A DNA stretch of 64,000 nucleotides from Patescibacteria group bacterium (GTDB lineage Bacteria > Patescibacteriota > Patescibacteriia > Magasanikbacterales > GWA2-37-8): the NCBI GenBank assembly GCA_004321885.1, contig SCQK01000004.1, positions 22,684 to 86,683 on the forward strand, read 5' to 3'. Positions 1 to 64,000 of this stretch are shown one piece after another. How positions within the stretch are numbered: the stretch's first letter is position 1; the number at the start of each line of letters is the position of its first letter. The notes beneath the pieces are model-generated. The model had not been told where the DNA came from, did not search any database, and saw nothing but the letters and a program-made list of their open reading frames with translations. The position numbers and the translations under genes are program-made.

Positions 1-370
1 CGTCTTTGTACACGCGATAAGTGTCGGGAAAAAAATATCCCTCATACGACACGCCATCGGGCTTACCAGAAAGCAAAGGAAAAATTTCAGCGCCGCTGTC
101 GTCCCTAAAATTCAACACCGGCGCGCTTTTGCCAAAGGCCGCGTAATTATAGGCCGGCTGGCCCAGCTTGCCGTAAAATTCATCATCATTTTTCACTATG
201 TTATTTTTCACCAGCATCTCCGCCACCTGCCGCAAATTCCAGCCCGGAATTATGGTGATATTTATTTCCTCTCTGGGAATAATCGGCGCGGGTTTGGGCC
301 TGGCCGATTTTTTTATTAAAAAAAATACAGCGACTCCGATGATTATTACGACAAGCAAAATTTTTTTCAT
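1..370 (-). CDS. mltG: Endolytic murein transglycosylase MltG/YceG-like, N-terminal part; the gene runs off the window start
   Basis: Reverse-strand translation from the ATG at 370..368 gives MKKILLVVIIIGVAVFFLIKK, a TM anchor, then ...PDGVSYEGYFFPDTYRVYKD, the YceG/MltG hallmark. It overlaps the stop of the upstream gene (ATGA). It is absent from the ORF track because it runs off the edge. Confidence 0.6.
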   Translation of the reverse strand, partial: MKKILLVVIIIGVAVFFLIKKSARPKPAPIIPREEINITIIPGWNLRQVAEMLVKNNIVKNDDEFYGKLGQPAYNYAAFGKSAPVLNFRDDSGAEIFPLLSGKPDGVSYEGYFFPDTYRVYKD

Positions 371-1062
371 AACGGCATAAACAATCTCTCCGCGAGCCGG
401 TACTTCTCCAAAGTATCGGTCGGAAACCACTGTTCCTTGTGATGATAGGCATAAACCATTCCCTGCCCGGCCAGCGCCTCAAAACACTGCCTCTCTATGG
501 ATGAAACCCCGTCCGGCAAAATGTCCAGGGCTTTCTTGCGGAGCACAAACGCGCCCGCGTTTATCAAATTGCCCGGCGCTTCTTCTTTTTTGGGCTTTTC
601 CACGAAACCGATAATTTTATCGCCCTCCAGCAAAGCCACGCCAAAATGTTCCACGTCTTCTCTGGGGGTAAGGGTCATGGTGATGAGACCTGGGTTAGCC
701 GCGTGGACTTTGACCAGTTCCGTAATATCAACATTCATCAAATTGTCCCCCCAAATTAGAACAAATTCATCGGCCAAATTTTGCGCCGCCTGTTTTACCG
801 CGCCGCCCGTGCCCAGGGGTTCGCTTTCCACCGAGTACGTCAAATTCGCGCCCAACGCGGCGCCGTCCTTAAAATATTCCCTGATTTTATCCGCGTGATA
901 ACTGACGGCCAAAGTAATGTCTTTGATGCCATGCGCCAGTAAATTTTCAATCGCGTACTGCATAGTGGGCCTGCCTCGCACCGGAAGCAGCGGCTTGGGA
1001 GTATTGTCCGTAAGCGGCCGCAGGCGCGTGCCCAGCCCCCCGACTAAAATTATCGCTTGCAT
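367..1062 (-). CDS. Sugar-phosphate nucleotidyltransferase (mannose-1-P guanylyltransferase / glucose-1-P thymidylyltransferase-like)
   Basis: N-terminal GGxGTRLxPLT NTP-transferase motif (ILVGGLGTRLRPLTDNTPKPLLPV). The stop codon is TGA. Confidence 0.7.
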   Translation of the reverse strand: MQAIILVGGLGTRLRPLTDNTPKPLLPVRGRPTMQYAIENLLAHGIKDITLAVSYHADKIREYFKDGAALGANLTYSVESEPLGTGGAVKQAAQNLADEFVLIWGDNLMNVDITELVKVHAANPGLITMTLTPREDVEHFGVALLEGDKIIGFVEKPKKEEAPGNLINAGAFVLRKKALDILPDGVSSIERQCFEALAGQGMVYAYHHKEQWFPTDTLEKYRLAERLFMPL

Positions 1063-1111
1063 ATTGGTGTATTCTACCAGCTAATTCCGCGTTGCGCAAG
1101 ATGCCGGTCTC

Positions 1112-1140
1112 TTGAAAAAAAACAGCTAAAATGGTATGAT
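1112..1140 (+). promoter_or_regulatory. sigma70-like promoter upstream of the tRNA (TTGAAA-17-TATGAT)
   Basis: TTGAAA at 1112..1117, a 17-nt spacer, TATGAT at 1135..1140, about 15 nt before the tRNA 5' end. Confidence 0.4.
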
Positions 1141-1154
1141 TCCCGCCGAAATAC

Positions 1155-1227
1155 GCGCCTGTAGCTCATCGGTTAGAGCAATTGCCTTATAAGCAATGGG
1201 CAGATGGTCCGACTCCATCCAGGCGCA
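1155..1227 (+). tRNA. tRNA with anticodon UAU (Ile, AUA-decoding); no CCA encoded
   Basis: Hand-folded cloverleaf: acceptor GCGCCUG/CAGGCGC, D-arm GCUC-AUCGGUUA-GAGC, anticodon stem AUUGC/GCAAU with loop C-U-UAU-A-A, 5-nt variable loop, T-arm GAUGG-UCCGACU-CCAUC. Confidence 0.7.
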
Positions 1228-1234
1228 CGAATAA

Positions 1235-1891
1235 TTGTATATGTTTTACAAAAACATCCCAAAACCCGGCGCTAATTTTAGAGCCAAGACCGGACTAAGC
1301 AGTTTTCAAAGAAGAATAAAAAGCGCCGCCTTCTATAATTCCGCCAGTCCGCAGGCCGCGCTAAAACTTCATCCAAAAGCCGTTGACGCCCTCATCGGGC
1401 AGGTGGCCGCCAAAGAAAACGTCATCAGGCAAAACAAACTGACTTCCTATCACGTTACTAAAATGCGCGCGAACATTAAAAAAGCCGACCCTACCCTAAC
1501 CAAAGTCAGCGAGGCGATTATTCGTAAAACCCTCACCGGACTCACGGCCCAGGCCGCCAAAGAACAATCCCCGCAAGAAAAAAAGGCAATTATCGCGCGT
1601 AATCTGGCGCGGCGGCGCGAGGCTGATTCCGAACAGCAAAACCAAAACCAGCTTCGCCAGGGCACAATCAGCAGTATGAATAGGCGGTTTATAAAGGGTT
1701 CGGCCACTGCGCTCGGAAGACGTGGATACGAAACCACGCCGGACAAACTCGGTTCTCGCAACGCCACCTATGGCAGTATAGACGCCAAAGTAAAAGCCGC
1801 TCAATACGCCAAAAAAGAAGTCAAGGGTTCGGCGATTGGGCCGGTAAAGCCCTCGGCCAAACGACCGCCTCTCATGGATTTAGCGATTTAG
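1235..1891 (+). CDS. Hypothetical K/A/Q-rich protein
   Basis: 218-aa ORF that fills the gap between the tRNA and rluA; its stop is 4 nt before the rluA start. No recognizable domain and low complexity. Confidence 0.35.
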   Translation: MYMFYKNIPKPGANFRAKTGLSSFQRRIKSAAFYNSASPQAALKLHPKAVDALIGQVAAKENVIRQNKLTSYHVTKMRANIKKADPTLTKVSEAIIRKTLTGLTAQAAKEQSPQEKKAIIARNLARRREADSEQQNQNQLRQGTISSMNRRFIKGSATALGRRGYETTPDKLGSRNATYGSIDAKVKAAQYAKKEVKGSAIGPVKPSAKRPPLMDLAI

Positions 1892-1894
1892 CGC

Positions 1895-2656
1895 ATGCCC
1901 AAGCAACCTTATAAAATCATTGCTGAAACTGCGGATTATCTGGTGGTGGAAAAACCGGCCGGCCTGTTGACGCATTCCACCGCCAAACGCGAGCCAGACT
2001 CACTGGCTGAGTTGTTGGCAAAAAAATACCCGGAAATGCGCGAGGTGGGCGACTCCCCGGCCGAACGCCCGGGCATTGCGCACCGGCTGGACAAAGAAGC
2101 CTCGGGCTTGCTGGCGGCGGCGCGCACCCAAAAGATGTTTGAACATTTGAAAAAACAGTTCCAGGAACGAACCGTGGAAAAAGAATACATCGCCCTGGTA
2201 CACGGCAAGGTGGCAAAAGATGTCGGCGAAATAAACTTCCCCATCGGCCGAGCGACGAACAAGGAGAGGATGGCGGCCAGGCCGTTTACCCCTCCCTCGC
2301 CACCACACCAAAAATTTTGGTGTGGTGGCGAGCCCTCCCCTTCTAAGGGGGAGGGGAAAATGGCCAGCACTGAATTTGAGGTGGAAAAGCGATTCATCAA
2401 TTTCACCCTATTGCGCGTCAAAATCCACACCGGCCGCATGCACCAGATTCGCGTTCATTTGCTCGCCTACGGCAACCCGCTCGTCGGCGACCCGCTCTAC
2501 ATCAAAAGAAAACAAAAGCGCAAATGGGACCAGGCGCTGGGACGACTTTTCTTGCACTGCGTAAAATTAGTGTTCAAAGATTTGAATGGGGCGCCGCGAA
2601 CATTTACTTCCCCGTTGCCGCTTGAATTGGAAAATTTTCTTAAAAAAATAAAGTAG
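1895..2656 (+). CDS. RluA-family pseudouridine synthase carrying a 24-aa in-frame insertion encoded by a palindromic repeat
   Basis: HRLDKEASG and GRMHQIRVHL motifs. The insertion FTPPSPPHQKFWCGGEPSPSKGEG sits between conserved segments. Confidence 0.8.
   Translation: MPKQPYKIIAETADYLVVEKPAGLLTHSTAKREPDSLAELLAKKYPEMREVGDSPAERPGIAHRLDKEASGLLAAARTQKMFEHLKKQFQERTVEKEYIALVHGKVAKDVGEINFPIGRATNKERMAARPFTPPSPPHQKFWCGGEPSPSKGEGKMASTEFEVEKRFINFTLLRVKIHTGRMHQIRVHLLAYGNPLVGDPLYIKRKQKRKWDQALGRLFLHCVKLVFKDLNGAPRTFTSPLPLELENFLKKIK
2297..2356. repeat. Near-perfect 35-bp palindrome (TCGCCACCACACC..GGTGTGGTGGCGA) plus a family-A GC-rich palindromic element, in frame inside rluA
   Basis: Arms 2297..2309 and 2319..2331 are exact reverse complements. 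CCCTCCCCTTCTAAGGGGGAGGGG lies at 2333..2356. Confidence 0.8.
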
Positions 2657-2657
2657 T

Positions 2658-3242
2658 ATGGGACTTCTCGTCATCATCTCATCTCCCTCGGGCGGCGGCA
2701 AAGACTCGGTTATCAACGGGTTGCTTAAGATAATTCCCAATTCCGGACGCCTGGTAACCGTTACCTCTCGCCCGCCCCGCCCGGGCAATATGGAGGGAAT
2801 TGACTACCACTTCATCAGCCAAAAAGAATTTAAAAAACGGCTAAGCGAAAAATGTTTCTTTGAATATAATATGTATTCAAACCATTATTACGGCACGGAC
2901 AAACATCTGCTCAACGAGGCGCTGGCCAAATATGACGTTATATTTTCCCAAATTGAAATAAACGGCAAGCACAATCTGGACAAGGCCGGGGTGAAAAATT
3001 TGTCCATATTCTTGATGCCGGAAAATCTAAACGATTTGCGCCAAAGAATCGCGCGGCGGGGCGGTTTGACGCCGCAACAGATTGAAGAAAGGATGAAAAT
3101 CGCGGAGAAAGAGATGAAAGAATCGGCGGATTATGATTTTAGGGTGGTAAATAAAGAAGGAAAGCTGGATAAAACCATAGAGCGGGTAAAAAAGATAATC
3201 TTGACAAAAATGAGAAAAAAAGATAGAATGCCTGGTACTTAA
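2658..3242 (+). CDS. gmk: Guanylate kinase
   Basis: P-loop SSPSGGGKDS, TSRPPRPGNMEGIDYHF (the TTRPPR motif), about 190 aa. Confidence 0.85.
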   Translation: MGLLVIISSPSGGGKDSVINGLLKIIPNSGRLVTVTSRPPRPGNMEGIDYHFISQKEFKKRLSEKCFFEYNMYSNHYYGTDKHLLNEALAKYDVIFSQIEINGKHNLDKAGVKNLSIFLMPENLNDLRQRIARRGGLTPQQIEERMKIAEKEMKESADYDFRVVNKEGKLDKTIERVKKIILTKMRKKDRMPGT

Positions 3243-3251
3243 AACAACTGG

Positions 3252-3276
3252 ATTCCCCCGACTAAGTCGGGGGAAT
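3252..3276. repeat. Family-B hairpin ATTCCCCCGACTAAGTCGGGGGAAT overlapping the rplS ribosome-binding site (RBS) and first ATG
   Basis: A 10-bp perfect stem. The 3' arm GGGGGAA is the only SD-like sequence for rplS. Confidence 0.7.
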
Positions 3277-3619
3277 GACAATTATGACCGAAACAACCAC
3301 AAAAGCGGCAGTCTACAAGCCCGGCATGACCGTGAAGGTGCACCAAAAAATCAGGGAATTAAACGTTAAAGGCGAGGAAAAAGAACGCATTCAGATTTTT
3401 GAAGGCATGATTATCGCGGCCAAGCACGGCAATGAGCCGGGCGCCACCATTACGGTGCGCAAGGTTTCAGGCGGCGTGGGCGTGGAAAAAATTTTCCCGA
3501 TTCATTCGCCCATCATAGAGAAAATAGAGGTGGAGCGCGAATACGCGGTGCGGCGCGCCAAACTCCACTATCTGCGCGACCCGAAATTTAAGAGGCGGCT
3601 GAAAGAGAAAACGAAGTAA
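3275..3619 (+). CDS. rplS: 50S ribosomal protein L19
   Basis: [65 protein letters not shown] matches the L19 family. An alternative start lies at 3284. Confidence 0.85.
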
Positions 3620-3628
3620 ATAAAAAAA

Positions 3629-3705
3629 CTGGCTCCATACTCTGTGTGGAGCCAGTTTGCAATACGGCTCCACAGCCCCGACTAAGTCGGGGACTATGGA
3701 GCCAG
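3629..3705. mobile_element. MITE-like family-B element with two stacked hairpins, in reverse orientation relative to the copies at 13683
   Basis: CTGGCTCCATACTCTGTGTGGAGCCAG + TTTGCAATAC + GGCTCCACAGCCCCGACTAAGTCGGGGACTATGGAGCC. It is the reverse complement of the 13683..13769 unit except for the central loop base. Confidence 0.7.
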
Positions 3706-3733
3706 CTACTGACCAGCGATTGGGAGCGGGATT

Positions 3734-6658
3734 TTATCCTTTTAAGTACTTCCCGGTCCAGCTTTTTTTGCTCTTCATAATATCACGCGGAGCGCCCGCG
3801 GCCACAATCTCTCCGCCCTTGTCCCCGCCCTCTGGCCCCATGTCTATCACCCAATCGGCTGAACGTATCACGTCCAGATTGTGCTCTATCACCAGCACGG
3901 TGTTGCCTTTGGCCACCAATCTGTTCAACACTTCCAACAAATGTTTTATATCTTCAAAATGCAAGCCAGTGGTGGGTTCGTCCAAAATATATAATGAATG
4001 TCCGGACGCGCTGCGCGACAGCTCGGCGGACAGCTTTATTCTCTGGGCTTCGCCGCCCGAAACCGTGGTGGCCGGCTGGCCCAGCTGAACATAGCCCAAA
4101 CCGATTTCGCGCAACACGCCCAACTTGCCGGCGATGGGCGGAACGTCGTTAAAAAAAGCAAAGGCCTCGTCTACGGTCATACGCAAGACATCGGCGATAT
4201 TCTTGTTGCGGTAATGTATCTCCAGGGCCTCGCGATTATAGCGGTCTCCGCCGCACTCATTGCACTGCATGTACACGTCGGCCAAAAATTGCATGGGGAT
4301 GCGCACATAGCCCTCACCGGCGCAGGCCTCGCAACGGCCCCCGCCCTTCACGTTAAAACTGAACTTGCCGGCGTCGTAGCCGTTCATTTTGGCTTCGGGC
4401 AAACCGGCGAACAAATCGCGAATCAAAGTAAACAGCCCCGTGTACGTAGCCGGATTACTGCGCGGGGTGCGGCCGATGGGCGACTGGTCCACGGTAATTA
4501 CTTTGTCAATATTTTCAATGCCTTTAATTTTTTTGTGCTCGCCCGGCAAATCTTTGGCCCGATAAAAATGGCGGGCCAGCTGTCTGCCCAAAATATCCAC
4601 GATGAGCGAAGACTTGCCCGAACCAGACACGCCGGTCACGCACACGAATTTGCCCAAGGGGATGTCGGCGTCCACATTTTTCAAATTAAAGGCCCTGGCG
4701 CCGAGGATAGAAATTTTTTTGTTGGATTTTTGCAGACGCGCCCCCATTTTTATGGGCAGGACGCCCCGGCCGACTAGATACTTTCCCGTAACCGATTTTT
4801 TATTTTTTTTTATCTGTTGTAAACTGCCGGCCGCCACGATTTCGCCGCCGGAGAGGCCGGCGCCCGGCCCCATATCAATTAAATAATCCGCGCCGGCCAT
4901 CATAGCGCTGTCGTGCTCCACCACTATTACAGTGTTGCCCAAATCGCGCAAAAATTTCAGGGCGCCGATGAGTTTGGCGTTGTCTTTGGGATGCAGGCCC
5001 ACCGAAGGCTCGTCTAAAATATATATAATGCCGGTAAGGCCCGACGACAGCTGGCCGGCCAAACGCACGCGCGTCACCTCTCCACCCGAGAGCGTGTTCA
5101 TGGCGCGCCCCAGCGACAAGTATCCCAAGCCCACCTCCTGTAAATTTTGCAAGCGCTTGATTGTTTCTTTGATGATGGTTTCACCGTGCTGGGCAAAAAC
5201 TTTGCCTCCCATCCCCCATTTGTCCCCCCCTCTGGCAGAGGAAGAAAGCTTTTCCAAAACCGACACGGCTTGCCCGGCCGACAGCTCGGAAATATCCGCG
5301 ATGCTGTACTGGCCCAGCTTCACGGCCAATGACTCCACGCGCAAACGTTTGCCATGGCACAGGGAACACACCTGCTCGCGCATGTACTGTTCTATTTCAC
5401 CGCGCACATAATCAGAATCGGTCTCCAAATGCCGCTGGGTCAGATTGGTAATCACCCCGGAAAAAACGGTTTTCTTTCCGTCTATTTCGTATGTCTCGTT
5501 GTCGCCGTACAAAATCAGCTTCATCTGCGCATCGGAAAGTTCTGCTACTGGCGCATTCAGAGAAAAATCATGTTTCTGCGCGACCGCGGCCAGAATTTTT
5601 TGGTACCACGTTTGATTGCCGGTAATGCGGGTCCAGGGCTGGATAGCGCCCTCGGCCAAAGTAAGCCGCTTGTTAGGCGCCACCAGCTCCGGGTCAACTT
5701 CCATGGTCACGCCCAAACCAGTACAACGCGGGCAGGCGCCATAAGGGCTGTTAAAACTAAAACTGCGCATGTCAATCGCCGGCATTACTTTGCCGCATTT
5801 AGCGCACAGCCCTTCGGTGGAAAACAACACTTCCCTCCCCCTTTTTAAGGGGAAGGCGGGGTGGGGGTAAGACGCCGCAATCACACTGCCGTTGCTCAAA
5901 TCCAAGGCCGTCTCCACCATTTTGGCGATGTTGGGCTGTTTCTTGGCATTCTGGGTGGAAATATTTCCCACCACCAGTTCCACGTTGTATTTTTTATTGG
6001 GCAAAAAACCAAAACGCGCGAATTCGTTTAGTTTCATCAGCTCGCCGTTTACCCGCACCGTGTCAAAACCCGACTTTTCCACTTTGTCCAGCAATGCGGC
6101 ATGACTGGGTTCCCCTCCCCCTTTTAGAGCTTGTCCCGAACTTGTTTCGGGAGGGAGGACAGAGGAGGGGGTATTTGGCGAGGATGGGGTCAATGGAGAC
6201 AACACCCACACCTCGGAACTATTCCGCGTCATCTTTCTCACTTCCTCGGTAATCTGGCCGGGCGTAAACGACATCACTGGCACGCCGCAACCGGGGCAGT
6301 ATTGCGCGCCCACGCGCGCGAAGAGCAAACGCAAATAATCGTAAATCTCGGTGATAGTGCCCACGGTGGAACGCGGATTCTGCGAAGAACTTTTCTGGCC
6401 GATGGCGATGGTGGGAGAAAGCCCCTCCACGCTGTCCACGTCCGGCTTGTCGCGCACGTCCATAAACTGGCGCGCGAAAGAAGACAGCGACTCGGCGTAG
6501 CGGCGCTGGCCCTCGGCGTAAATTGTGTCAAAGGCGAGCGAGGATTTTCCCGAACCGGACAAGCCGGTAATCACTACCAGCTTGTTCTTGGGAATTTCCA
6601 CGTTTATATTCTTCAAGTTGTGTACTCTCGCCCCTTTGATGATTATTTTATCAGCCAT
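3734..6658 (-). CDS. uvrA: Excinuclease ABC subunit A (UvrA) with two in-frame family-A repeat insertions
   Basis: 974 aa. Two ABC ATPase modules with Walker [11 protein letters not shown] and [10 protein letters not shown], signature LSGGE twice, and zinc-finger cysteines. Collinear with E. coli UvrA apart from the short inserts. Confidence 0.95.
5832..5868. repeat. Family-A GC-rich palindromic element, in frame in uvrA (encodes ..[15 protein letters not shown]..)
   Basis: CCCTCCCCCTTTTTAAGGGGAAGGCGGGGTGGGGGTA. The uvrA reading frame is uninterrupted. Confidence 0.8.
6112..6173. repeat. Family-A element split by a small internal palindrome, in frame in uvrA (encodes ..[31 protein letters not shown]..)
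   Basis: CCCCTCCCCCTTTT..[AGAGCTTGTCCCGAACTTGTTTCGGGAGGGAGGACAG]..AGGAGGGGGTA. Confidence 0.75.
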
Positions 6659-6942
6659 ATAATTGCTATCAAGCCATTATATGCACAAAATACGCCCGTG
6701 TCAACTTCTGCGCCGACAGCCCCATTATATTTCCCAAACCTTAATTATCGGGTAGGAAGCAATTAAATTTTTTCCACATCAAAACACGCGATTTGTAATT
6801 CAAAAAATCCCGTCTTTTCATTATTGAGATTGAAGATATTTATCTCGCTCCATCATTTTCCTTCTTTGCGCCTCAAAACCGATTAACGCTGACAGTAAGT
6901 TATCTATGACCACGCTACAAGTAACGATAATCTCGCCGTATT

Positions 6943-8445
6943 TCACAATGTTTTGTCTTTCCCCCATGGCAGACAGTCGGTTTTATCCGCCCACCCAAGC
7001 ACTGATGACATAATCGTGCCAGCCGTTGCATTATCAATCGCCGGAAATTCGCCTCTATCTATTTTTATATCGCAAAGATAACCTCTTTTTAACTCATCCA
7101 CGGTTATTAAATATTTTTTTATTAATGGAAGTACGCCATTAAGGAGTTTAAGCTCGCTATACGAATAAATATAGGAACACGAACAGCGGGCATCCTTGGC
7201 GCCTTTGCAATTGTCGTTTCCCGCGTTCACCAAGGCTTTTGATAAATTCACGCTGCACGAATGCGACCCGGGTCCGGCCTGCCCCACAGCCATCCAATCA
7301 TCTATGCCCCAAGAAAAAGGCATTCCTTCCATGAATCTGCCGGTGGCGCCTGACTCGTCGTTCACTTCCACCCCCAGATAAAAACCAACCGGGTCAGCCC
7401 CATTTTTACAGATTTTTTCCACATTTTTCACGGGGAAAATATATGACCTACCTTTTTCATCAACATCTATCTTATCGCCAACCTGCAACAAATTTTTGGC
7501 CGTGCCCCCGCTCTCCGGGTCCTCACAAATAGCTATTAATATTGCGTCGTTATTATTATCCACCACCGGCGCCCCGGCGAGCCCGAGGGTCCCGGGAATC
7601 TTGCCGGCCAGCATGCCGTCAGCGCAGTAATTCGGCTGTTGCTTGTCGCTGGAGCCGACATCAAAGCACACTTTTCCCTTTGGGCAATAATTTCCCCAGC
7701 AAGTCGCGGCGCCGCCTTTTTCCATAAAATACCGGTTGCCGCAATAAAAATTCTTATCATTATCGCTTTCCAGTTTAAGATTGTAATCTGGTTTCTCAAT
7801 CTTCACCGGCGAAACCTGGTCCTTGGCCAATGCCGCCACGGAAAATTTTGTGCCCTTGGGAGCCTCCAGACAGTACTGGGGCATGGTTGTCTGCTCTTTT
7901 ATCATATACACCTGGGGCAGACGCAAATCCACTGTGGCCGGATTGATGGCGTGCAAAATAAAATACGACATGTAGGCGATGAACAGGCCGATGAGCGCGC
8001 CGAAGATGCGCTTTTTGGCGCTGGTGATGCGCTCGCTGTTTCCGCCCGAGGTTGTCCATTGCACGCCGGCGATGATAATGACAATCACCGCCAGTATGGC
8101 CGCTATCTGCAGGGCGTACTTATAGAGCATGGCAATGAACTCGCCGACATTCTCAAAATCCTTCCGTCCGCCAAAAGCAATTTGCGTGGTGGTTTTGCCG
8201 GCCGGCAGACACATGCCCCAATCGCCCGCGCAAATCTGCGGATTTTTTACCCAGCCCTGGGCCGCGTCTTTTTTTTCGGCCCCGAATTTAATTCTGACCT
8301 GCTCGCATTCGTCTTTTTTCCAGCACAGCGGATTAAATTCAGGGATTTTACTAACGGCACTACCTTGAGCGAGAGCTGCCAAGGGGGCGACCAGGGATAC
8401 GAAGAGGAAAATTAAAAACAGAAACGCTGGTGTTTTTTTTAGCAT
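6943..8445 (-). CDS. Secreted/membrane Cys-rich protein with a signal peptide, a two-helix hydrophobic hairpin (pilin/VirB2-like topology) and a large Cys-rich C-terminal domain
   Basis: N-terminal MLKKTPAFLFLIFLFVSLVAPLAALAQG. Hydrophobic helices IAAILAVIVIIIAGVQW and IFGALIGLFIAYMSYFILHAI. More than 20 Cys in the remainder. Confidence 0.55.
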   Translation of the reverse strand: MLKKTPAFLFLIFLFVSLVAPLAALAQGSAVSKIPEFNPLCWKKDECEQVRIKFGAEKKDAAQGWVKNPQICAGDWGMCLPAGKTTTQIAFGGRKDFENVGEFIAMLYKYALQIAAILAVIVIIIAGVQWTTSGGNSERITSAKKRIFGALIGLFIAYMSYFILHAINPATVDLRLPQVYMIKEQTTMPQYCLEAPKGTKFSVAALAKDQVSPVKIEKPDYNLKLESDNDKNFYCGNRYFMEKGGAATCWGNYCPKGKVCFDVGSSDKQQPNYCADGMLAGKIPGTLGLAGAPVVDNNNDAILIAICEDPESGGTAKNLLQVGDKIDVDEKGRSYIFPVKNVEKICKNGADPVGFYLGVEVNDESGATGRFMEGMPFSWGIDDWMAVGQAGPGSHSCSVNLSKALVNAGNDNCKGAKDARCSCSYIYSYSELKLLNGVLPLIKKYLITVDELKRGYLCDIKIDRGEFPAIDNATAGTIMSSVLGWADKTDCLPWGKDKTL

Positions 8446-8467
8446 AAGACTTTATAAAGAATGCTTT

Positions 8468-8574
8468 AAATTTCCAATTTCCAATCAATGTCCAATGACC
8501 AATTACCAATATCCAATTTGGACATTTGGATTTTGGCATTGATTTGACATTGGAAATTTGTCATTTGTCATTTC
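8468..8574. repeat. AT-rich CCAAT-word repeat block (family C); direct repeat of the block at 9291..9410
   Basis: CCAATTTCCAATCAATGTCCAATGACCAATTACCAATATCCAATTTGGACATTTGGATTTTGGCATTGATTTGACATTGGAAATTTG. Internally it is quasi-palindromic. Confidence 0.7.
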
Positions 8575-9284
8575 GCCAACACCTTCTCCCACTCGCTCAT
8601 AGGCACTACGCCTTCCACTTTCTCGCTGTTGATAAAAAACGTGGGCGTGCCCTGCACCCCAAATCTAAATCCGTCAGCGTAATCGCGATTCACTTTCACT
8701 CCGGTCCGGCCCGAGTCCACGCATTCTTTTAATTTTTGCGCGTCCAGGTAGGCGGTATCGGCCAAAAACTTGTAATCCTCGCCGGCCAGCTCTTTACTAA
8801 ACGCGTCTTGATTGGAAAACAAGGCGTCGTGCGCCTCCCAAAAACGGCCCTGCTCGGCGGCGCAGGCCGCCACTATGGCAAACTTGTTCGCGCCCGGGTG
8901 AATTGACTCGGAGGGAAAAAGCCGGACCGTTAATTTCACTTTGTATCCATATTGGGCCATCATCTGGCGCATTATGGGCGCGGCCATTTTGGAATTTGGG
9001 CACTTGAAATCCACAAACTCCACAATGGAAATTTTGGCATTGGGATTGCCCAAAAACAGCCCGCCCCCTTCTAACTCGGCTCGGCCCGGCTTGGCCGCGG
9101 CGAGCGGCGTTTTTATGGACCGGTCAAAATTTCCGTAAAATGTCTGCCGCAGTTTCAGCCCCTCGCCATTTTTTATCTGCCGCCAGTACCCAATGGTATA
9201 AAAAACAAAAAGCGCCAAAAACAGCGCCAGCAAAGCGCCCAGCCCCAAAATCACGATAGCCCACCAGTGGTGATACCAACGCAT
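8568..9284 (-). CDS. DsbA-like thioredoxin-fold oxidoreductase with an N-terminal TM anchor and a single-Cys CPNS (CxxS) motif
   Basis: TM WWAIVILGLGALLALFLALFVFY. IVEFVDFKCPNSKM lies at the thioredoxin active-site position. The start is refined to MRWYHHWW, because the ORF-track N-terminus is encoded by the repeat. Confidence 0.6.
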   Translation of the reverse strand: MRWYHHWWAIVILGLGALLALFLALFVFYTIGYWRQIKNGEGLKLRQTFYGNFDRSIKTPLAAAKPGRAELEGGGLFLGNPNAKISIVEFVDFKCPNSKMAAPIMRQMMAQYGYKVKLTVRLFPSESIHPGANKFAIVAACAAEQGRFWEAHDALFSNQDAFSKELAGEDYKFLADTAYLDAQKLKECVDSGRTGVKVNRDYADGFRFGVQGTPTFFINSEKVEGVVPMSEWEKVLAK

Positions 9285-9290
9285 ATGTTG

Positions 9291-9410
9291 AAATGACCAA
9301 TTACCAATAACCAATTTCCAATCAAATCCAAATGCCAAATAACAAACTTGGACATTTTAACTTTGACATTAGGAATTGATTTGATATTAGAAATTTGGAT
9401 TTTGGCATTT
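9291..9410. repeat. AT-rich CCAAT-word repeat block (family C), second direct copy
   Basis: TGACCAATTACCAATAACCAATTTCCAATCAAATCCAAATGCC..TTGGACATTTTAACTTTGACATTAGGAATTGATTTGATATTAGAAATTTGGATTTTGGCATT. Confidence 0.7.
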
Positions 9411-9439
9411 ACCGGATTGTTATATTCTATCATAAATAG

Positions 9440-9468
9440 TTGACATTTGCCATAAGATATGGTAAAGT
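9440..9468 (+). promoter_or_regulatory. sigma70-like promoter of secG (TTGACA-17-TAAAGT)
   Basis: TTGACA at 9440..9445, TAAAGT at 9463..9468, about 18 nt before the secG ATG. Confidence 0.45.
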
Positions 9469-9486
9469 ATCTCTACCCTAAAAAGT

Positions 9487-9705
9487 ATGTCTTCCCCTGT
9501 CTTCAATATCATCCAAGTGATTTTGGCCGCTTTGCTGGTGGCGGTTATTCTTTTACAACAAAAAGGTTCCGGCCTGTCGGGTGTGTTCGGCGGCTCTTCC
9601 AATATCTACAGCACCAAAAGGGGCGTGGACAAGATTCTGCATTATTCCACCATCGTCATCTCTTCACTTTTTTTCCTGGTCTCGCTGGCGAGACTCACCT
9701 TCTAA
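9487..9705 (+). CDS. secG: Preprotein translocase subunit SecG
   Basis: 72 aa with two TM helices and the Gly-rich loop ILLQQKGSGLSGVFGG typical of SecG. Confidence 0.75.
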   Translation: MSSPVFNIIQVILAALLVAVILLQQKGSGLSGVFGGSSNIYSTKRGVDKILHYSTIVISSLFFLVSLARLTF

Positions 9706-9718
9706 ATACCTTTCTAAA

Positions 9719-11632
9719 ATGAGTTGGAAATCTACCAAAGATTTTGATAAAAAATTGGTCAACAAAATCAATGCCGCTTTTTGGCCGAGCCGCGCCCAAT
9801 TCAAATACATTGGCCGGTTCTTAAATCCGGCCGAGCGCAAAATTATCCGCGCCAGCATTTTTCTCATCGTCCTTTCGGTAGTCGTGCTGGGCGTGTCGTT
9901 TTTCATGGCCAACGCGGTGGCGGTGCCAGCCGAGGGCGGGGCGTACAGCGAAGCGCTCGTGGGCCAGCCCAAGCTGGTCAATCCGCTTTTCACGGCCGCG
10001 AGCGACGTGGACGCGGACCTGGCCTACCTGATTTATTCCGGCTTGTTCAAGATAGAAGGGCAAAAACCGATTCCAGACCTCGCCAAATCCTACACGGTCA
10101 GTAAAGACGGCTTAAAATACGACATTGCCTTGCGCGACGACGCGCAGTGGTCCGACGGCGAACCCTTCACGGCCAGCGACGTACTCTATACTTTTGAAAT
10201 GATTACCGACCCCGAGGTGGACAGTCCCCTTCTGCCGTCTTTTGCCGGGGCCGGTGTGGAGCAAATTGACGACTATACTGTTCGCTTTACCCTAAAAGAA
10301 CCATACGCCCCGTTTTTAAGCGCTTTGGCCGCGGGCATTCTGCCCCAGCACTACTGGTCCGACATCCAGCCGGCTAGCCTCAAGCTGGCGCGCAACAATT
10401 TACAGCCCATTGGCACGGGCCCGTGGCAGTTTTCCAAGCTGACCAAAGACGAAATCGGCAACATCCAAACCTATTCCCTGTCGCGCAACGAGAATTATTA
10501 CGGCCAAAAACCCTATCTCAAAAATTTGGTTTTCAAATTTTACGCGGACCAAATTCAGGCGCTCGGCGCCCTGAAAAGCCAGGAAGCGGACGCGCTGGCC
10601 TTTATTCCAAAAAGCGCCAAAGACAAAGTGCCGGGCAAGGTCTATAATTTTTACAGTTTCAAATTGCCCCAGTACACGGCGCTGTTTTTAAACCAGGAAC
10701 AGAACGGGGCTCTAACAGACAACGATTTGCGCGAGGCCCTGGACCTGGCCATAGACAAAGACGCGCTCTTGCGCGAGGCGCTTGGCGGGGCGGCTGAGCC
10801 GGCGAGCTCACCGTTTTTGCCGGGCACGACCGGGTACAACAGCGAAATAAAATATCCGGCGTGGAGCCGCGACGAGGCGAACAAAAAACTGGATAAAAAA
10901 TGGAAAAGAATCCAGCCCGAACAATATTTCAAAACCCAATACGAAAAGGCCCTTAAAGACAGACAGGAGGAGATTGACCGAATTAAAAACAGCACCTCCA
11001 CCCCCGATGCCACCTCCACCATCAAATTGATAGAGGAAGAGGCGGCCAGCGCCATAAGAGAGGAGATGCAGGCAGACCAGCCATACTACCGCAAAGACAA
11101 GGACGACAATATTTTGGCTCTGGTTATTACCACGGCCGATACGCCGGAATACAAAGAGGCGGGAGAATTCGTGGCCAGAATGTGGCGGGCCGTGGGAGCG
11201 CAAACCAGCGTGCGCCTGGCCAGCAGTCTGGAACTGACCAAAGATATTTTGAAAACCCGCGACTATCAAATCCTGCTTTACGGCGAAATCGTGGGCAGCG
11301 ACCCGGACCCGTATCCGTTTTGGCATTCCTCGCAGACCAGCTACCCGGGGCTGAACCTGGCGCTTTTCGCGGATAGAAACGCGGACAAAATTCTGGAAGA
11401 GGCGCGGGGCAAGGCCGAGCCGGAAAAACGGGTTGAGCTTTACAAAAAATTCCAGGAGATTCTATTCAAAGAAAAACCGGCCATATTCCTTTACGCTCCC
11501 ACCTACGAGCTGGCCGCGAATAAAAATATAAGAGGAATTTCCCTAAACCAGATTTCCAATCCGCCGGAACGATTCGCGGATTTAAAAAATTGGTACGTGA
11601 AAATGAAAAGGAAGTGGAAGTTTGGAAAATAA
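9719..11632 (+). CDS. ABC transporter substrate-binding protein, family 5 (OppA/DppA-like), N-terminally membrane-anchored
   Basis: TM ASIFLIVLSVVVLGVSFFMA, then SBP_bac_5-like segments (GTGPW, NENYYG, LYGEIVGSDPDPYPFW). The start is refined to the ATG at 9719; the ORF track extends upstream from an alternative start. Confidence 0.7.
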   Translation: MSWKSTKDFDKKLVNKINAAFWPSRAQFKYIGRFLNPAERKIIRASIFLIVLSVVVLGVSFFMANAVAVPAEGGAYSEALVGQPKLVNPLFTAASDVDADLAYLIYSGLFKIEGQKPIPDLAKSYTVSKDGLKYDIALRDDAQWSDGEPFTASDVLYTFEMITDPEVDSPLLPSFAGAGVEQIDDYTVRFTLKEPYAPFLSALAAGILPQHYWSDIQPASLKLARNNLQPIGTGPWQFSKLTKDEIGNIQTYSLSRNENYYGQKPYLKNLVFKFYADQIQALGALKSQEADALAFIPKSAKDKVPGKVYNFYSFKLPQYTALFLNQEQNGALTDNDLREALDLAIDKDALLREALGGAAEPASSPFLPGTTGYNSEIKYPAWSRDEANKKLDKKWKRIQPEQYFKTQYEKALKDRQEEIDRIKNSTSTPDATSTIKLIEEEAASAIREEMQADQPYYRKDKDDNILALVITTADTPEYKEAGEFVARMWRAVGAQTSVRLASSLELTKDILKTRDYQILLYGEIVGSDPDPYPFWHSSQTSYPGLNLALFADRNADKILEEARGKAEPEKRVELYKKFQEILFKEKPAIFLYAPTYELAANKNIRGISLNQISNPPERFADLKNWYVKMKRKWKFGK

Positions 11633-11637
11633 TCCAC

Positions 11638-11721
11638 GCCGGGGTGGTGAAATTGGTAGACACGCTAGCTTCAGGAGCTAGTTCTCGCAAGGGAATGGAG
11701 GTTCGAGTCCTCTCCCCGGCA
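11638..11721 (+). tRNA. tRNA-Leu (anticodon CAG), class II with a long variable arm
   Basis: Acceptor GCCGGGG/CCCCGGC, anticodon stem-loop CUAGC-UUCAGGA-GCUAG, variable arm UUCUCGCAAGGGAAUGG, T-arm GGAGG-UUCGAGU-CCUCU. Confidence 0.8.
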
Positions 11722-11727
11722 CAACTT

Positions 11728-11785
11728 GGAGGTTCGTCCGGTCATACGACCGGACGCCCAGTCAAATGACTGGGCGAGTCCCTCC
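11728..11785. other. tRNA-3'-like structured element immediately downstream of tRNA-Leu (repeats the T-arm 5' half GGAGGTTCG)
   Basis: GGAGGTTCGT + CCGGTCATACGACCGG + ACG + CCCAGTCAAATGACTGGG + CGAGT + CCCTCC: two hairpins closed by a GGAGG/CCTCC helix. Confidence 0.4.
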
Positions 11786-11801
11786 TTGCCCACGTCTTTT
11801 T

Positions 11802-11836
11802 CCTCCCCTTGTTAAGGGGAGGATTAAGGAGGGGTA
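11802..11836. repeat. Family-A GC-rich palindromic element, intergenic, upstream of rnj
   Basis: CCTCCCCTTGTTAAGGGGAGGATTAAGGAGGGGTA. Confidence 0.8.
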
Positions 11837-11860
11837 TTCTTAATTATTAAAGAGAAATAT

Positions 11861-13675
11861 ATGATTAGACAACATTCACGAGGACGGCATCAGCGCGCGC
11901 GACGCGCCTATAACACGCCGCCCAAAGAAGCGCCGGCGCAAAGCGCGAACGGCAAGCCAAATATTATCCGGCCCATCTACCAAAAGCCGTCGTTTTCGCG
12001 TTTCAAAAACGATGATTTGAAACTAAAAATCGCGGTCTTGGGCGGGCTGGAAGAAGTGGGTCGCAACTGCACTTTATTTGAATACGACGGCGATATTATT
12101 TTGGTTGACATGGGCCTGCAATTCCCCGAAGAAGATATGCCCGGCATTGATTACATCATTCCCAACATCGGCTATCTGAAAGGCAAGGAAAAAAATATCC
12201 GCGGGGTGATTATCACCCACGCTCACTACGACCACATCGGCGGCATACCCCACCTGATTCCGGCTCTCGGCTATCCCCCGATTTACGGCCTGCCGCTGAC
12301 GAACGCCATCATCAAAAAGCGCCAGGAGGATTACCGTGGCCTGCGGCCGCTAAACATTCATAATATAAATGTGGCTGATAAGTTGCAATTAGGAAATTTT
12401 GAACTGGAATTTTTTCACCTGAACCACAACATCCCCGATTCCATGGGCGTGGTGATTCGCACTCCAGAAGGCGTAGTGGTGCACACCGGCGACTGGAAAT
12501 TTGACTACCAACCGGCCGGCGAACAGCCCGCGGACTTGCAAAGAATAGCGTCCATCGGCAGTCAGGGCGTGCTGGCGCTTTTGTCCGACAGCACCAATGC
12601 CTCGTCCCCGGGCCACCAGATCTCCGAGTCCGAAATCCGCACCAATCTGGATGACATCATTGCCAAGGCCCCGGGCCGCATAATCATCGGCACTTTTTCT
12701 TCGCTCTTGTCGCGCATCAAGCAGATTATTGAAATCTCCGAAAAACTGGGCAAGGTGGTGGCCCTGGACGGCTTTAGCATGAAAAGCAACGTGGCCATTG
12801 CCAAAGAACTAAACTACATGCGATTCAGTCCCAAGACCTTGATTGACCTAAACCGCACGCGCGATTACCCGGACAACAAGGTGGTCATCGTGTGTACTGG
12901 CGCCCAGGGAGAAAAAAACGCTTCCCTAATGCGTATTGCCAGCGGCGAGCACCGCTTGATAGAACTGACGCCCGGGGATACGGTGGTGTTTTCTTCTTCG
13001 GTTATCCCGGGCAACGAGCGCACTGTTCAGCGCCTCAAAGACACTCTTTTTCGCAAAGGCGCCGAGGTGATTCATTACCAGATGATGGACGTGCACGCCG
13101 GCGGGCACGCCAAGGCCGATGACGTGAAGCTAATGATACGCCTGCTTTCGCCCAAGTATTTTATTCCCATTGAAGGCAACCACTTTTTATTGCACTACAA
13201 CGCCAAGGTGGCTGAAAGCATGGGCTTTCCCAAAGAAAATATTTTTATCGCCGACAACGGGCAAGTAATGGAATTTTTCCGCGGCGCCGGCCAGCTCACC
13301 AGAACCAAACTGCCGGCCGATTACGTGTTCGTGGACGGCCTGGGCGTGAGCGATGAAACCAACATTGTTTTGCGCGACCGGCAAGTCCTGGCCGAAGACG
13401 GCATGATTGTGGTGATAGCCACCGTGGACAGCAAAACCGGCAAGCTGGTGCAAAACCCGGATATTATTTCGCGCGGGTTTGTGTTTTTGAAAGAAAACAA
13501 GGAGCTGATAGAAGACCTGCGCCACCGCGTAAAAAAGCTGGTTACCGACAGCGACCCGCTTTCCTGGGCCGACACCAACAACATCCGCAACAAAATCCGC
13601 GACTATGTGGGACAATTTCTGTTTTCCAAAACCGAAAAACGCCCCATGGTGCTTCCAGTGGTGATAGAGGTATAA
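11861..13675 (+). CDS. rnj: Ribonuclease J (metallo-beta-lactamase / beta-CASP RNase)
   Basis: HAHYDHIGG motif, beta-CASP region, about 600 aa, with a basic N-terminal extension. Confidence 0.85.
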   Translation: MIRQHSRGRHQRARRAYNTPPKEAPAQSANGKPNIIRPIYQKPSFSRFKNDDLKLKIAVLGGLEEVGRNCTLFEYDGDIILVDMGLQFPEEDMPGIDYIIPNIGYLKGKEKNIRGVIITHAHYDHIGGIPHLIPALGYPPIYGLPLTNAIIKKRQEDYRGLRPLNIHNINVADKLQLGNFELEFFHLNHNIPDSMGVVIRTPEGVVVHTGDWKFDYQPAGEQPADLQRIASIGSQGVLALLSDSTNASSPGHQISESEIRTNLDDIIAKAPGRIIIGTFSSLLSRIKQIIEISEKLGKVVALDGFSMKSNVAIAKELNYMRFSPKTLIDLNRTRDYPDNKVVIVCTGAQGEKNASLMRIASGEHRLIELTPGDTVVFSSSVIPGNERTVQRLKDTLFRKGAEVIHYQMMDVHAGGHAKADDVKLMIRLLSPKYFIPIEGNHFLLHYNAKVAESMGFPKENIFIADNGQVMEFFRGAGQLTRTKLPADYVFVDGLGVSDETNIVLRDRQVLAEDGMIVVIATVDSKTGKLVQNPDIISRGFVFLKENKELIEDLRHRVKKLVTDSDPLSWADTNNIRNKIRDYVGQFLFSKTEKRPMVLPVVIEV

Positions 13676-13682
13676 ATAATCG

Positions 13683-13852
13683 CTGGCTCCATAGTCCCCG
13701 ACTAAGTCGGGGCTGTGGAGCCGTATTGCAAACTGGCTCCACACAGAGTATGGAGCCAGCGGGTGTAGAAAATCGCTGGCTCCATAGTCCCCGACTAAGT
13801 CGGGGCTGTGGAGCCGTATTGCAAACTGGCTCCACACAGAGTATGGGGTCAG
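13683..13852. mobile_element. Two tandem MITE-like family-B elements between the convergent genes rnj and ldh
   Basis: Unit 13683..13769 (CTGGCTCCATAGTCCCCGACTAAGTCGGGGCTGTGGAGCCGTATTGCAAACTGGCTCCACACAGAGTATGGAGCCAG) is repeated at 13776..13852 with a degenerate last arm. Confidence 0.8.
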
Positions 13853-13870
13853 CGAGCAAAGGGAGGGGTT

Positions 13871-14791
13871 TTACAAATACTTCTTTACTGCTTCAGCGGA
13901 TTTTTTGAACTTCTTTTGCTCAACCGAAGGCAATTTCAACGGCCAAATTTTCACAATCCCCTTTCGGCCCAGCACCGCCGGAACGCCCAGACAGACACCG
14001 CTGACACCGTTCCAGCCGTTCAGACGCACCGAGAGGGGTAAAATTTTATTTTGATCATAAAGCACCGCTTCTATAATATCCGCCACCGTCAAGGCGATGC
14101 CGTAAAAAGTGGCGCCTTTGCGGTTGATGATTTCATAGGCCTCATTTTTTACCTTTTCCGCGATTTTATCCAGCTCTTTGGTCTTGATGAAATTGGTCAC
14201 CGGCGCGCCGCCGATCGTTACCGTTGACCAGGCCGCGAATTCGCTGTCGCCGTGCTCGCCGAGCACAAAGCCGCTCACGCTGTGCGCGTTCACTTTCAAT
14301 CTGACGGCCAGCGCGTGCCGCAGGCGCGCCGTATCCAGCGCCGTGCCCGTGCCAAACACCTGGGCGCGCGGCAAACCCGAAACTTTTTGCGCGACGTGGG
14401 TCAGCACGTCCACCGGATTGCTTATCATTATTACAATCGCGCTCGGCTTGATTTTGCCGATGGATTTGAAAATGGATTTTATCACCGCGCGATTTTTCTT
14501 CACCAAATCCAGGCGCGTTTCCCCGGGCTTTTGCGCCAGCCCGGCCGTGACTACGATGATATCGGCATCGGCCGCGTCTTTGAAATCCGCGCCCTTCACA
14601 TTGCCGGTTTCCACGAAAGACAAACCGTCGGCGATGTCCATTACTTCGCCTTTTTCTTTTTTCTCGTTCAAATCAATCAAGAGCACCTCCGAGGCCAAAT
14701 TTTTGACCATGTCCGTGTAGGCCACGGTGGAGCCCACGGCCCCGGCGCCGATAACCGCGATTTTTTGCGCGGGGTATTTTTTGTCAGGCAT
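13871..14791 (-). CDS. L-lactate/malate dehydrogenase (LDH/MDH family)
   Basis: N-terminal Rossmann IAVIGAGAVGST, the GEHGDS active-site loop, 306 aa. Confidence 0.8.
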   Translation of the reverse strand: MPDKKYPAQKIAVIGAGAVGSTVAYTDMVKNLASEVLLIDLNEKKEKGEVMDIADGLSFVETGNVKGADFKDAADADIIVVTAGLAQKPGETRLDLVKKNRAVIKSIFKSIGKIKPSAIVIMISNPVDVLTHVAQKVSGLPRAQVFGTGTALDTARLRHALAVRLKVNAHSVSGFVLGEHGDSEFAAWSTVTIGGAPVTNFIKTKELDKIAEKVKNEAYEIINRKGATFYGIALTVADIIEAVLYDQNKILPLSVRLNGWNGVSGVCLGVPAVLGRKGIVKIWPLKLPSVEQKKFKKSAEAVKKYL

Positions 14792-14805
14792 AATAATAAA
14801 TTATT

Positions 14806-15201
14806 TTATTCTTTCAAGTCCTTCATCAGCGAACTGGCCGGACTAACTTCGCCCGCAGGCATTGGCATAAGCTCAAAATAATTGTCCGCTGAACCTGCTT
14901 CGCGGACCAACAATACGTTAAAACGCGCTTTGCCTTCTTCTGTCTGCAAAACAAAATCACCGATTTCTTGAGGCACAACTGCGTGGGTTAGGATACTGCT
15001 TGTTTGCGGGCCGCTCTTTTCTTTGGTTAAATCAAAGAGCCCTTGTAAAACCTCAACGGCCTCCTCGCGAGGCAAAGTCCTGCCTTTTGTTTCAACCGCG
15101 AGCGCGTTTATGGCCATCTTGACCTCGGCCATTAAAGCCCGGCGCCGCTTTTCCTCCTTGTCTCCTTCCCTATCCCCTTTGCCTTCATTAAACTCTGTCA
15201 T
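14806..15201 (-). CDS. Hypothetical acidic protein
   Basis: 131-aa ORF immediately upstream of ldh on the same strand. No recognizable domain. Confidence 0.4.
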   Translation of the reverse strand: MTEFNEGKGDREGDKEEKRRRALMAEVKMAINALAVETKGRTLPREEAVEVLQGLFDLTKEKSGPQTSSILTHAVVPQEIGDFVLQTEEGKARFNVLLVREAGSADNYFELMPMPAGEVSPASSLMKDLKE

Positions 15202-15243
15202 ACATAAATTTCAAATCTCCTTTTTAGATAGTATAGCAAACAA

Positions 15244-15268
15244 AAACGCCCCTGTTAAGGGGGCGTTT
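15244..15268 (-). terminator. Rho-independent terminator of rnpB
   Basis: AAACGCCCC-TGTTAA-GGGGGCGTTT, followed on the minus strand by a U-rich tract (plus-strand AAACAAAAA at 15232..15243). Confidence 0.6.
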
Positions 15269-15269
15269 G

Positions 15270-15724
15270 TGGTTCATGGTTATAAGCCGAATTTTGTACC
15301 CCGACGTTACGTCGGGGCGATGTTCATTTCTCTGGTCTTGACATTGCTGTCAAAATCTTAGCGAGCGAACTTTTTATCCCGACTAAGTCGGGACTCTGCT
15401 CTTGCGCCAGACAGGGCTTGGCACTCTTCGACGTTGCCGCCGAAGGGAGTATGGTAGCTTTGGTCTCGAGAACCACAACTCCCATACACTTTTCACCTTT
15501 GACGAACCCCGACTAAGTCGGGGTGAACGTCCGCCTGTGGCGGACTCTCATGAATCGCTAGTATTGTCTCTGTGCCGCTTTCCCTACGCCGACGTTGCCG
15601 CCGACGTGGCGGGTGTTACCCGTTGCCTTTTTCTTTACCGGCTAGTTCCGCTAAGGGCGGACAGACGGAAAGGGCGTTCGGACTTTCCTTCCCGACTAAG
15701 TCGGGACGAACATCTGCCACGAAC
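15270..15724 (-). ncRNA. rnpB: RNase P RNA, bacterial type A
   Basis: Minus-strand RNA reads ..GGAAGGAAAGUCCGAAC.. (P4 5' strand), ..GGGUAACACCCGCC.., ..AGGUGAAAAGUG.., ..AUGAACAUCG-CCCCGACGUAACGUCGGGG-UACAAAAUUCGGCUUAUAACC.. (P15-P18 and P4 3' strand; compare E. coli AUGAAUGACUGUCCACGACAGAACCCGGCUUAUCGG). P1 is GUUCGUGG/CCAUGAAC. The ORF-track ORFs 15023..15361 and 15402..15731 lie inside it. Confidence 0.85.
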
Positions 15725-15730
15725 TGATTA

Positions 15731-15760
15731 AATGTAGCACAAAAACGCCGACTTGTCAAG
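15731..15760 (-). promoter_or_regulatory. Putative rnpB promoter (minus strand TTGACA-17-TACATT)
   Basis: Reverse-complement TTGACA at 15760..15755 and TACATT at 15736..15731, about 7 nt upstream of the predicted P1 5' end. Confidence 0.4.
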
Positions 15761-15787
15761 ACAGCTAAAAAAGAGTAAAATGGCAGT

Positions 15788-17203
15788 ATGAAAAGACTTG
15801 ACTACACCTTTACTTTTCTCCAACTTCCGGTGGATTACCTGATGCTTATTCTGGCCGGCTTTAGCGCCTATGGTTTGCGCTTCAGCAAATTCGCGGTCTC
15901 CATCCGCCCCATCATGTTTGACTTGTCCTGGAGTAAATATTGGCCCACAGCGCTTTTGGCCGCCGCGGGCTGGGTGATTATTTTCGCCCTGGCCGGGCTT
16001 TATCACTCCAACCCCAACCGCAAATTACTGCGCGACCTGTCCCGCGTGCTCTTCGCCTGCTCCACCGGCTTCGCGGGCATCACCATTTACGTTTTTTTCA
16101 CCCTGCAAAAATTTGATTCGCGCTTTTTGGTTTTGGCCGGCTGGATTTTGGCCGCGCTCTATGTGAGCGCTGGCAGAATTATCATGCGCGGTCTAAAATT
16201 ATTATTTTATAACCTGGGCCTGGGCCTGCGCCGCACGGTGATTGTCGGCTCGCAAATCATGGCCGAGCAGATTATCGGCGCCCTGGGCGGCCGCCAATAT
16301 CTGGGGTACAAGGTAGTCGGTTTTTTTGACTGTTTTGATATTAGCTCGGCCAAAAAAATCGCCGCCCTTTCCCCGGATGAAATTATTTTCGCGGACCCCA
16401 AAGCCCACGGCGAGGAAGCCGTGGACGCGGTGGATTTTGCCAACGAGCACCATATCGCCTTCAAGTACTCGGCCGACCTCTTTTCCACCATCTCCACCAA
16501 CATGACTGTGTCCACCATTGCCGGCATTCCCATCATAGAGCTGGGGCGCACGCGCCTGGTGGGCTGGGGCATGATTGTCAAGAGAATTTTTGATATTCTC
16601 GGCAGTCTGATTTTGTTAATTTTCTTCTCGCCTATTTTCGCCCTGGCCGGCCTGGCTGTGCTGGCGGAAACCGGCCGTCCGGCGCTGTACCGCAACAGGC
16701 GCGTGGGGCAAAACAACCGCGAGTTTATCGCCCTAAAATTCCGTTCCATGCGCCAAAAAGATTGCGTGGGGGAAGAATACGACAATGCCAAAAAAGCCCT
16801 GGCCAAAGAGCAAAAACTAATAGAAACGCAGAGCGCGAAAAGCGGCCCGATTTACAAGATTAAAGACGACCCGCGCGTCACCAAAGTCGGCGCCTTTATC
16901 CGCCGCTGGAGCATAGACGAACTGCCTCAACTGTGGAATGTGTTACGGGGGGAAATGAGTCTGGTGGGTCCGCGCCCGCACCAGCCCAGGGAAGTGAATA
17001 AATACCCATCGCGCCACAAAATCGTCCTGGCCATCAAACCGGGCATCACCGGCCTGGCGCAAATTTCCGGCCGCAGCAGTTTAAGTTTTGAAGAGGAAAT
17101 CCGGCTGGATACTTTATATATAGAAAAATGGAGCATCATTATGGATTTGATTATTTTGCTTAAAACCCCCTTTATTGTTTTGCGCAAAGAAGGCGCGTGG
17201 TGA
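15788..17203 (+). CDS. Polyprenyl-phosphate sugar phosphotransferase (WbaP/ExoY 'bacterial sugar transferase' family), the glycan-initiating enzyme
   Basis: N-terminal TM bundle and the C-terminal Bac_transf domain (KRIFDILGSLILLIFFSPIFALAGLAVL..GRP..YRNRRVGQNNREF..KFRSM..PRVTKVG..LRRWSIDELPQLWNVLRGEMSLVGPRP). Confidence 0.85.
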   Translation: MKRLDYTFTFLQLPVDYLMLILAGFSAYGLRFSKFAVSIRPIMFDLSWSKYWPTALLAAAGWVIIFALAGLYHSNPNRKLLRDLSRVLFACSTGFAGITIYVFFTLQKFDSRFLVLAGWILAALYVSAGRIIMRGLKLLFYNLGLGLRRTVIVGSQIMAEQIIGALGGRQYLGYKVVGFFDCFDISSAKKIAALSPDEIIFADPKAHGEEAVDAVDFANEHHIAFKYSADLFSTISTNMTVSTIAGIPIIELGRTRLVGWGMIVKRIFDILGSLILLIFFSPIFALAGLAVLAETGRPALYRNRRVGQNNREFIALKFRSMRQKDCVGEEYDNAKKALAKEQKLIETQSAKSGPIYKIKDDPRVTKVGAFIRRWSIDELPQLWNVLRGEMSLVGPRPHQPREVNKYPSRHKIVLAIKPGITGLAQISGRSSLSFEEEIRLDTLYIEKWSIIMDLIILLKTPFIVLRKEGAW

Positions 17204-17210
17204 GACCCCT

Positions 17211-18332
17211 ATGAAAATTGCCCTGGTCCATGATTATCTGGCTCAAGACGGAGGGGCCGAGCGCGTACTGAAAACGTTTCATGAAATCTGGCCGCAAGCG
17301 CCTATTTTTGTTCTTTTCCACAACAAAAAAATGATAGACAGCCTGCCCGAGGCTAAAATCAATCAGTCGTTCATCTCCCGCCTGCCTTTCGGGAAAAAAT
17401 TTTTTCAATGGTATCTGCCTCTCATGCCCGTGGCCACGGAAAAGCACAACCTGCATGAATTTGACGTGGTGCTTTCTTCCACCAGTTCATTTGCCAAAGG
17501 CGTGCTCACGCGGCCCGAAACCCTGCACATCTCCTATTGCCACACTCCCCCGCGCTATTTGTGGACCGAGGCCCACGAATATCTAACCGACCTGCGCCTG
17601 AACCGCGCGGTCAAAGCCCTGCTCCCGCGCATCATTTACAAACTGCGCATGTGGGACCAGATGAGCGCGGACCGCGTGGATTTTTTCATCGCCAACTCGC
17701 GCACGGTGCAGTTGCGCATAAACAAGTATTACCGCCGTGCGAGCGATTTGATTTACCCGCCCGTGGACTTGGAAAAATTTCGCGTCGCGCCCGCCATCAG
17801 CGACTACTTCGCGGCCGGCGGCCGGCTGGTGCCTTATAAAAAAATTGACCTGGTCGTGAAAACTTTCAACCGGCTGAAATGGCCCCTGAAAATTTTCGGC
17901 GTGGGGCCGGAGCTAAACGCTCTGCAAAAAATGGCCAAGCCGAACATAGAATTTCTGGGAAAAATTTCCGATGAAGAGAAAGCGTCTTTGCTGGGTCAGG
18001 CGCGAGCGTTCATTCATCCGCAATTAGAGGACTGCGGCATCACGCCGCTTGAAACCATGGCCAGCGGCCGGCCGGTGATCGCCTATGCGGCCGGCGGGGC
18101 CACGGAAACGGTTTTGCCAAACGAGACCGGCGTTTTTTTCCACAAGCAAAATTGGGAATCGCTTTATAAAATCCTGCTTAATTTTGACCCATATTCCTGG
18201 GACGGCGAGCGCGTGCGCCAGCATGCGGCCAAATTCAACTCCGCCAATTTCAAGCAAAAAATAAAGGATTACGTGGAGCATCGGTACGAAGAATTCAAAA
18301 AGGGACTAAGCCAGGAAAGATTATTTGTATAA
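17211..18332 (+). CDS. Glycosyltransferase family 4 (GT4)
   Basis: MKIALVHDYL..GGAERV N-terminal domain and the GT4 C-terminal E..G.P..E motif (EDCGITPLETMASGRPVIA). The start is refined to the ATG at 17211. Confidence 0.8.
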   Translation: MKIALVHDYLAQDGGAERVLKTFHEIWPQAPIFVLFHNKKMIDSLPEAKINQSFISRLPFGKKFFQWYLPLMPVATEKHNLHEFDVVLSSTSSFAKGVLTRPETLHISYCHTPPRYLWTEAHEYLTDLRLNRAVKALLPRIIYKLRMWDQMSADRVDFFIANSRTVQLRINKYYRRASDLIYPPVDLEKFRVAPAISDYFAAGGRLVPYKKIDLVVKTFNRLKWPLKIFGVGPELNALQKMAKPNIEFLGKISDEEKASLLGQARAFIHPQLEDCGITPLETMASGRPVIAYAAGGATETVLPNETGVFFHKQNWESLYKILLNFDPYSWDGERVRQHAAKFNSANFKQKIKDYVEHRYEEFKKGLSQERLFV

Positions 18333-18335
18333 TAT

Positions 18336-19529
18336 ATGCGCGTTGGCATTGATGTCAGGCCGCTGATGAATGACGTGCGCACCGGCATTGGCGAATACAC
18401 GCATTTTTTGCTGGACACTATTTTTGACATTGATAAAAAGAACGAATATTTTCTGTTTTACAACTCCGGCAAAGATGTCGGCGCCAATATTCCCCAGTGG
18501 ACGCAAAATAATATTCATTATGTCGCGAGCAGATGGCCCAATAAAATTTTCAACGCGTCCATAAAATTTTTCAACCGGCCGCGAATCAAAGAGGTGGACA
18601 TTTTTTTTTCTCCTAATCTCAACTTCACCGCCCTGTCGCCGAAAACAAAATTTATTCTCACGGTTCACGACTTGTCCTTTGAGCTGTTTCCGGAATTTTT
18701 TTCCGCCAAACAGCGGCTGTGGCACAAAATGATAAACCCGCGCAGACAATGCCAGCGGGCCGATATTATTATCGCGCCCTCTGAAAACACCAAGCGGGAT
18801 TTGAGGGAGATATATAATATAGAAGAGAAAAAAATAAAAGTGATTTACCCGGGAATATGTCATCCCGACCCGCCACAGGGCGGGGAGGGATCTCTGTTCA
18901 CGGCTGGCTCCATAATCCCCCCCACAGGGGTGGAGCTAAACTGCAAGCTGGCTCCACAGCCCGCCTTTGGCGGGATTATGGAGCCAGCCAATTCCAATCC
19001 CTACATCCTCTTCCTCGGCACCATTGAGCCGCGCAAAAATATTATCGGCCTGATAGAGGCGTTTGAAAAAGCCTGCCCCTCGCTCCCGGCGCCTTACACC
19101 CTCGTTATCGCCGGGGCCGCGGGCTGGAACAATAAACAGATTTACGAACGCGCCAAAAATTCCCCCATTAAAGATAAAATTAAAATTTTGGGATACGTGC
19201 GGCCGGAAGAAAAGCCGGCTCTGTATGCCGGCGCGGCCTTGTTTTGCTATCCCAGCATTTACGAGGGCTTTGGTTTTCCGGTTTTGGAAGCCATGTCCGC
19301 GGGGACTCCGGTTTTAACCTCAAACCGCTCTTCCCTGCCGGAAATAACGAGCGGCGCCGCGCACCTGGTAAATCCAAACAATGTTTCCGACATGGCCGCA
19401 GGCATAATAAACATTTTAACCAACGAAAAACTGCGCAATTTTTTGAAAGAAAAGGGCCAAGAGCAGGCCGCGAAATTTTTATGGCAAGAAGCGGCGGAAA
19501 AATTTTTAAGCGTTATTCGCTCTTTGTAA
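18336..19529 (+). CDS. Glycosyltransferase family 4 with an in-frame MITE-like (family-B-related) insertion
   Basis: GT4 motifs (LGTIEPRKNI, YEGFGFPVLEAMSAGTPVL). The roughly 30-aa insert SLFTAGSIIPPTGVELNCKLAPQPAFGGIMEPA is encoded by the repeat at 18903..18987. Confidence 0.8.
   Translation: MRVGIDVRPLMNDVRTGIGEYTHFLLDTIFDIDKKNEYFLFYNSGKDVGANIPQWTQNNIHYVASRWPNKIFNASIKFFNRPRIKEVDIFFSPNLNFTALSPKTKFILTVHDLSFELFPEFFSAKQRLWHKMINPRRQCQRADIIIAPSENTKRDLREIYNIEEKKIKVIYPGICHPDPPQGGEGSLFTAGSIIPPTGVELNCKLAPQPAFGGIMEPANSNPYILFLGTIEPRKNIIGLIEAFEKACPSLPAPYTLVIAGAAGWNNKQIYERAKNSPIKDKIKILGYVRPEEKPALYAGAALFCYPSIYEGFGFPVLEAMSAGTPVLTSNRSSLPEITSGAAHLVNPNNVSDMAAGIINILTNEKLRNFLKEKGQEQAAKFLWQEAAEKFLSVIRSL
18903..18987. 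repeat. Variant MITE-like element with CTGGCTCCA..TGGAGCCAG arms, inserted in frame in the GT4 gene
   Basis: CTGGCTCCATAATCCCCCCCACAGGGGTGGAGC + TAAACTGCAAG + CTGGCTCCACAGCCCGCCTTTGGCGGGATTATGGAGCCAG. It shares its outer arms with the units at 3629 and 13683. Confidence 0.75.
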
Positions 19530-19638
19530 AAACCGCCAAACGTAGTAAAATAATAAACAGTAATTGATTTTAGTTAAAAAAACAGAAAATGCTCAATAAG
19601 AAATAAATAAGTTAAAGATCAACTAGAAACCGACGAGT

Positions 19639-20766
19639 ATGGCAGAAAAAAAAATCCTCATCCTGCACGACTACTTCCTGTACAAAGGCGGCGGAGAACG
19701 GCTGGTGATTTCTTTGGCCAAGGGTTTGGGGGCCGATATCGCCACGGCTTTTATCGCGGCCGGCGCCTTTGACCCGCGCGACCACGGCATCAAAACCTTT
19801 GAATTATACAAAGAGAGCCGTTTTTCGCGAATCCCCGGCTTCAGATATTTGCAAACGCAATTCGCTTTTTTGCTCAAAACCGGCTTTGCCAAAAACTACG
19901 ATGTCGTTATTTACAGCGGCGACTGCCTCACAGCGCGATTGCGCCTAACCAAACCAAAAAGCATCGCCTACATGCATACTCCTCCGCGTCATTTGTACGA
20001 CGCCTATAGCGAACGCCTGCGCGAATATCCGTTGTGGAAAAAAATAATTTTTGTTCCCTTTGTTTGGTTCAACCGTTTGCGCTTTTCTTATTTAACAAAA
20101 AAAATGAACGTGATCGTCACAAATTCTCAAAACACGCGCGCGCGCATCAAAGAGTATTTGGGATTGGATTCCATTGTCGTTTATCCGCCCTGCGATGTCG
20201 TGCCCTTGTCCAATCTGGGCTACGGCGATTATTTTTTTTCCTGGGCCCGGCTCTATCCGATTAAACGCGTGGATAAGATCGTGGAGGCCTTTGCCGCCAT
20301 GCCGGATAAAAAACTGGTGGTGGCCTCGGGCGGGCCGGATCTGGAAAAAATCCAAAAACTGGCGGCCGGCTGCCAGAACATCAAAGTGCTGGGCTGGATC
20401 AGCGACCAAGAATTGGAACAACACCTGGGCAAATGTTTGGCCACCATTTACGTTCCGGTGCGCGAGGACTTTGGCATGAGCGCGGTTGAATCCATGAATG
20501 CAGGCAAACCGGTAATCGGCGCGGCCGAAGGCGGGCTCTTGGAAATAATTGAACACGAAAAAAACGGCTTTCTGCTAAAACCCGATTTTAGCGCCGAAGA
20601 TTTACGCGCGGCCGTACGCGCCATGACCGCGGACAAAGCCGCGGCTATGGCCAATGCCTGCCTGGCCACGAGCAAAAAATTCAGCGAGCAAAACTTCATT
20701 GAGGGAATGAAAAAAATAGTGTATAATGTCATTGCGAGGCCGAAGCAAACCCATGCCCAACGATAG
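19639..20766 (+). CDS. Glycosyltransferase family 4 (GT4)
   Basis: MAEKKILILHDYFLYKGGGERLV..; C-terminal REDFGMSAVESMNAGKPVIG..GGLLEII. Confidence 0.8.
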   Translation: MAEKKILILHDYFLYKGGGERLVISLAKGLGADIATAFIAAGAFDPRDHGIKTFELYKESRFSRIPGFRYLQTQFAFLLKTGFAKNYDVVIYSGDCLTARLRLTKPKSIAYMHTPPRHLYDAYSERLREYPLWKKIIFVPFVWFNRLRFSYLTKKMNVIVTNSQNTRARIKEYLGLDSIVVYPPCDVVPLSNLGYGDYFFSWARLYPIKRVDKIVEAFAAMPDKKLVVASGGPDLEKIQKLAAGCQNIKVLGWISDQELEQHLGKCLATIYVPVREDFGMSAVESMNAGKPVIGAAEGGLLEIIEHEKNGFLLKPDFSAEDLRAAVRAMTADKAAAMANACLATSKKFSEQNFIEGMKKIVYNVIARPKQTHAQR

Positions 20767-20784
20767 GGATTGCTTCGCCACTTC

Positions 20785-23214
20785 ATGGCTCGCAATGACA
20801 GCGACACAATGGCTAAGATACAACTGCGCCGGTGCGCTCTTTGCCAAGAGCCCGGCCACAACAAATCCACCTGCCCCCAGCGGCACGATTTTGAAGTAGC
20901 CAAGCCCTCCGCGGCCCTGCATTTTTTTGTGCACCACACGAACCGCGACTCTTCCCCTTCTCCGCACGTAGTAAACCTCAAAGAAAAAGAGGAGCTCTGG
21001 CGCGACATAGAATCTTGCGAGCCAGAACACGGCCCGAAAAATGACGACTATTATTTTTATCACATCAAACACGCTGGCCACGACGACCCGCGCCAAACCC
21101 CGGTCGTCAATATCCTGCCGCAGGACCTGGACGCGCCCACGCCGCGGCCCTTGCCCAAAAAAAGCCAGCCCAAAAACGACAAAAAATTTTTCTCTGGAGC
21201 CGTGAGAAGCTTTAGGAAAACGTTTACTCCGGCGCGGGCCGCAGTCATTGTCTCTATTCTCACGCTGGTCGCGTTCGCCCCGTCCAGCGCGCAAAATTAC
21301 TATCTAAGCGTGAAGTCAACCGCGGCCACGGCGGCCGAAAGCGGCGCCGCCGCTTTTTCGGCCCTGCGCGATTCCACCGCCGCCATTATGAGCGGCCAGC
21401 TGGACCTGGCGAGGAGCGCGCTGGAAAACGCCCTGCGCAATTTCAATCTGGCAGTGGAAACATTAAACAGCAACCATCGTTTTTTACAAACCGCCGCCGC
21501 CAGCCTGCCTATTGTGGGCCGCGACGTTTCGGGTAAGCAAAAACTGCTGCTGGCCGGCCAAGCCATTGCCCGCGGCAATGCCGAGCTTTTGCAAGGCGCG
21601 ACGGAAATGGAGCGCGCAGACGCTGACCTGGCAAAAAAACTTAACGGCCTGGTGTCTTATATACAGCTATCCGTGCCGGAATTTCAAAAGGCCCTGGCCA
21701 GCCTGAAGGACGTAAGTGACGACAGCCTGCCGGAAAATTTTCAGCCGGCCCTGCAAACCGTTAAATCGGTTTTTCCCGCGCTGGTAAATGATTTAAGCGA
21801 CATCGCGCGCCTGGCCCAATCCATTTCCGAAATTTCGGGCGCCCGGGGTTTGCGCCGCTATCTTTTAATTTTCCAAAATCCAAACGAAATCCGGGCTACC
21901 GGCGGATTTATGGGCAGTTTCGCCCTGCTGGAAATAGAAGACGGCAAAATGCGCAATCTGACGGTGCCGCCCGGGGGTTCATACGACCTGCAGGGTCAGC
22001 TGGACACCTACCTGGAGCCGCCGGCGCCCCTGCTTCTTTCCAACAAGCGCTGGGAATTTCAAGACGCAAACTGGTTTCCGGATTTTCCGGCCAGCGCCCA
22101 AAAAATTCTTTGGTTCTATCGCCACAGCCGCGGCATTACGGCCGACGGGGTCATTGCCATAAACGCCACTGCGCTAAACCGCGCGCTTGAGCTCACCGGG
22201 CCCGTGGCGGACAAAAAACGGGGGCTGATTTTGGCCAAAGACAACGCCCTGGACGTCATTTCCAAGGTGGTGGAATTTGGTCCGGAAAAGAAGGACAAAA
22301 AACCAAAGCAGATTTTATCCGACCTGGCGCCAATTTTCGCGGACTATTTTCAAAATCTTAAAGCCGGCGAAACCCTGCCCGCCCTGTCCTCCCTGCTTGA
22401 CGCCTTGCAAAAAAAAGAAATTCAGGTATATTTCAACGACAAGGCAACGCAGAACATTATGGAAGAATTCGGCTGGGCCGGCAAAATGGCGAATACCTAC
22501 CCGGACCAGGATTATTTAATGGTGGTTAATTCCAATCTGCAGGGTCAAAAAAGCGACGCGGCCATTTCCCAGCTGGTCAGTCACCAGGCGGTAGCGCAAG
22601 CCGACGGCAGTATCATAGACAGCGTGGTGATAGAACGAAAACACAACGGCGTCCCCGGCGAACCACTCTACGGCCAGACCAACATAGATTATATCCGCGT
22701 CTATGTGCCGGCCGGCAGCGAACTCAAGAGCGCCAGCGGTTTTGTCTGGCCCGATGAAAAAAAATTCAAAGCCCCGGCCGCCTTTTATCAAAAAGACGCT
22801 TTCCTGGCCGGCCTGGAAAAAGAAATAGCCATAGACGACAGGTCTGGCACGCGCGTAACCGATGAATTCGGCAAAAGGGCTTTCGGCAACTGGCTCATCA
22901 CCGAACCGGGCCAGACCAGCCGCGTGGAATTCGTATATCAGTTGCCTTGGCTGGCTTTTGCCGCCGATAAAGCAAACTCGCTAAAATGGGCGGAAAAAAT
23001 TTTTGGCGGAGCAATTTCGGCCCGCTATCAGTTGGTGGCTCAAAAACAATCCGGGGTGGAGTCCGCGTTTGAAAGCCAATTTATTTTCCCGGCCGGTTGG
23101 ACGCCGGTTTGGCGCCAGGGCGAAAATATGACGTTGGCCGGAAACGGCGCCGATGTTTCCCAAACTATGTTGGACACGGACAAGATTTGGAGTTTGGTTT
23201 TAGAAAAAGAATAA
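20785..23214 (+). CDS. DUF4012-family protein (cell-surface glycan cluster) with a cytoplasmic N-terminal CCHC zinc-knuckle-like motif and a TM anchor
   Basis: NPNEIRATGGFMGSFALLEIEDGKM resembles the DUF4012 core. N-terminal CALCQEPGHNKSTC = C-x2-C-x4-H-x4-C. TM AAVIVSILTLVAFAP. The ORF track starts at a TTG at 20770; the first ATG is 20785. Confidence 0.6.
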   Translation: MARNDSDTMAKIQLRRCALCQEPGHNKSTCPQRHDFEVAKPSAALHFFVHHTNRDSSPSPHVVNLKEKEELWRDIESCEPEHGPKNDDYYFYHIKHAGHDDPRQTPVVNILPQDLDAPTPRPLPKKSQPKNDKKFFSGAVRSFRKTFTPARAAVIVSILTLVAFAPSSAQNYYLSVKSTAATAAESGAAAFSALRDSTAAIMSGQLDLARSALENALRNFNLAVETLNSNHRFLQTAAASLPIVGRDVSGKQKLLLAGQAIARGNAELLQGATEMERADADLAKKLNGLVSYIQLSVPEFQKALASLKDVSDDSLPENFQPALQTVKSVFPALVNDLSDIARLAQSISEISGARGLRRYLLIFQNPNEIRATGGFMGSFALLEIEDGKMRNLTVPPGGSYDLQGQLDTYLEPPAPLLLSNKRWEFQDANWFPDFPASAQKILWFYRHSRGITADGVIAINATALNRALELTGPVADKKRGLILAKDNALDVISKVVEFGPEKKDKKPKQILSDLAPIFADYFQNLKAGETLPALSSLLDALQKKEIQVYFNDKATQNIMEEFGWAGKMANTYPDQDYLMVVNSNLQGQKSDAAISQLVSHQAVAQADGSIIDSVVIERKHNGVPGEPLYGQTNIDYIRVYVPAGSELKSASGFVWPDEKKFKAPAAFYQKDAFLAGLEKEIAIDDRSGTRVTDEFGKRAFGNWLITEPGQTSRVEFVYQLPWLAFAADKANSLKWAEKIFGGAISARYQLVAQKQSGVESAFESQFIFPAGWTPVWRQGENMTLAGNGADVSQTMLDTDKIWSLVLEKE

Positions 23215-23224
23215 CTATAATTTT

Positions 23225-25120
23225 ATGGAAAAAGACCCCCGATTTGTCTCTAAATCTTTGGACAATCCGGAGGAGCCGGCCAAAGTCATAAAACCGCGCC
23301 GAAAAGTGACACGCAAAAAAATCGCGCCGGTCAAAAGGGTGAGCAAAAAAGAAAGGCAAATCAATTCCCAGCTCACTTCCATATACAGCGACGCCAACGG
23401 CCGCATCCCCAGCATGGACCGCATTATCATCAAACGAAATCATCCGCTGGTGAAGATTTTTTTCTTTCTGCTCGTCGTGGGCGGGGCCCTGGCCGCGGCG
23501 GCCTGGTCTGGCCTTTTGGTTTTGCCGGAAAAAAAATTCGCCGAAGAAAAAGTGTCGCTAGTCGTGCGCGGGCCAATGGCCGCCGCCCTGGGCGCCACCA
23601 CCACCTATACTATTGCCTACAAAAATGACCAAAACGCCACTCTGAATAACGCGGTGCTCTCGACGCAATTTCCCAAAGACTTTGTTTATCTCTCCAGCGA
23701 ACCAACGGCCCGCAACTCGGGCAACAGCGAATGGCAGCTGGGCTCGGTGGGCCCGGGCGAGGGCAGACAAATCACGATTACCGGCCTGCTCTACGGCCGG
23801 CCCGGGGGCGAGCAGTCGTGGCGCGTCTTTCTCACCTACCGGCCGCAAAACATGAACTCTGACTTGCAAAAAATCGCCATCTACAACGTGGCCGTGGAAG
23901 AGGCCGGCGTGTCGCTCGCTATTGCCGGACCGGCCAAGGCTGTCTTGGGAAACAAAGCAGAATATACTTTCCGCGCCACCGCCGCCGACAAATGGCCGGC
24001 CGGCAAATTGGAGCTCCAGCCAATCCTGCCGGATAATTTTTACCTTGTTTCTTCCTCGCCGGCTTTGGATAAAAACAAAATTTGGACCATTAAAAATACG
24101 CCCGCGACCAGCACTATTGTTTATAAAATCGCGGGCAAGTTCAGTACTTCCTCGGAAAACGCGGCGGTCATAAAAGGAACCCTGTCGCTGGCGGCCAAAG
24201 AAACCGGCCGGCTGTTTGAGCTGGCCAGCGCCGGCGCCGACACCCAGTTGGAAGACAACGACATCAGTCTTAATCTGGCAGTCAACGGCTCCACCGGCAA
24301 TATGAACGCGAGCCCGGGAGAACTGCTCAATATGTCGCTGTTTTTGAAAAATATGACGCGGCTGGAAATGAAAAACGCGGCCATCAAGTTGGCGATAGAC
24401 GCGCCTTCGTACAAAAAACAAAGCGTGCTCAACTGGACGGAAATCACCGACGAACTGGACGGCGTCATCAGCGGAGCCCAGCTTGGAGATAATGTGCGGC
24501 GGGGAGAAATCACCTGGGACAAAGCCAAATTGCCCGCGCTGGCCAAACTAAAGCCCAATGACTCGGCGAGCATAGACGTGCGCCTGCCCATCAAAGACAG
24601 CCAGGCATTCGCCTTGGCCGAACTGAAAACCTTTGAAATAAAAATCGCGGCCGAGCTGACTTACACCGACAACAACAACAAAACGCAAGTCCTGGCTACC
24701 GCTCCCATCGTCATCAGATTAAATTCCGACCTTAAGTTAGAAGTGCGCGATACCATCACGAGTGGCGACGCGGCCAAAGAAGAGCATAAAGCCGTGTGGG
24801 TGCTGACCAATAATTTTCATCCGGTGAAAAACATAAATATATCCGCGGATATCTACGGCCTGATTGACTGGTTTGGCGGCAATACCTCCACGGTGCCGGC
24901 CGGCCAGCTGACCTACGACCCCAAGGCGCAAAAAATCACGTGGACCGTAAACGAGATGCCGCTTTCCGTGGATACCCTGGCCCTGCCGTTTACTTTCACT
25001 TTGAAGCAAAAAAATACCACGCAAAAAGTGCTGGTATCAAAGGCGCATGTGCAGGCCGTGGATGCGACCACCGGCGAAGCGCTTGATTTTATGGGCGATG
25101 CCATCGGCCTCAATCCTTAG
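23225..25120 (+). CDS. Membrane-anchored protein with repeated beta-sandwich (DUF11/CARDB-like) domains
   Basis: Basic N-terminus, TM IFFFLLVVGGALAAAAW, then a roughly 550-aa T/S/N-rich repetitive extracellular region. Confidence 0.5.
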   Translation: MEKDPRFVSKSLDNPEEPAKVIKPRRKVTRKKIAPVKRVSKKERQINSQLTSIYSDANGRIPSMDRIIIKRNHPLVKIFFFLLVVGGALAAAAWSGLLVLPEKKFAEEKVSLVVRGPMAAALGATTTYTIAYKNDQNATLNNAVLSTQFPKDFVYLSSEPTARNSGNSEWQLGSVGPGEGRQITITGLLYGRPGGEQSWRVFLTYRPQNMNSDLQKIAIYNVAVEEAGVSLAIAGPAKAVLGNKAEYTFRATAADKWPAGKLELQPILPDNFYLVSSSPALDKNKIWTIKNTPATSTIVYKIAGKFSTSSENAAVIKGTLSLAAKETGRLFELASAGADTQLEDNDISLNLAVNGSTGNMNASPGELLNMSLFLKNMTRLEMKNAAIKLAIDAPSYKKQSVLNWTEITDELDGVISGAQLGDNVRRGEITWDKAKLPALAKLKPNDSASIDVRLPIKDSQAFALAELKTFEIKIAAELTYTDNNNKTQVLATAPIVIRLNSDLKLEVRDTITSGDAAKEEHKAVWVLTNNFHPVKNINISADIYGLIDWFGGNTSTVPAGQLTYDPKAQKITWTVNEMPLSVDTLALPFTFTLKQKNTTQKVLVSKAHVQAVDATTGEALDFMGDAIGLNP

Positions 25121-26048
25121 CATCCAAAAATTTTTCAACCAACTCTTCGGCCTTTTTTGGGTCGCTTCCCTCAATCCATTTTATCCTCTGGTCGCGCTTA
25201 AACCATGTAATCTGGCGCTTGGCGTAATTTTTTGTGTCTTTTTTGAGCGTCGCCAAGGCCTGCTCCAAACTCATCTCGCCGCGCAGATAATAGCCGATTT
25301 GCCGGTAGCCGAGCGTGCTCATGCTGGGCAAATCCCATCCGTATTTTTGCTTGGTTAAGCCAGACACTTCTTCAAGCAGGCCGCGCTTAATGTATGAATC
25401 GCATCTTTCCTCTATGCGCTTTAACAAAATTTCTTTGGGCCAGTGAAGGCCGATTTGCAAAACGTCAAACAAGGGCGCGCCCTTTTTTCTTTGCGATGAA
25501 AATGACGCGCCCGTGATTATTTGCACTTCCAGGGCGCGAATCACGCGGCGCGGATTTTTGAGGTCAATTTTACGGGCGCCGGCCGGGTCAAGTTGCCGCA
25601 ACAACCTGGCCAACTCGTCCAAACCCTTGCTTTCCAGACTGCGGCGCAAATTTTTGTTTGGCGCGATGGCCGGGATGTCAAGATTGTCAATTAAAGACCA
25701 GAGGTAAAGGCCGGTGCCGCCCACGACAATCGGCAATTTCCCGCGCGCGCTGATATCGCGGCAAATTCTGATTGCCGCGGACTTAAAATCAGCCACCGTG
25801 TAATTTTTGCCCGGGTCTATGATGTCCATCAGATAGTGCGGCACGGCTTCCACGAAATACGCTTTGTGCCGGCCGTGGCGGCGCCACTCGCCCACGGGCT
25901 TGTCCGTGGCAATGTTCATTTTTTGATAAATCTGCCGCGAATCAGCCGAAACAATCTCGCCGTTAAATTTTTTGGCCAGCGCGATGCCCAGCTCGGTTTT
26001 GCCCGAAGCCGTGGGCCCGACAATGGCGATGATTTTAGGAAGAGACAT
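25110..26048 (-). CDS. miaA: tRNA dimethylallyltransferase
   Basis: P-loop IAIVGPTASGKTELG, SADSRQIYQKMNIATDKP. The start is refined to MSLPKII (ATG 26048), because the ORF-track N-terminal extension is translated repeat sequence. The stop is TGA. Confidence 0.85.
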   Translation of the reverse strand: MSLPKIIAIVGPTASGKTELGIALAKKFNGEIVSADSRQIYQKMNIATDKPVGEWRRHGRHKAYFVEAVPHYLMDIIDPGKNYTVADFKSAAIRICRDISARGKLPIVVGGTGLYLWSLIDNLDIPAIAPNKNLRRSLESKGLDELARLLRQLDPAGARKIDLKNPRRVIRALEVQIITGASFSSQRKKGAPLFDVLQIGLHWPKEILLKRIEERCDSYIKRGLLEEVSGLTKQKYGWDLPSMSTLGYRQIGYYLRGEMSLEQALATLKKDTKNYAKRQITWFKRDQRIKWIEGSDPKKAEELVEKFLDAKD

Positions 26049-26056
26049 AGGTCGTT

Positions 26057-26165
26057 CCCCTCCCCTTGATATCTGCGGATATTTACTCATTCGTTCGGAA
26101 GTAAAAGTATAAACTTTTACTTCACTCACTCATTTCGTAAATAAGGGGAGGGTTAGGGAGGGGTA
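26057..26165. repeat. Composite: a family-A element (CCCCTCCCCTTGAT ... ATAAGGGGAGGGTTAGGGAGGGGTA) split by a 70-bp AT-rich GAGTGA-family element
   Basis: Left half at 26057..26070 and right half at 26141..26165. The insert at 26071..26136 contains the palindrome GAAGTAAAAGT-ATA-AACTTTTACTTC and ATATCTGCGGATAT. The right half encodes the miaB C-terminus LPLPNPPLIYEMSE. Confidence 0.75.
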
Positions 26166-27456
26166 AAATAATTTCACCCTTTAAGACCCAAACATCAGCG
26201 GAAGTAATCTTAACATCCAAAATTTTTCCAATCAAATTTTTTGCGCCGGCAAACTGCGCGAGCTTCATTTCCGAAGAGTTGCCCGAGCAAATCCCTGCCT
26301 CGCATTTGTCCGCCAATACCGAAACTGTTTTGCCGATGTATTTTTGATTTTTGCGATAAGTTGTTTCTTCCATCAATTCTTGTAAAATCTGCCAGCGGCG
26401 CTTTTTTTCTAGGCGCGGCACATCATCTTTGAAGGCCCTGGCCGCGGCCGTCCCACTGCGCTGACTATACATGGCCGTGTAGGAAATGTCAAAATCACAC
26501 TCTTTGTACAGAGCCACCGTGTTTTGAAACTGTTTCTCGGTCTCGCCGCAAAAACCCGCGATAATATCCGTGCCAATGGCGATACTTGGTTTGGCCTGGC
26601 GGATTTTTTTTATCAAATCAATATATTGCTCCCGCGTGTACTGGCGATTCATCTTGCGCAAAATTTCATTATCCCCGCTTTGAACCGGCAGGTGCAGATA
26701 ATTCACCTGCTTGGGCAGTTTCAGCGCCTCTATTTGCGCGTCGGAAAAATAACGCGGGTCCGCGGCGGTAAAATGCAAGCGCTCCAACCCAGCCAACTTA
26801 TTCAGCTCTTTCAGTAAATCGACGAAACTGTCCCCCTCCCCCTTTTTAAGGGGGAGGTTGGGTAGGGGTAAATCCGGATCGCGGTAATTATTCACCACCT
26901 GCCCGAGCAGAATAATTTCTTTCGCGCCATTTTCAATCGCTATTTTTACCTCGTTAATAATTTCTTTGGCCGGCCGGTTTTTCTCGCGGCCGCGCGCCTG
27001 CGGCACCACGCAATAGGTGCAATAATTATCACAGCCGGTCTGAATAGTGATAAACGTTTGAAATCTACTCGTTCGCGCCGGCGCCAACTCTAAATAATCT
27101 CCAAGGTCAGCGCCTCCCAGCCATCTTGACAGCACCCCCATTTCGTGTATCGGAAAATACAAGTCAACCCCTTTTAGCCTGCTTTTTAACTTCCCGTCTT
27201 TGTCGCGGCCCGGCATACAGCCGGTAACAGCGATTGTCAAATCCGGCTTTTTTGCCTTAAGTTGGCTCCAATTTCGCACTAGCCCGTGAACGCGGTCTTC
27301 GGCGCTTTGGCGCACCGAGCAGGTATTGACAATTAGTAAATCCGAGTTTTCGGCTTTGGCGCTTCTGGTCATCCCCAAGAAATTCAAAAAACCGGCGATT
27401 CTCTCTGAATCGTTTTTGTTCATCTGACAGCCGAAGGTAACGAGAAAATACTTCAT
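26122..27456 (-). CDS. miaB: tRNA methylthiotransferase, radical-SAM MiaB family
   Basis: MTTase N-terminal domain (FLVTFGCQMNKNDSE), radical-SAM CxxxCxxC (GCDNYCTYCVVP), TRAM C-terminus. Contains an in-frame family-A insert ([16 protein letters not shown]). Confidence 0.85.
   Translation of the reverse strand: MKYFLVTFGCQMNKNDSERIAGFLNFLGMTRSAKAENSDLLIVNTCSVRQSAEDRVHGLVRNWSQLKAKKPDLTIAVTGCMPGRDKDGKLKSRLKGVDLYFPIHEMGVLSRWLGGADLGDYLELAPARTSRFQTFITIQTGCDNYCTYCVVPQARGREKNRPAKEIINEVKIAIENGAKEIILLGQVVNNYRDPDLPLPNLPLKKGEGDSFVDLLKELNKLAGLERLHFTAADPRYFSDAQIEALKLPKQVNYLHLPVQSGDNEILRKMNRQYTREQYIDLIKKIRQAKPSIAIGTDIIAGFCGETEKQFQNTVALYKECDFDISYTAMYSQRSGTAAARAFKDDVPRLEKKRRWQILQELMEETTYRKNQKYIGKTVSVLADKCEAGICSGNSSEMKLAQFAGAKNLIGKILDVKITSADVWVLKGEIILPLPNPPLIYEMSE
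26832..26870. repeat. Family-A element in frame inside miaB
   Basis: CCCCCTCCCCCTTTTTAAGGGGGAGGTTGGGTAGGGGTA. Confidence 0.8.
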
Positions 27457-27854
27457 TAGTTAGACAGCTTCTTTTTTGGCCGGCTTCCCAACTGAATCCT
27501 GGATACCATCGCGTGAATCCTATCAACAATCTGCCCAGCCTCATGTTCAATCGCGATTTCTTGCTGATTAATTCTTTGAGCCAACGACGTTCCTTTTTCC
27601 ACAGCCTTTTTTTGCCGCTTGAGGTGAGTTTGATTTTGTCTCGCCTGCGCCTCGGTCCATTCTGCGGCCGCCAGCGCCAAAGCGCCCGCTTCAATTTCTT
27701 CCTCGGTCCATTTTGCCAGTTCAAACAAAGTTATCGGCCCATTTTTCTGGTCTATCTTTAACAGAATCTGTTTATCAACATTGTCCAGGGTCTCGTTTCT
27801 ATTTATTTCGTCCAAAATACCCGCGTGAAAAATATCGCCTGATTCTCCATTCAT
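27456..27854 (-). CDS. Hypothetical coiled-coil protein
   Basis: 132-aa ORF between thrS and miaB on the same strand; its stop overlaps the miaB ATG by 1 nt. Confidence 0.45.
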   Translation of the reverse strand: MNGESGDIFHAGILDEINRNETLDNVDKQILLKIDQKNGPITLFELAKWTEEEIEAGALALAAAEWTEAQARQNQTHLKRQKKAVEKGTSLAQRINQQEIAIEHEAGQIVDRIHAMVSRIQLGSRPKKKLSN

Positions 27855-27865
27855 ATTGTTCTACA

Positions 27866-29686
27866 TTATTTCCTCCCGCTGATTTCGGTTTTCAAGCGAG
27901 AGATAAAATTTTGTTTAGACATTTTTATCTGGTCCTTTTGCCCGCGCGCGCGAATCATCCACGGCTCGCCGCCGATTTCCTTGTCGCCCACCACCACCAC
28001 GTACGGAATTTTGCGCTCGGCCGCTTTGCGGATTTTATTGCCCAAGGTTTCGTTGGCCTCGTCTGTTTCCACTCGTATGCCCGCGTCTTTCATTTCACCC
28101 TCAATGGCGCGAGCGCCACCGACGTGCTTTTCCGAAACCGAAGCCAACAAAACCTGGACCGGCGACAGCCAGAGCGGCCATACTCCCCCGTAATGTTCTA
28201 TCAAAAACGCCGTGAACCGCTCGTGCGTGGACAGCGGGGCGCGATGAATGACAAACACCTCGTTATTTTCTTTGCCGCTTTCGTCCGTGTAACTCAACTC
28301 AAATCTTTTCTTGGCCGCGAAATCAAGTTGAATCGTTGACATCGTCTCTTCGCGCCCGACGATTGATTTGAATTGCACGTCAACTTTGGGTCCGTAAAAC
28401 GCCGCTTCGTCGTCAACTTCAACAAAATCCACAAATGCTTCTTGGAGAACTTCACGAATAACGCTTTCGCAAAATTCCCAATTTTTTGGCTCATTGATAT
28501 ATTTGTCCAGACGCTCCGGGCTCCACTTGGACAAACGAAACCAATAATTTTTTAAGCCGAAAATTTCAAAATATTTTATATTTAATTGCAATACATCCAT
28601 GAATTCTGCCTTGATTTGATCTTTGCGGCAATAAATATGCGCGTCATTCATGGCCAAACAGCGCACGCGCAACAATCCGGCCAGGGTACCGGATAACTCA
28701 TTGCGGTAAACCGTGCCGTATTCAGCCATGCGCAAAGGCAATTCGCGATAACTGCGTTGGTTATGTTTGTAAATCAAATGGTGGTGCGGGCAATTCATGG
28801 CTTTCAGATAATACGTGCCATCATCCATTTTCATGGCCGGATACATACTGTCTTTGTAGTACGGCAAATGCCCGGATTTAATGTACAGCTCTTCCTTGGC
28901 CAAATGCGGAGTTACGACGCGCGTGTAGCCGTGTATGTTTTCCATCTCAATGGCTAACTTTTCTATCTCATTTCTTATCACAGTTCCGTTTGGCAACCAC
29001 ATGGCCAATCCTTTACCCACCATGTCATCAATAAAGAACAGGCCTTGCTCCTGCCCAATTTTGCGGTGGTCGCGCTTTTCGGCTTCGGCCAGCATGGCCA
29101 AATATTCGTCCAATTCTTTTTGCGAAGCAAAACAAGCGCCGTAAATTCTTTGCAGCATTTTATTTTTTTCGCTTCCGCGCCAGTAGGCCCCGGCCAATTT
29201 TGTCAGCTTGAACGCGCCGATTTCTTTAGCTGATTGCACGTGCGGCCCGCGACACAAATCCACAAATTTACCCGTTTTGTACAAAGATACAATTCCTTTT
29301 TTCGGCTTTTCGCCAATCACATCGGCTTCGTCTTTCGTCACTCTTGTTGTTCCCTTTTTCTTCAAATCCTTTAACAATTCAACCTTGTAATCCTGCTTTT
29401 CTTTTTTGAAAAACTTTACGGCGTCGTCAATATCCAATTCATTTTTTTCAAACAACAAATCTTTTTCAATCAGCTGGCGCGCCTTGATTTCTATCTTTTC
29501 CAAATCCGCTTCGCCAATGGGCTCTGAAAAATCTATGTCATAATAAAAGCCATTCTCCACCACCGGTCCCACGCCAAACTTGGCCTTGGGATAAAGCTCT
29601 TGTACCGCGGCCGCTACCACATGCGCGCACGAGTGGCGCATTGTCTCCAATTTTTTGTTTTTCTCGTACATATTTAATACAAACAA
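27866..29686 (-). CDS. thrS: Threonyl-tRNA synthetase
   Basis: 606 aa with the N-terminal editing-domain motif RHSCAHVVAAAV, a class II catalytic core and a C-terminal anticodon-binding domain. Confidence 0.9.
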   Translation of the reverse strand: MFVLNMYEKNKKLETMRHSCAHVVAAAVQELYPKAKFGVGPVVENGFYYDIDFSEPIGEADLEKIEIKARQLIEKDLLFEKNELDIDDAVKFFKKEKQDYKVELLKDLKKKGTTRVTKDEADVIGEKPKKGIVSLYKTGKFVDLCRGPHVQSAKEIGAFKLTKLAGAYWRGSEKNKMLQRIYGACFASQKELDEYLAMLAEAEKRDHRKIGQEQGLFFIDDMVGKGLAMWLPNGTVIRNEIEKLAIEMENIHGYTRVVTPHLAKEELYIKSGHLPYYKDSMYPAMKMDDGTYYLKAMNCPHHHLIYKHNQRSYRELPLRMAEYGTVYRNELSGTLAGLLRVRCLAMNDAHIYCRKDQIKAEFMDVLQLNIKYFEIFGLKNYWFRLSKWSPERLDKYINEPKNWEFCESVIREVLQEAFVDFVEVDDEAAFYGPKVDVQFKSIVGREETMSTIQLDFAAKKRFELSYTDESGKENNEVFVIHRAPLSTHERFTAFLIEHYGGVWPLWLSPVQVLLASVSEKHVGGARAIEGEMKDAGIRVETDEANETLGNKIRKAAERKIPYVVVVGDKEIGGEPWMIRARGQKDQIKMSKQNFISRLKTEISGRK

Positions 29687-29689
29687 TTA

Positions 29690-29728
29690 AAATTTAACAA
29701 AAACCCCAATACTACTTAAAGTATCGGG
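29690..29728 (-). terminator. Rho-independent terminator after the DUF4258/DUF2283 pair (minus strand)
   Basis: Minus-strand CCCCGAUACUUUAAGUAGUAUUGGGG followed by UUUUUGUUAAAUUUU. Confidence 0.5.
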
Positions 29729-29875
29729 GTCCTTCATTTTTGAAAGACGGTTCCACCCGAAGTTTAACTTTTACCCTGTTAAATCGCCCCATAGGGACGT
29801 CGGCCTTTGGCCGAATTTAACAGGGTTGAATTTGTAGATACTCCGAGAGTGGTTAGTTCTCGTGCAAACGTATCG

Positions 29876-30085
29876 CTACGCACGGTTGATGCAAAGATTC
29901 CTCATCTGCCTCACCGGAACAAAATTTTCTAAATTAATATCCATTATGTCAATTCCCACAACTTCGCCTTTTTTATTATAATCCACCACCACATTTCCCG
30001 CGATATCAGAATCAACACTTTTTTCTTTTCTAAAGCGTATGGATAGAATGCGATCTTTTTTTATGAAATTGATTTTAGGCGCCAT
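29876..30085 (-). CDS. DUF2283-family small protein (putative antitoxin-like partner)
   Basis: 69-aa MAPKINFIKKDRILSIRFRKEKSVDSDIAGNVVVDYNKKGEVVGIDIMDI: matches the DUF2283 pattern (..D.LYI.....S.E....ILDYD..G.IVGIEI.). Confidence 0.6.
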   Translation of the reverse strand: MAPKINFIKKDRILSIRFRKEKSVDSDIAGNVVVDYNKKGEVVGIDIMDINLENFVPVRQMRNLCINRA

Positions 30086-30240
30086 ACTAGTGGAAAAATC
30101 TTTTTGGCAACGAATCTGTTGAAGCTTGTGCGATCACGGGCAATTTCGTCTGGACTGTTAATCGCGCCGATTACCTCTGTCCGCGATATACCCCGCTCGC
30201 GCATTCTTTTTATCGCGTGGGTAGTAAAACTGACCCGCAT
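30061..30240 (-). CDS. DUF4258-family small protein (putative toxin-like partner); overlaps the DUF2283 gene by 25 nt
   Basis: Hand-translated 59-aa ORF MRVSFTTHAIKRMRERGISRTEVIGAINSPDEIARDRTSFNRFVAKKIFPLVWRLKSIS with the DUF4258 H-x3-RM-x-ERGI-x3-V motif. Below the ORF-track length cutoff. Confidence 0.5.
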   Translation of the reverse strand: MRVSFTTHAIKRMRERGISRTEVIGAINSPDEIARDRTSFNRFVAKKIFPLVWRLKSIS

Positions 30241-30280
30241 AGGGATAAACTATCAATAAATAGCTAAATAGTCAACAGCT

Positions 30281-30361
30281 CTACTTCTTCCCTTTTTTTG
30301 CTTTCTTGGGCGCTTTTTTGGCCTTCTTCATCGGGCCGCAAGCGCATTTGCAGCATCCCAT
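30281..30361 (-). CDS. Tiny ORF encoding a Cys4 + Lys-rich 26-aa peptide (MGCCKCACGPMKKAKKAPKKAKKGKK)
   Basis: Hand-translated; immediately downstream of the 30375..31517 gene on the same strand. Speculative. Confidence 0.25.
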   Translation of the reverse strand: MGCCKCACGPMKKAKKAPKKAKKGKK

Positions 30362-30374
30362 AGAATAAAGTTAA

Positions 30375-31517
30375 CTATTTCACATTTTTCACAATCACTT
30401 TTATCCTGTCCCCCACGCTCGGGGCCGTGCGCATCCAGGAGGGCGAAAATTTCACTTCCACGCCGACCACATGGCTGATGCCCATGATGTCGCGCTCAAT
30501 CTCATCTTTCTTTTTGCCGAAAAAATTGCTGGCCGCGAAGCGCGAACCGTTTACGTCTATGGTCGCCAGCACGTCTTGCGTAGCCGCAATCCGGGCCGTC
30601 TCTTTTTCCAAATCATAATTGGCCAGAGAAATTACAGGCTCTTTGCCCACGGATAAAACTTTTTCAAAACTGACGTCCACTTTGCCCCGCACTTCTTTGG
30701 CGACCAGCTCATTCAAATCAGCGGTTTTAACGCTGACCATAGCCAGGGTGCTGGTGCCGGAAATGAAAAATTCCGAAACCTGGTCCCCGGCCTTGGCGCT
30801 GGCGCGGGTATCGCCGGTCTTTACGTCCACCACTGTTTTTACGCCCGCGTCCGGCGAAGCGAATTTTATTTTGGCTTGCTCTTTGATTTTAGACAAATAA
30901 TCCAGCTCGGCCTGTTTTATGTCAGCCTCGGCCAGCACCCCGATTTTGCGCGTGCCGCCGGTCATGGCCTTGGCGCTTTCACCGTAAATGTATTTTTGCT
31001 TTTCAGCCGACAGCCCGGGAATGGTAAACTTGCTCGGGCCGATGTTGTACGCCGCGCCCTGGCCGTCGGCATAAACCCCGGCAATAATCTGCCCGTTCGC
31101 CGGCACCAGCACATTGTTGGCCAGCCTAAACAAAACCCCGTCGGCCGTGATAAATCTGGTAATTTTTACCAGCGTCTGGCTGGCCGAGGTTTTATTGTAA
31201 ATGGTGATTTCGCCGGTCGCGGTCCCGTCTTCCTCTTTGTTGCCGGTGGGATAATATTTTTCGGTCCAGGCAAAAACAGCCGAGGTGACTGTGCCGCTGA
31301 TGGCGCCCGGCCCTGCCTTTTTGGCCACTGGAATTTCCAAACTCACGTTTTTATTGTCGGTTTTGGCCACCACCACGATGGTGGCTTTTTTGGAGGTGAA
31401 AAAAATCACCACGCCGAGCAGGGCAATGGTGAGAACCAAAAAAGTAATCGCGATGGTGCGATAAAAACCGACCGGCGCCTCGGGCGTCATTTGGGTGGTT
31501 ACGCGATGAGTAATCAT
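30375..31517 (-). CDS. Membrane-anchored hypothetical protein (possibly pilus-associated; downstream of pilB)
   Basis: N-terminal TM AITFLVLTIALLGVVIFF, then a roughly 330-aa extracytoplasmic domain with no recognizable motif. Confidence 0.5.
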   Translation of the reverse strand: MITHRVTTQMTPEAPVGFYRTIAITFLVLTIALLGVVIFFTSKKATIVVVAKTDNKNVSLEIPVAKKAGPGAISGTVTSAVFAWTEKYYPTGNKEEDGTATGEITIYNKTSASQTLVKITRFITADGVLFRLANNVLVPANGQIIAGVYADGQGAAYNIGPSKFTIPGLSAEKQKYIYGESAKAMTGGTRKIGVLAEADIKQAELDYLSKIKEQAKIKFASPDAGVKTVVDVKTGDTRASAKAGDQVSEFFISGTSTLAMVSVKTADLNELVAKEVRGKVDVSFEKVLSVGKEPVISLANYDLEKETARIAATQDVLATIDVNGSRFAASNFFGKKKDEIERDIMGISHVVGVEVKFSPSWMRTAPSVGDRIKVIVKNVK

Positions 31518-31555
31518 ATAATTATATTACACAATTATCGCCTTCAGCGCAAGGC

Positions 31556-33304
31556 TTATTCCGTCACCCTAAACACCTCCTCCACCGAGGTGATTTTTTG
31601 CAAGGCTTTCAAAAGCCCGTCTTGCGCCATGGTGACCATACCGCTTTTTACGGCCAATTCTTTGATAACATATTCCGAAACCTGGGCGCCCAGTATGGTC
31701 TGCTCCAATTCTTTGTTCATCGTAAAAATTTCATAAATGCCGATGCGGCCTTTATAGCCCAGGCCGCTGCACCCGGCGCACCCGCGGCCGCGATAAAATT
31801 GCAAATTTTTCAAATCAATTTTGGTTTTTTTCCCGGGCGGCAAACTGCCTAAAATCTCGGCCGCTCTTGCCATTTTTTCATTGTCCAGCTTGTCTTCTTC
31901 CATGCAACTTGGACAAACGCGGCGCACCAGACGCTGGCCAATGACCGAGTTGATGGCCGGAGCCAGCAAAAACGGCTTGACGCCCATAGACAGAAAACGC
32001 GGCACTGCCCCGGAGGCGTCGTTGGTATGCACCGTGGAAAGCATCAGATGGCCGGTAAGCGCAGCCTGAATGGCGATATCAGCCGTTTCCAAATCGCGAA
32101 TTTCGCCCACCATGCAAATATCCGGGTCCTGGCGCAATAAACTGCGCAGGCCCTTGGCAAATGTGTAATCACGGCCCGGGTCAACCTGGCTTTGATTAAT
32201 GCCCTCCATTTTTATTTCCACCGGGTCTTCCAAAGTGATAATTTTTACCCCGGGCTTGTTCAGCGCGCGCATGATGGCGTACATGGTGGTGGTCTTGCCC
32301 GAGCCGGTCGGGCCGGTCGTGATAATCATGCCGTTGGGCCGCTCCATTTCTCTTTTTAATTTGTCGTACGCGCTGCCGAGCAATCCAAGCTCGTCAAAAG
32401 TAACTCCCTTTTGACTGCTATGCAAAATTCTCATCACCACGCTCTCGCCCCAGGTGGTGGGCATGGTGGACACGCGCACATCCAGCGTGCCCGAAGACAA
32501 GCGCAAGGTAACGCGGCCGTCCTGGGGCTTGTCCGTAATATTTATTTTCAACGCGGCCAAAAGCTTGATGCGCGAGACAAATCTCTTCCACTGCTCTTTG
32601 GGCAAAACAGCCACATCGTGCAAAACCCCGTCTATGCGGTAGCGCACGGCGATGCCATTTTCTTCGGCTTCCACGTGGATGTCCGAAGAGTTGACTTTCA
32701 AAGCCGAAGCCACCATCAGGGTGAGGATGTCGGTGATGGAAACATTTTCAAAAAGGGTTTTCAAGTCGCGAAAGTCGGTGACGTTGGCTTTAAATTTTTC
32801 CAATTCTTCATCCGTGATATTGATGTCTTTGGAAATGGGTTTTATCTGGGGCAAGTTGGTATAAAGTTTCAATACGCTGTCAAAGCTGTGTTGTGAAATA
32901 AGGTAAAGCCGGGCGGCCACATGATGCCGTTCGCCGAATTGATAAACCAATTCTTTTATTTCATCGCCCGGCTCCACGCAAGCCAGCCGCGCGTCTTCTG
33001 GGGAAAAATAAAAACAGATAATTTTTTTATCGCGCGCTGTTTTTTCGGGTATGGCCGAAAGCGCCTCGGAGGAAATGGGAAACTTGGATAAATCTATAAA
33101 CGGCAGACTCGCGCTGGCGGCCGCCGCGCCGGCCAGCTCTTCCCTGGCCTTGATATCCAGAGTTTTCATTTTTTGCTCAAATTTTTCTTCGGCCGATTCC
33201 TCGCCCTTGGCGGTTTTTTGGGCAGGCTTTTTCGCGCCGCCCGGGCCTTTGAGCAAGCTGTTAATTGAAGGAAAATCCGACATAGAACCACTAATCTTTT
33301 TCAC
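31556..33304 (-). CDS. pilB: Type IV pilus / type II secretion assembly ATPase (PilB/GspE family)
   Basis: Walker A GPTGSGKTTT, Asp/His boxes, the C-terminal CxxC...CxxC zinc motif (CPSC..CAGC), an N-terminal GSPII_E_N-like region. Confidence 0.85.
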   Translation of the reverse strand: MKKISGSMSDFPSINSLLKGPGGAKKPAQKTAKGEESAEEKFEQKMKTLDIKAREELAGAAAASASLPFIDLSKFPISSEALSAIPEKTARDKKIICFYFSPEDARLACVEPGDEIKELVYQFGERHHVAARLYLISQHSFDSVLKLYTNLPQIKPISKDINITDEELEKFKANVTDFRDLKTLFENVSITDILTLMVASALKVNSSDIHVEAEENGIAVRYRIDGVLHDVAVLPKEQWKRFVSRIKLLAALKINITDKPQDGRVTLRLSSGTLDVRVSTMPTTWGESVVMRILHSSQKGVTFDELGLLGSAYDKLKREMERPNGMIITTGPTGSGKTTTMYAIMRALNKPGVKIITLEDPVEIKMEGINQSQVDPGRDYTFAKGLRSLLRQDPDICMVGEIRDLETADIAIQAALTGHLMLSTVHTNDASGAVPRFLSMGVKPFLLAPAINSVIGQRLVRRVCPSCMEEDKLDNEKMARAAEILGSLPPGKKTKIDLKNLQFYRGRGCAGCSGLGYKGRIGIYEIFTMNKELEQTILGAQVSEYVIKELAVKSGMVTMAQDGLLKALQKITSVEEVFRVTE

Positions 33305-33338
33305 TAATCACACTAACTAACGACAGACGCTTGGGTAA

Positions 33339-34307
33339 TTACGCTCTGCGCGCTATCCAATGCAAAAAGCGCACGATGCGGCTGGGTATGCCCACATGAT
33401 GCATTTTCACGAACAAATGCATCCAGATGCTGATGTTGTAGGCATTAAACACGCCAGCGCAGAGCGCGGCGAAAATCATCCAGAAAAATACCCCCACTGC
33501 CAACCCGCCCGTCACCAGCAGGGCGGACGGGCCCAAAAATCCGGCCAATAGCCACAAAATTAAAGACGGGGTAAAGGCCAGGAAAAATGACATAAAAACA
33601 GCGCCCACAAACAGCAGATTCAAAACGACCAGAATAACTCCCACTTCCAGCGAAACCAGCACGTGCTCCCAAAACATTTTCGCGCCCTTGGCCAGGGCCT
33701 CGGGCATTTTTACATTCGTGGCCACGGCATAGCCAATGGCATAGATTGAGACGGCGTACACGGCCACATAAACAAAAAACAGCAGGCCCAACACAAGCAA
33801 GACCCCGAAATTGACCGCCCAGCCGGCTTCACTCTCCAAAACAAAACTCAAATAGTACAGGAAGAGCGCCATCAGGGCCGTGGCCAAAATTTTACGCAAA
33901 AAATTTATTCCCAAGACGCGCCAAAAATGATTGACCCCGCGGCGCCAGGCCTTGGTCGCGTCGGCGCGCCCTTTTTTGTACCATTCTAAAGCATAGGCCG
34001 CAGCCGCGCCCTGGGCGCAGGCAGTAAGGCAGGCGGCCGCCAAAAGTATTAAAAGCAAAATGCCCACGGCCCAGGTAAGACCCACGATGCTTTGCCAGCC
34101 CGCGGGCCAATCAGCCGTAAAAAAATCCAGCCACCATAAATTGACGGCCTGGCCGCCGCGCAAGAATAAATAGAGCTGGCCGAAAAAATCGCTTAGGCCG
34201 AACTGGCCCAAAAAAGTGGCGGCCAAGCCAAAAATCCACAGCACTTTATGGCGCCAGACCAAATGCCAGGCCTTGGCCAGGGCCTCGGTATAATGCGGCT
34301 GATGCAT
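33339..34307 (-). CDS. Polytopic membrane protein, function unknown
   Basis: 322 aa with about 8 predicted TM helices and no catalytic motif recognized. Confidence 0.5.
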   Translation of the reverse strand: MHQPHYTEALAKAWHLVWRHKVLWIFGLAATFLGQFGLSDFFGQLYLFLRGGQAVNLWWLDFFTADWPAGWQSIVGLTWAVGILLLILLAAACLTACAQGAAAAYALEWYKKGRADATKAWRRGVNHFWRVLGINFLRKILATALMALFLYYLSFVLESEAGWAVNFGVLLVLGLLFFVYVAVYAVSIYAIGYAVATNVKMPEALAKGAKMFWEHVLVSLEVGVILVVLNLLFVGAVFMSFFLAFTPSLILWLLAGFLGPSALLVTGGLAVGVFFWMIFAALCAGVFNAYNISIWMHLFVKMHHVGIPSRIVRFLHWIARRA

Positions 34308-34363
34308 AAAATAATATTAGAGACTTAGGTCTCTAATATTATACCACAATTTAGGACGCGCGG

Positions 34364-36208
34364 CTACTGGCCGGCGGTTTCCTTTTCCACGCCTAAAATT
34401 TGCTTGATTTCTTCCTGTTCAACCGTTTCTTTCACCATTAGAACTTCCACCAGTTTATCCAGCTTGTCGCGCCGCGCCACCACCACTTCCCGCGCGCGGG
34501 CCTGGGCCTCTTCCACCAAGCGCCGTATTTCTTCGTCTATTTGCTGGGCGGTCTTGTCGCTGTAATCGCGCTCTTCGTGAATTTCGCGCCCCAAAAATAT
34601 CAGCTCTTCGTGTTCGCCGAACGTGCGCGCGCCCAAACTTTCGCTCATGCCGAAACGGGTAATCATATCGCGCGCCGCGCGGGTGGCGTTTTTCAAATCG
34701 CTGGCCGGGCCCGTGGAAACATCGCCGAAAATCATTTTTTCCACCACAAAGCCGCCCATCAGCATGGCCAGCTCGTCCTTAAATTGCGCCGAGGTGTGAT
34801 AGCGCTTGTCCTGCGAGGGCATTTTTAGAGTATAGCCGCCGGCCTGGCCGCGGGAAATGATAGACACCTTGCGCACCTGGTCGCAGTTGGGCAAAAAATA
34901 TCCCACCACGGCGTGGCCGGCTTCGTGATAAGCCGTTACTTTTTTGTCATGCTCGCTGATAACGCGCGTTTTTCTTTCCGGGCCAAGCAAAACTTTTTCC
35001 ACGCTCTCTAAAATCTCCTGCTCACCGATTTTTTTCAGTCCGCGGCGCACTGTCAGGATAGCCGCCTCGTTGAGCAGATTTTCCAAATCAGCCCCGGAAA
35101 ACCCGGGCGTGCGTTCGGCGATTTTGCGCAGGGAAAGGGTTTTGGCGAGCGGTTTGCCCACCGCGTGAATAGCCAGAATTTCTTCGCGGTCGCGGATGTC
35201 GGGCATATCCAGCACTACGCGTCTGTCAAAACGACCAGGGCGAAGCAGGGCCGGATCAAGTACATCTGGCCTGTTAGTGGCCGCCATAATAATAACGCCC
35301 AAATTCGGCTCAAAGCCGTCCATTTCCACGAGTATTTGGTTCAAAGTTTGTTCTCTTTCATCGTGCCCGCCGCCCAGCCCGGCTCCGCGCCGACGGCCAA
35401 CCGCGTCTATTTCATCTATAAAAACAATAGCCGGGGCCACTTTTTTAGCTTTGTTAAACAAATCGCGCACGCGGCTGGCGCCCACGCCCACAAACATTTC
35501 CACAAATTCCGAACCAGACATGTGAAAGAAAGGCACATCAGCCTCGCCGGCCACGGCCTTGGCCAAGAGGGTTTTGCCCGTGCCCGGACTGCCCATCAGC
35601 AAAACGCCCTTGGGAATTTTCGCGCCCATATCAGCGAATTTTTTGGGGTCTTTCAAAAATTCCACCACTTCCACTAACTCCTGTTTGGATTCCACCACCC
35701 CGGCCACGTCTTTAAAAGTTTTTTTATTTTTTTCATCCGGCTTCATCTGTTTGGGATTGCTCTGGCCAAAACCCATGGCGCGATTGTTCATACCCTGCAT
35801 GCCGCGCGTCATAAAGTAGAAGAAAAGGACGAAAATGATGAGAGGCAAAAGCGCGGGAAGCAGATTGGCCGCCCAAAATTTCCACGAGCTCTCGCTTTTT
35901 ACTTCCACGTCCAAGGCCTTGCGCGCGTCTTCGGACACGCCATAATTTTTAATGATGTCGCCAAACGACTCGCCCGGCTCTTTTTGCACTTCCTGGAGTT
36001 TGGCCTTCTGGTCTTTCAGCTCGGCGCGAATAATACTGCCCTCCACGGTTATTTTTTTTATCTGTCCCGCATTTATTTCTTCCACCAGTTTGCCCACGCC
36101 GATTTTTTCCGGCTTTTTGTCTTCGCCGGTTTTCACCATGCTTAAAACACCGGCCACTAAGAGCAGTGAGATAAAAATGATGAGAAAATTCTTTAAAAAA
36201 TTGCGCAT
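34364..36208 (-). CDS. ftsH: ATP-dependent zinc metalloprotease FtsH
   Basis: AAA+ Walker [19 protein letters not shown], the second region of homology, the HEAGHA zinc motif. The start is refined to [12 protein letters not shown] (ATG 36208); the ORF-track extension overlaps asnS. Confidence 0.9.
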
Positions 36209-36216
36209 AAATATTA

Positions 36217-45253: not shown

Positions 45254-45268
45254 CCCGACTCAGTCGGG
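45254..45268. repeat. Short family-B hairpin CCCGACTCAGTCGGG embedded in a larger inverted repeat (GGATGTGTTC..GAACACATCC, 45228..45312)
   Basis: Nested stem-loops that also include GAGGCCTC and CTTTTCCGCGCGCGAAAAG palindromes. Confidence 0.6.
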
Positions 45269-45332
45269 ATGGCCGAGGCCTCGCGGCCGAGGAAAGTGAG
45301 AACACATCCAGACGCGTGAGTCATTACAAAAA

Positions 45333-46604
45333 CTACATCACATCGTACGCGTGCATTGTTAATTGCGCGTCTATCTGCTTGGCGGTCTCAATGGCCACGG
45401 CCACCACGATAAGCAAACTGGTGCCGCCGATAACCAAATTCTGCGTACCCATGGCGCCCTGCAAAATCAAAGGCAAAATCGCGATAAGCCCCAAAAATAG
45501 CGCGCCTATTAAATTGATCCTGTTCATAGTAGCGCCCAGATACTTCTGGGTTTCATTGCCCGGCCTGATGCCCGGAATAAAGCCGCCCTGTTTCTGTAAA
45601 TTCTCGGCTATTTTTTGCGGATGAAATATCACGGCCGTGTAAAAATACGTAAAAGCGAAGACTAACAAGAAATAAGCCAGGCCGTAAAACAACTGGTTCT
45701 GAAATAAATTGATGGTGCCGGCGGCAACGCGCGCCAGCCAGGCGGTTTTAGCGGCCGTGAAAAATTGCGCTATCATGGGCGGAAACAGCACCAATGAAAT
45801 GGCAAAGATAATCGGAATCACTCCGGCCATATTGACGCGCAAGGGCAAATGGGTGGTGTTGCCGCCGTACATGCGGTTGCCGCGCACCTGCTTGGCGTAG
45901 TTTACCGGAATATTGCGCTGGCCCTCATTGATAAATACCACCCCTACCACGGTCAGAACAGCTATCAAAACAAACAGCACAATCATGTACAAATCCGCCG
46001 AAGTGTAATTGATGAAAACATTGCGCACCGCGCCGGGCAGGCCCGACACAATGCCGGCAAAGATTAAGAGCGAAATGCCGTTGCCCACTTTTTTTTCGGA
46101 AATCAGCTCGCCCAGCCACATCAAAAACATGGTGCCGGCCGTAATGGTAAGCATGATAATGACAAAACGCGCGACATTCAGGTCGGGCAGAACCGCGGCC
46201 GAGCGGTTGAGCAATTTGATGGTGGCGTAGGATTGCAGAAACGCCAGCGGCACGGTGAGAAAACGGGTGTACATGTTTATTTTCTGCTGGCCGCTTTCGC
46301 CTTCCTTGGACATCTCTTCCAACTTGGGCACTATCATGGTGAGCAACTGAAAAATAATGGAAGCCGTGATGTAGGGCCCCACGCCCAGCATGACAATGGA
46401 AAAATTTTCCATGGTGCCGCCGGAAAAAACATTGAGCAGGCCCAGGATTTGATTGCCGGCCAAAATGCGCCGCATGGCCGCCAGGTCAACCCCGGGAATG
46501 GGGATGTGGGCGACCAGCCTGAAAATAACGAGCAGGGCCAGCACGAACAGAATCTTGTTGCGGACGTCTTTTATTTTCCAAACTTGCAGAATTTTCTCCC
46601 ACAT
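45333..46604 (-). CDS. secY: Preprotein translocase subunit SecY
   Basis: 423 aa with 10 TM helices, starting MWEKILQVWKIKDVRNKILFVLALLVIFRL. Confidence 0.9.
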   Translation of the reverse strand: MWEKILQVWKIKDVRNKILFVLALLVIFRLVAHIPIPGVDLAAMRRILAGNQILGLLNVFSGGTMENFSIVMLGVGPYITASIIFQLLTMIVPKLEEMSKEGESGQQKINMYTRFLTVPLAFLQSYATIKLLNRSAAVLPDLNVARFVIIMLTITAGTMFLMWLGELISEKKVGNGISLLIFAGIVSGLPGAVRNVFINYTSADLYMIVLFVLIAVLTVVGVVFINEGQRNIPVNYAKQVRGNRMYGGNTTHLPLRVNMAGVIPIIFAISLVLFPPMIAQFFTAAKTAWLARVAAGTINLFQNQLFYGLAYFLLVFAFTYFYTAVIFHPQKIAENLQKQGGFIPGIRPGNETQKYLGATMNRINLIGALFLGLIAILPLILQGAMGTQNLVIGGTSLLIVVAVAIETAKQIDAQLTMHAYDVM

Positions 46605-46605
46605 A

Positions 46606-47046
46606 TTATTTTACTTCTCCGCCCGCCGCCCTCACCTGCTCCACCGCCGCCTTGGTCAATCTCAATCCTTCAATCGTCAACTTCTTGGTCAATGCGCCGG
46701 TGTTCAAAATTTTGGCGGCCAGAGCGTTCTTGCTTATTATACCCTTTTCCGCCAAACTCTTCAAAGTGACTGTTTCGTTGGCGCTAAAATTTTTTTCCAA
46801 ATCGCCAAGCAAAACCTCGGCCGGCTTTACGGCCAAACTCTTGAACCCGCGCAGTTTGGGCGTGGACTGCATTTGAAATTTGAAACCCAGCAATTTCAAT
46901 CCGGCGCTGCCGCCCGAGCGGGCGGTCTGGCCCTTGCCGCCGCGGCCCGAATAATTGCCGTGTCCAGACGCGTTGCCGCGCCCCCGTTTTTTCTTGGCAT
47001 GGCGCGCGCCTTTAGCCGGCTTGATTGTATGGGGTTGTAAAATCAT
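46606..47046 (-). CDS. rplO: 50S ribosomal protein L15
   Basis: Gly/Arg-rich N-terminus (KKKRGRGNASGHGNYSGRGGKGQ). Position after rpsE. Confidence 0.85.
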   Translation of the reverse strand: MILQPHTIKPAKGARHAKKKRGRGNASGHGNYSGRGGKGQTARSGGSAGLKLLGFKFQMQSTPKLRGFKSLAVKPAEVLLGDLEKNFSANETVTLKSLAEKGIISKNALAAKILNTGALTKKLTIEGLRLTKAAVEQVRAAGGEVK

Positions 47047-47534
47047 ACTGTTTTTTGGCTTACAGGCTTAAACATCTGCAAGGCTTCAAACGTTGCTTTG
47101 GCAATCGTCACTTTATTTTTAGTCTTGCCCAAAATTTTGGAAGAGACATTGGGCACGCCGGCCAATTCCAAAATGGCGCGCACGGCCCCGCCGGCGATAA
47201 TACCCGAGCCCTTGGGCGCCGGCATCAGCAATACCGTGGCCGCTTTGAACTTGCATAAAATAGAATGCGGAATGGTTTCGTTTATAATGGGAACCGTAAT
47301 CATTGATTTTTTGGCCTTGTTGCCGGCTTTTTCCACGCCGATTTGCACGTCGCGGCCCGTGGCCAAACCCAAACCAACCCGTCCGCGGCGGTCGCCCACG
47401 ATAACGCAGGCGCGAAAACTTAAATGCTTGCCGCCCTTGGTCACGCGCGTTACGCGGCTCAAATCCAAAATATGCTGGTCCAAATCGGATTTTTCCGGCC
47501 GCTCGCCTCTTTTGCCTCTGCGCATTGGTTTCAT
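47043..47534 (-). CDS. rpsE: 30S ribosomal protein S5
   Basis: dsRBD + S5 C-terminal domain (VTKGGKHLSFRACVIVGDRRGRVGLGLATGRDV). Its stop overlaps the rplO start, so no L30 gene lies between. Confidence 0.9.
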   Translation of the reverse strand: MKPMRRGKRGERPEKSDLDQHILDLSRVTRVTKGGKHLSFRACVIVGDRRGRVGLGLATGRDVQIGVEKAGNKAKKSMITVPIINETIPHSILCKFKAATVLLMPAPKGSGIIAGGAVRAILELAGVPNVSSKILGKTKNKVTIAKATFEALQMFKPVSQKTV

Positions 47535-47552
47535 ATATTTTCCTTAGTTTTT

Positions 47553-47585
47553 CCTCCCCTTTTAGGGGAGGGACAGGGTGGGGTA
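47553..47585. repeat. Family-A element between rplR and rpsE
   Basis: CCTCCCCTTTTAGGGGAGGGACAGGGTGGGGTA. Confidence 0.75.
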
Positions 47586-47587
47586 GA

Positions 47588-47962
47588 TTAAAATTGCAAG
47601 CCGCCGGCCCTGGCGCCTTCAGCCAAGGCTTTGACGCGGCCGTGGTACTTGTATCCGCCGCGGTCAAAAACTATTTTGACTATATTTTTCTTCTGCGCTT
47701 TTTCGGCCAATAATTTTCCCGTCAAAAAACTCTGCGCCGCTTTGCCGCCATATCCTTCGGCTTTTTTCTCCTTGATTTGCGAGCCGTCGGCCGCGCACAG
47801 GGTCTGGCCCTTGTCGTCATCTATCAGCTGGGCGGAAATTTTTTTCAAACTGCGGAAAACCGAAAGCCGCGGCGTTTGGGCCGTGCCTTTAACATCGGCG
47901 CGCACGCGGCTGTGGCGCGCTTGCCTTAATTTATTTTTTGTGGGATTGAATAATCTTTTCAT
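47588..47962 (-). CDS. rplR: 50S ribosomal protein L18
   Basis: 124 aa; ..RHSRVRADVKGTAQTPRLSVFRSLKKISAQLIDD.. matches the L18 family. Confidence 0.85.
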   Translation of the reverse strand: MKRLFNPTKNKLRQARHSRVRADVKGTAQTPRLSVFRSLKKISAQLIDDDKGQTLCAADGSQIKEKKAEGYGGKAAQSFLTGKLLAEKAQKKNIVKIVFDRGGYKYHGRVKALAEGARAGGLQF

Positions 47963-47966
47963 ATTC

Positions 47967-47979
47967 TAAGGGGGAGGGC
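47967..47979. repeat. Half family-A element (TAAGGGGGAGGGC) between rplF and rplR
   Basis: Only the right arm is present. Confidence 0.4.
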
Positions 47980-47983
47980 AATG

Positions 47984-48535
47984 CTACGCGGCGGCCGTGC
48001 CCTTGGCCGCGGTCTTGCCGGCTTTGCGCCGCACAATTTCGCCGACATACCTGATGCCCTTGCCCTTGTACGGCTCGGGTTTGCGCACCGCGCGCACGCG
48101 CGCGGCCATTTCGCCCACGGCCTGCTTGTCGGCGCCTTCAACCGTAATAATATTTTTTTCCACTCTGAATTTAATTCCCTTCTCGGGCTTGATTTCCACT
48201 GGATGCGAAAAACCCACCTCCAACGCCAAGTCCTCGCCTTTCATGGCGGCTTTATAACCCACGCCGCTGATTTCCATTTGTTTGCTAAACCCCTCGGTTA
48301 CGCCTTTGAGCATATTGCCGATAAGCGCGGAAAAAGTGCCCCACAAAGCGCGAGCCTGCTTGTCTGCCCCGCCGGTCTCAACACTAACCGCGCCGTCTTT
48401 TACGACAATACTTATCCGCGGATGCAACTTTTGCTTCAATTCTCCCTTGGGGCCTTTCACGCTCACTTCGCCCGCGGTCACGTTTACTGTCACCCCGGCC
48501 GGAATTGTTCTAATTTTTTTTCCAATTCTTGACAT
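47984..48535 (-). CDS. rplF: 50S ribosomal protein L6
   Basis: MSRIGKKIRTIPAGVTVNV..; two L6 repeats. The start is refined to MSRIGKK. Confidence 0.9.
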   Translation of the reverse strand: MSRIGKKIRTIPAGVTVNVTAGEVSVKGPKGELKQKLHPRISIVVKDGAVSVETGGADKQARALWGTFSALIGNMLKGVTEGFSKQMEISGVGYKAAMKGEDLALEVGFSHPVEIKPEKGIKFRVEKNIITVEGADKQAVGEMAARVRAVRKPEPYKGKGIRYVGEIVRRKAGKTAAKGTAAA

Positions 48536-48540
48536 AAATT

Positions 48541-48930
48541 TTAATACACTTCGCAAATCACTTCTCCGCCCACTTTGCCTTGGCGCGCTTCTTTGTCGGT
48601 GAGAAGTCCCTTAGGCGTGGAAAGAATCGCCAAACCAAAGCCTTCCAAAACCGGTTTTATCTCATCTTTTTTGATGTACTGGCGCTGGCCGGGCCGGCTC
48701 ACTCTTTTGATGCTGGAAATAGCCGGCTGGCTGTTGTTGTACTTCAAAACCAACACGATAAAAGGATGCTTCTCTTTTTTCTCTTCGGCTTTCTGCAGGT
48801 AGCCGTGCTTTACCAAAAGCTCCGCGATATTCATCTTGAGTCTGGAAAACGGCACAACGACTTCTTTCTTTTTTGCCATGCTCGCGTTGCGGATTCTGGT
48901 TAACATGTCGGCGATTGGGTCGGTCATCAT
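48541..48930 (-). CDS. rpsH: 30S ribosomal protein S8
   Basis: MMTDPIADMLTRIRNA.. S8 signature. Confidence 0.9.
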   Translation of the reverse strand: MMTDPIADMLTRIRNASMAKKKEVVVPFSRLKMNIAELLVKHGYLQKAEEKKEKHPFIVLVLKYNNSQPAISSIKRVSRPGQRQYIKKDEIKPVLEGFGLAILSTPKGLLTDKEARQGKVGGEVICEVY

Positions 48931-48956
48931 AGATATTGAAAAACTTGAAAATTTAT

Positions 48957-49142
48957 TTACCAGCTTGATTTTTTAATGCCTGGAATTTTGCCCTGATTGG
49001 CCAGCTCGCGGAAACAAATTCGGCACAAACCGAACTTGCCCATATATCCCCGCACGCGGCCGCACTTCCAACAGCGCCGGACAACGCGGGTGGAAAACTT
49101 GGGTTTTCTGTTTGATTTGGCGATTTGCGACTGGGTGGCCAT
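48957..49142 (-). CDS. rpsZ: 30S ribosomal protein S14, zinc-binding type Z
   Basis: 61 aa with [20 protein letters not shown] (C4 zinc ribbon). Confidence 0.9.
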
Positions 49143-49175
49143 AAAAAATCAAAATTCAAAAATCAAAATGTAAAA

Positions 49176-49733
49176 TTACTTTACGAACGGAAAGCCAAGT
49201 GATATTAAAAGCGCTTTGCCCTGCTCTTTGTTTTTGGCGCTGGTCGCGACAGTAATTTCCAGGCCGTGCATCTTGTCTACTTCTTCGGCGCGCACCTCGG
49301 GAAAAGCCAAATTTTCCTTAAAACCCAGGGTGAAATTTCCATGCGCGTCAAAACCCTTGTCCGACAGACCGCGAAAGTCGCGCACCCGCGGCAGGGTGAT
49401 ATTGACCAACTTCTCCAAAAAATAATACATGCGCGGACCGCGCAGGGTGGCCTTGGCGCCGATGGCCATGCCTTCGCGTATCTTAAAATTGGATATTGAT
49501 TTTTTGGCTTTGGTGAGCACCGGTTTCTGGCCCGTAATTTTGGCGATGGTGGCGGCCACGTTTTCGGCAAAATGCGGCTCTTTCACAAAGCGGCCAAAGC
49601 CGGAATTAACAACCACCTTTGTTGCTTTGGGCGCTTGCATCGGATTCTTGAAGCCGAATTGCTTCATCAAAGCGGGCCGGGCGGTTTTGTTATATTTTTC
49701 CAACAAATTGATTTTCATAATTTCAACATTCAC
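49176..49733 (-). CDS. rplE: 50S ribosomal protein L5
   Basis: ..LEKYNK..RPALMKQFGFKNPMQAPKATKVVVNSG.. L5 family. The start could be the internal MKINLLEKY. Confidence 0.85.
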   Translation of the reverse strand: MNVEIMKINLLEKYNKTARPALMKQFGFKNPMQAPKATKVVVNSGFGRFVKEPHFAENVAATIAKITGQKPVLTKAKKSISNFKIREGMAIGAKATLRGPRMYYFLEKLVNITLPRVRDFRGLSDKGFDAHGNFTLGFKENLAFPEVRAEEVDKMHGLEITVATSAKNKEQGKALLISLGFPFVK

Positions 49734-49788
49734 GATTCATGGAATAACATACAAATTGTATTTTTCTCCATGAATATTGTATTTTGTA

Positions 49789-50097
49789 TCAATCAATAGC
49801 ATCGTTGCATTTTTTGCATCGCCTTTTTTTCTCTCCAGCTTCCAGCTTAAATCCCACCCGGGTTTCCTTGCCGCACTTGGGGCAAATCAACATTACGTTG
49901 CTAACTTGCACCGGACCGGCCAAAGAAATCTTCTGGCCCTTTTCGCCGGACTTGCGGGCGCGCACGTGCTTGGTCATCATATTGGCGCCTTCCACCACTA
50001 CCTTGCCCTCGGCCGGGAAAGTCTGAACGACCTTGCCTTCTTTGCCCCGATCTTTGCCGGCGATTAATCTTACTTTGTCATTGGTTTTTATTTTCAT
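49789..50097 (-). CDS. rplX: 50S ribosomal protein L24 with a C-terminal Cys4 zinc-ribbon extension
   Basis: KOW motif [23 protein letters not shown]. The C-terminal CPKCGK..CKKC is absent from typical bacterial L24. Confidence 0.85.
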
Positions 50098-50465
50098 AAG
50101 ACTTCGGGAGCGAGCGAAATTATTTTTTGAAATCCCTTGGCGCGCAATTCGCGGGCCACCGGACCCAAAATGCGCGTGCCCTTCGGCTCTCTGCTTTTCC
50201 GGTCCACAATCACGGCCGCGTTGTCGTCAAATCTGATATACGTGCCGTCGTCGCGGCGATATTCTTTCCTCTGGCGCACGATAACCGCGTGCACCACCTC
50301 GCTCTTTTTCACCAGCCCGCGGGGGGCCGCTTCTTTGACGGCGCAAGTAACAATATCGCCCAGGCGGGCATAGCGCTTTTTGTAGCCGTCAAGCACGCGA
50401 ATGCACTGAATTTTTTTCGCTCCAGTATTGTCCGCCACTTCTAACATTGAACGATGCTGTATCAT
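50094..50465 (-). CDS. rplN: 50S ribosomal protein L14
   Basis: [27 protein letters not shown].. The start is refined to MIQ (ATG 50465); the ORF-track upstream extension is not L14-like. Confidence 0.9.
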
Positions 50466-50467
50466 AA

Positions 50468-50728
50468 TTATGCTTGATTCTTGTTCAAAATTTCCACCAA
50501 TCTCCATCTCTTGGTTTTGGAGAGCGGCCGGCATTCCGCGAATTTCACTTCATCTCCGGGCCGGGCCGCTGTTTTTTCGTCGTGAATATAATACTTCCGA
50601 CTTACTTTATAGCGCTTGCCGTATTTGACGTTCATCTTCATGTTGTCAACCACAACCACAGCCGTCTTGTTCATGTTCGCGGAAACCACTTTGCCGATAA
50701 ATTCCCTTTTTACAACGGTTTTTTGCAT
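50468..50728 (-). CDS. rpsQ: 30S ribosomal protein S17
   Basis: 86 aa, OB fold, ..[40 protein letters not shown].. Confidence 0.9.
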
Positions 50729-50898
50729 AAAAGCATGTTAATTCTGGCCGCTGTTTTCTTCAGCTCGCCGATTTTGTGTACCTGCTTTAACTGGCGGGCC
50801 CGCGCCAAGGTGCGCGATTCATGCAGTTCGCGCCGGGTCTGCGCCAACAGCTCTTTCAATTCGCTTTCGCCTTTGTTTTTTAGTTCAGCCCAATCCAT
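50710..50898 (-). CDS. rpmC: 50S ribosomal protein L29
   Basis: 62 aa, helical ..LKELLAQTRRELHESRT.. Overlaps the rpsQ start by 19 nt. Confidence 0.85.
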   Translation of the reverse strand: MDWAELKNKGESELKELLAQTRRELHESRTLARARQLKQVHKIGELKKTAARINMLLCKKPL

Positions 50899-50902
50899 AC
50901 TA

Positions 50903-51313
50903 TTATTTTGTCACAAATTTAGTTTTCACGGACATTTTGTACGCGCAATCCTCTATGGCTTCTTTGGCCGCCTCCAATTTTATGCCGCCCATTTCAAACA
51001 GCATCGTGCCCGGCTTGACCACGACCACGTAATGGTCCGGGGAACCCTTGCCCCCGCCCATGGGCGTTTCGTTGCCTTTTTTGGTAACCGGCTTATCCGG
51101 AAAAACCCGTATCCAAATCTTGCCGCCCTTGCGCACATAGCGGGTGAGCACGCGCCGGGCCGCTTCTATCTGGCGGCTGGAAATCCAGCCGTGCTCCAGG
51201 CTCTTCATGCCGAATTCGCCAAAAGACAAGCGGTTGGTTCGGGTGGCCACGCCCAGCCCCCTTTTTCTGCCCTTATGCCATTTTCTGTGTAAAACCTTTT
51301 TTGGCATCAACAT
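50903..51313 (-). CDS. rplP: 50S ribosomal protein L16
   Basis: [19 protein letters not shown].. Confidence 0.9.
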
Positions 51314-51318
51314 ATTGA

Positions 51319-51996
51319 TTATTGCTTCTTCGCCTCGGTTTGAGAAAATTTATCTCTCCGGCCAAAGGCCTCGCCGCGATAAATCCAAACCTTGACGCCG
51401 ATTTTTCCGTAAAGGGTATGCGCCTCGGCGAAGGCAAAGTCAACATCGCTGCGCAAAGTGATGAGCGACATCTTGCCGGCCGACAATTTTTCAGTGCGCG
51501 CGATTTCCACGCCGTTCAGTCTGCCGCCCAAAGAAATCTTCACCCCTTGGGCGCCCGCGCTCATCACCCGTTCAATGCTTTGCTTCATCACGCGCCGAAA
51601 CGGAATGCGCCTTTCTATTTCCGCGGCAATGCCCGCGGCCACAATAGTCGCCGACAAAGCCGGCTGGCGCACTTCGCGCACGTCTAATTTAACTTTCAAC
51701 CTAAACTGCAAAATTTCTCTTTCAATCTGCTTGCGAATGGCTTCCAAACCCTGGCCGCCGCGGCCCACGATAAAACCGGGCTTGGCCGCCAGCACGATAA
51801 TGGACAATTCCTTGTCATTGCGCTCAATGCTAAAGGCATCCACCCCCGCGTCTTTTAGTTTTTGCGCCAGCAAATTTCTAATCGCCACTTCCTGCTTTAA
51901 ATACAAGGGCATCTGCCCTTTTCTGGCAAACCATTTTGAATCCCAAAAATAAATGGTGGGAATGCGGTGAATTTTCGGATGGACTTTATGACCCAT
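51319..51996 (-). CDS. rpsC: 30S ribosomal protein S3
   Basis: [14 protein letters not shown].., KH domain + S3 C-terminal domain. Confidence 0.9.
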
Positions 51997-52009
51997 AAAC
52001 TAAACGAGT

Positions 52010-52104
52010 GAGGAAATGAATTAATTCATTTCCGAGCGAATGAGTTTATATCCGCAGATATAATTTAAAATTTCCAATTTACAATTACCAATTTCCAATT
52101 ATTG
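52010..52104. repeat. AT-rich composite repeat between rplV and rpsC: a GAGTGA-family element (perfect palindromes GGAAATGAATTAATTCATTTCC and TATATCCGCAGATATA) followed by a CCAAT-word block
   Basis: GAGTGA-GGAAATGAATTAATTCATTTCC-GAGCGAATGAGT-TTATATCCGCAGATATAATT + AAAATTTCCAATTTACAATTACCAATTTCCAATT. Confidence 0.7.
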
Positions 52105-52108
52105 AAAA

Positions 52109-52477
52109 TTATTTTTTCTTAATATCCTTTTTTTTATTTTCTATCTCAGACAAAACCAAATTAATATGCGACGTCCTCTCCCTTACCGGCGTGGCGCGGC
52201 CATGGGCCTTGGGCATGTATCTTTTCAGCGCCGCGCCGCCGTCAACGGTCAATTTGGCGATACGCAAATTTTCCGGCTCAAGCGAGTGATTGTGTTTGGC
52301 GTTGGCCAAAGCGGATTTTAATAATTTCAAAACCGGATGCGCCGCCCGCTTGTTCAGCAGAGACAGTATTTCCACCGCTTGCAAAGCGCGGCGACCGCGA
52401 ATAGCATCGGCCACCAGCCGCACCTTGCGCGGACCGATTCTTAAATATTTAAGTTTTGCTGTCGCTGTGGTAGGCAT
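52109..52477 (-). CDS. rplV: 50S ribosomal protein L22
   Basis: ..AKLKYLRIGPRKVRLVADAIRGRRALQAVEIL.. Confidence 0.9.
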   Translation of the reverse strand: MPTTATAKLKYLRIGPRKVRLVADAIRGRRALQAVEILSLLNKRAAHPVLKLLKSALANAKHNHSLEPENLRIAKLTVDGGAALKRYMPKAHGRATPVRERTSHINLVLSEIENKKKDIKKK

Positions 52478-52480
52478 AAA

Positions 52481-52834
52481 TTATTTTTTCGGGCCTGCTT
52501 TCGCCGGCGCGCCTTTGACCGGCGCCCCGGCAGAAGCGCCCGCTTCCGCGGCCGCGGTTTCCTGTTCCTTGGCCATCTTGCCGCCATGCCTGACAAACTT
52601 TCTGGTCGGAGCAAACTCTCCCAAACGATGGCCGACCATGTTTTCTTCCGCGAACACTGTTAAAAAATCCTTGCCGTTGTGCACCAAAAAAGTAACGCCC
52701 ACCATTTCCGGAGAAATAACGCAGGCACGCGACCAGGTTTTAATGGGCGCCCGGCTCTTGATTTGTTTGGCTTTTATGACCTTGGCGAGCACGCGCTCGT
52801 CCACGTAAGGTCCTTTTTTTAAACTGCGGGACAT
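52481..52834 (-). CDS. rpsS: 30S ribosomal protein S19 with a C-terminal Ala/Lys-rich extension
   Basis: [27 protein letters not shown]... The start is refined to [12 protein letters not shown]. Confidence 0.85.
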
Positions 52835-52835
52835 A

Positions 52836-53684
52836 TTATTGCTTGGTTTTTGCTTTTCTTGATTGAACCACAAACTTGTCACTCCACTTGCCCGGCTTTC
52901 TGGTCTTCACCCCCATGGCGGTTTTGCCGTAAACCGTCTGCGGACCGCGCTTCTGGCCGATGGGGCTATGCCCCTCGCCGCCGCCGTGCGGATGGTCAAC
53001 CGGATTCATATTTTTACCCTTCACTGTCGGACGAATTCCGCGTCGGCGCACACGGCCGGCCTTGCCCCAGCGAATAAGGCGCCTATCGGCATTGCCCAAT
53101 GCGCCCACCGTAGCCGCGCATCCCTTCAAAACTTTTCTAATCTCGCCCGAGGGCAATTTGATTAGGGCGTAGTTGCCATCCAGGCCCGCCAACTGAGCCG
53201 ACAAGCCCGCGCCGCGCACCAGCTGGCCGCCCTTGCCCGGCGTCGCTTCTATATTATGAATAAATGAACCGGCTTGAATGAATTCCACAGGCATGTGATT
53301 GCCCGGTTTTACTTCAATGGCTTTATCCGCCGACAGCACCCTGTCGCCCACTTTTAATCCCTCGGGGCACAAAATATATGCTCTCTGCCCATCGCTGTAT
53401 TGCAGTAAAGCCAGACGCGGACCGCGATTCGGGTCGTATTCAATGGCGATTACTTGCGCCTCGGCGCCAAATTTTTGCCTTTTGAAATCAACAATCCGGT
53501 AAAACTTTTTCACGCCGCCGCCCTGATGCCGGACAGTTATAACCCCCTGATTATTACGACCCGATTTGGAACGCAAATAAACCACCAGCGATTTCTCGGG
53601 TTTGTGCTTGGTAATGTCGGCGAACGCAACCACGCTGGATTGTCTGCGCCCGGGACTGGTTGGATTGTATTTATTAATCGGCAT
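52836..53684 (-). CDS. rplB: 50S ribosomal protein L2
   Basis: 282 aa; ..[26 protein letters not shown].. and the C-terminal ..HPHGGGEG.. Confidence 0.9.
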
Positions 53685-53686
53685 AT

Positions 53687-54130
53687 CTACACGCCTTTAT
53701 GCAAAGTTAATGTTTCCCCCGGCGGCAAAGCGACAACCGCTTTTTTGTAATCAGAGCGGCGGCCTGCTCTGCGGCCAAATCTGACCGTGCGCCCCATAAT
53801 ATTGGCCGTCCTTACTTTCAGGGGAGAAACGTCGTATAATTCTTGAATCGCTTTTGTTATTTCGTCTTTGCCAGCCCAGCCCGCCACCACAAAACTGTAT
53901 TTGTTTTGGCTTTCATGAACGGCGCTCTTTTCGCTGACCAGGGGATGCAAAATAATCTGATATGATTTGGCGGAAACATTCTTGCCGCCTTGGCCGCTCA
54001 AAACAACCGGCGCTGATTTTGGCTGCGCTGCTTTAGCCGGTTCAGCTTTCTTTTCATCCGCTTTTTTTTCGGTCACCTGTTCAAGCTGTTGCTTTTTCTT
54101 TTTTTTGAACCAATTTCCCAATAAACCCAT
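53687..54130 (-). CDS. rplW: 50S ribosomal protein L23 with a Lys/Ala-rich N-terminal extension
   Basis: C-terminal ..[55 protein letters not shown].. L23 core. Confidence 0.8.
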
Positions 54131-54182
54131 ACGAACTTATTAGCTGGCGGGTTTGAGTTTTTTCGAGCCCGCCGGCTAACAT

Positions 54183-54818
54183 TTATTTCAAAATATTCTC
54201 CAATTTCTTCAATCCGTCTTTGCCGGCCAAAACCAAACCAACATTTAAAATATCCAGCGCGCTTACGTCCTCGGCGCGCATTGTTTTTACTTTTTGCAAA
54301 TTATTGGTCGCGCGCAAAAGATTTTCATCCTTGCCGTCGGCCAGCACCAAAACTTTCTTTGTCGGAAGCGGCAAAACTTTCAAGAATTTGGCAAACAACT
54401 TTGTTTTCGGTTCGGCAAAATTAAAACTTTCCACCGCCAACAAAACGCCGGCGCCGGCGCGGTCGCTTAAAAGCATTTTCAAAGCCAGACGGCGCGTCTT
54501 TTTATTGATTTTGGTTTTGTAATTTCTTTCGGTTTTGGGGCCAAAAACCACGCCGCCGCCCTTCCAGATGGGCGAGCGAATAGAGCCGTGGCGCGCGCGG
54601 CCAGTGCCCTTCTGTTGCCAGGGTTTTTTGCCGCCGCCAGCCACCTCGCCCTTGCCCTTAGTATCGGCCCAGGGTTCGCGCTGATTGTTGGCCATGGCTA
54701 CGGCCACTTCATGCACTACTGACGGTTTAATCTTTACTCCAAAAACAGCGTCTGATAATTCCAGCTCGCCGATTTCTTTTCCTTCCAGATTGTACATTTT
54801 TACTTTCATAAATCCCAC
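54183..54818 (-). CDS. rplD: 50S ribosomal protein L4
   Basis: 211 aa; ..GGGKKPWQQKGTGRARHGSIRSPIWKGGGVVFGP.. Confidence 0.9.
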   Translation of the reverse strand: MGFMKVKMYNLEGKEIGELELSDAVFGVKIKPSVVHEVAVAMANNQREPWADTKGKGEVAGGGKKPWQQKGTGRARHGSIRSPIWKGGGVVFGPKTERNYKTKINKKTRRLALKMLLSDRAGAGVLLAVESFNFAEPKTKLFAKFLKVLPLPTKKVLVLADGKDENLLRATNNLQKVKTMRAEDVSALDILNVGLVLAGKDGLKKLENILK

Positions 54819-54833
54819 AGCCGCGCAAATCGC

Positions 54834-64000: not shown

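What the first reader, a model, noticed from the sequence alone, without database searches (positions are those of the whole stretch)
18903..18987. A MITE-like element inserted in frame into a GT4 glycosyltransferase
- An 85-bp element with CTGGCTCCA..TGGAGCCAG arms lies inside the ORF.
- It adds about 30 aa (SLFTAGSIIPPTGVELNCKLAPQPAFGGIMEPA) just before the conserved GT4 LGTIEPRKN segment.
- This is another case of a structured repeat tolerated in a coding sequence.
Basis: seen in the sequence. Interest (0 to 1): 0.55.

Follow-up and report, generated by a model that had tools for sequence, protein, structure and literature searches.

The report
REP hairpin doublet inside glycosyltransferase gene
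A small mobile DNA palindrome (a REPIN, the kind moved by a RAYT transposase) sits in frame inside a sugar-transferase gene of an uncultivated Patescibacteria (CPR) bacterium and is translated as a floppy loop between the enzyme's two halves. This kind of insertion is known from other bacteria but has apparently not been described in this group.

Summary
Window 18902-18989 is an 88-nt palindromic element lying in frame in the GT4 glycosyltransferase ORF 18336-19529, where it encodes aa 190-218.

It is not a classical MITE. It is a REPIN: two inverted REP hairpins (GGCTCCATAG...CTGTGGAGCC) separated by a short spacer. The same window holds four intergenic loci of this family. Related Patescibacteria carry the same units flanking a REP-associated tyrosine transposase (RAYT) gene in 3 of 3 loci examined.

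The closest ortholog (65% aa identity, from a different sample) has the same element at the same site. All other orthologs have an ordered linker with a short helix instead. AlphaFold puts the insert in a disordered loop between the two Rossmann domains.

Between the two orthologous copies, 11 substitutions break none of 32 base pairs, and six of them form three compensated pairs. The hairpin is therefore preserved at the nucleic-acid level.

The same REP family is also in frame in PheT, with filled and empty alleles among close relatives, in a ThiI/tRNA-methyltransferase-like PP-loop protein, and in a reverse transcriptase of other CPR genomes.

Intragenic REP dimers encoding 20-30 aa are already documented in other phyla (Di Nocera 2013; Rickettsia RPEs). 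This is a new member of a known kind, of moderate interest.

The parts
18336..19529 (+). Host gene: GT4 (GT-B fold) glycosyltransferase, 397 aa. It sits in a conserved cluster: sugar transferase, GT4, GT4, GT4, DUF4012.
   Evidence: ORF list; Pfam; 7988 homologs, and the columns invariant across 30 orthologs (including E310 and E318) are kept; AF2 pLDDT 87; Foldseek matches MshA/BshA/GlgM/PimA; synteny in L003.
18902..18989 (+). REPIN (REP doublet), 88 nt from outermost pair to outermost pair. Codons 190-218 (18903-18989) encode AGSIIPPTGVELNCKLAPQPAFGGIMEPA.
   Evidence: Inverted repeat I1; fold z = -7.4; same 88-nt element at the same site in ortholog L002; pLDDT below 50 for aa 180-219.
18906..18937 (+). 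REP unit 1 (degenerate): GGCTCCATAATCCCCCCCACAGGGG-TGGAGCT. It has a 3-nt deletion in the right arm and a 3-nt longer loop than the L002 copy.
   Evidence: Covariance-model hit 18901-18942(+), 37.6 bits (the unit was in the training set); alignment A2; comparison with L002.
18938..18949 (+). Spacer between the two units (AAACTGCAAGCT), carrying the family's conserved TGCAA core.
   Evidence: The same 'TTGCAA/ATGCAA' spacer is seen in intergenic doublets, and split on either side of the RAYT gene in L008.
18950..18985 (-). REP unit 2 (intact, inverted): GGCTCCACAGCCCGCCTTTGGCGGGATTATGGAGCC.
   Evidence: Regex; covariance-model hit 18945-18990(-), 49.7 bits; the apical stem CCGCC/GGCGG is shared only with the L002 copy.
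18862..18891 (+). A second GC-rich hairpin in the same linker: ATCCCGACCCGCCACAGGGCGGGGAGGGAT. It is part of a 42-nt stretch (14 codons, HPDPPQGGEGSLFT) that ortholog L002 lacks. Single copy in the window; origin unresolved.
   Evidence: Inverted repeat I5; L002 comparison; no convincing other copy in the window.
3626..3708 (+). Intergenic REPIN of the same family, between two convergent genes (ORF ending at 3619 and the UvrA-like ORF ending at 3734).
13680..13762 (+). Intergenic REPIN, the first of two tandem doublets between convergent genes.
13773..13855 (+). Intergenic REPIN, the second tandem doublet. Its partner unit is degenerate.
45110..45157 (-). A single intergenic REP unit of the same family.
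   Evidence: 68.7 bits.

Best explanation
The 88-nt element is a REPIN: two inverted copies of a REP hairpin (consensus YGYY-GGCTCCATAGTCCCC-variable apical stem-loop-GGGGCTGTGGAGCC) joined by a short TGCAA-containing spacer. It belongs to a REP-RAYT system that is widespread in Patescibacteria. Such elements are non-autonomous. By analogy with E. coli TnpA-REP and the IS200/IS605 family, they are thought to be cut and moved as single-stranded hairpin DNA by a single-copy HUH/Y1 tyrosine transposase (RAYT) encoded elsewhere in the genome.

One copy landed in the interdomain linker of this GT4 gene in a common ancestor of the window organism and the L002 organism. It survived because it is in frame, has no stop codon, and lies in a loop that tolerates extra residues. 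It now stands in for the original short-helix linker and is translated as a roughly 29-aa disordered surface loop between the two Rossmann domains (about 43 aa together with the neighbouring hairpin-coded stretch). The palindrome has been kept intact since then through compensatory changes and indels of 3 nt.

Shown here: family membership, the RAYT association in relatives, the shared orthologous insertion, frame preservation, structure-preserving substitutions, and the predicted disordered position.

Inferred: the transposition mechanism, that the enzyme is still active, and why the hairpin is preserved.
For: Family membership:
- The window holds four other loci of the repeat. The intergenic copies are 98-100% identical to each other, and the GT4 copy shares the arms and the core.
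- A genome scan found the same unit in Falkowbacteria, Doudnabacteria, Peregrinibacteria, Parcubacteria and unclassified Patescibacteria MAGs, plus one MAG labelled Nitrospirae.
- In an alignment of 36 units, 92% of cells are paired, against 31-45% when the partners are slid.

RAYT association:
- In L008 a 180-aa ORF is flanked by inverted units. It scores 103.8 bits against NCBIfam NF047646, REP-associated tyrosine transposase (cutoff 80, E = 7e-30). It also matches Pfam Y1_Tnp, and its only PDB hit is 4ER8 TnpA-REP.
- Homologous RAYT genes in L021 and L022, retrieved independently of the motif, are flanked by the same units.

Insertion:
- 118 of 120 orthologs lack REP-coded peptides; only P0001 and P0002 carry them.
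- L002 has the same 88-nt element at the same site and in the same frame, with a unit-2 apical stem not seen in any other unit.

Frame constraint:
- The two internal indels are each 3 nt.

Placement:
- pLDDT is below 50 only for aa 180-219, between strands 167-169 and 223-227.
- The insert-free ortholog P0033 has an ordered linker with helix 188-191.

Structure preservation:
- There are 11 substitutions, 3 compensated pairs, and 0 of 32 pairs broken. Simulation gives P = 3.7e-4 for three or more compensated pairs and P = 1.8e-4 for none broken.
- Third-codon-position identity is 0.76 in the element against 0.54 in the rest of the gene (binomial P = 0.013).

Generality:
- The same family is in frame in PheT (L018), with empty, single-unit and doublet alleles among orthologs of 65-79% identity.
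- It is also in frame in a ThiI-like protein and in an RT.
Against: - No RAYT gene was found in the 64-kb window, and the rest of the genome could not be read.
- No empty-site allele of this GT4 gene close enough to define exact insertion boundaries exists in the databases searched.
- Only two orthologous copies exist, so the covariation rests on one pairwise comparison, and the reference structure was derived from one of the two sequences.
- The flanking tag is YGYY (CGTT/CGCT/CGTC), not the GTAG of classical RAYT-associated REPs.
- Transposition of REPINs by RAYTs has not, to my knowledge, been reconstituted in vivo even in E. coli.
- Translation of the insert and activity of the enzyme were not tested.
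Confidence: 0.85

Rival explanations
1. Exaptation: the intragenic hairpin is kept by selection because it does something as nucleic acid. It could act as an mRNA structure that pauses ribosomes exactly at the boundary between the two Rossmann domains, which would help co-translational folding. It could be a processing or stability element, or a DNA site bound by RAYT or by nucleoid proteins. This would sit on top of the REPIN origin rather than replace it.
For: None of 32 pairs is broken, and there are three compensated pairs among 11 substitutions. Two of the compensated changes alter amino acids (V/I and T/I), so pairing was kept at the expense of the peptide. The element diverged 13% against 30% for the rest of the gene, although the peptide is predicted to be disordered. 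Its position is exactly at the domain boundary.
Against: Quasi-palindrome template-switch mutagenesis (established knowledge) can produce compensated changes with no selection. Only two sequences are available. Unit 1 in the window copy is already degenerate. 23 of 98 orthologs carry unrelated palindromes at the same linker and 75 carry none, which fits tolerance as well as function. There is no T-tract or terminator-like site at the element.
Confidence: 0.2
2. Independent insertions: the window lineage and the L002 lineage each acquired a REPIN separately at a hot spot. The element would then be younger than the gene split, which would explain its low divergence without any constraint.
For: The linker is a hot spot for palindromic inserts in this protein family. 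The element is less diverged than its flanks. PheT shows that presence and absence of the family can turn over among fairly close relatives.
Against: The two copies share site, orientation, frame and 88-nt length. Both genes have lost the IKxKYNLP segment. The two copies share a unit-2 apical stem (CCGCC-TTT-GGCGG) found in none of the other 34 units, including the window's own intergenic copies.
Confidence: 0.08
3. Classical MITE: a deletion derivative of a DDE-transposase insertion sequence, with terminal inverted repeats and a target-site duplication.
For: The element has long terminal inverted arms, is small, has no coding capacity of its own, and exists in multiple copies.
Against: No direct repeat flanks the element (TTCACG on one side, CAATTC on the other). 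The 'arms' are halves of two separate REP hairpins. The autonomous partner found in relatives is a Y1/HUH RAYT, not a DDE enzyme. Single units also occur alone.
Confidence: 0.03
4. Artefact or pseudogene: a repeat-induced chimeric assembly, or a dead gene in which the insert has no consequence.
For: Repeats can mis-join metagenomic contigs, and the organism is known only from MAGs.
Against: The same junctions occur in a second assembly of the same run (L001) and in a different sample (L002, SRR22388194). Both halves of the protein match the same ortholog at about 67% identity. The ORF is intact, and all 30-way invariant residues, including E310 and E318, are kept. Indels inside the element are multiples of 3. 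Third-position identity of 0.54 against aa identity of 0.67 indicates purifying selection.
Confidence: 0.03
5. Native lineage-specific linker that is palindromic by chance.
For: The closest homolog conserves the segment.
Against: The segment is a recognisable member of a dispersed repeat family, with intergenic copies in the same window and RAYT-flanking copies elsewhere. 0 of 100 shuffles reach the observed motif count.
Confidence: 0.01

Closest known systems
REP / REPIN-RAYT systems (E. coli, Pseudomonas; Bertels & Rainey 2011, PMC3116915; Bertels et al. 2017, PMC5581495; TnpA-REP structure 4ER8, PMC3479197)
   Same: An imperfect GC-rich palindromic unit. Units arranged as inverted doublets that fold into one long hairpin. 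A small Y1/HUH RAYT gene flanked by the units. Intergenic copies lying just after the stops of convergent genes. High identity among copies within a genome.
   Different: The host phylum is Patescibacteria/CPR, and I found no paper linking RAYT or REP to this group. The stem is much longer (about 14 bp basal plus a variable apical stem). The 5' tag is YGYY rather than GTAG. The basal stem is nearly invariant across several CPR classes. This copy is intragenic.
Intragenic REPs (Di Nocera, De Gregorio & Rocco 2013, PMC3733652: Opitutus terrae, Rickettsia conorii, Thauera, Xanthomonas and others)
   Same: REP singles and dimers lie in frame inside known genes. Dimers encode 20-30 aa. The hosts include tRNA synthetases and repair genes. 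The authors proposed neutrality through placement in flexible linkers or loops. These are the same behaviours seen here for GT4 and PheT.
   Different: The REP family and the phylum differ. Here an orthologous pair shows structure-preserving evolution, and the insert replaces an ordered linker. Those authors found no dedicated transposase for CGTC-tagged REPs, whereas this CGTY-like-tagged family has a flanked RAYT.
Rickettsia palindromic elements (RPE; Ogata et al. 2000 Science and 2002 Genome Res, from my own knowledge; summarised in PMC3733652)
   Same: Palindromic repeats inserted in frame in functional protein genes of a small-genome, host-dependent bacterium, and tolerated as surface peptide segments.
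   Different: No sequence relationship. RPE-1 is longer (100-150 bp) and has no known transposase. RPE-derived segments generally decay in orthologs, whereas here the pairing is retained.
IS200/IS605 family and their PATE/MITE derivatives
   Same: A Y1/HUH transposase, subterminal imperfect hairpins recognised in single-stranded DNA, and no target-site duplication.
   Different: RAYTs are single-copy genes and form a separate NCBIfam equivalog (103.8 bits for REP_Tyr_transpos against 20.4 bits for transpos_IS200). The mobile unit is the hairpin doublet, not the gene.

Membership tests
REP/REPIN-RAYT system | A short imperfect palindromic unit repeated in the genome | tested here: met
   Five loci in the window. 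36 units aligned across 21 loci; 92% of cells paired against 31-45% in slid controls. A conserved T.G mismatch in 28 of 35 distinct units.
REP/REPIN-RAYT system | Two units in inverted orientation separated by a short spacer, able to form one long hairpin (REPIN) | tested here: met
   Arms of 21 nt, 95% complementary. MFE -57.9 kcal/mol for the 88 nt, with the outer stem pairing unit 1's left arm to unit 2's right arm. The same layout is seen in the intergenic copies.
REP/REPIN-RAYT system | A RAYT (REP-associated tyrosine transposase) gene flanked by the same REP units | tested here: met
   Met in related genomes: L008 (NF047646, 103.8 bits against a cutoff of 80), L021 and L022.
REP/REPIN-RAYT system | A RAYT present in the same genome as this element | not testable with these tools
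   None in the 64-kb window (regex; tblastn). The rest of the genome was not retrievable.
REP/REPIN-RAYT system | A conserved tetranucleotide tag at the foot of the hairpin (GTAG in classical REPs, CGTC in the second superfamily) | tested here: inconclusive
   The tag is nYGYY: CGCT x6, CGTT x5, CGTC x4, CGCC x3, TGTT/TGTC x7. It is not GTAG and only loosely CGTC. The window GT4 copy has GGCT at both ends.
REP/REPIN-RAYT system | Extragenic location (by name) | tested here: not met
   This copy lies at codons 190-218 of an intact ORF. The four other window loci are extragenic. Intragenic REPs are documented exceptions (PMC3733652), so this does not exclude membership.
REP/REPIN-RAYT system | Mobility (excision or insertion) | tested here: inconclusive
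   Indirect evidence only. The window's intergenic copies are 98-100% identical. PheT orthologs of 65-79% identity show empty, single-unit and doublet alleles. No excision reads or assays.
Classical MITE (TIR + TSD, DDE-IS derived) | A target-site duplication flanking the element | tested here: not met
   The flanks are ...TTCACG | element | CAATTC..., with no direct repeat. The same holds in L002.
Classical MITE (TIR + TSD, DDE-IS derived) | Ends shared with an autonomous IS that encodes a DDE transposase | tested here: not met
   The only gene found bounded by these ends is a Y1/HUH RAYT.
GT4 glycosyltransferase (host gene) | GT-B fold with Glyco_transf_4 and Glycos_transf_1 domains, and the C-domain acidic residues conserved in the family | tested here: met
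   Pfam E = 1.3e-36 and 2.5e-13. AF2 pTM 0.86. Foldseek matches MshA/BshA/PimA, E down to 7e-21. E310 and E318 are invariant across 30 orthologs.
Known structured RNA family (Rfam) | A match at or above a family's gathering score | tested here: not met
   No hit at the element at gathering threshold. The permissive search gave only generic miRNA-hairpin models at 29 bits or less, against cutoffs of 50-100 bits.

The most novel reading that the evidence does not exclude
Patescibacteria carry an old, phylum-wide REPIN-RAYT partnership whose hairpins are repeatedly recruited into protein linkers (GT4, PheT and others). Once inside a gene, the hairpin is kept by selection as a nucleic-acid element, for example as a translational pause at a domain boundary, rather than merely tolerated.
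Probability: 0.18. Interest if true: 0.65.

Novelty: new member of a known kind. Interest (0 to 1): 0.45.

Why it matters
The result shows that the small genomes of CPR bacteria host an active-looking REPIN-RAYT system, and that its hairpins become parts of proteins, including the essential PheT. This matters for annotating CPR proteins, because many 'lineage-specific insertions' may be repeat-derived. It matters for protein-family alignments. It matters for ideas about how mobile palindromes create new linker sequence.

The orthologous GT4 pair is a rare case where an intragenic REPIN can be followed through deep divergence. It indicates that base pairing, not the encoded peptide, is what is conserved.

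The family may also give a CGTY-like-tagged REP a dedicated transposase, something Di Nocera et al. (2013) reported as missing for CGTC REPs.

Tried and rejected
- **RAYT in the window.** An HUH/Y motif regex and tblastn with the L008 RAYT found nothing.
- **Extending the contig.** Looking up genes at the window edge failed or returned only short Logan contigs.
- **More GT4 carriers.** A metagenome scan for the GT4-specific unit 2 (CTCCACAGNCCGCCTTTGGCGGNNNTATGGAG) gave 0 hits. No further carriers appeared among the top 120 homologs.
- **Rfam.** No family matched at gathering or at the permissive threshold.
- **Terminator role.** There is no T-tract at the element.
- **The upstream 30-nt hairpin (18862-18891).** It has no convincing second copy in the window: 2 matches at up to 3 mismatches, a count reached by 16 of 100 shuffles. 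Its origin is unresolved.
- **Target site.** No TSD is present. The PheT empty and filled alleles are too diverged at the junction to define the exact cut site.
- **L010.** This 'Nitrospirae' contig shares only the REPIN with the window, not neighbouring genes.
- **Intein or intron.** Considered and dropped. The segment is 29 aa with no splicing motifs, and frame and codon-sized indels are maintained.
- **Literature.** Searches combining RAYT, REP or MITE with Patescibacteria or CPR found nothing relevant.
Full report
**1. The observation**

Window 18902-18989 contains a strong inverted repeat. Its arms, GGCTGGCTCCATAATCCCCCC and GGCGGGATTATGGAGCCAGCC, are 21 nt long, 95% complementary and 46 nt apart. 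The arm 16-mer, allowing up to 3 mismatches, occurs 8 times in the window against 0.39 expected, and no shuffle out of 100 reached 8. The 141-nt region folds at -82.8 kcal/mol with z = -7.4.

The repeat lies inside ORF 18336..19529(+), 397 aa. That ORF has Pfam Glyco_transf_4 (aa 87-174) and Glycos_transf_1 (aa 220-376) domains. The element occupies codons 190-218 and encodes AGSIIPPTGVELNCKLAPQPAFGGIMEPA. An independent Logan assembly of the same run has the identical sequence (L001).

**2. A dispersed family of hairpin doublets**

BLAST and a covariance model built from 36 units find four more loci in the window: 3626-3708, 13680-13762, 13773-13855 and a single unit at 45110-45157. These intergenic copies are 98-100% identical to each other. 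Where the context is clear, they sit a few bases after the stop codons of convergent genes.

Each locus is built from one unit: GGCTCCATAGTCCCC, a variable apical stem-loop, then GGGGCTGTGGAGCC. A second unit usually follows in inverted orientation after a spacer containing TGCAA. The GT4 copy has this architecture. Unit 1 (18906-18937) is degenerate. The spacer covers 18938-18949. Unit 2 (18950-18985) is intact and inverted.

Across the 36 aligned units, 92% of cells form standard pairs, against 31-45% when the partners are slid by 1-3 columns. The basal stem is almost invariant, the apical stem covaries, and a T.G mismatch is present in 28 of 35 distinct units.

**3. The family is a REP/REPIN-RAYT system of Patescibacteria**

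The host protein's homologs place the organism in Patescibacteria, near Magasanikbacteria. One scan of 185,579 species-representative genomes with a 25-base gapped pattern returned 17 loci. They come from Falkowbacteria, Doudnabacteria, Peregrinibacteria, Parcubacteria and unclassified Patescibacteria MAGs, plus one MAG labelled Nitrospirae.

In the Doudnabacteria locus L008, two inverted units (5265-5296 and 5887-5925) flank a 180-aa ORF with HUH and Y motifs. This ORF scores 103.8 bits against NCBIfam NF047646, 'REP-associated tyrosine transposase' (cutoff 80, E = 7e-30). It scores only 20.4 bits against IS200 transposase. It matches Pfam Y1_Tnp, and its only PDB relative is 4ER8, E. coli TnpA-REP.

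This RAYT has 963 homologs at E of 1e-5 or better. Of those that carry a source name, most are from Patescibacteria, and several are already labelled RayT by JGI. Two of them were fetched without reference to the DNA motif: L021 (Pacebacteria) and L022 (Parcubacteria). Both are flanked by the same GGCTCC units.

The defining features of REP/REPIN-RAYT systems are therefore met in relatives. No RAYT lies in the 64-kb window itself, and the rest of the genome could not be reached.

**4. It is an insertion, and an old one**

Among 120 orthologs, only the window protein and P0002 contain REP-coded peptides. P0002 is 65% identical and comes from a different sample, SRR22388194. All other orthologs carry 'xxIKxKYNLPxx' before the conserved FILFLGTIEPRKN motif.

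[quoted passage not shown] It is also exactly 88 nt long. Its unit-2 apical stem, CCGCC-TTT-GGCGG, occurs in no other unit of the family, not even in the window's own intergenic copies. Both carriers lack the IKxKYNLP segment.

The parsimonious reading is one insertion in a common ancestor, followed by loss of the original linker or replacement at the time of insertion. The window copy has a further 42 nt upstream (14 codons, HPDPPQGGEGSLFT) containing another hairpin (18862-18891) that L002 lacks. I could not assign that hairpin to a family.

**5. Where the insert sits in the protein**

An AlphaFold2 model built with 30 orthologs has mean pLDDT 87 and pTM 0.86. Only residues 180-219 fall below 50. 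They lie between the last strand of the N-terminal Rossmann domain (167-169) and the first strand of the C-terminal one (223-227). Foldseek matches solved GT4 GT-B enzymes such as MshA, BshA, GlgM and PimA.

The insert-free ortholog P0033 has no residue below 50, and its linker contains a short helix at 188-191. All residues invariant across the 30 orthologs, including E310 and E318, are kept in the window protein. The gene lies in a conserved cluster (sugar transferase, GT4, GT4, GT4, DUF4012) also seen in L003. The enzyme is therefore probably functional, with the REPIN peptide acting as a floppy interdomain loop. This last step is inferred, not shown.

**6. The hairpin, not the peptide, is conserved**

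The two orthologous copies differ by 11 substitutions and two 3-nt indels. The indel sizes indicate that the segment is read by ribosomes. Six of the substitutions form three compensated pairs: G1-C88 becomes C-G, A14-T75 becomes G-C, and C59-G73 becomes T-A. None of the 32 pairs of the window fold is broken in L002.

In 200,000 random placements of 11 substitutions, P(three or more compensated pairs) = 3.7e-4 and P(no pair broken) = 1.8e-4. Two of the compensated changes alter the amino acid. Nucleotide identity is 0.80 in the element and 0.70 elsewhere. Third-position identity is 0.76 against 0.54 (P = 0.013).

This is notable for a segment predicted to be disordered. It could reflect selection on an RNA or DNA structure, or the self-correcting template-switch mutagenesis known for quasi-palindromes. 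With two sequences these cannot be separated.

**7. The phenomenon is general in these genomes**

The same REP family lies in frame in three other proteins:
- The PheT of a Parcubacteria MAG (L018). A full doublet, WLHSPHRSGAVEPGCEPLAHGLHSSVETMEP, sits inside the tRNA_synthFbeta domain and is absent from solved PheT structures.
- A ThiI/tRNA-methyltransferase-like protein (L011).
- A reverse transcriptase (L006).

Among PheT orthologs 65-79% identical to L018, six have an empty site, four have a single unit, and L018 has the doublet. DNA of L024 (empty) and of L025 and L026 (unit 2 plus remnant spacer) confirms that these are alleles of one site.

The GT4 linker itself is a hot spot. 23 of 98 orthologs have linkers of 45 aa or more (median 36, minimum 27) that encode peptides typical of other palindromic repeats. 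In L003 the insert is a different hairpin doublet, GTCATTCCCGC..GCGGGAATCCAG and its inverse.

**8. Comparison with what is known**

REPINs and RAYTs are well described in Proteobacteria (PMC3116915, PMC5581495, PMC3479197). In-frame palindromic repeats are known from Rickettsia (RPEs). Di Nocera et al. 2013 (PMC3733652) showed that GTAG- and CGTC-tagged REPs occur inside genes in several species, that dimers encode 20-30 aa, and that hosts include tRNA synthetases. They suggested placement in flexible linkers. The present case fits that description and is a new member of a known kind.

Four things appear to be new:
- The phylum. No paper in the searchable library links RAYT, REP or MITE to Patescibacteria or CPR.
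- The unusually long and conserved stem.
- A YGYY tag (often CGTT, CGCT or CGTC) combined with a dedicated RAYT.
- The pairwise evidence for structure-preserving evolution inside a coding region.

**9. Verdict**

The element is a REPIN, not a TIR/TSD MITE. It was inserted in frame in the GT4 interdomain linker, is shared with one ortholog, is translated as a disordered loop, and has been preserved as a palindrome. Interest is moderate (0.45). The most novel reading not excluded is that the intragenic hairpin is functional at the nucleic-acid level.

Noticed in passing
window 15267-15725 (-): The RNase P RNA (Rfam RF00010, 131.8 bits) is 459 nt long against a 367-position model. It uses the identical hairpin CCCGACUUAGUCGGG three times: as P3, inside a large insertion in the P12 region, and in the P15-17 region. 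The same 15-nt hairpin caps the window's intergenic REP units and also occurs at 3257-3271 and 45254-45268.
   Followed up: partly
window 18862-18891: A second GC-rich hairpin (ATCCCGACCCGCCACAGGGCGGGGAGGGAT) lies in the same GT4 linker. It is part of a 42-nt stretch absent from the ortholog in L002, and no other copy was found in the window.
   Followed up: partly
window 2296-2355, in ORF 1895-2656(+): Two adjacent perfect palindromes lie in frame in an ORF whose sequence looks like an RluD-type pseudouridine synthase (identity not tested). One has a 17-bp stem (CTCGCCACCACACCAAAAATTTTGGTGTGGTGGCGAG). The other is CCCTCCCCTTCTAAGGGGGAGGG.
   Followed up: no
window 11801, 26835, 41220, 42493, 47553 (and 2333): A separate small hairpin family, CCTCCCC(C)TT-nnn-AAGGGG(G)AGG, occurs both between genes and inside ORFs (for example at about aa 200 of ORF 26122-27456).
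   Followed up: no
L003 10607-10676, and GT4 orthologs P0003, P0011, P0015, P0031, P0038, P0055, P0074, P0076, P0097 and others: The same GT4 interdomain linker carries unrelated palindrome-derived inserts in 23 of 98 orthologs. Examples are 'VIPAKAGIQ...', 'CHCEAKGRSN...' and 'VILSEAKNL...RMT'. A second variable site after about aa 85 also carries such inserts (P0008, P0066).
   Followed up: partly
L018 3413-3513; L024, L025, L026: PheT of related Parcubacteria and Andersenbacteria shows empty, single-unit and doublet alleles of the same REP family at one site inside the tRNA_synthFbeta domain. This is a better-sampled system than GT4 for studying intragenic REPIN evolution.
   Followed up: partly
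L010 4581-4671: A contig of a MAG labelled Nitrospirae carries a REPIN about 83% identical to the window's intergenic copies, with one unit 95% identical, but shares nothing else with the window. This could be a mis-binned CPR contig or a horizontal transfer.
   Followed up: partly
L006 1903-3192 (-): A reverse-transcriptase gene (RVT_1) carries a single REP unit in frame (GSTAPIAIGDYGA), directly preceded by another palindrome-like coded stretch (SSPRDCDEAEDASLQN).
   Followed up: no
L022 1356-2142: In this Parcubacteria genome, the RAYT gene with its flanking REP units sits between uvrC and uvrB.
   Followed up: no
window 38568-38631 (+): Rfam hit to DUF3800-II RNA (RF02961, 67 bits against a cutoff of 43.2).
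   Followed up: no

What the first reader, a model, noticed from the sequence alone, without database searches (positions are those of the whole stretch)
26057..26870. miaA-miaB junction: a family-A element interrupted by an AT-rich element, encoding the miaB C-terminal tail, with a second in-frame copy inside miaB
- The family-A halves (26057..26070 and 26141..26165) are separated by a 66-bp AT-rich GAGTGA-family element carrying its own palindromes.
- This nesting suggests sequential insertions.
- The miaB C-terminus LPLPNPPLIYEMSE is translated from the right half.
- The ORF-track miaA N-terminus (MSEVKVYTFTSERMSKYPQISRGGERP) is translated repeat sequence; the real start is probably MSLPK at 26048.
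- Copy 26832..26870 is in frame in miaB ([16 protein letters not shown]).
Basis: partly seen in the sequence, partly recalled or inferred. Interest (0 to 1): 0.65.

Follow-up and report, generated by a model that had tools for sequence, protein, structure and literature searches.

The report
Triplex-type repeat decorating miaB and miaA
A short G/C-rich repeat of a known triplex-forming class (BoxC/PIT-like) sits at the miaB-miaA junction and inside miaB of an uncultured Patescibacteria genome, where it is translated as harmless-looking extra peptide and has misled the deposited miaA start annotation.

Summary
The window comes from a Magasanikbacteria-like Patescibacteria MAG.

- **Junction element.** Between miaB and miaA (both on the minus strand) lies a three-block repeat: CCCTCCCCTT, then AAGGGGAGGG-TTA-GGGAGGGGTA. 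Its first loop holds a 75-nt AT-rich hairpin element, which has two further copies in the window.
- **MiaB tail.** MiaB reads through the repeat to a TGA inside the AT-rich element. This adds a tail that orthologues lack.
- **MiaA start.** The 339-aa MiaA in the deposited annotation starts in translated repeat. The real start is MSLPK (ATG 26050..26048).
- **Internal copy.** A second copy (26832..26870) adds 13 codons to a hypervariable MiaB loop. AlphaFold gives pLDDT below 50 only in the loop insert (199-207) and the repeat-derived tail (433-437).

"Family A" is not new. It meets the definition of a G/C-rich class II intrastrand triplex motif (BoxC/PIT/TM; Holder 2015). My scan finds 11 motifs in the window against 1.9 in shuffles. 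The same architecture occurs in cyanobacteria, Xanthomonadales and other candidate-phyla (CPR) bacteria.

The unusual point is that about half the copies here are translated in frame (UvrA twice, an RluD-like synthase, MiaB twice, RuvX), as with Rickettsia palindromic elements and intragenic REPs. How the repeat spreads is unknown.

The parts
26058..26067 (+). Family-A pyrimidine block (Y) CCCTCCCCTT, the left half. On the sense (minus) strand it reads AAGGGGAGGG and ends 7 nt before the miaA ATG.
   Evidence: inverted repeat I7, 10/10 complementary to 26143-26152.
26068..26142 (+). AT-rich hairpin element filling loop 1 of the family-A motif. It contains the perfect 11-bp hairpin GAAGTAAAAGT/ACTTTTACTTC, the miaB stop codon (26124..26122) and the spurious GTG start (26129).
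   Evidence: I4; copies elsewhere; fold.
26143..26165 (+). Family-A purine block AAGGGGAGGG, loop TTA, and reverse-Hoogsteen block GGGAGGGGTA (the right half). All 10 triads with the Y block are canonical class II triads (C-G-G, T-A-A, T-A-T).
   Evidence: triad rule from PMC4666352 applied by hand to the sequence.
26122..27456 (-). miaB coding sequence (444 aa: UPF0004 and radical SAM domains, then a C-terminal region aligning to solved MiaB up to residue 429).
26122..26166 (-). Repeat-derived MiaB C-terminal tail LPLPNPPLIYEMSE plus stop. Absent from orthologues and predicted disordered.
26832..26870 (+). Intact family-A copy inside miaB. It is read on the minus strand as [13 protein letters not shown] (codons 26872..34) in the loop after strand 180-184.
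   Evidence: 10 triads, loops 3 and 3, 1 mismatch.
25110..26050 (-). miaA coding sequence from the likely true start (MSLPKIIAIVGPTASGKT..., 312 aa).
26051..26129 (-). Spurious 27-codon N-terminal extension of MiaA, used in the deposited annotation (TAN34042.1, 339 aa). It is translated AT-rich element plus G-rich arm.
2287..2359 (+). Family-A copy in frame in an RluD-like pseudouridine synthase (a 21-aa insert). It has a nested 35-nt palindrome at 2297-2333.
5834..5869 (+). Family-A copy in frame in uvrA (about 8 extra residues).
6108..6175 (+). Family-A copy in frame in uvrA (about 23 extra residues). Its loop and purine block are disrupted by a small hairpin.
11800..11836 (+). Intergenic family-A copy between tRNA-Leu and the RNase J gene.
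41207..41258 (.). Palindromic pair of family-A motifs filling the spacer between an MgtE-N/CBS gene and an Nramp gene.
42493..42529 (+). Family-A copy forming the C-terminal tail (FTPPYSSPYKGEDN) of RuvX.
43721..43749 (+). Short (7-triad) family-A-like motif between adk and map.
47551..47584 (+). Family-A copy between the L18-like gene (47588..47962; my assignment from its translation) and the 163-aa ORF 47043..47534 that I take to be rpsE. Neither was scanned against Pfam.
51991..52061 (-). Second copy of the AT-rich element, directly upstream of the 225-aa ORF 51319..51996. I take this to be rpsC from gene order, not from a family search.
63835..63915 (-). Third, two-hairpin relative of the AT-rich element, ending ...TGTATAATATAGCC ATG.

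Best explanation
**What it is.** The region is the miaB-miaA junction of a Magasanikbacteria-like Patescibacteria genome. In relatives the two genes abut, with a spacer of -4 to 8 nt. Here a 38-nt G/C-rich repeat occupies the junction. It has three blocks: a pyrimidine block, its Watson-Crick purine partner, and a mirror-image purine block. That is a class II intrastrand triplex motif of the BoxC/PIT/TM kind. Its first loop carries a 75-nt AT-rich hairpin element from a second small repeat family.

**Shown consequences.**
- The miaB frame runs on through the repeat and ends at a TGA inside the AT-rich element. This gives a disordered tail that orthologues lack.
- An upstream in-frame GTG creates a false 27-residue N-terminal extension of MiaA. 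Translation most likely starts at the ATG of MSLPK.
- A second, intact copy adds 13 codons to a surface loop of MiaB that is hypervariable and often carries other repeat-derived inserts in relatives.

**Inferred.**
- The repeats are structural or selfish DNA that persists only where it does no harm, meaning gene ends, spacers and permissive loops. Only the orientation that reads as open Pro/Leu...Lys/Gly/Glu codons survives in genes.
- The peptides themselves have no function.
- The order of events (family A first, the AT-rich element later into its loop) is inferred.

**Unknown.** How the repeat is copied. There are no target-site duplications and no transposase in the window.
For: - **Anatomy and non-randomness:**
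- **Orthologue and structure comparisons:**
  - MiaB homology ends at residue 429, and the loop carries 8 more residues than 7mjz.
  - Across 119 orthologues the tails are short and the loop is hypervariable.
  - MiaA homology starts at M28.
  - Three relatives show tight junctions and M..LPK starts.
- **AlphaFold MiaB model:** mean pLDDT 91.1. The only segments below 50 are 199-207 and 433-437.
- **The same repeat is in frame in other genes:** UvrA twice, an RluD-like synthase and RuvX.
- **Triplex-class definition met:** 11 motifs, 9 G/C-rich and 7 with at least 10 triads. In 100 dinucleotide shuffles the means are 1.9, 0.06 and 0. The literature definition and in vitro triplex proof for the E. 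coli member are in PMC4666352. The E. coli TM sequence is in 5416 of 5426 genomes.
- **Cross-phylum occurrence of the same three-block architecture:**
- **Position bias:** only 4 of 11 motifs lie in gene interiors, which make up 81% of the window (P about 0.002).
- **AT-rich element is an independent repeat:**
- **Independent assembly is identical:**
Against: - No population or strain with an empty site was found. The nearest MiaB is only 66% identical, and the second assembly comes from the same sample. Insertion is therefore inferred from distant orthologues.
- Most MiaB orthologues have a native loop about as long as the one here. Replacement of a native loop, rather than a clean 13-codon insertion, cannot be excluded. 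The clean-insertion reading rests on the short-loop subgroup (NNYKDGD-YDFVDLL).
- Triplex formation by this particular sequence has not been measured.
- There is no expression or proteomic evidence for either start codon or for the tail.
Confidence: 0.8

Rival explanations
1. The junction composite is a selected RNA-level regulatory device. In the mRNA the C-rich block (being translated as the MiaB tail) pairs with the G-rich block just upstream of the miaA start. MiaA initiation would then depend on ribosomes finishing miaB (translational coupling), with the G-rich block acting as a Shine-Dalgarno site.
For: - The sense-strand RNA folds into one long composite hairpin closed by the two family-A arms (-48.3 kcal/mol, z = -4.97).
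- The G-rich arm ends 7 nt before the ATG.
- Relatives have tightly coupled or overlapping miaB-miaA junctions.
- Several other copies place the G-rich arm upstream of the next gene.
Against: - Most genes in the window have no SD-like sequence at all, so SD-dependent initiation is not the rule here.
- At the rpsE-like, Nramp and MgtE-like genes the G-rich arm is 20-29 nt from the start.
- The same repeat also sits inside genes, and at 11800 it lies in the opposite orientation. This fits tolerance better than design.
- E. coli PIT elements showed no promoter or terminator activity (PMC4666352).
Confidence: 0.12
2. Family A is a REP/REPIN-type element mobilised by a RAYT-like HUH tyrosine transposase acting on single-stranded hairpins. 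Hairpin loops of existing copies are preferred targets, which would explain the nesting.
For: - The architecture is a hairpin plus a conserved unpaired flank ending in GTA(A/G/T), with no target-site duplications.
- Palindromic doublets exist.
- Three of about ten copies carry a foreign hairpin at an internal loop.
- REPs inside uvrA and pseudouridine synthase genes are documented (PMC3733652).
Against: - There is no 5' GTAG or CGTC tag.
- No transposase turned up among about 35 window proteins scanned against Pfam.
- Holder et al. found no link between TM motifs and mobile elements in E. coli.
- The third block is a mirror repeat, not an inverted repeat. REPs do not have this.
Confidence: 0.15
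3. The repeat-encoded peptides (LPLPNxPL..KGEG) are functional protein modules, for example a proline-rich interaction motif, selected in MiaB, UvrA, RluD and RuvX.
For: - The same peptide type recurs in several nucleic-acid enzymes here and in a sister genome's PrmC-like protein, LPLPNLPLIKGKE.
- Di Nocera et al. speculated about functional effects on repair proteins.
Against: - The repeat is read in all three frames in different genes, giving different peptides.
- The segments are predicted disordered.
- The segments are absent from orthologues.
- Identical DNA occurs in non-coding spacers.
Confidence: 0.04

Closest known systems
BoxC / PIT elements / TM_ECO: G/C-rich class II intrastrand triplex motifs (Hoyne & Maher 2000; Holder et al. 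2015, PMC4666352)
   Same: - The block order and loops match. E. coli has CCCTCTCCCC-TTT-GGGGAGAGGG-TTA-GGGTGAGGGG. Here it is CCCTCCCCTT-loop-AAGGGGAGGG-TTA-GGGAGGGGTA.
- Stems are 9-11 nt, loop 2 is TTA or C/T-C/T-G, and palindromic doublets occur.
- The motif is strongly over-represented against scrambled sequence.
- Distribution between related genomes is patchy.
- The motif is associated with local indels and insertions.
   Different: - It does not match the strict TM_ECO consensus CCCTCNCCC...GGGNGAGGG.
- TM_ECO is always intergenic in E. coli K-12. Here about half the copies are translated in frame.
- The host is a small-genome Patescibacterium rather than a proteobacterium or cyanobacterium.
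- The junction copy has a 75-nt loop and so probably cannot fold as a triplex.
Rickettsia palindromic elements (RPE; Ogata et al. 2000, as summarised in PMC10969869)
   Same: - It is a dispersed palindromic repeat in a reduced genome.
- It is repeatedly found in frame in unrelated housekeeping genes, at positions compatible with protein folding.
- It also occurs at gene termini.
   Different: - RPEs are about 100-150 bp, AT-rich and confined to Rickettsia.
- Family A is about 35-40 nt, G/C-rich, has a mirror third block, and is spread across phyla.
- There is no sequence relationship.
Intragenic GTAG/CGTC-tagged REPs (Di Nocera et al. 2013, PMC3733652)
   Same: - These are 20-40 bp palindromic repeats, mostly at 3' ends of genes and sometimes inside genes.
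- The intragenic cases notably include uvrA (double insertions) and pseudouridine synthases.
- N-terminal cases are often mis-annotated starts.
   Different: - Family A has no GTAG or CGTC tag.
- No RAYT is in evidence.
- Family A has a third mirror block.
Cyanobacterial small dispersed repeats (Elhai et al. 2008). Recalled from memory; the paper was not held in the library.
   Same: These are very short (21-27 nt) dispersed repeats, often nested inside other repeats, with patchy distribution. Many of the genome hits are from Nostocales.
   Different: I could not check whether any SDR family corresponds to this sequence.

Membership tests
Class II intrastrand triplex motif (ITxF definition, Holder 2015) | Three consecutive blocks, 5'-pyrimidine, purine, reverse-Hoogsteen-3', forming C-G-G / T-A-A / T-A-T triads. 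Stem 6-15 nt with at most 1 mismatch. | tested here: met
   My own scan finds 7 motifs with 10-11 triads, including 26835-26870. For the junction copy, checking its three blocks by hand against the triad rule gives 10 of 10 canonical triads (sequence).
Class II intrastrand triplex motif (ITxF definition, Holder 2015) | Both loops 1-6 nt. | tested here: not met
   This verdict applies to the junction copy only, where loop 1 is 75 nt because of the AT-rich element. The other 10-11-triad copies have loops of 1-5 nt, so the family meets the criterion.
Class II intrastrand triplex motif (ITxF definition, Holder 2015) | Over-representation relative to scrambled genome, especially for G/C-rich stems of at least 8 nt. 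| tested here: met
   Observed 11 motifs, 9 G/C-rich and 7 with at least 10 triads. The means over 100 dinucleotide shuffles are 1.92, 0.06 and 0.
Class II intrastrand triplex motif (ITxF definition, Holder 2015) | Actual triplex folding of the single strand (CD/NMR, as shown for TM_ECO). | not testable with these tools
   ViennaRNA models only hairpins and G-quadruplexes.
TM_ECO / BoxC in the strict sense | Consensus CCCTCNCCC N3-6 GGGNGAGGG N3 GGGNGAGGG. | tested here: not met
   Family A reads CCCTCCCCT / GGGGAGGG / GGGAGGGG. It is the same class but a different sequence family.
REP / REPIN (RAYT-associated) | Conserved 5' GTAG (or CGTC) tetranucleotide next to the hairpin. | tested here: not met
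   The copies end ...GGGGTA(A/T/G) on the 3' side of the hairpin. There is no 5' tag on either strand.
REP / REPIN (RAYT-associated) | A cognate Y1/HUH transposase gene in the genome, flanked by the repeats. | tested here: inconclusive
   None among about 35 window proteins. Only 64 kb of the genome is available.
MITE | Terminal inverted repeats plus target-site duplication. | tested here: not met
   No direct repeats flank any of the copies (inspection of the flanks).
Rickettsia palindromic elements | A 100-150 bp element of an RPE sequence family in Rickettsia. | tested here: not met
   Length 35-40 nt, unrelated sequence, different phylum. It behaves like an RPE in being translated in frame, but it is not a member.

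The most novel reading that the evidence does not exclude
In small-genome Patescibacteria, triplex-class repeats may be actively copied through single-stranded intermediates into hairpin loops and into coding DNA. Essential genes (uvrA, miaB, recO, rluD, ruvX) would then carry triplex- or hairpin-forming DNA that pauses replication or transcription and continually generates loop and tail variation in proteins. This would be a Rickettsia-like 'selfish DNA in genes' system built on a cross-phylum triplex motif, whose copying enzyme is still unidentified.
Probability: 0.15. Interest if true: 0.65.

Novelty: new member of a known kind. Interest (0 to 1): 0.4.

Why it matters
- **Annotation.** The deposited MiaA (TAN34042.1) carries a 27-residue artefact. 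MiaB, UvrA, RuvX and an RluD-like protein carry repeat-derived segments that will confuse alignments, domain boundaries and structure predictions for CPR proteins.
- **Biology.** The BoxC/PIT triplex-motif class is treated as strictly intergenic in E. coli. Here it can be tolerated, and translated, inside essential genes of a reduced genome. This parallels Rickettsia RPEs and intragenic REPs.
- **Open question.** The near-identical three-block architecture in cyanobacteria, Xanthomonadales and CPR bacteria, with no known copying mechanism, remains unexplained. This lineage, with its dense copies and nested insertions, could help address it.

Tried and rejected
- **Rfam.** No family matches either element.
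- **G-quadruplex reading.** A G4 is predicted to compete with the hairpin in only 2 of 7 tested sequences. It is impossible for the G2-tract subfamily and for the sense strand. Rejected as a general explanation.
- **Shine-Dalgarno / coupling role.** Weakened, because most genes here lack SD-like sequences.
- **Intrinsic terminator or promoter at the junction.** No terminator was found, and none of the three promoter-like sites in 25800-27000 lies at the junction.
- **Target-site duplications.** None seen.
- **Transposase in the window.** None found.
- **Empty-site search.**
  - The MiaB protein itself is not on record in the contig index.
  - The only other assembly (Logan, SRR8426592) is identical.
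  - The nearest relatives are 66% identical.
- **Metagenome scan for the AT-rich element.** Zero hits.
- **Literature.** Exact motif strings are absent from the library. Elhai 2008 is not held.
- **Long-ORF test for intragenic copies in other genomes.** Unreliable in high-GC Stenotrophomonas. Only a few clear cases were accepted.
Full report
**Observation.** The sequence is as described. On the plus strand, CCCTCCCCTT (26058-26067) is perfectly complementary to AAGGGGAGGG (26143-26152), with 75 nt between them. TTA and GGGAGGGGTA (to 26165) follow. The right half recurs at 26847-26872 (85% identity) and the left half at 26830-26841 (92%). The 23-mer with up to 3 mismatches occurs 4 times in the window, against 0.00 expected. 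The only numerical slip is the interruption, which is 75 nt rather than 66. An independent Logan assembly of run SRR8426592 is 100% identical over 7.9 kb spanning both copies, so this is not an assembly artefact.

**Context.** miaB (27456..26122) and miaA (ORF 26129..25110) are on the minus strand. MiaB is 100% identical to an NCBI protein from a "Patescibacteria group bacterium" MAG, on a contig of 86,683 bp. The next relatives, mostly named Candidatus Magasanikbacteria, are at most 66% identical.

**Effect on MiaB.**
- Alignment to solved MiaB (7mjz) ends at residue 429...LKGEI.
- Orthologues typically stop 2-4 residues after the conserved W-V-L-[RK]-G.
- The window protein continues ILPLPNPPLIYEMSE. 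LPLPNPPL (26166..26143) is the complement of the right half. IYEMSE and the TGA stop lie in the AT-rich element.
- The internal copy lies in the loop after LLGQVVNNYR, which carries 8 residues more than 7mjz.
- This loop is hypervariable in the family. Short-loop orthologues read NNYKDGD-YDFVDLL. Against these the window has a clean 13-codon addition: NNYRDPD-[[13 protein letters not shown]]-DSFVDLL.
- Most orthologues have an 18-residue native loop. Many carry other repeat-derived inserts of up to about 70 residues at the same point.
- In one relative (L005) that loop holds a pair of different triplex-type motifs.
- An AlphaFold model built on 50 sequences has mean pLDDT 91.1. The only segments below 50 are 199-207 and 433-437, which fall in the insert and the tail.

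**Effect on MiaA.**
- Homology to solved MiaA structures starts at residues 28-32.
- Three of five relatives examined start M-x(1-8)-LPK(I/V)(I/V)VI.GPT immediately after miaB. Their spacers are 8, 7 and -4 nt.
- The 27-residue extension from GTG 26129 is translated AT-rich element plus G-rich arm.
- The deposited annotation (TAN34042.1) uses the 339-aa form. The Logan gene call uses the 312-aa form.

**Family A across the window.** I find about ten loci:
- 2287-2359, in frame in an RluD-like synthase. It is a 21-aa insert that splits the PDB alignment.
- 5834-5869 and 6108-6175, both in frame in UvrA, adding about 8 and 23 residues relative to 2r6f.
- 11800-11836, intergenic.
- The miaB-miaA junction copy.
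- 26832-26870, inside miaB.
- 41207-41258, a palindromic pair.
- 42493-42529, forming the RuvX tail.
- 43721-43749 and 47551-47584, in spacers.

The repeat is read in all three frames in different genes, and always in the orientation whose sense strand is C-rich first. Only 4 of 11 motifs lie in gene interiors, although these make up about 81% of the window (P about 0.002). This fits purifying selection that leaves copies only in spacers, at gene ends and in permissive loops.

**What family A is.**
- The two purine blocks are mirror images, not inverted repeats: G4AG3|G3AG4 here, and G4AG2|G2AG4 in other copies.
- Together with the pyrimidine block they give canonical C-G-G, T-A-A and T-A-T triads. 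Even the terminal TT/AA/TA positions fit.
- This is the definition of a class II (purine-motif) intrastrand triplex. The E. coli example was first called BoxC, then PIT elements, then TM_ECO. It was shown by CD and NMR to fold as a triplex in vitro and was linked to local genomic instability (PMC4666352).
- My ITxF-like scan finds 11 motifs, 9 G/C-rich and 7 with at least 10 triads. The means over 100 dinucleotide shuffles are 1.9, 0.06 and 0.
- The E. coli sequence CCCTCTCCCCTTTGGGGAGAGGGTTAGGGTGAGGGG is present in 5416 of 5426 complete E. coli genomes, with a median of 17 places, all unannotated.
They came from Nostocales and other cyanobacteria, Stenotrophomonas and relatives, another Magasanikbacteria genome, a Nomurabacteria MAG, Nitrospirae and others.
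- Almost all of these loci carried the unspecified left block and short loops (TTA, TTG, CTG, CCG).
- Clear in-frame cases exist elsewhere, for example LPLPNLPLIKGKE in a PrmC-like protein of the sister genome, and inserts in what look like MnmE and a Nostoc reductase.
- Family A does not match the strict TM_ECO consensus. It is a different sequence family of the same class.

**The AT-rich element.**
- It has a second copy at 52061..51991, with 29 of 32 identical bases at the 5' end. That copy has a different but still self-complementary central hairpin. It lies directly upstream of what I take to be rpsC.
- A two-hairpin relative sits at about 63915..63835.
- It is therefore an independent small repeat family, which supports nesting.
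- Two other family-A copies also carry foreign hairpins at internal positions. One of those hairpins (2297-2333) recurs in frame in RecO.
- This agrees with the reported tendency of triplex-motif loci to accumulate local insertions and deletions.
- No copy of the AT-rich element was found in JGI metagenomes.

**How it works.**
- Shown: the anatomy, the altered reading frames and the absence of these segments from orthologues.
- Inferred: the repeats are tolerated passengers.
- The sense RNA of the junction folds into one long hairpin closed by the family-A arms (-48.3 kcal/mol, z = -4.97). The G-rich arm ends 7 nt before the miaA ATG. A translational-coupling role is therefore conceivable. However, most genes in the window lack SD-like sequences, so I rate this low.
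- A G-quadruplex is not a general alternative.
- No terminator or junction promoter was found.
- No Rfam family matches.
- No transposase was found, and there are no target-site duplications.
- The copying mechanism of this repeat class remains unknown.

**Novelty.** The repeat class is known. In-frame palindromic repeats are also known, as RPEs (PMC10969869) and as intragenic REPs, notably in uvrA and pseudouridine synthases (PMC3733652). What appears undescribed in the library searched is a triplex-class repeat that is frequently translated inside essential genes of a Patescibacterium. I file it as a new member of a known kind, of moderate interest, with a practical annotation consequence.

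Noticed in passing
window 3257-3271, 3677-3691, 13697-13711, 13790-13804, 15378-15392, 15508-15522, 15691-15705, 45126-45140, 45254-45268: A third small hairpin repeat, CCCGACTAAGTCGGG, occurs 9 times against 0.01 expected. Three copies lie inside the RNase P RNA gene (15267..15725, minus strand). That gene spans 459 nt for a 367-position model, and the extra sequence sits in inserted hairpins.
   Followed up: partly
window 38077-38104 (and 2297-2333): A palindrome CCACCA(C/T)ACCAAAAATTTTGGTGTGGTGG is translated in frame in RecO, between the RecO_N and RecO_C domains (CHHTKNFGVVVG). The same palindrome is nested inside the family-A copy in the RluD-like gene.
   Followed up: partly
window 1155-1228: tRNA-Ile with anticodon TAT (UAU). 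This is an uncommon way for bacteria to read AUA.
   Followed up: no
window 38568-38631: A DUF3800-II RNA (Rfam RF02961, 67 bits) lies on the plus strand next to a DUF3800 protein gene on the minus strand, 38653..39195.
   Followed up: no
whole window: GC skew is negative on the plus strand in every 4-kb bin, whatever the gene orientation. The G-rich (class II) orientation of family A is on the plus strand in 9 of 11 motifs (plus my reading of the disrupted copies at 2287, 6108 and the junction). With so few non-coding copies, a replication-strand bias cannot be separated from the coding-frame constraint.
   Followed up: partly
upstream regions of 27 genes across the window: Most start codons have AT-rich leaders with no Shine-Dalgarno-like sequence. 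About half of the SD-like matches belong to family-A copies lying upstream of the gene.
   Followed up: partly
window 25110-26129 (NCBI TAN34042.1): The deposited MiaA protein is the 339-aa form and includes 27 residues of translated repeat.
   Followed up: yes
L032 (Candidatus Magasanikbacteria GW2011_GWC2_37_14, LBSX01000017.1) versus L002-L004: Triplex-motif density differs sharply between related genomes. There are 8 G/C-rich motifs in 8 kb of L032 and none in 21 kb each of L002, L003 and L004. This matches the patchiness reported for Enterobacter strains.
   Followed up: partly
L010, L090, L110 (Stenotrophomonas MAGs): The same three-block motif occurs there in regularly spaced tandem arrays, with periods of about 88-199 nt. 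It is often preceded by a GTAG-type REP (...GGCTCGGCACTAC).
   Followed up: no

Follow-up and report, generated by a model that had tools for sequence, protein, structure and literature searches.

An apparently decayed DUF4258/DUF2283 toxin-antitoxin-type cassette ahead of a T-box-like thrS leader in a Patescibacterium

Two small genes that overlap on the reverse strand, upstream of the thrS gene of a Patescibacterium, raise the question of whether they constitute a working toxin-antitoxin (TA) operon or the remains of one. An initial annotation of the window (the whole 64-kb stretch of DNA that was analyzed) had recognized a 59-aa DUF4258-like ORF with an H..RM.ERGI motif and a 69-aa DUF2283-like ORF, and had left their family membership to be checked against the Pfam profiles PF14076 and PF10049. 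The motif is present as HAIKRMRERGI, and the profiles bore out both assignments. PF14076 (DUF4258) matched the 59-aa ORF with E = 7.3e-08 and 33 bits (gathering cut-off 25), although over profile positions 1-32 of 71 only, and PF10049 (DUF2283) matched the 69-aa ORF with E = 3.1e-09 and 37.3 bits (gathering cut-off 23) over positions 10-47 of 49. The exact sequences of both proteins are found in NCBI as a DUF4258 and a DUF2283 domain-containing protein of a Patescibacteria metagenome-assembled genome (MAG), located on an 86.7-kb contig. Because NCBI annotates the two, and because the relatives of the window antitoxin (57-62% identical) each adjoin a DUF4258 gene, the ORFs are evidently real genes and not chance ORFs. 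No PADLOC or NCBIfam model was found for either the DUF4258 or the DUF2283 protein, and sequence and profile searches of the PDB with both proteins returned nothing significant. The features of the locus are collected in Table 1.

Table 1. Features of the DUF4258/DUF2283 cassette and the adjoining thrS leader, in window coordinates and in the order of the reverse strand.
Feature	Coordinates	Strand	Description	Basis
Cassette promoter-like site	30247..30275	-	TTGACT (30275..30270), 17-nt spacer, TAGTTT (30252..30247)	Read from sequence
DUF4258 ORF	30061..30240	-	59 aa, ATG start, begins MRVSFTTHAIKRMRERGIS; full protein MRVSFTTHAIKRMRERGISRTEVIGAINSPDEIARDRTSFNRFVAKKIFPLVWRLKSIS	
Conserved DUF4258 remnant, codons 1-49	30094..30240	-	β1-α1-α2-β2-β3 of the family fold, including invariant H8, R12, E15 and R16	Pfam, phmmer, alignments, family HMM
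Non-homologous ORF tail	30061..30093	-	PLVWRLKSIS and stop; 8-nt spacer CCACTAGT, then the opening 25 nt of the antitoxin gene read out of frame	Three-frame translation
DUF2283 gene, presumed antitoxin	29876..30085	-	69 aa, ATG start, intact	
Promoter-like hexamers in the antitoxin ORF	29924..29952	-	TTGACA-17-GAAAAT, 10/12 consensus matches; possible internal promoter of the thrS leader	Consensus scan
Leader 5' domain, very short Stem I	29836..29875	-	Base helix GAUAC/GUAUC, upper helix CGAGA/UCUCG, 9-nt loop ACUAACCAC	Local fold
Y-shaped three-way junction	29774..29825	-	-32.7 kcal/mol, z = -7.0; between Stem I and the T-box sequence	
T-box-type antiterminator	29726..29758	-	A1 GGG/CCC, 7-nt bulge UGGAACC, A2 GUCUUUCA/UGAAGGAC	Constrained fold
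Intrinsic-terminator hairpin and U-tract	29694..29734	-	Hairpin 29734..29699	Terminator scan and folds
thrS (threonine-tRNA ligase)	27866..29671	-	100% match to an NCBI protein of the same MAG; Pfam tRNA_SAD, tRNA-synt_2b and HGTP_anticodon	

The DUF4258 family (PF14076) is listed among type II TA toxins of the BECR (Barnase-EndoU-Colicin-RelE) fold, with unknown activity and as 'undescribed in the literature'; no experimental toxicity has been reported for any of its members, nor has the neutralization of a DUF4258 protein by DUF2283 (PMC11980606). The window copy shares with the family the N-terminal H-x3-R-x2-E-R motif and a score above the cut-off, but it retains the N-terminal 49 residues of the domain only. 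It also differs in its partner, which here is DUF2283, as against the HicB-like or MqsA-like partners described previously (PMC4963859; PMC11980606), and in gene order, the toxin gene preceding the antitoxin gene in the window and in seven related cassettes whereas A/T is the order listed (PMC11980606). No paper mentioning DUF2283 together with DUF4258 was found in a literature search.

The pairing of the two genes is nevertheless consistent among relatives of the toxin. At 7/7 related loci (L001, L002, the contig of P0005, L203, L204, L209, and L210), a count that comprises every related toxin locus with readable surroundings, a DUF2283 gene lies 3' of the DUF4258 gene on the same strand, as it also does in the window. 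Toxin, intergenic gap and DUF2283 partner measure 84 aa, 4 nt and 68 aa in L002; 85 aa, 6 nt and 70 aa in the contig of P0005; 86 aa, 5 nt and 69 aa in L203; 88 aa, 10 nt and 69 aa in L204; and 89 aa, 1 nt and 69 aa in L210. In L209, an 85-aa toxin and a 5-nt gap are followed by a partner that is interrupted by the contig end, and in L001 a toxin with the C-terminus ...VVTVITTSKIQKYL and its stop precedes the antitoxin. The proposal of a TA-type gene pair can thus be retained with respect to the conserved DUF4258-to-DUF2283 cassette, but not with respect to the toxin gene, which is not intact in the window, the family match ending after residue 49. The L204 cassette adjoins an IS1595 transposase. 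BrnT/BrnA and HigB/HigA are type II systems in which the toxin gene comes first and encodes an RNase of the RelE fold. The cassette is like them in its toxin-first order and in its tightly spaced downstream partner; however, PDB sequence searches detected no sequence similarity, and neither Pfam nor PDB profile searches detected a DNA-binding domain, including HTH or RHH, in DUF2283.

The size of the 59-aa ORF can be judged against its relatives. Searched exhaustively with phmmer, 1.84 billion representatives yielded 21 relatives at E<=1e-3, all of which align to query residues 1 to ~50 only, while a word-index protein search with the same query returned only the self-match. Most of the 21 are 78-93 aa long and a few are 52-69 aa, and the complete ones among these short relatives (P0020 and P0023) retain the C-terminal motif when aligned. 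This conserved C-terminus, LLLVxYE...(V/I)ITVIxTSKIxKY(L/F), is absent from the 59-aa protein, and the family HMM matches the window copy at positions 1-50 of ~84 only. The window protein follows the L203 toxin (...DRFVAKKIFTPAGSRVNYLLLVFYERTVAEIKVITVISTSKIDKYL) colinearly through ...NRFVAKKIF (residue 49) and then continues with the unrelated PLVWRLKSIS. Comparison of the junctions in L002, L203, and L204 showed the toxin ending in ...TSKIxKY(F/L/Y) and a stop codon, 4-10 nt ahead of the antitoxin ATG. A search for the missing C-terminus (HMM positions 51-84) gave nothing significant in the other frames or elsewhere in the 64-kb window.

Because the window protein is colinear to residue 49 and thereafter reads through the spacer and the out-of-frame start of the antitoxin gene, the toxin gene has evidently lost ~37 codons together with its stop through deletion, leaving the 59-aa ORF as a remnant. 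The initial annotation had correctly noted an overlap of 25 nt between the two ORFs (30061..30085); this is not the native architecture of the module, however, in which a gap of 1-10 nt separates the genes, and it is a by-product of the toxin deletion, since the truncated frame runs into the antitoxin gene. A complete DUF4258 domain, comprising the helices, the full antiparallel sheet and the C-terminal motif, is not found in the window ORF, nor is the intact toxin gene that defines a type II TA module, the 3' third of the gene being deleted. The source being a metagenome-assembled genome, the deletion site may represent a population variant or an assembly error.

The part of the protein that is missing is best seen in an AlphaFold model of the 86-aa relative P0008 (pLDDT 94.6, pTM 0.84), in which the elements follow in the order β1(2-5), α1(7-15), α2(20-28), β2(32-35), β3(42-49), β4(58-66), β5(70-79), and α3(82-85). 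The last three of these, β4, β5, and α3, have no counterpart in the window ORF. Foldseek ranked RelE/BrnT/ParE-type proteins top for this model, at non-significant scores, and a RelE/BrnT/ParE-like (BECR) fold is predicted for the full-length relative, in line with the published listing of the family (PMC11980606). Devoid of two core β-strands and of TSKIxKY, the remnant most likely cannot form the BECR fold and most likely is not toxic. A residual role for the 59-aa ORF, for example in antitoxin binding or in regulation, may be conceived, since the ORF is open, has a plausible promoter and retains the helix bearing H8/R12/E15/R16.

The antitoxin gene is intact. Aligned with four to five cassette partners, to which it is 57-62% identical, the window antitoxin spans the full length and has preserved every column that is invariant among them (23/23); the family HMM matches it at positions 1-68, and the L001 antitoxin is the closest to it, at about 62-65% identity. 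An AlphaFold model of the antitoxin derived from a two-sequence alignment was unusable (pLDDT 49). On the upstream side of the cassette, the -10 box of the promoter-like site ends 6 nt ahead of the toxin ATG, and the unrelated cassettes L002 and L203 carry TTGACG-17-TATACT ending 6-8 nt ahead of theirs. A -10 box that ends 6-8 nt before the ATG suggests, from the transcription start that we infer, that the toxin mRNA is leaderless or near-leaderless.

The pair therefore belongs genuinely to a conserved TA-type cassette; this copy, already annotated by NCBI, is best read as decayed, its toxin truncated and its antitoxin intact. The usual end state of chromosomal TA modules is one in which the toxin is lost first and an orphan antitoxin persists. 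Taken alone, the pair matters little, being an annotated and degraded copy of an uncharacterized family, but it is useful as an example of toxin-first decay, and it shows that truncation may go unnoticed behind a Pfam match to a short ORF. The intact form of the cassette, with the toxin first, a gap of 1-10 nt and a -10 box 6-8 nt before the ATG, offers a clean candidate for a first experimental test of the family.

Neighboring genes encode a PilB-type ATPase and a conserved 380-aa protein, and include thrS, miaB, and miaA. At the thrS loci that are closest by ThrRS identity (L205, 81%; L206-L208, 75-76%; L003, 70%), TA genes are absent and a homologue of the 380-aa gene stands 1-90 nt upstream of thrS. 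TA genes are likewise absent from L004, L010, and L211, where the homologue is located directly upstream of the thrS leader. Given that these TA-less relatives have the 380-aa gene directly before thrS or the leader, the cassette is evidently an insertion between the 380-aa gene and the thrS leader. No convincing target-site duplications or terminal repeats emerged when the surroundings of the cassette were searched for repeats.

The TA-less loci also bear on the terminator that the initial annotation had assigned to the module as its own, at 29690..29728. A same-strand hairpin with a T-tract is indeed there, corresponding to the scanned hairpin at 29734..29699, and it ends ~27 nt short of the thrS start codon at 29671. 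The TA-less loci L004, L010, L211, and L207 have an equivalent hairpin ahead of thrS, and the first three of these share a common leader; the closest thrS relatives are without both the TA genes and the leader. Conservation in the thrS leaders of TA-less loci indicates that the hairpin is the terminator arm of a T-box-like thrS leader and does not belong to the cassette. An arrangement in which the hairpin acts as an independent terminator and thrS has a promoter downstream of it was rejected, because only ~27 nt remain before the ATG, and no promoter-like site is present there. Cassette transcripts would meet this attenuator and may end at it, although it neither came with the cassette nor is specific to it.

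In the folds, the terminator shares the sequence of its 5' arm with the 3' strands of an antiterminator. The sequence GGGUGGAACCG, just upstream of the hairpin, is the sole exact match within the window, and GGUGGAACC, with its UGGA, recurs in each of the ten Firmicute thrS leaders that were retrieved. A covariance model built solely from ten Firmicute thrS T-box antiterminators was applied to 105 kb, made up of the 64-kb window and seven thrS loci, and returned three matches (window, L004, and L010), each just upstream of thrS. The best of these is the window element at 29724..29766 (20.8 bits, E about 7e-4). In an alignment fitted to the model, all pairs (7/7) are standard in 13/13 sequences (100% of cells paired), and five pairs are changed on both sides. 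The leader accordingly displays the 7-nt UGGN bulge, mutually exclusive with the terminator, that marks a T-box antiterminator.

The 5' domain of the leader begins directly after the antitoxin stop codon. The loop of its Stem I contains ACC (29853..29851, a Thr codon) followed by A, and ACC-A occurs in the Stem I loop of the window, L004, L010, and L211, four leaders that all precede thrS, making it a candidate specifier. The corresponding part of the L004, L010, and L211 leaders reads GCG(C)GUU...(C/A)GAGAAC...ACCA(C/U)UCUC(G/U)GAG, and in L211 the closing pair of Stem I is changed from C-G to A-U. Stem I of the window is a 5-bp helix with a 9-nt loop, set on a 5-bp base helix, and in L004, L010, and L211 there is one short extra helix only; the K-turn, AG bay and distal loop or tRNA-elbow platform of a long Stem I are lacking. 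A Y element occupies the equivalent place in L211, where the sequence of P1 is conserved and those of P2 and P3 differ but still form hairpins.

RF00230 gave no match at E<=10 on the leader of the window or of L010, placing both outside its gathering threshold, and no T-box match for the window or L010 came out of Rfam searches that covered the region, the window in full and the related loci. A control, the thrS T-box of L023, scored 65.2 bits (E=3e-14; gathering score 93), which argues that the negative result is real and reflects missing Stem I and Stem II features. A scan of metagenomes with the pattern TCTCGGAG-N15-45-GGGTGGNACCG proved too loose; the 120 loci returned were all fortuitous, for the most part within GC-rich coding DNA, and the leader was absent from each. 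The leader in the window is thus T-box-like in its 3' domain, and by Stem I and Rfam membership it falls outside the class.

Among known systems, the closest to the leader are the T-boxes (RF00230), above all those of thrS in Firmicutes and of ileS in Actinobacteria. The leader likewise lies upstream of an aminoacyl-tRNA synthetase gene, and it has a T-box sequence, GGGUGGAACC, that forms a 3-bp A1, a 7-nt UGGA-ACC bulge and A2 in competition with an intrinsic terminator; the UGGA is identical in 10/10 Firmicute thrS T-boxes examined, and ACC (Thr) plus a purine is found in the Stem I loop. It departs from them in having a Stem I of 19-60 nt with no distal platform, no recognizable Stem II or IIA/B, and a Y-shaped junction at the position of Stem III. 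T-boxes with an 'ultrashort Stem I' are known for ileS in Actinobacteria. A short Stem I is considered typical of translational T-boxes, transcriptional ones needing a long Stem I, whereas this leader combines a short Stem I with a terminator (PMC7583486). If true, the combination of a terminator with an ultrashort Stem I in one T-box would run counter to the view that transcriptional T-boxes require the elbow platform (PMC7583486). T-boxes would thereby also be described for the first time in the Candidate Phyla Radiation, a literature search having found no paper that combines the two. The minimal T-box-like thrS leader is therefore of more interest than the TA pair, could matter more, and is worth a separate look.

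Of the explanations considered, the one we regard as likely is that a decaying DUF4258/DUF2283 cassette was inserted between the 380-aa gene and the thrS leader, and that the hairpin is an arm of a T-box-like attenuator. In relatives, an intact cassette consists of a promoter ending 6-8 nt before the ATG, an 84-89-aa toxin, a gap of 1-10 nt and a 68-70-aa DUF2283 protein. Such a cassette would have entered ahead of the thrS leader in a Magasanikbacteria-like Patescibacterium. In the window copy the toxin gene has lost ~37 codons and its stop, so that the 49 conserved codons read on through the spacer of 8 nt and, out of frame, into 25 nt of antitoxin sequence. By analogy with type II systems of the RelE/BrnT/ParE kind, the full-length toxin would be an RNase-type growth inhibitor neutralized through the binding of DUF2283. 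Transcripts of the cassette would stop at the hairpin or, as we infer, read into thrS once uncharged tRNA-Thr stabilizes the antiterminator. The earlier reading, of an intact and functional TA operon with a naturally short 59-aa toxin, translation coupled by the overlap and a terminator of its own, could draw on the two open ORFs with scores above the Pfam cut-offs, the promoter-like site directly upstream, the strong same-strand hairpin with a T-tract that follows, and the existence of database relatives of 52-69 aa. It is nonetheless very unlikely, given that the Pfam and family HMMs match the N-terminal half only, that residues 50-59 derive from the out-of-frame spacer and antitoxin start, that β4, β5, and α3 of the predicted fold are absent, that 7/7 related cassettes show a gap and not an overlap, and that TA-less loci share the hairpin in their thrS leaders, the 27 nt between it and thrS leaving no space for a promoter. 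Nor need DUF4258/DUF2283 be a TA system at all: the pair could comprise a nuclease plus a partner that confers specificity or regulation, or an effector and its immunity protein derived from polymorphic toxins (the Ntox49, Colicin-like branch). Experimental data for the family are lacking (PMC11980606), a 2026 preprint groups DUF4258 with Colicin-like/Ntox49 domains and not with RelE/ParE (10.64898/2026.08.28.747851), searches of DUF2283 revealed no DNA-binding domain, and PADLOC gave no match. This we think improbable, however, as the genes are small, tightly linked, always co-oriented and found in varied genomic contexts, including that next to a transposase in L204; the predicted fold best matches type II toxins; and preferential loss of the toxin-like gene beside an intact partner fits TA decay.

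Joining the decay of the cassette to the architecture of the leader gives a fuller picture, which is put forward tentatively. A minimal transcriptional T-box, with the hairpin as its expression platform, would sense tRNA-Thr through no more than an ACC-bearing mini Stem I and a canonical UGGA discriminator bulge, having neither elbow platform nor Stem II and a covarying Y junction in place of Stem III. The decayed cassette would lie between it and the position of its native promoter, and transcription of the essential thrS would begin at the cassette promoter and/or at one within the antitoxin ORF, giving a toxinΔ-antitoxin-leader-thrS RNA. It is possible, if doubtful, that the disarmed cassette has in addition been kept as the supplier of the thrS promoter and of the 5' part of its transcript, which would be compatible with decay of the cassette. 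Because the insertion would have separated the leader from its native promoter, thrS would then be driven by the cassette and/or by the internal promoter of the antitoxin ORF. In L004, L010, and L211, TTGAC(A/G)-17-TA(A/G)(G/T)(A/C)T lies 8-14 nt before the conserved 5' end of the leader, GCG(C)GUU, and the corresponding position in the window is taken up by the antitoxin stop codon and coding sequence; by consensus matching, the sole same-strand promoter-like sites upstream of thrS are the cassette promoter (30275..30247) and TTGACA-17-GAAAAT (29952..29924). These putative promoters are consensus matches, however, and such hexamers easily arise by chance in AT-rich coding sequence, five having been found in the promoter scan against 1.8 expected; the internal hexamers are formed from codons that differ in L001 and L002. 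The cassette promoter, moreover, may itself be the native thrS promoter, resembling as it does the TTGACG-17-TAGTCT of L004.

The thrS gene (threonine–tRNA ligase) that lies downstream of the DUF4258/DUF2283 toxin–antitoxin-type cassette is preceded by a minimal T-box-like leader, in which an ultrashort Stem I presenting ACC-A is combined with a canonical UGGA antiterminator and a terminator. The Rfam T-box model RF00230 did not pick up this leader, and a literature search returned no paper connecting T-boxes with Patescibacteria or CPR. Its distribution among patescibacterial thrS loci is patchy: three loci without the cassette carry it (see table), and it is missing from the five loci whose ThrRS is most closely related to the window's. 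Close relatives lacking the T-box part (L207, L206, and L003) retain a hairpin directly before thrS. That of L207 (ACCCCGATAC...GTATGGGGGTTTGTTT) resembles the window terminator, and because a promoter-like TTGACA-17-TACGCT overlaps its 5′ arm, the sequence suggests that the leader in this relative has been reduced to a terminator/promoter overlap.

Coordinates of RNA and promoter-like features in the window and related loci
Feature	Locus	Position	Strand	Score
Minimal T-box-like thrS leader	window	29672..29875	(-)	
Minimal T-box-like thrS leader	L004	2795-2985		
Minimal T-box-like thrS leader	L010	1390-1550		
Minimal T-box-like thrS leader	L211	1205-1415		
Y-shaped three-way-junction RNA, ~52 nt	window	29774..29825	(-)	z = -7.0
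Y-shaped three-way-junction RNA	L211	1118-1166 and 1277-1327		
Hairpin immediately 5′ of thrS, T-box part absent	L207	1925-1990		
Hairpin, as above	L206	1935-1990		
Hairpin, as above	L003	2915-2985		
Promoter-like TTGACA-17-GAAAAT within antitoxin ORF	window	29924..29952	(-)	
Cassette promoter-like site, −10 near toxin ATG	window	30247..30275	(-)	
Cassette promoter-like site, −10 near toxin ATG	L002	~545-572		
Cassette promoter-like site, −10 near toxin ATG	L203	~1000-1027		
DUF3800-II RNA (RF02961)	window	38568..38631	(+)	67 bits (Rfam gathering score 43.2)
tRNA-Ile, anticodon TAT (UAU)	window	1155..1228	(+)	
RNase P RNA class A	window	15267..15725	(-)	

Within the window leader lies a Y-shaped RNA element whose P1 sequence is kept in L211 while P2 and P3 covary completely. 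Since L211 holds two near-identical copies spaced 160 nt apart and the end of contig L212 falls within one copy, this structured element may not be a T-box stem but a module that is repeated or mobile.

The −10 hexamer of the cassette promoter-like site ends only 6–8 nt before the toxin ATG in three cassettes (window, L002, and L203), implying from sequence that toxin mRNAs of this DUF4258/DUF2283 subfamily would be leaderless or nearly so. An 11-nt inverted repeat (AAATAGTCAAC / GTTAACTATTT, 30266..30276 / 30370..30380, 91% complementarity), whose arms lie 93 nt apart, one in the cassette promoter's −35 region and the other in the stop-codon region of the upstream 380-aa gene, may be a chance occurrence. 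The promoter-like site inside the antitoxin ORF is a possible secondary thrS promoter; its hexamers are also antitoxin codons (ATT GAC ATA ... GAA AAT), and the L001 and L002 homologues differ there. In L204, the region 1-2300 places an intact cassette in a mobile-element context, with genes for an IS1595-family transposase, a GIY-YIG protein, a Polbeta-like nucleotidyltransferase, and a protein of the 23S rRNA intervening-sequence type as its neighbors.

Elsewhere, the window has an Rfam match to DUF3800-II RNA and encodes a class A RNase P RNA and a tRNA-Ile(UAU), the reading of AUA by such a tRNA being an uncommon solution among bacteria.
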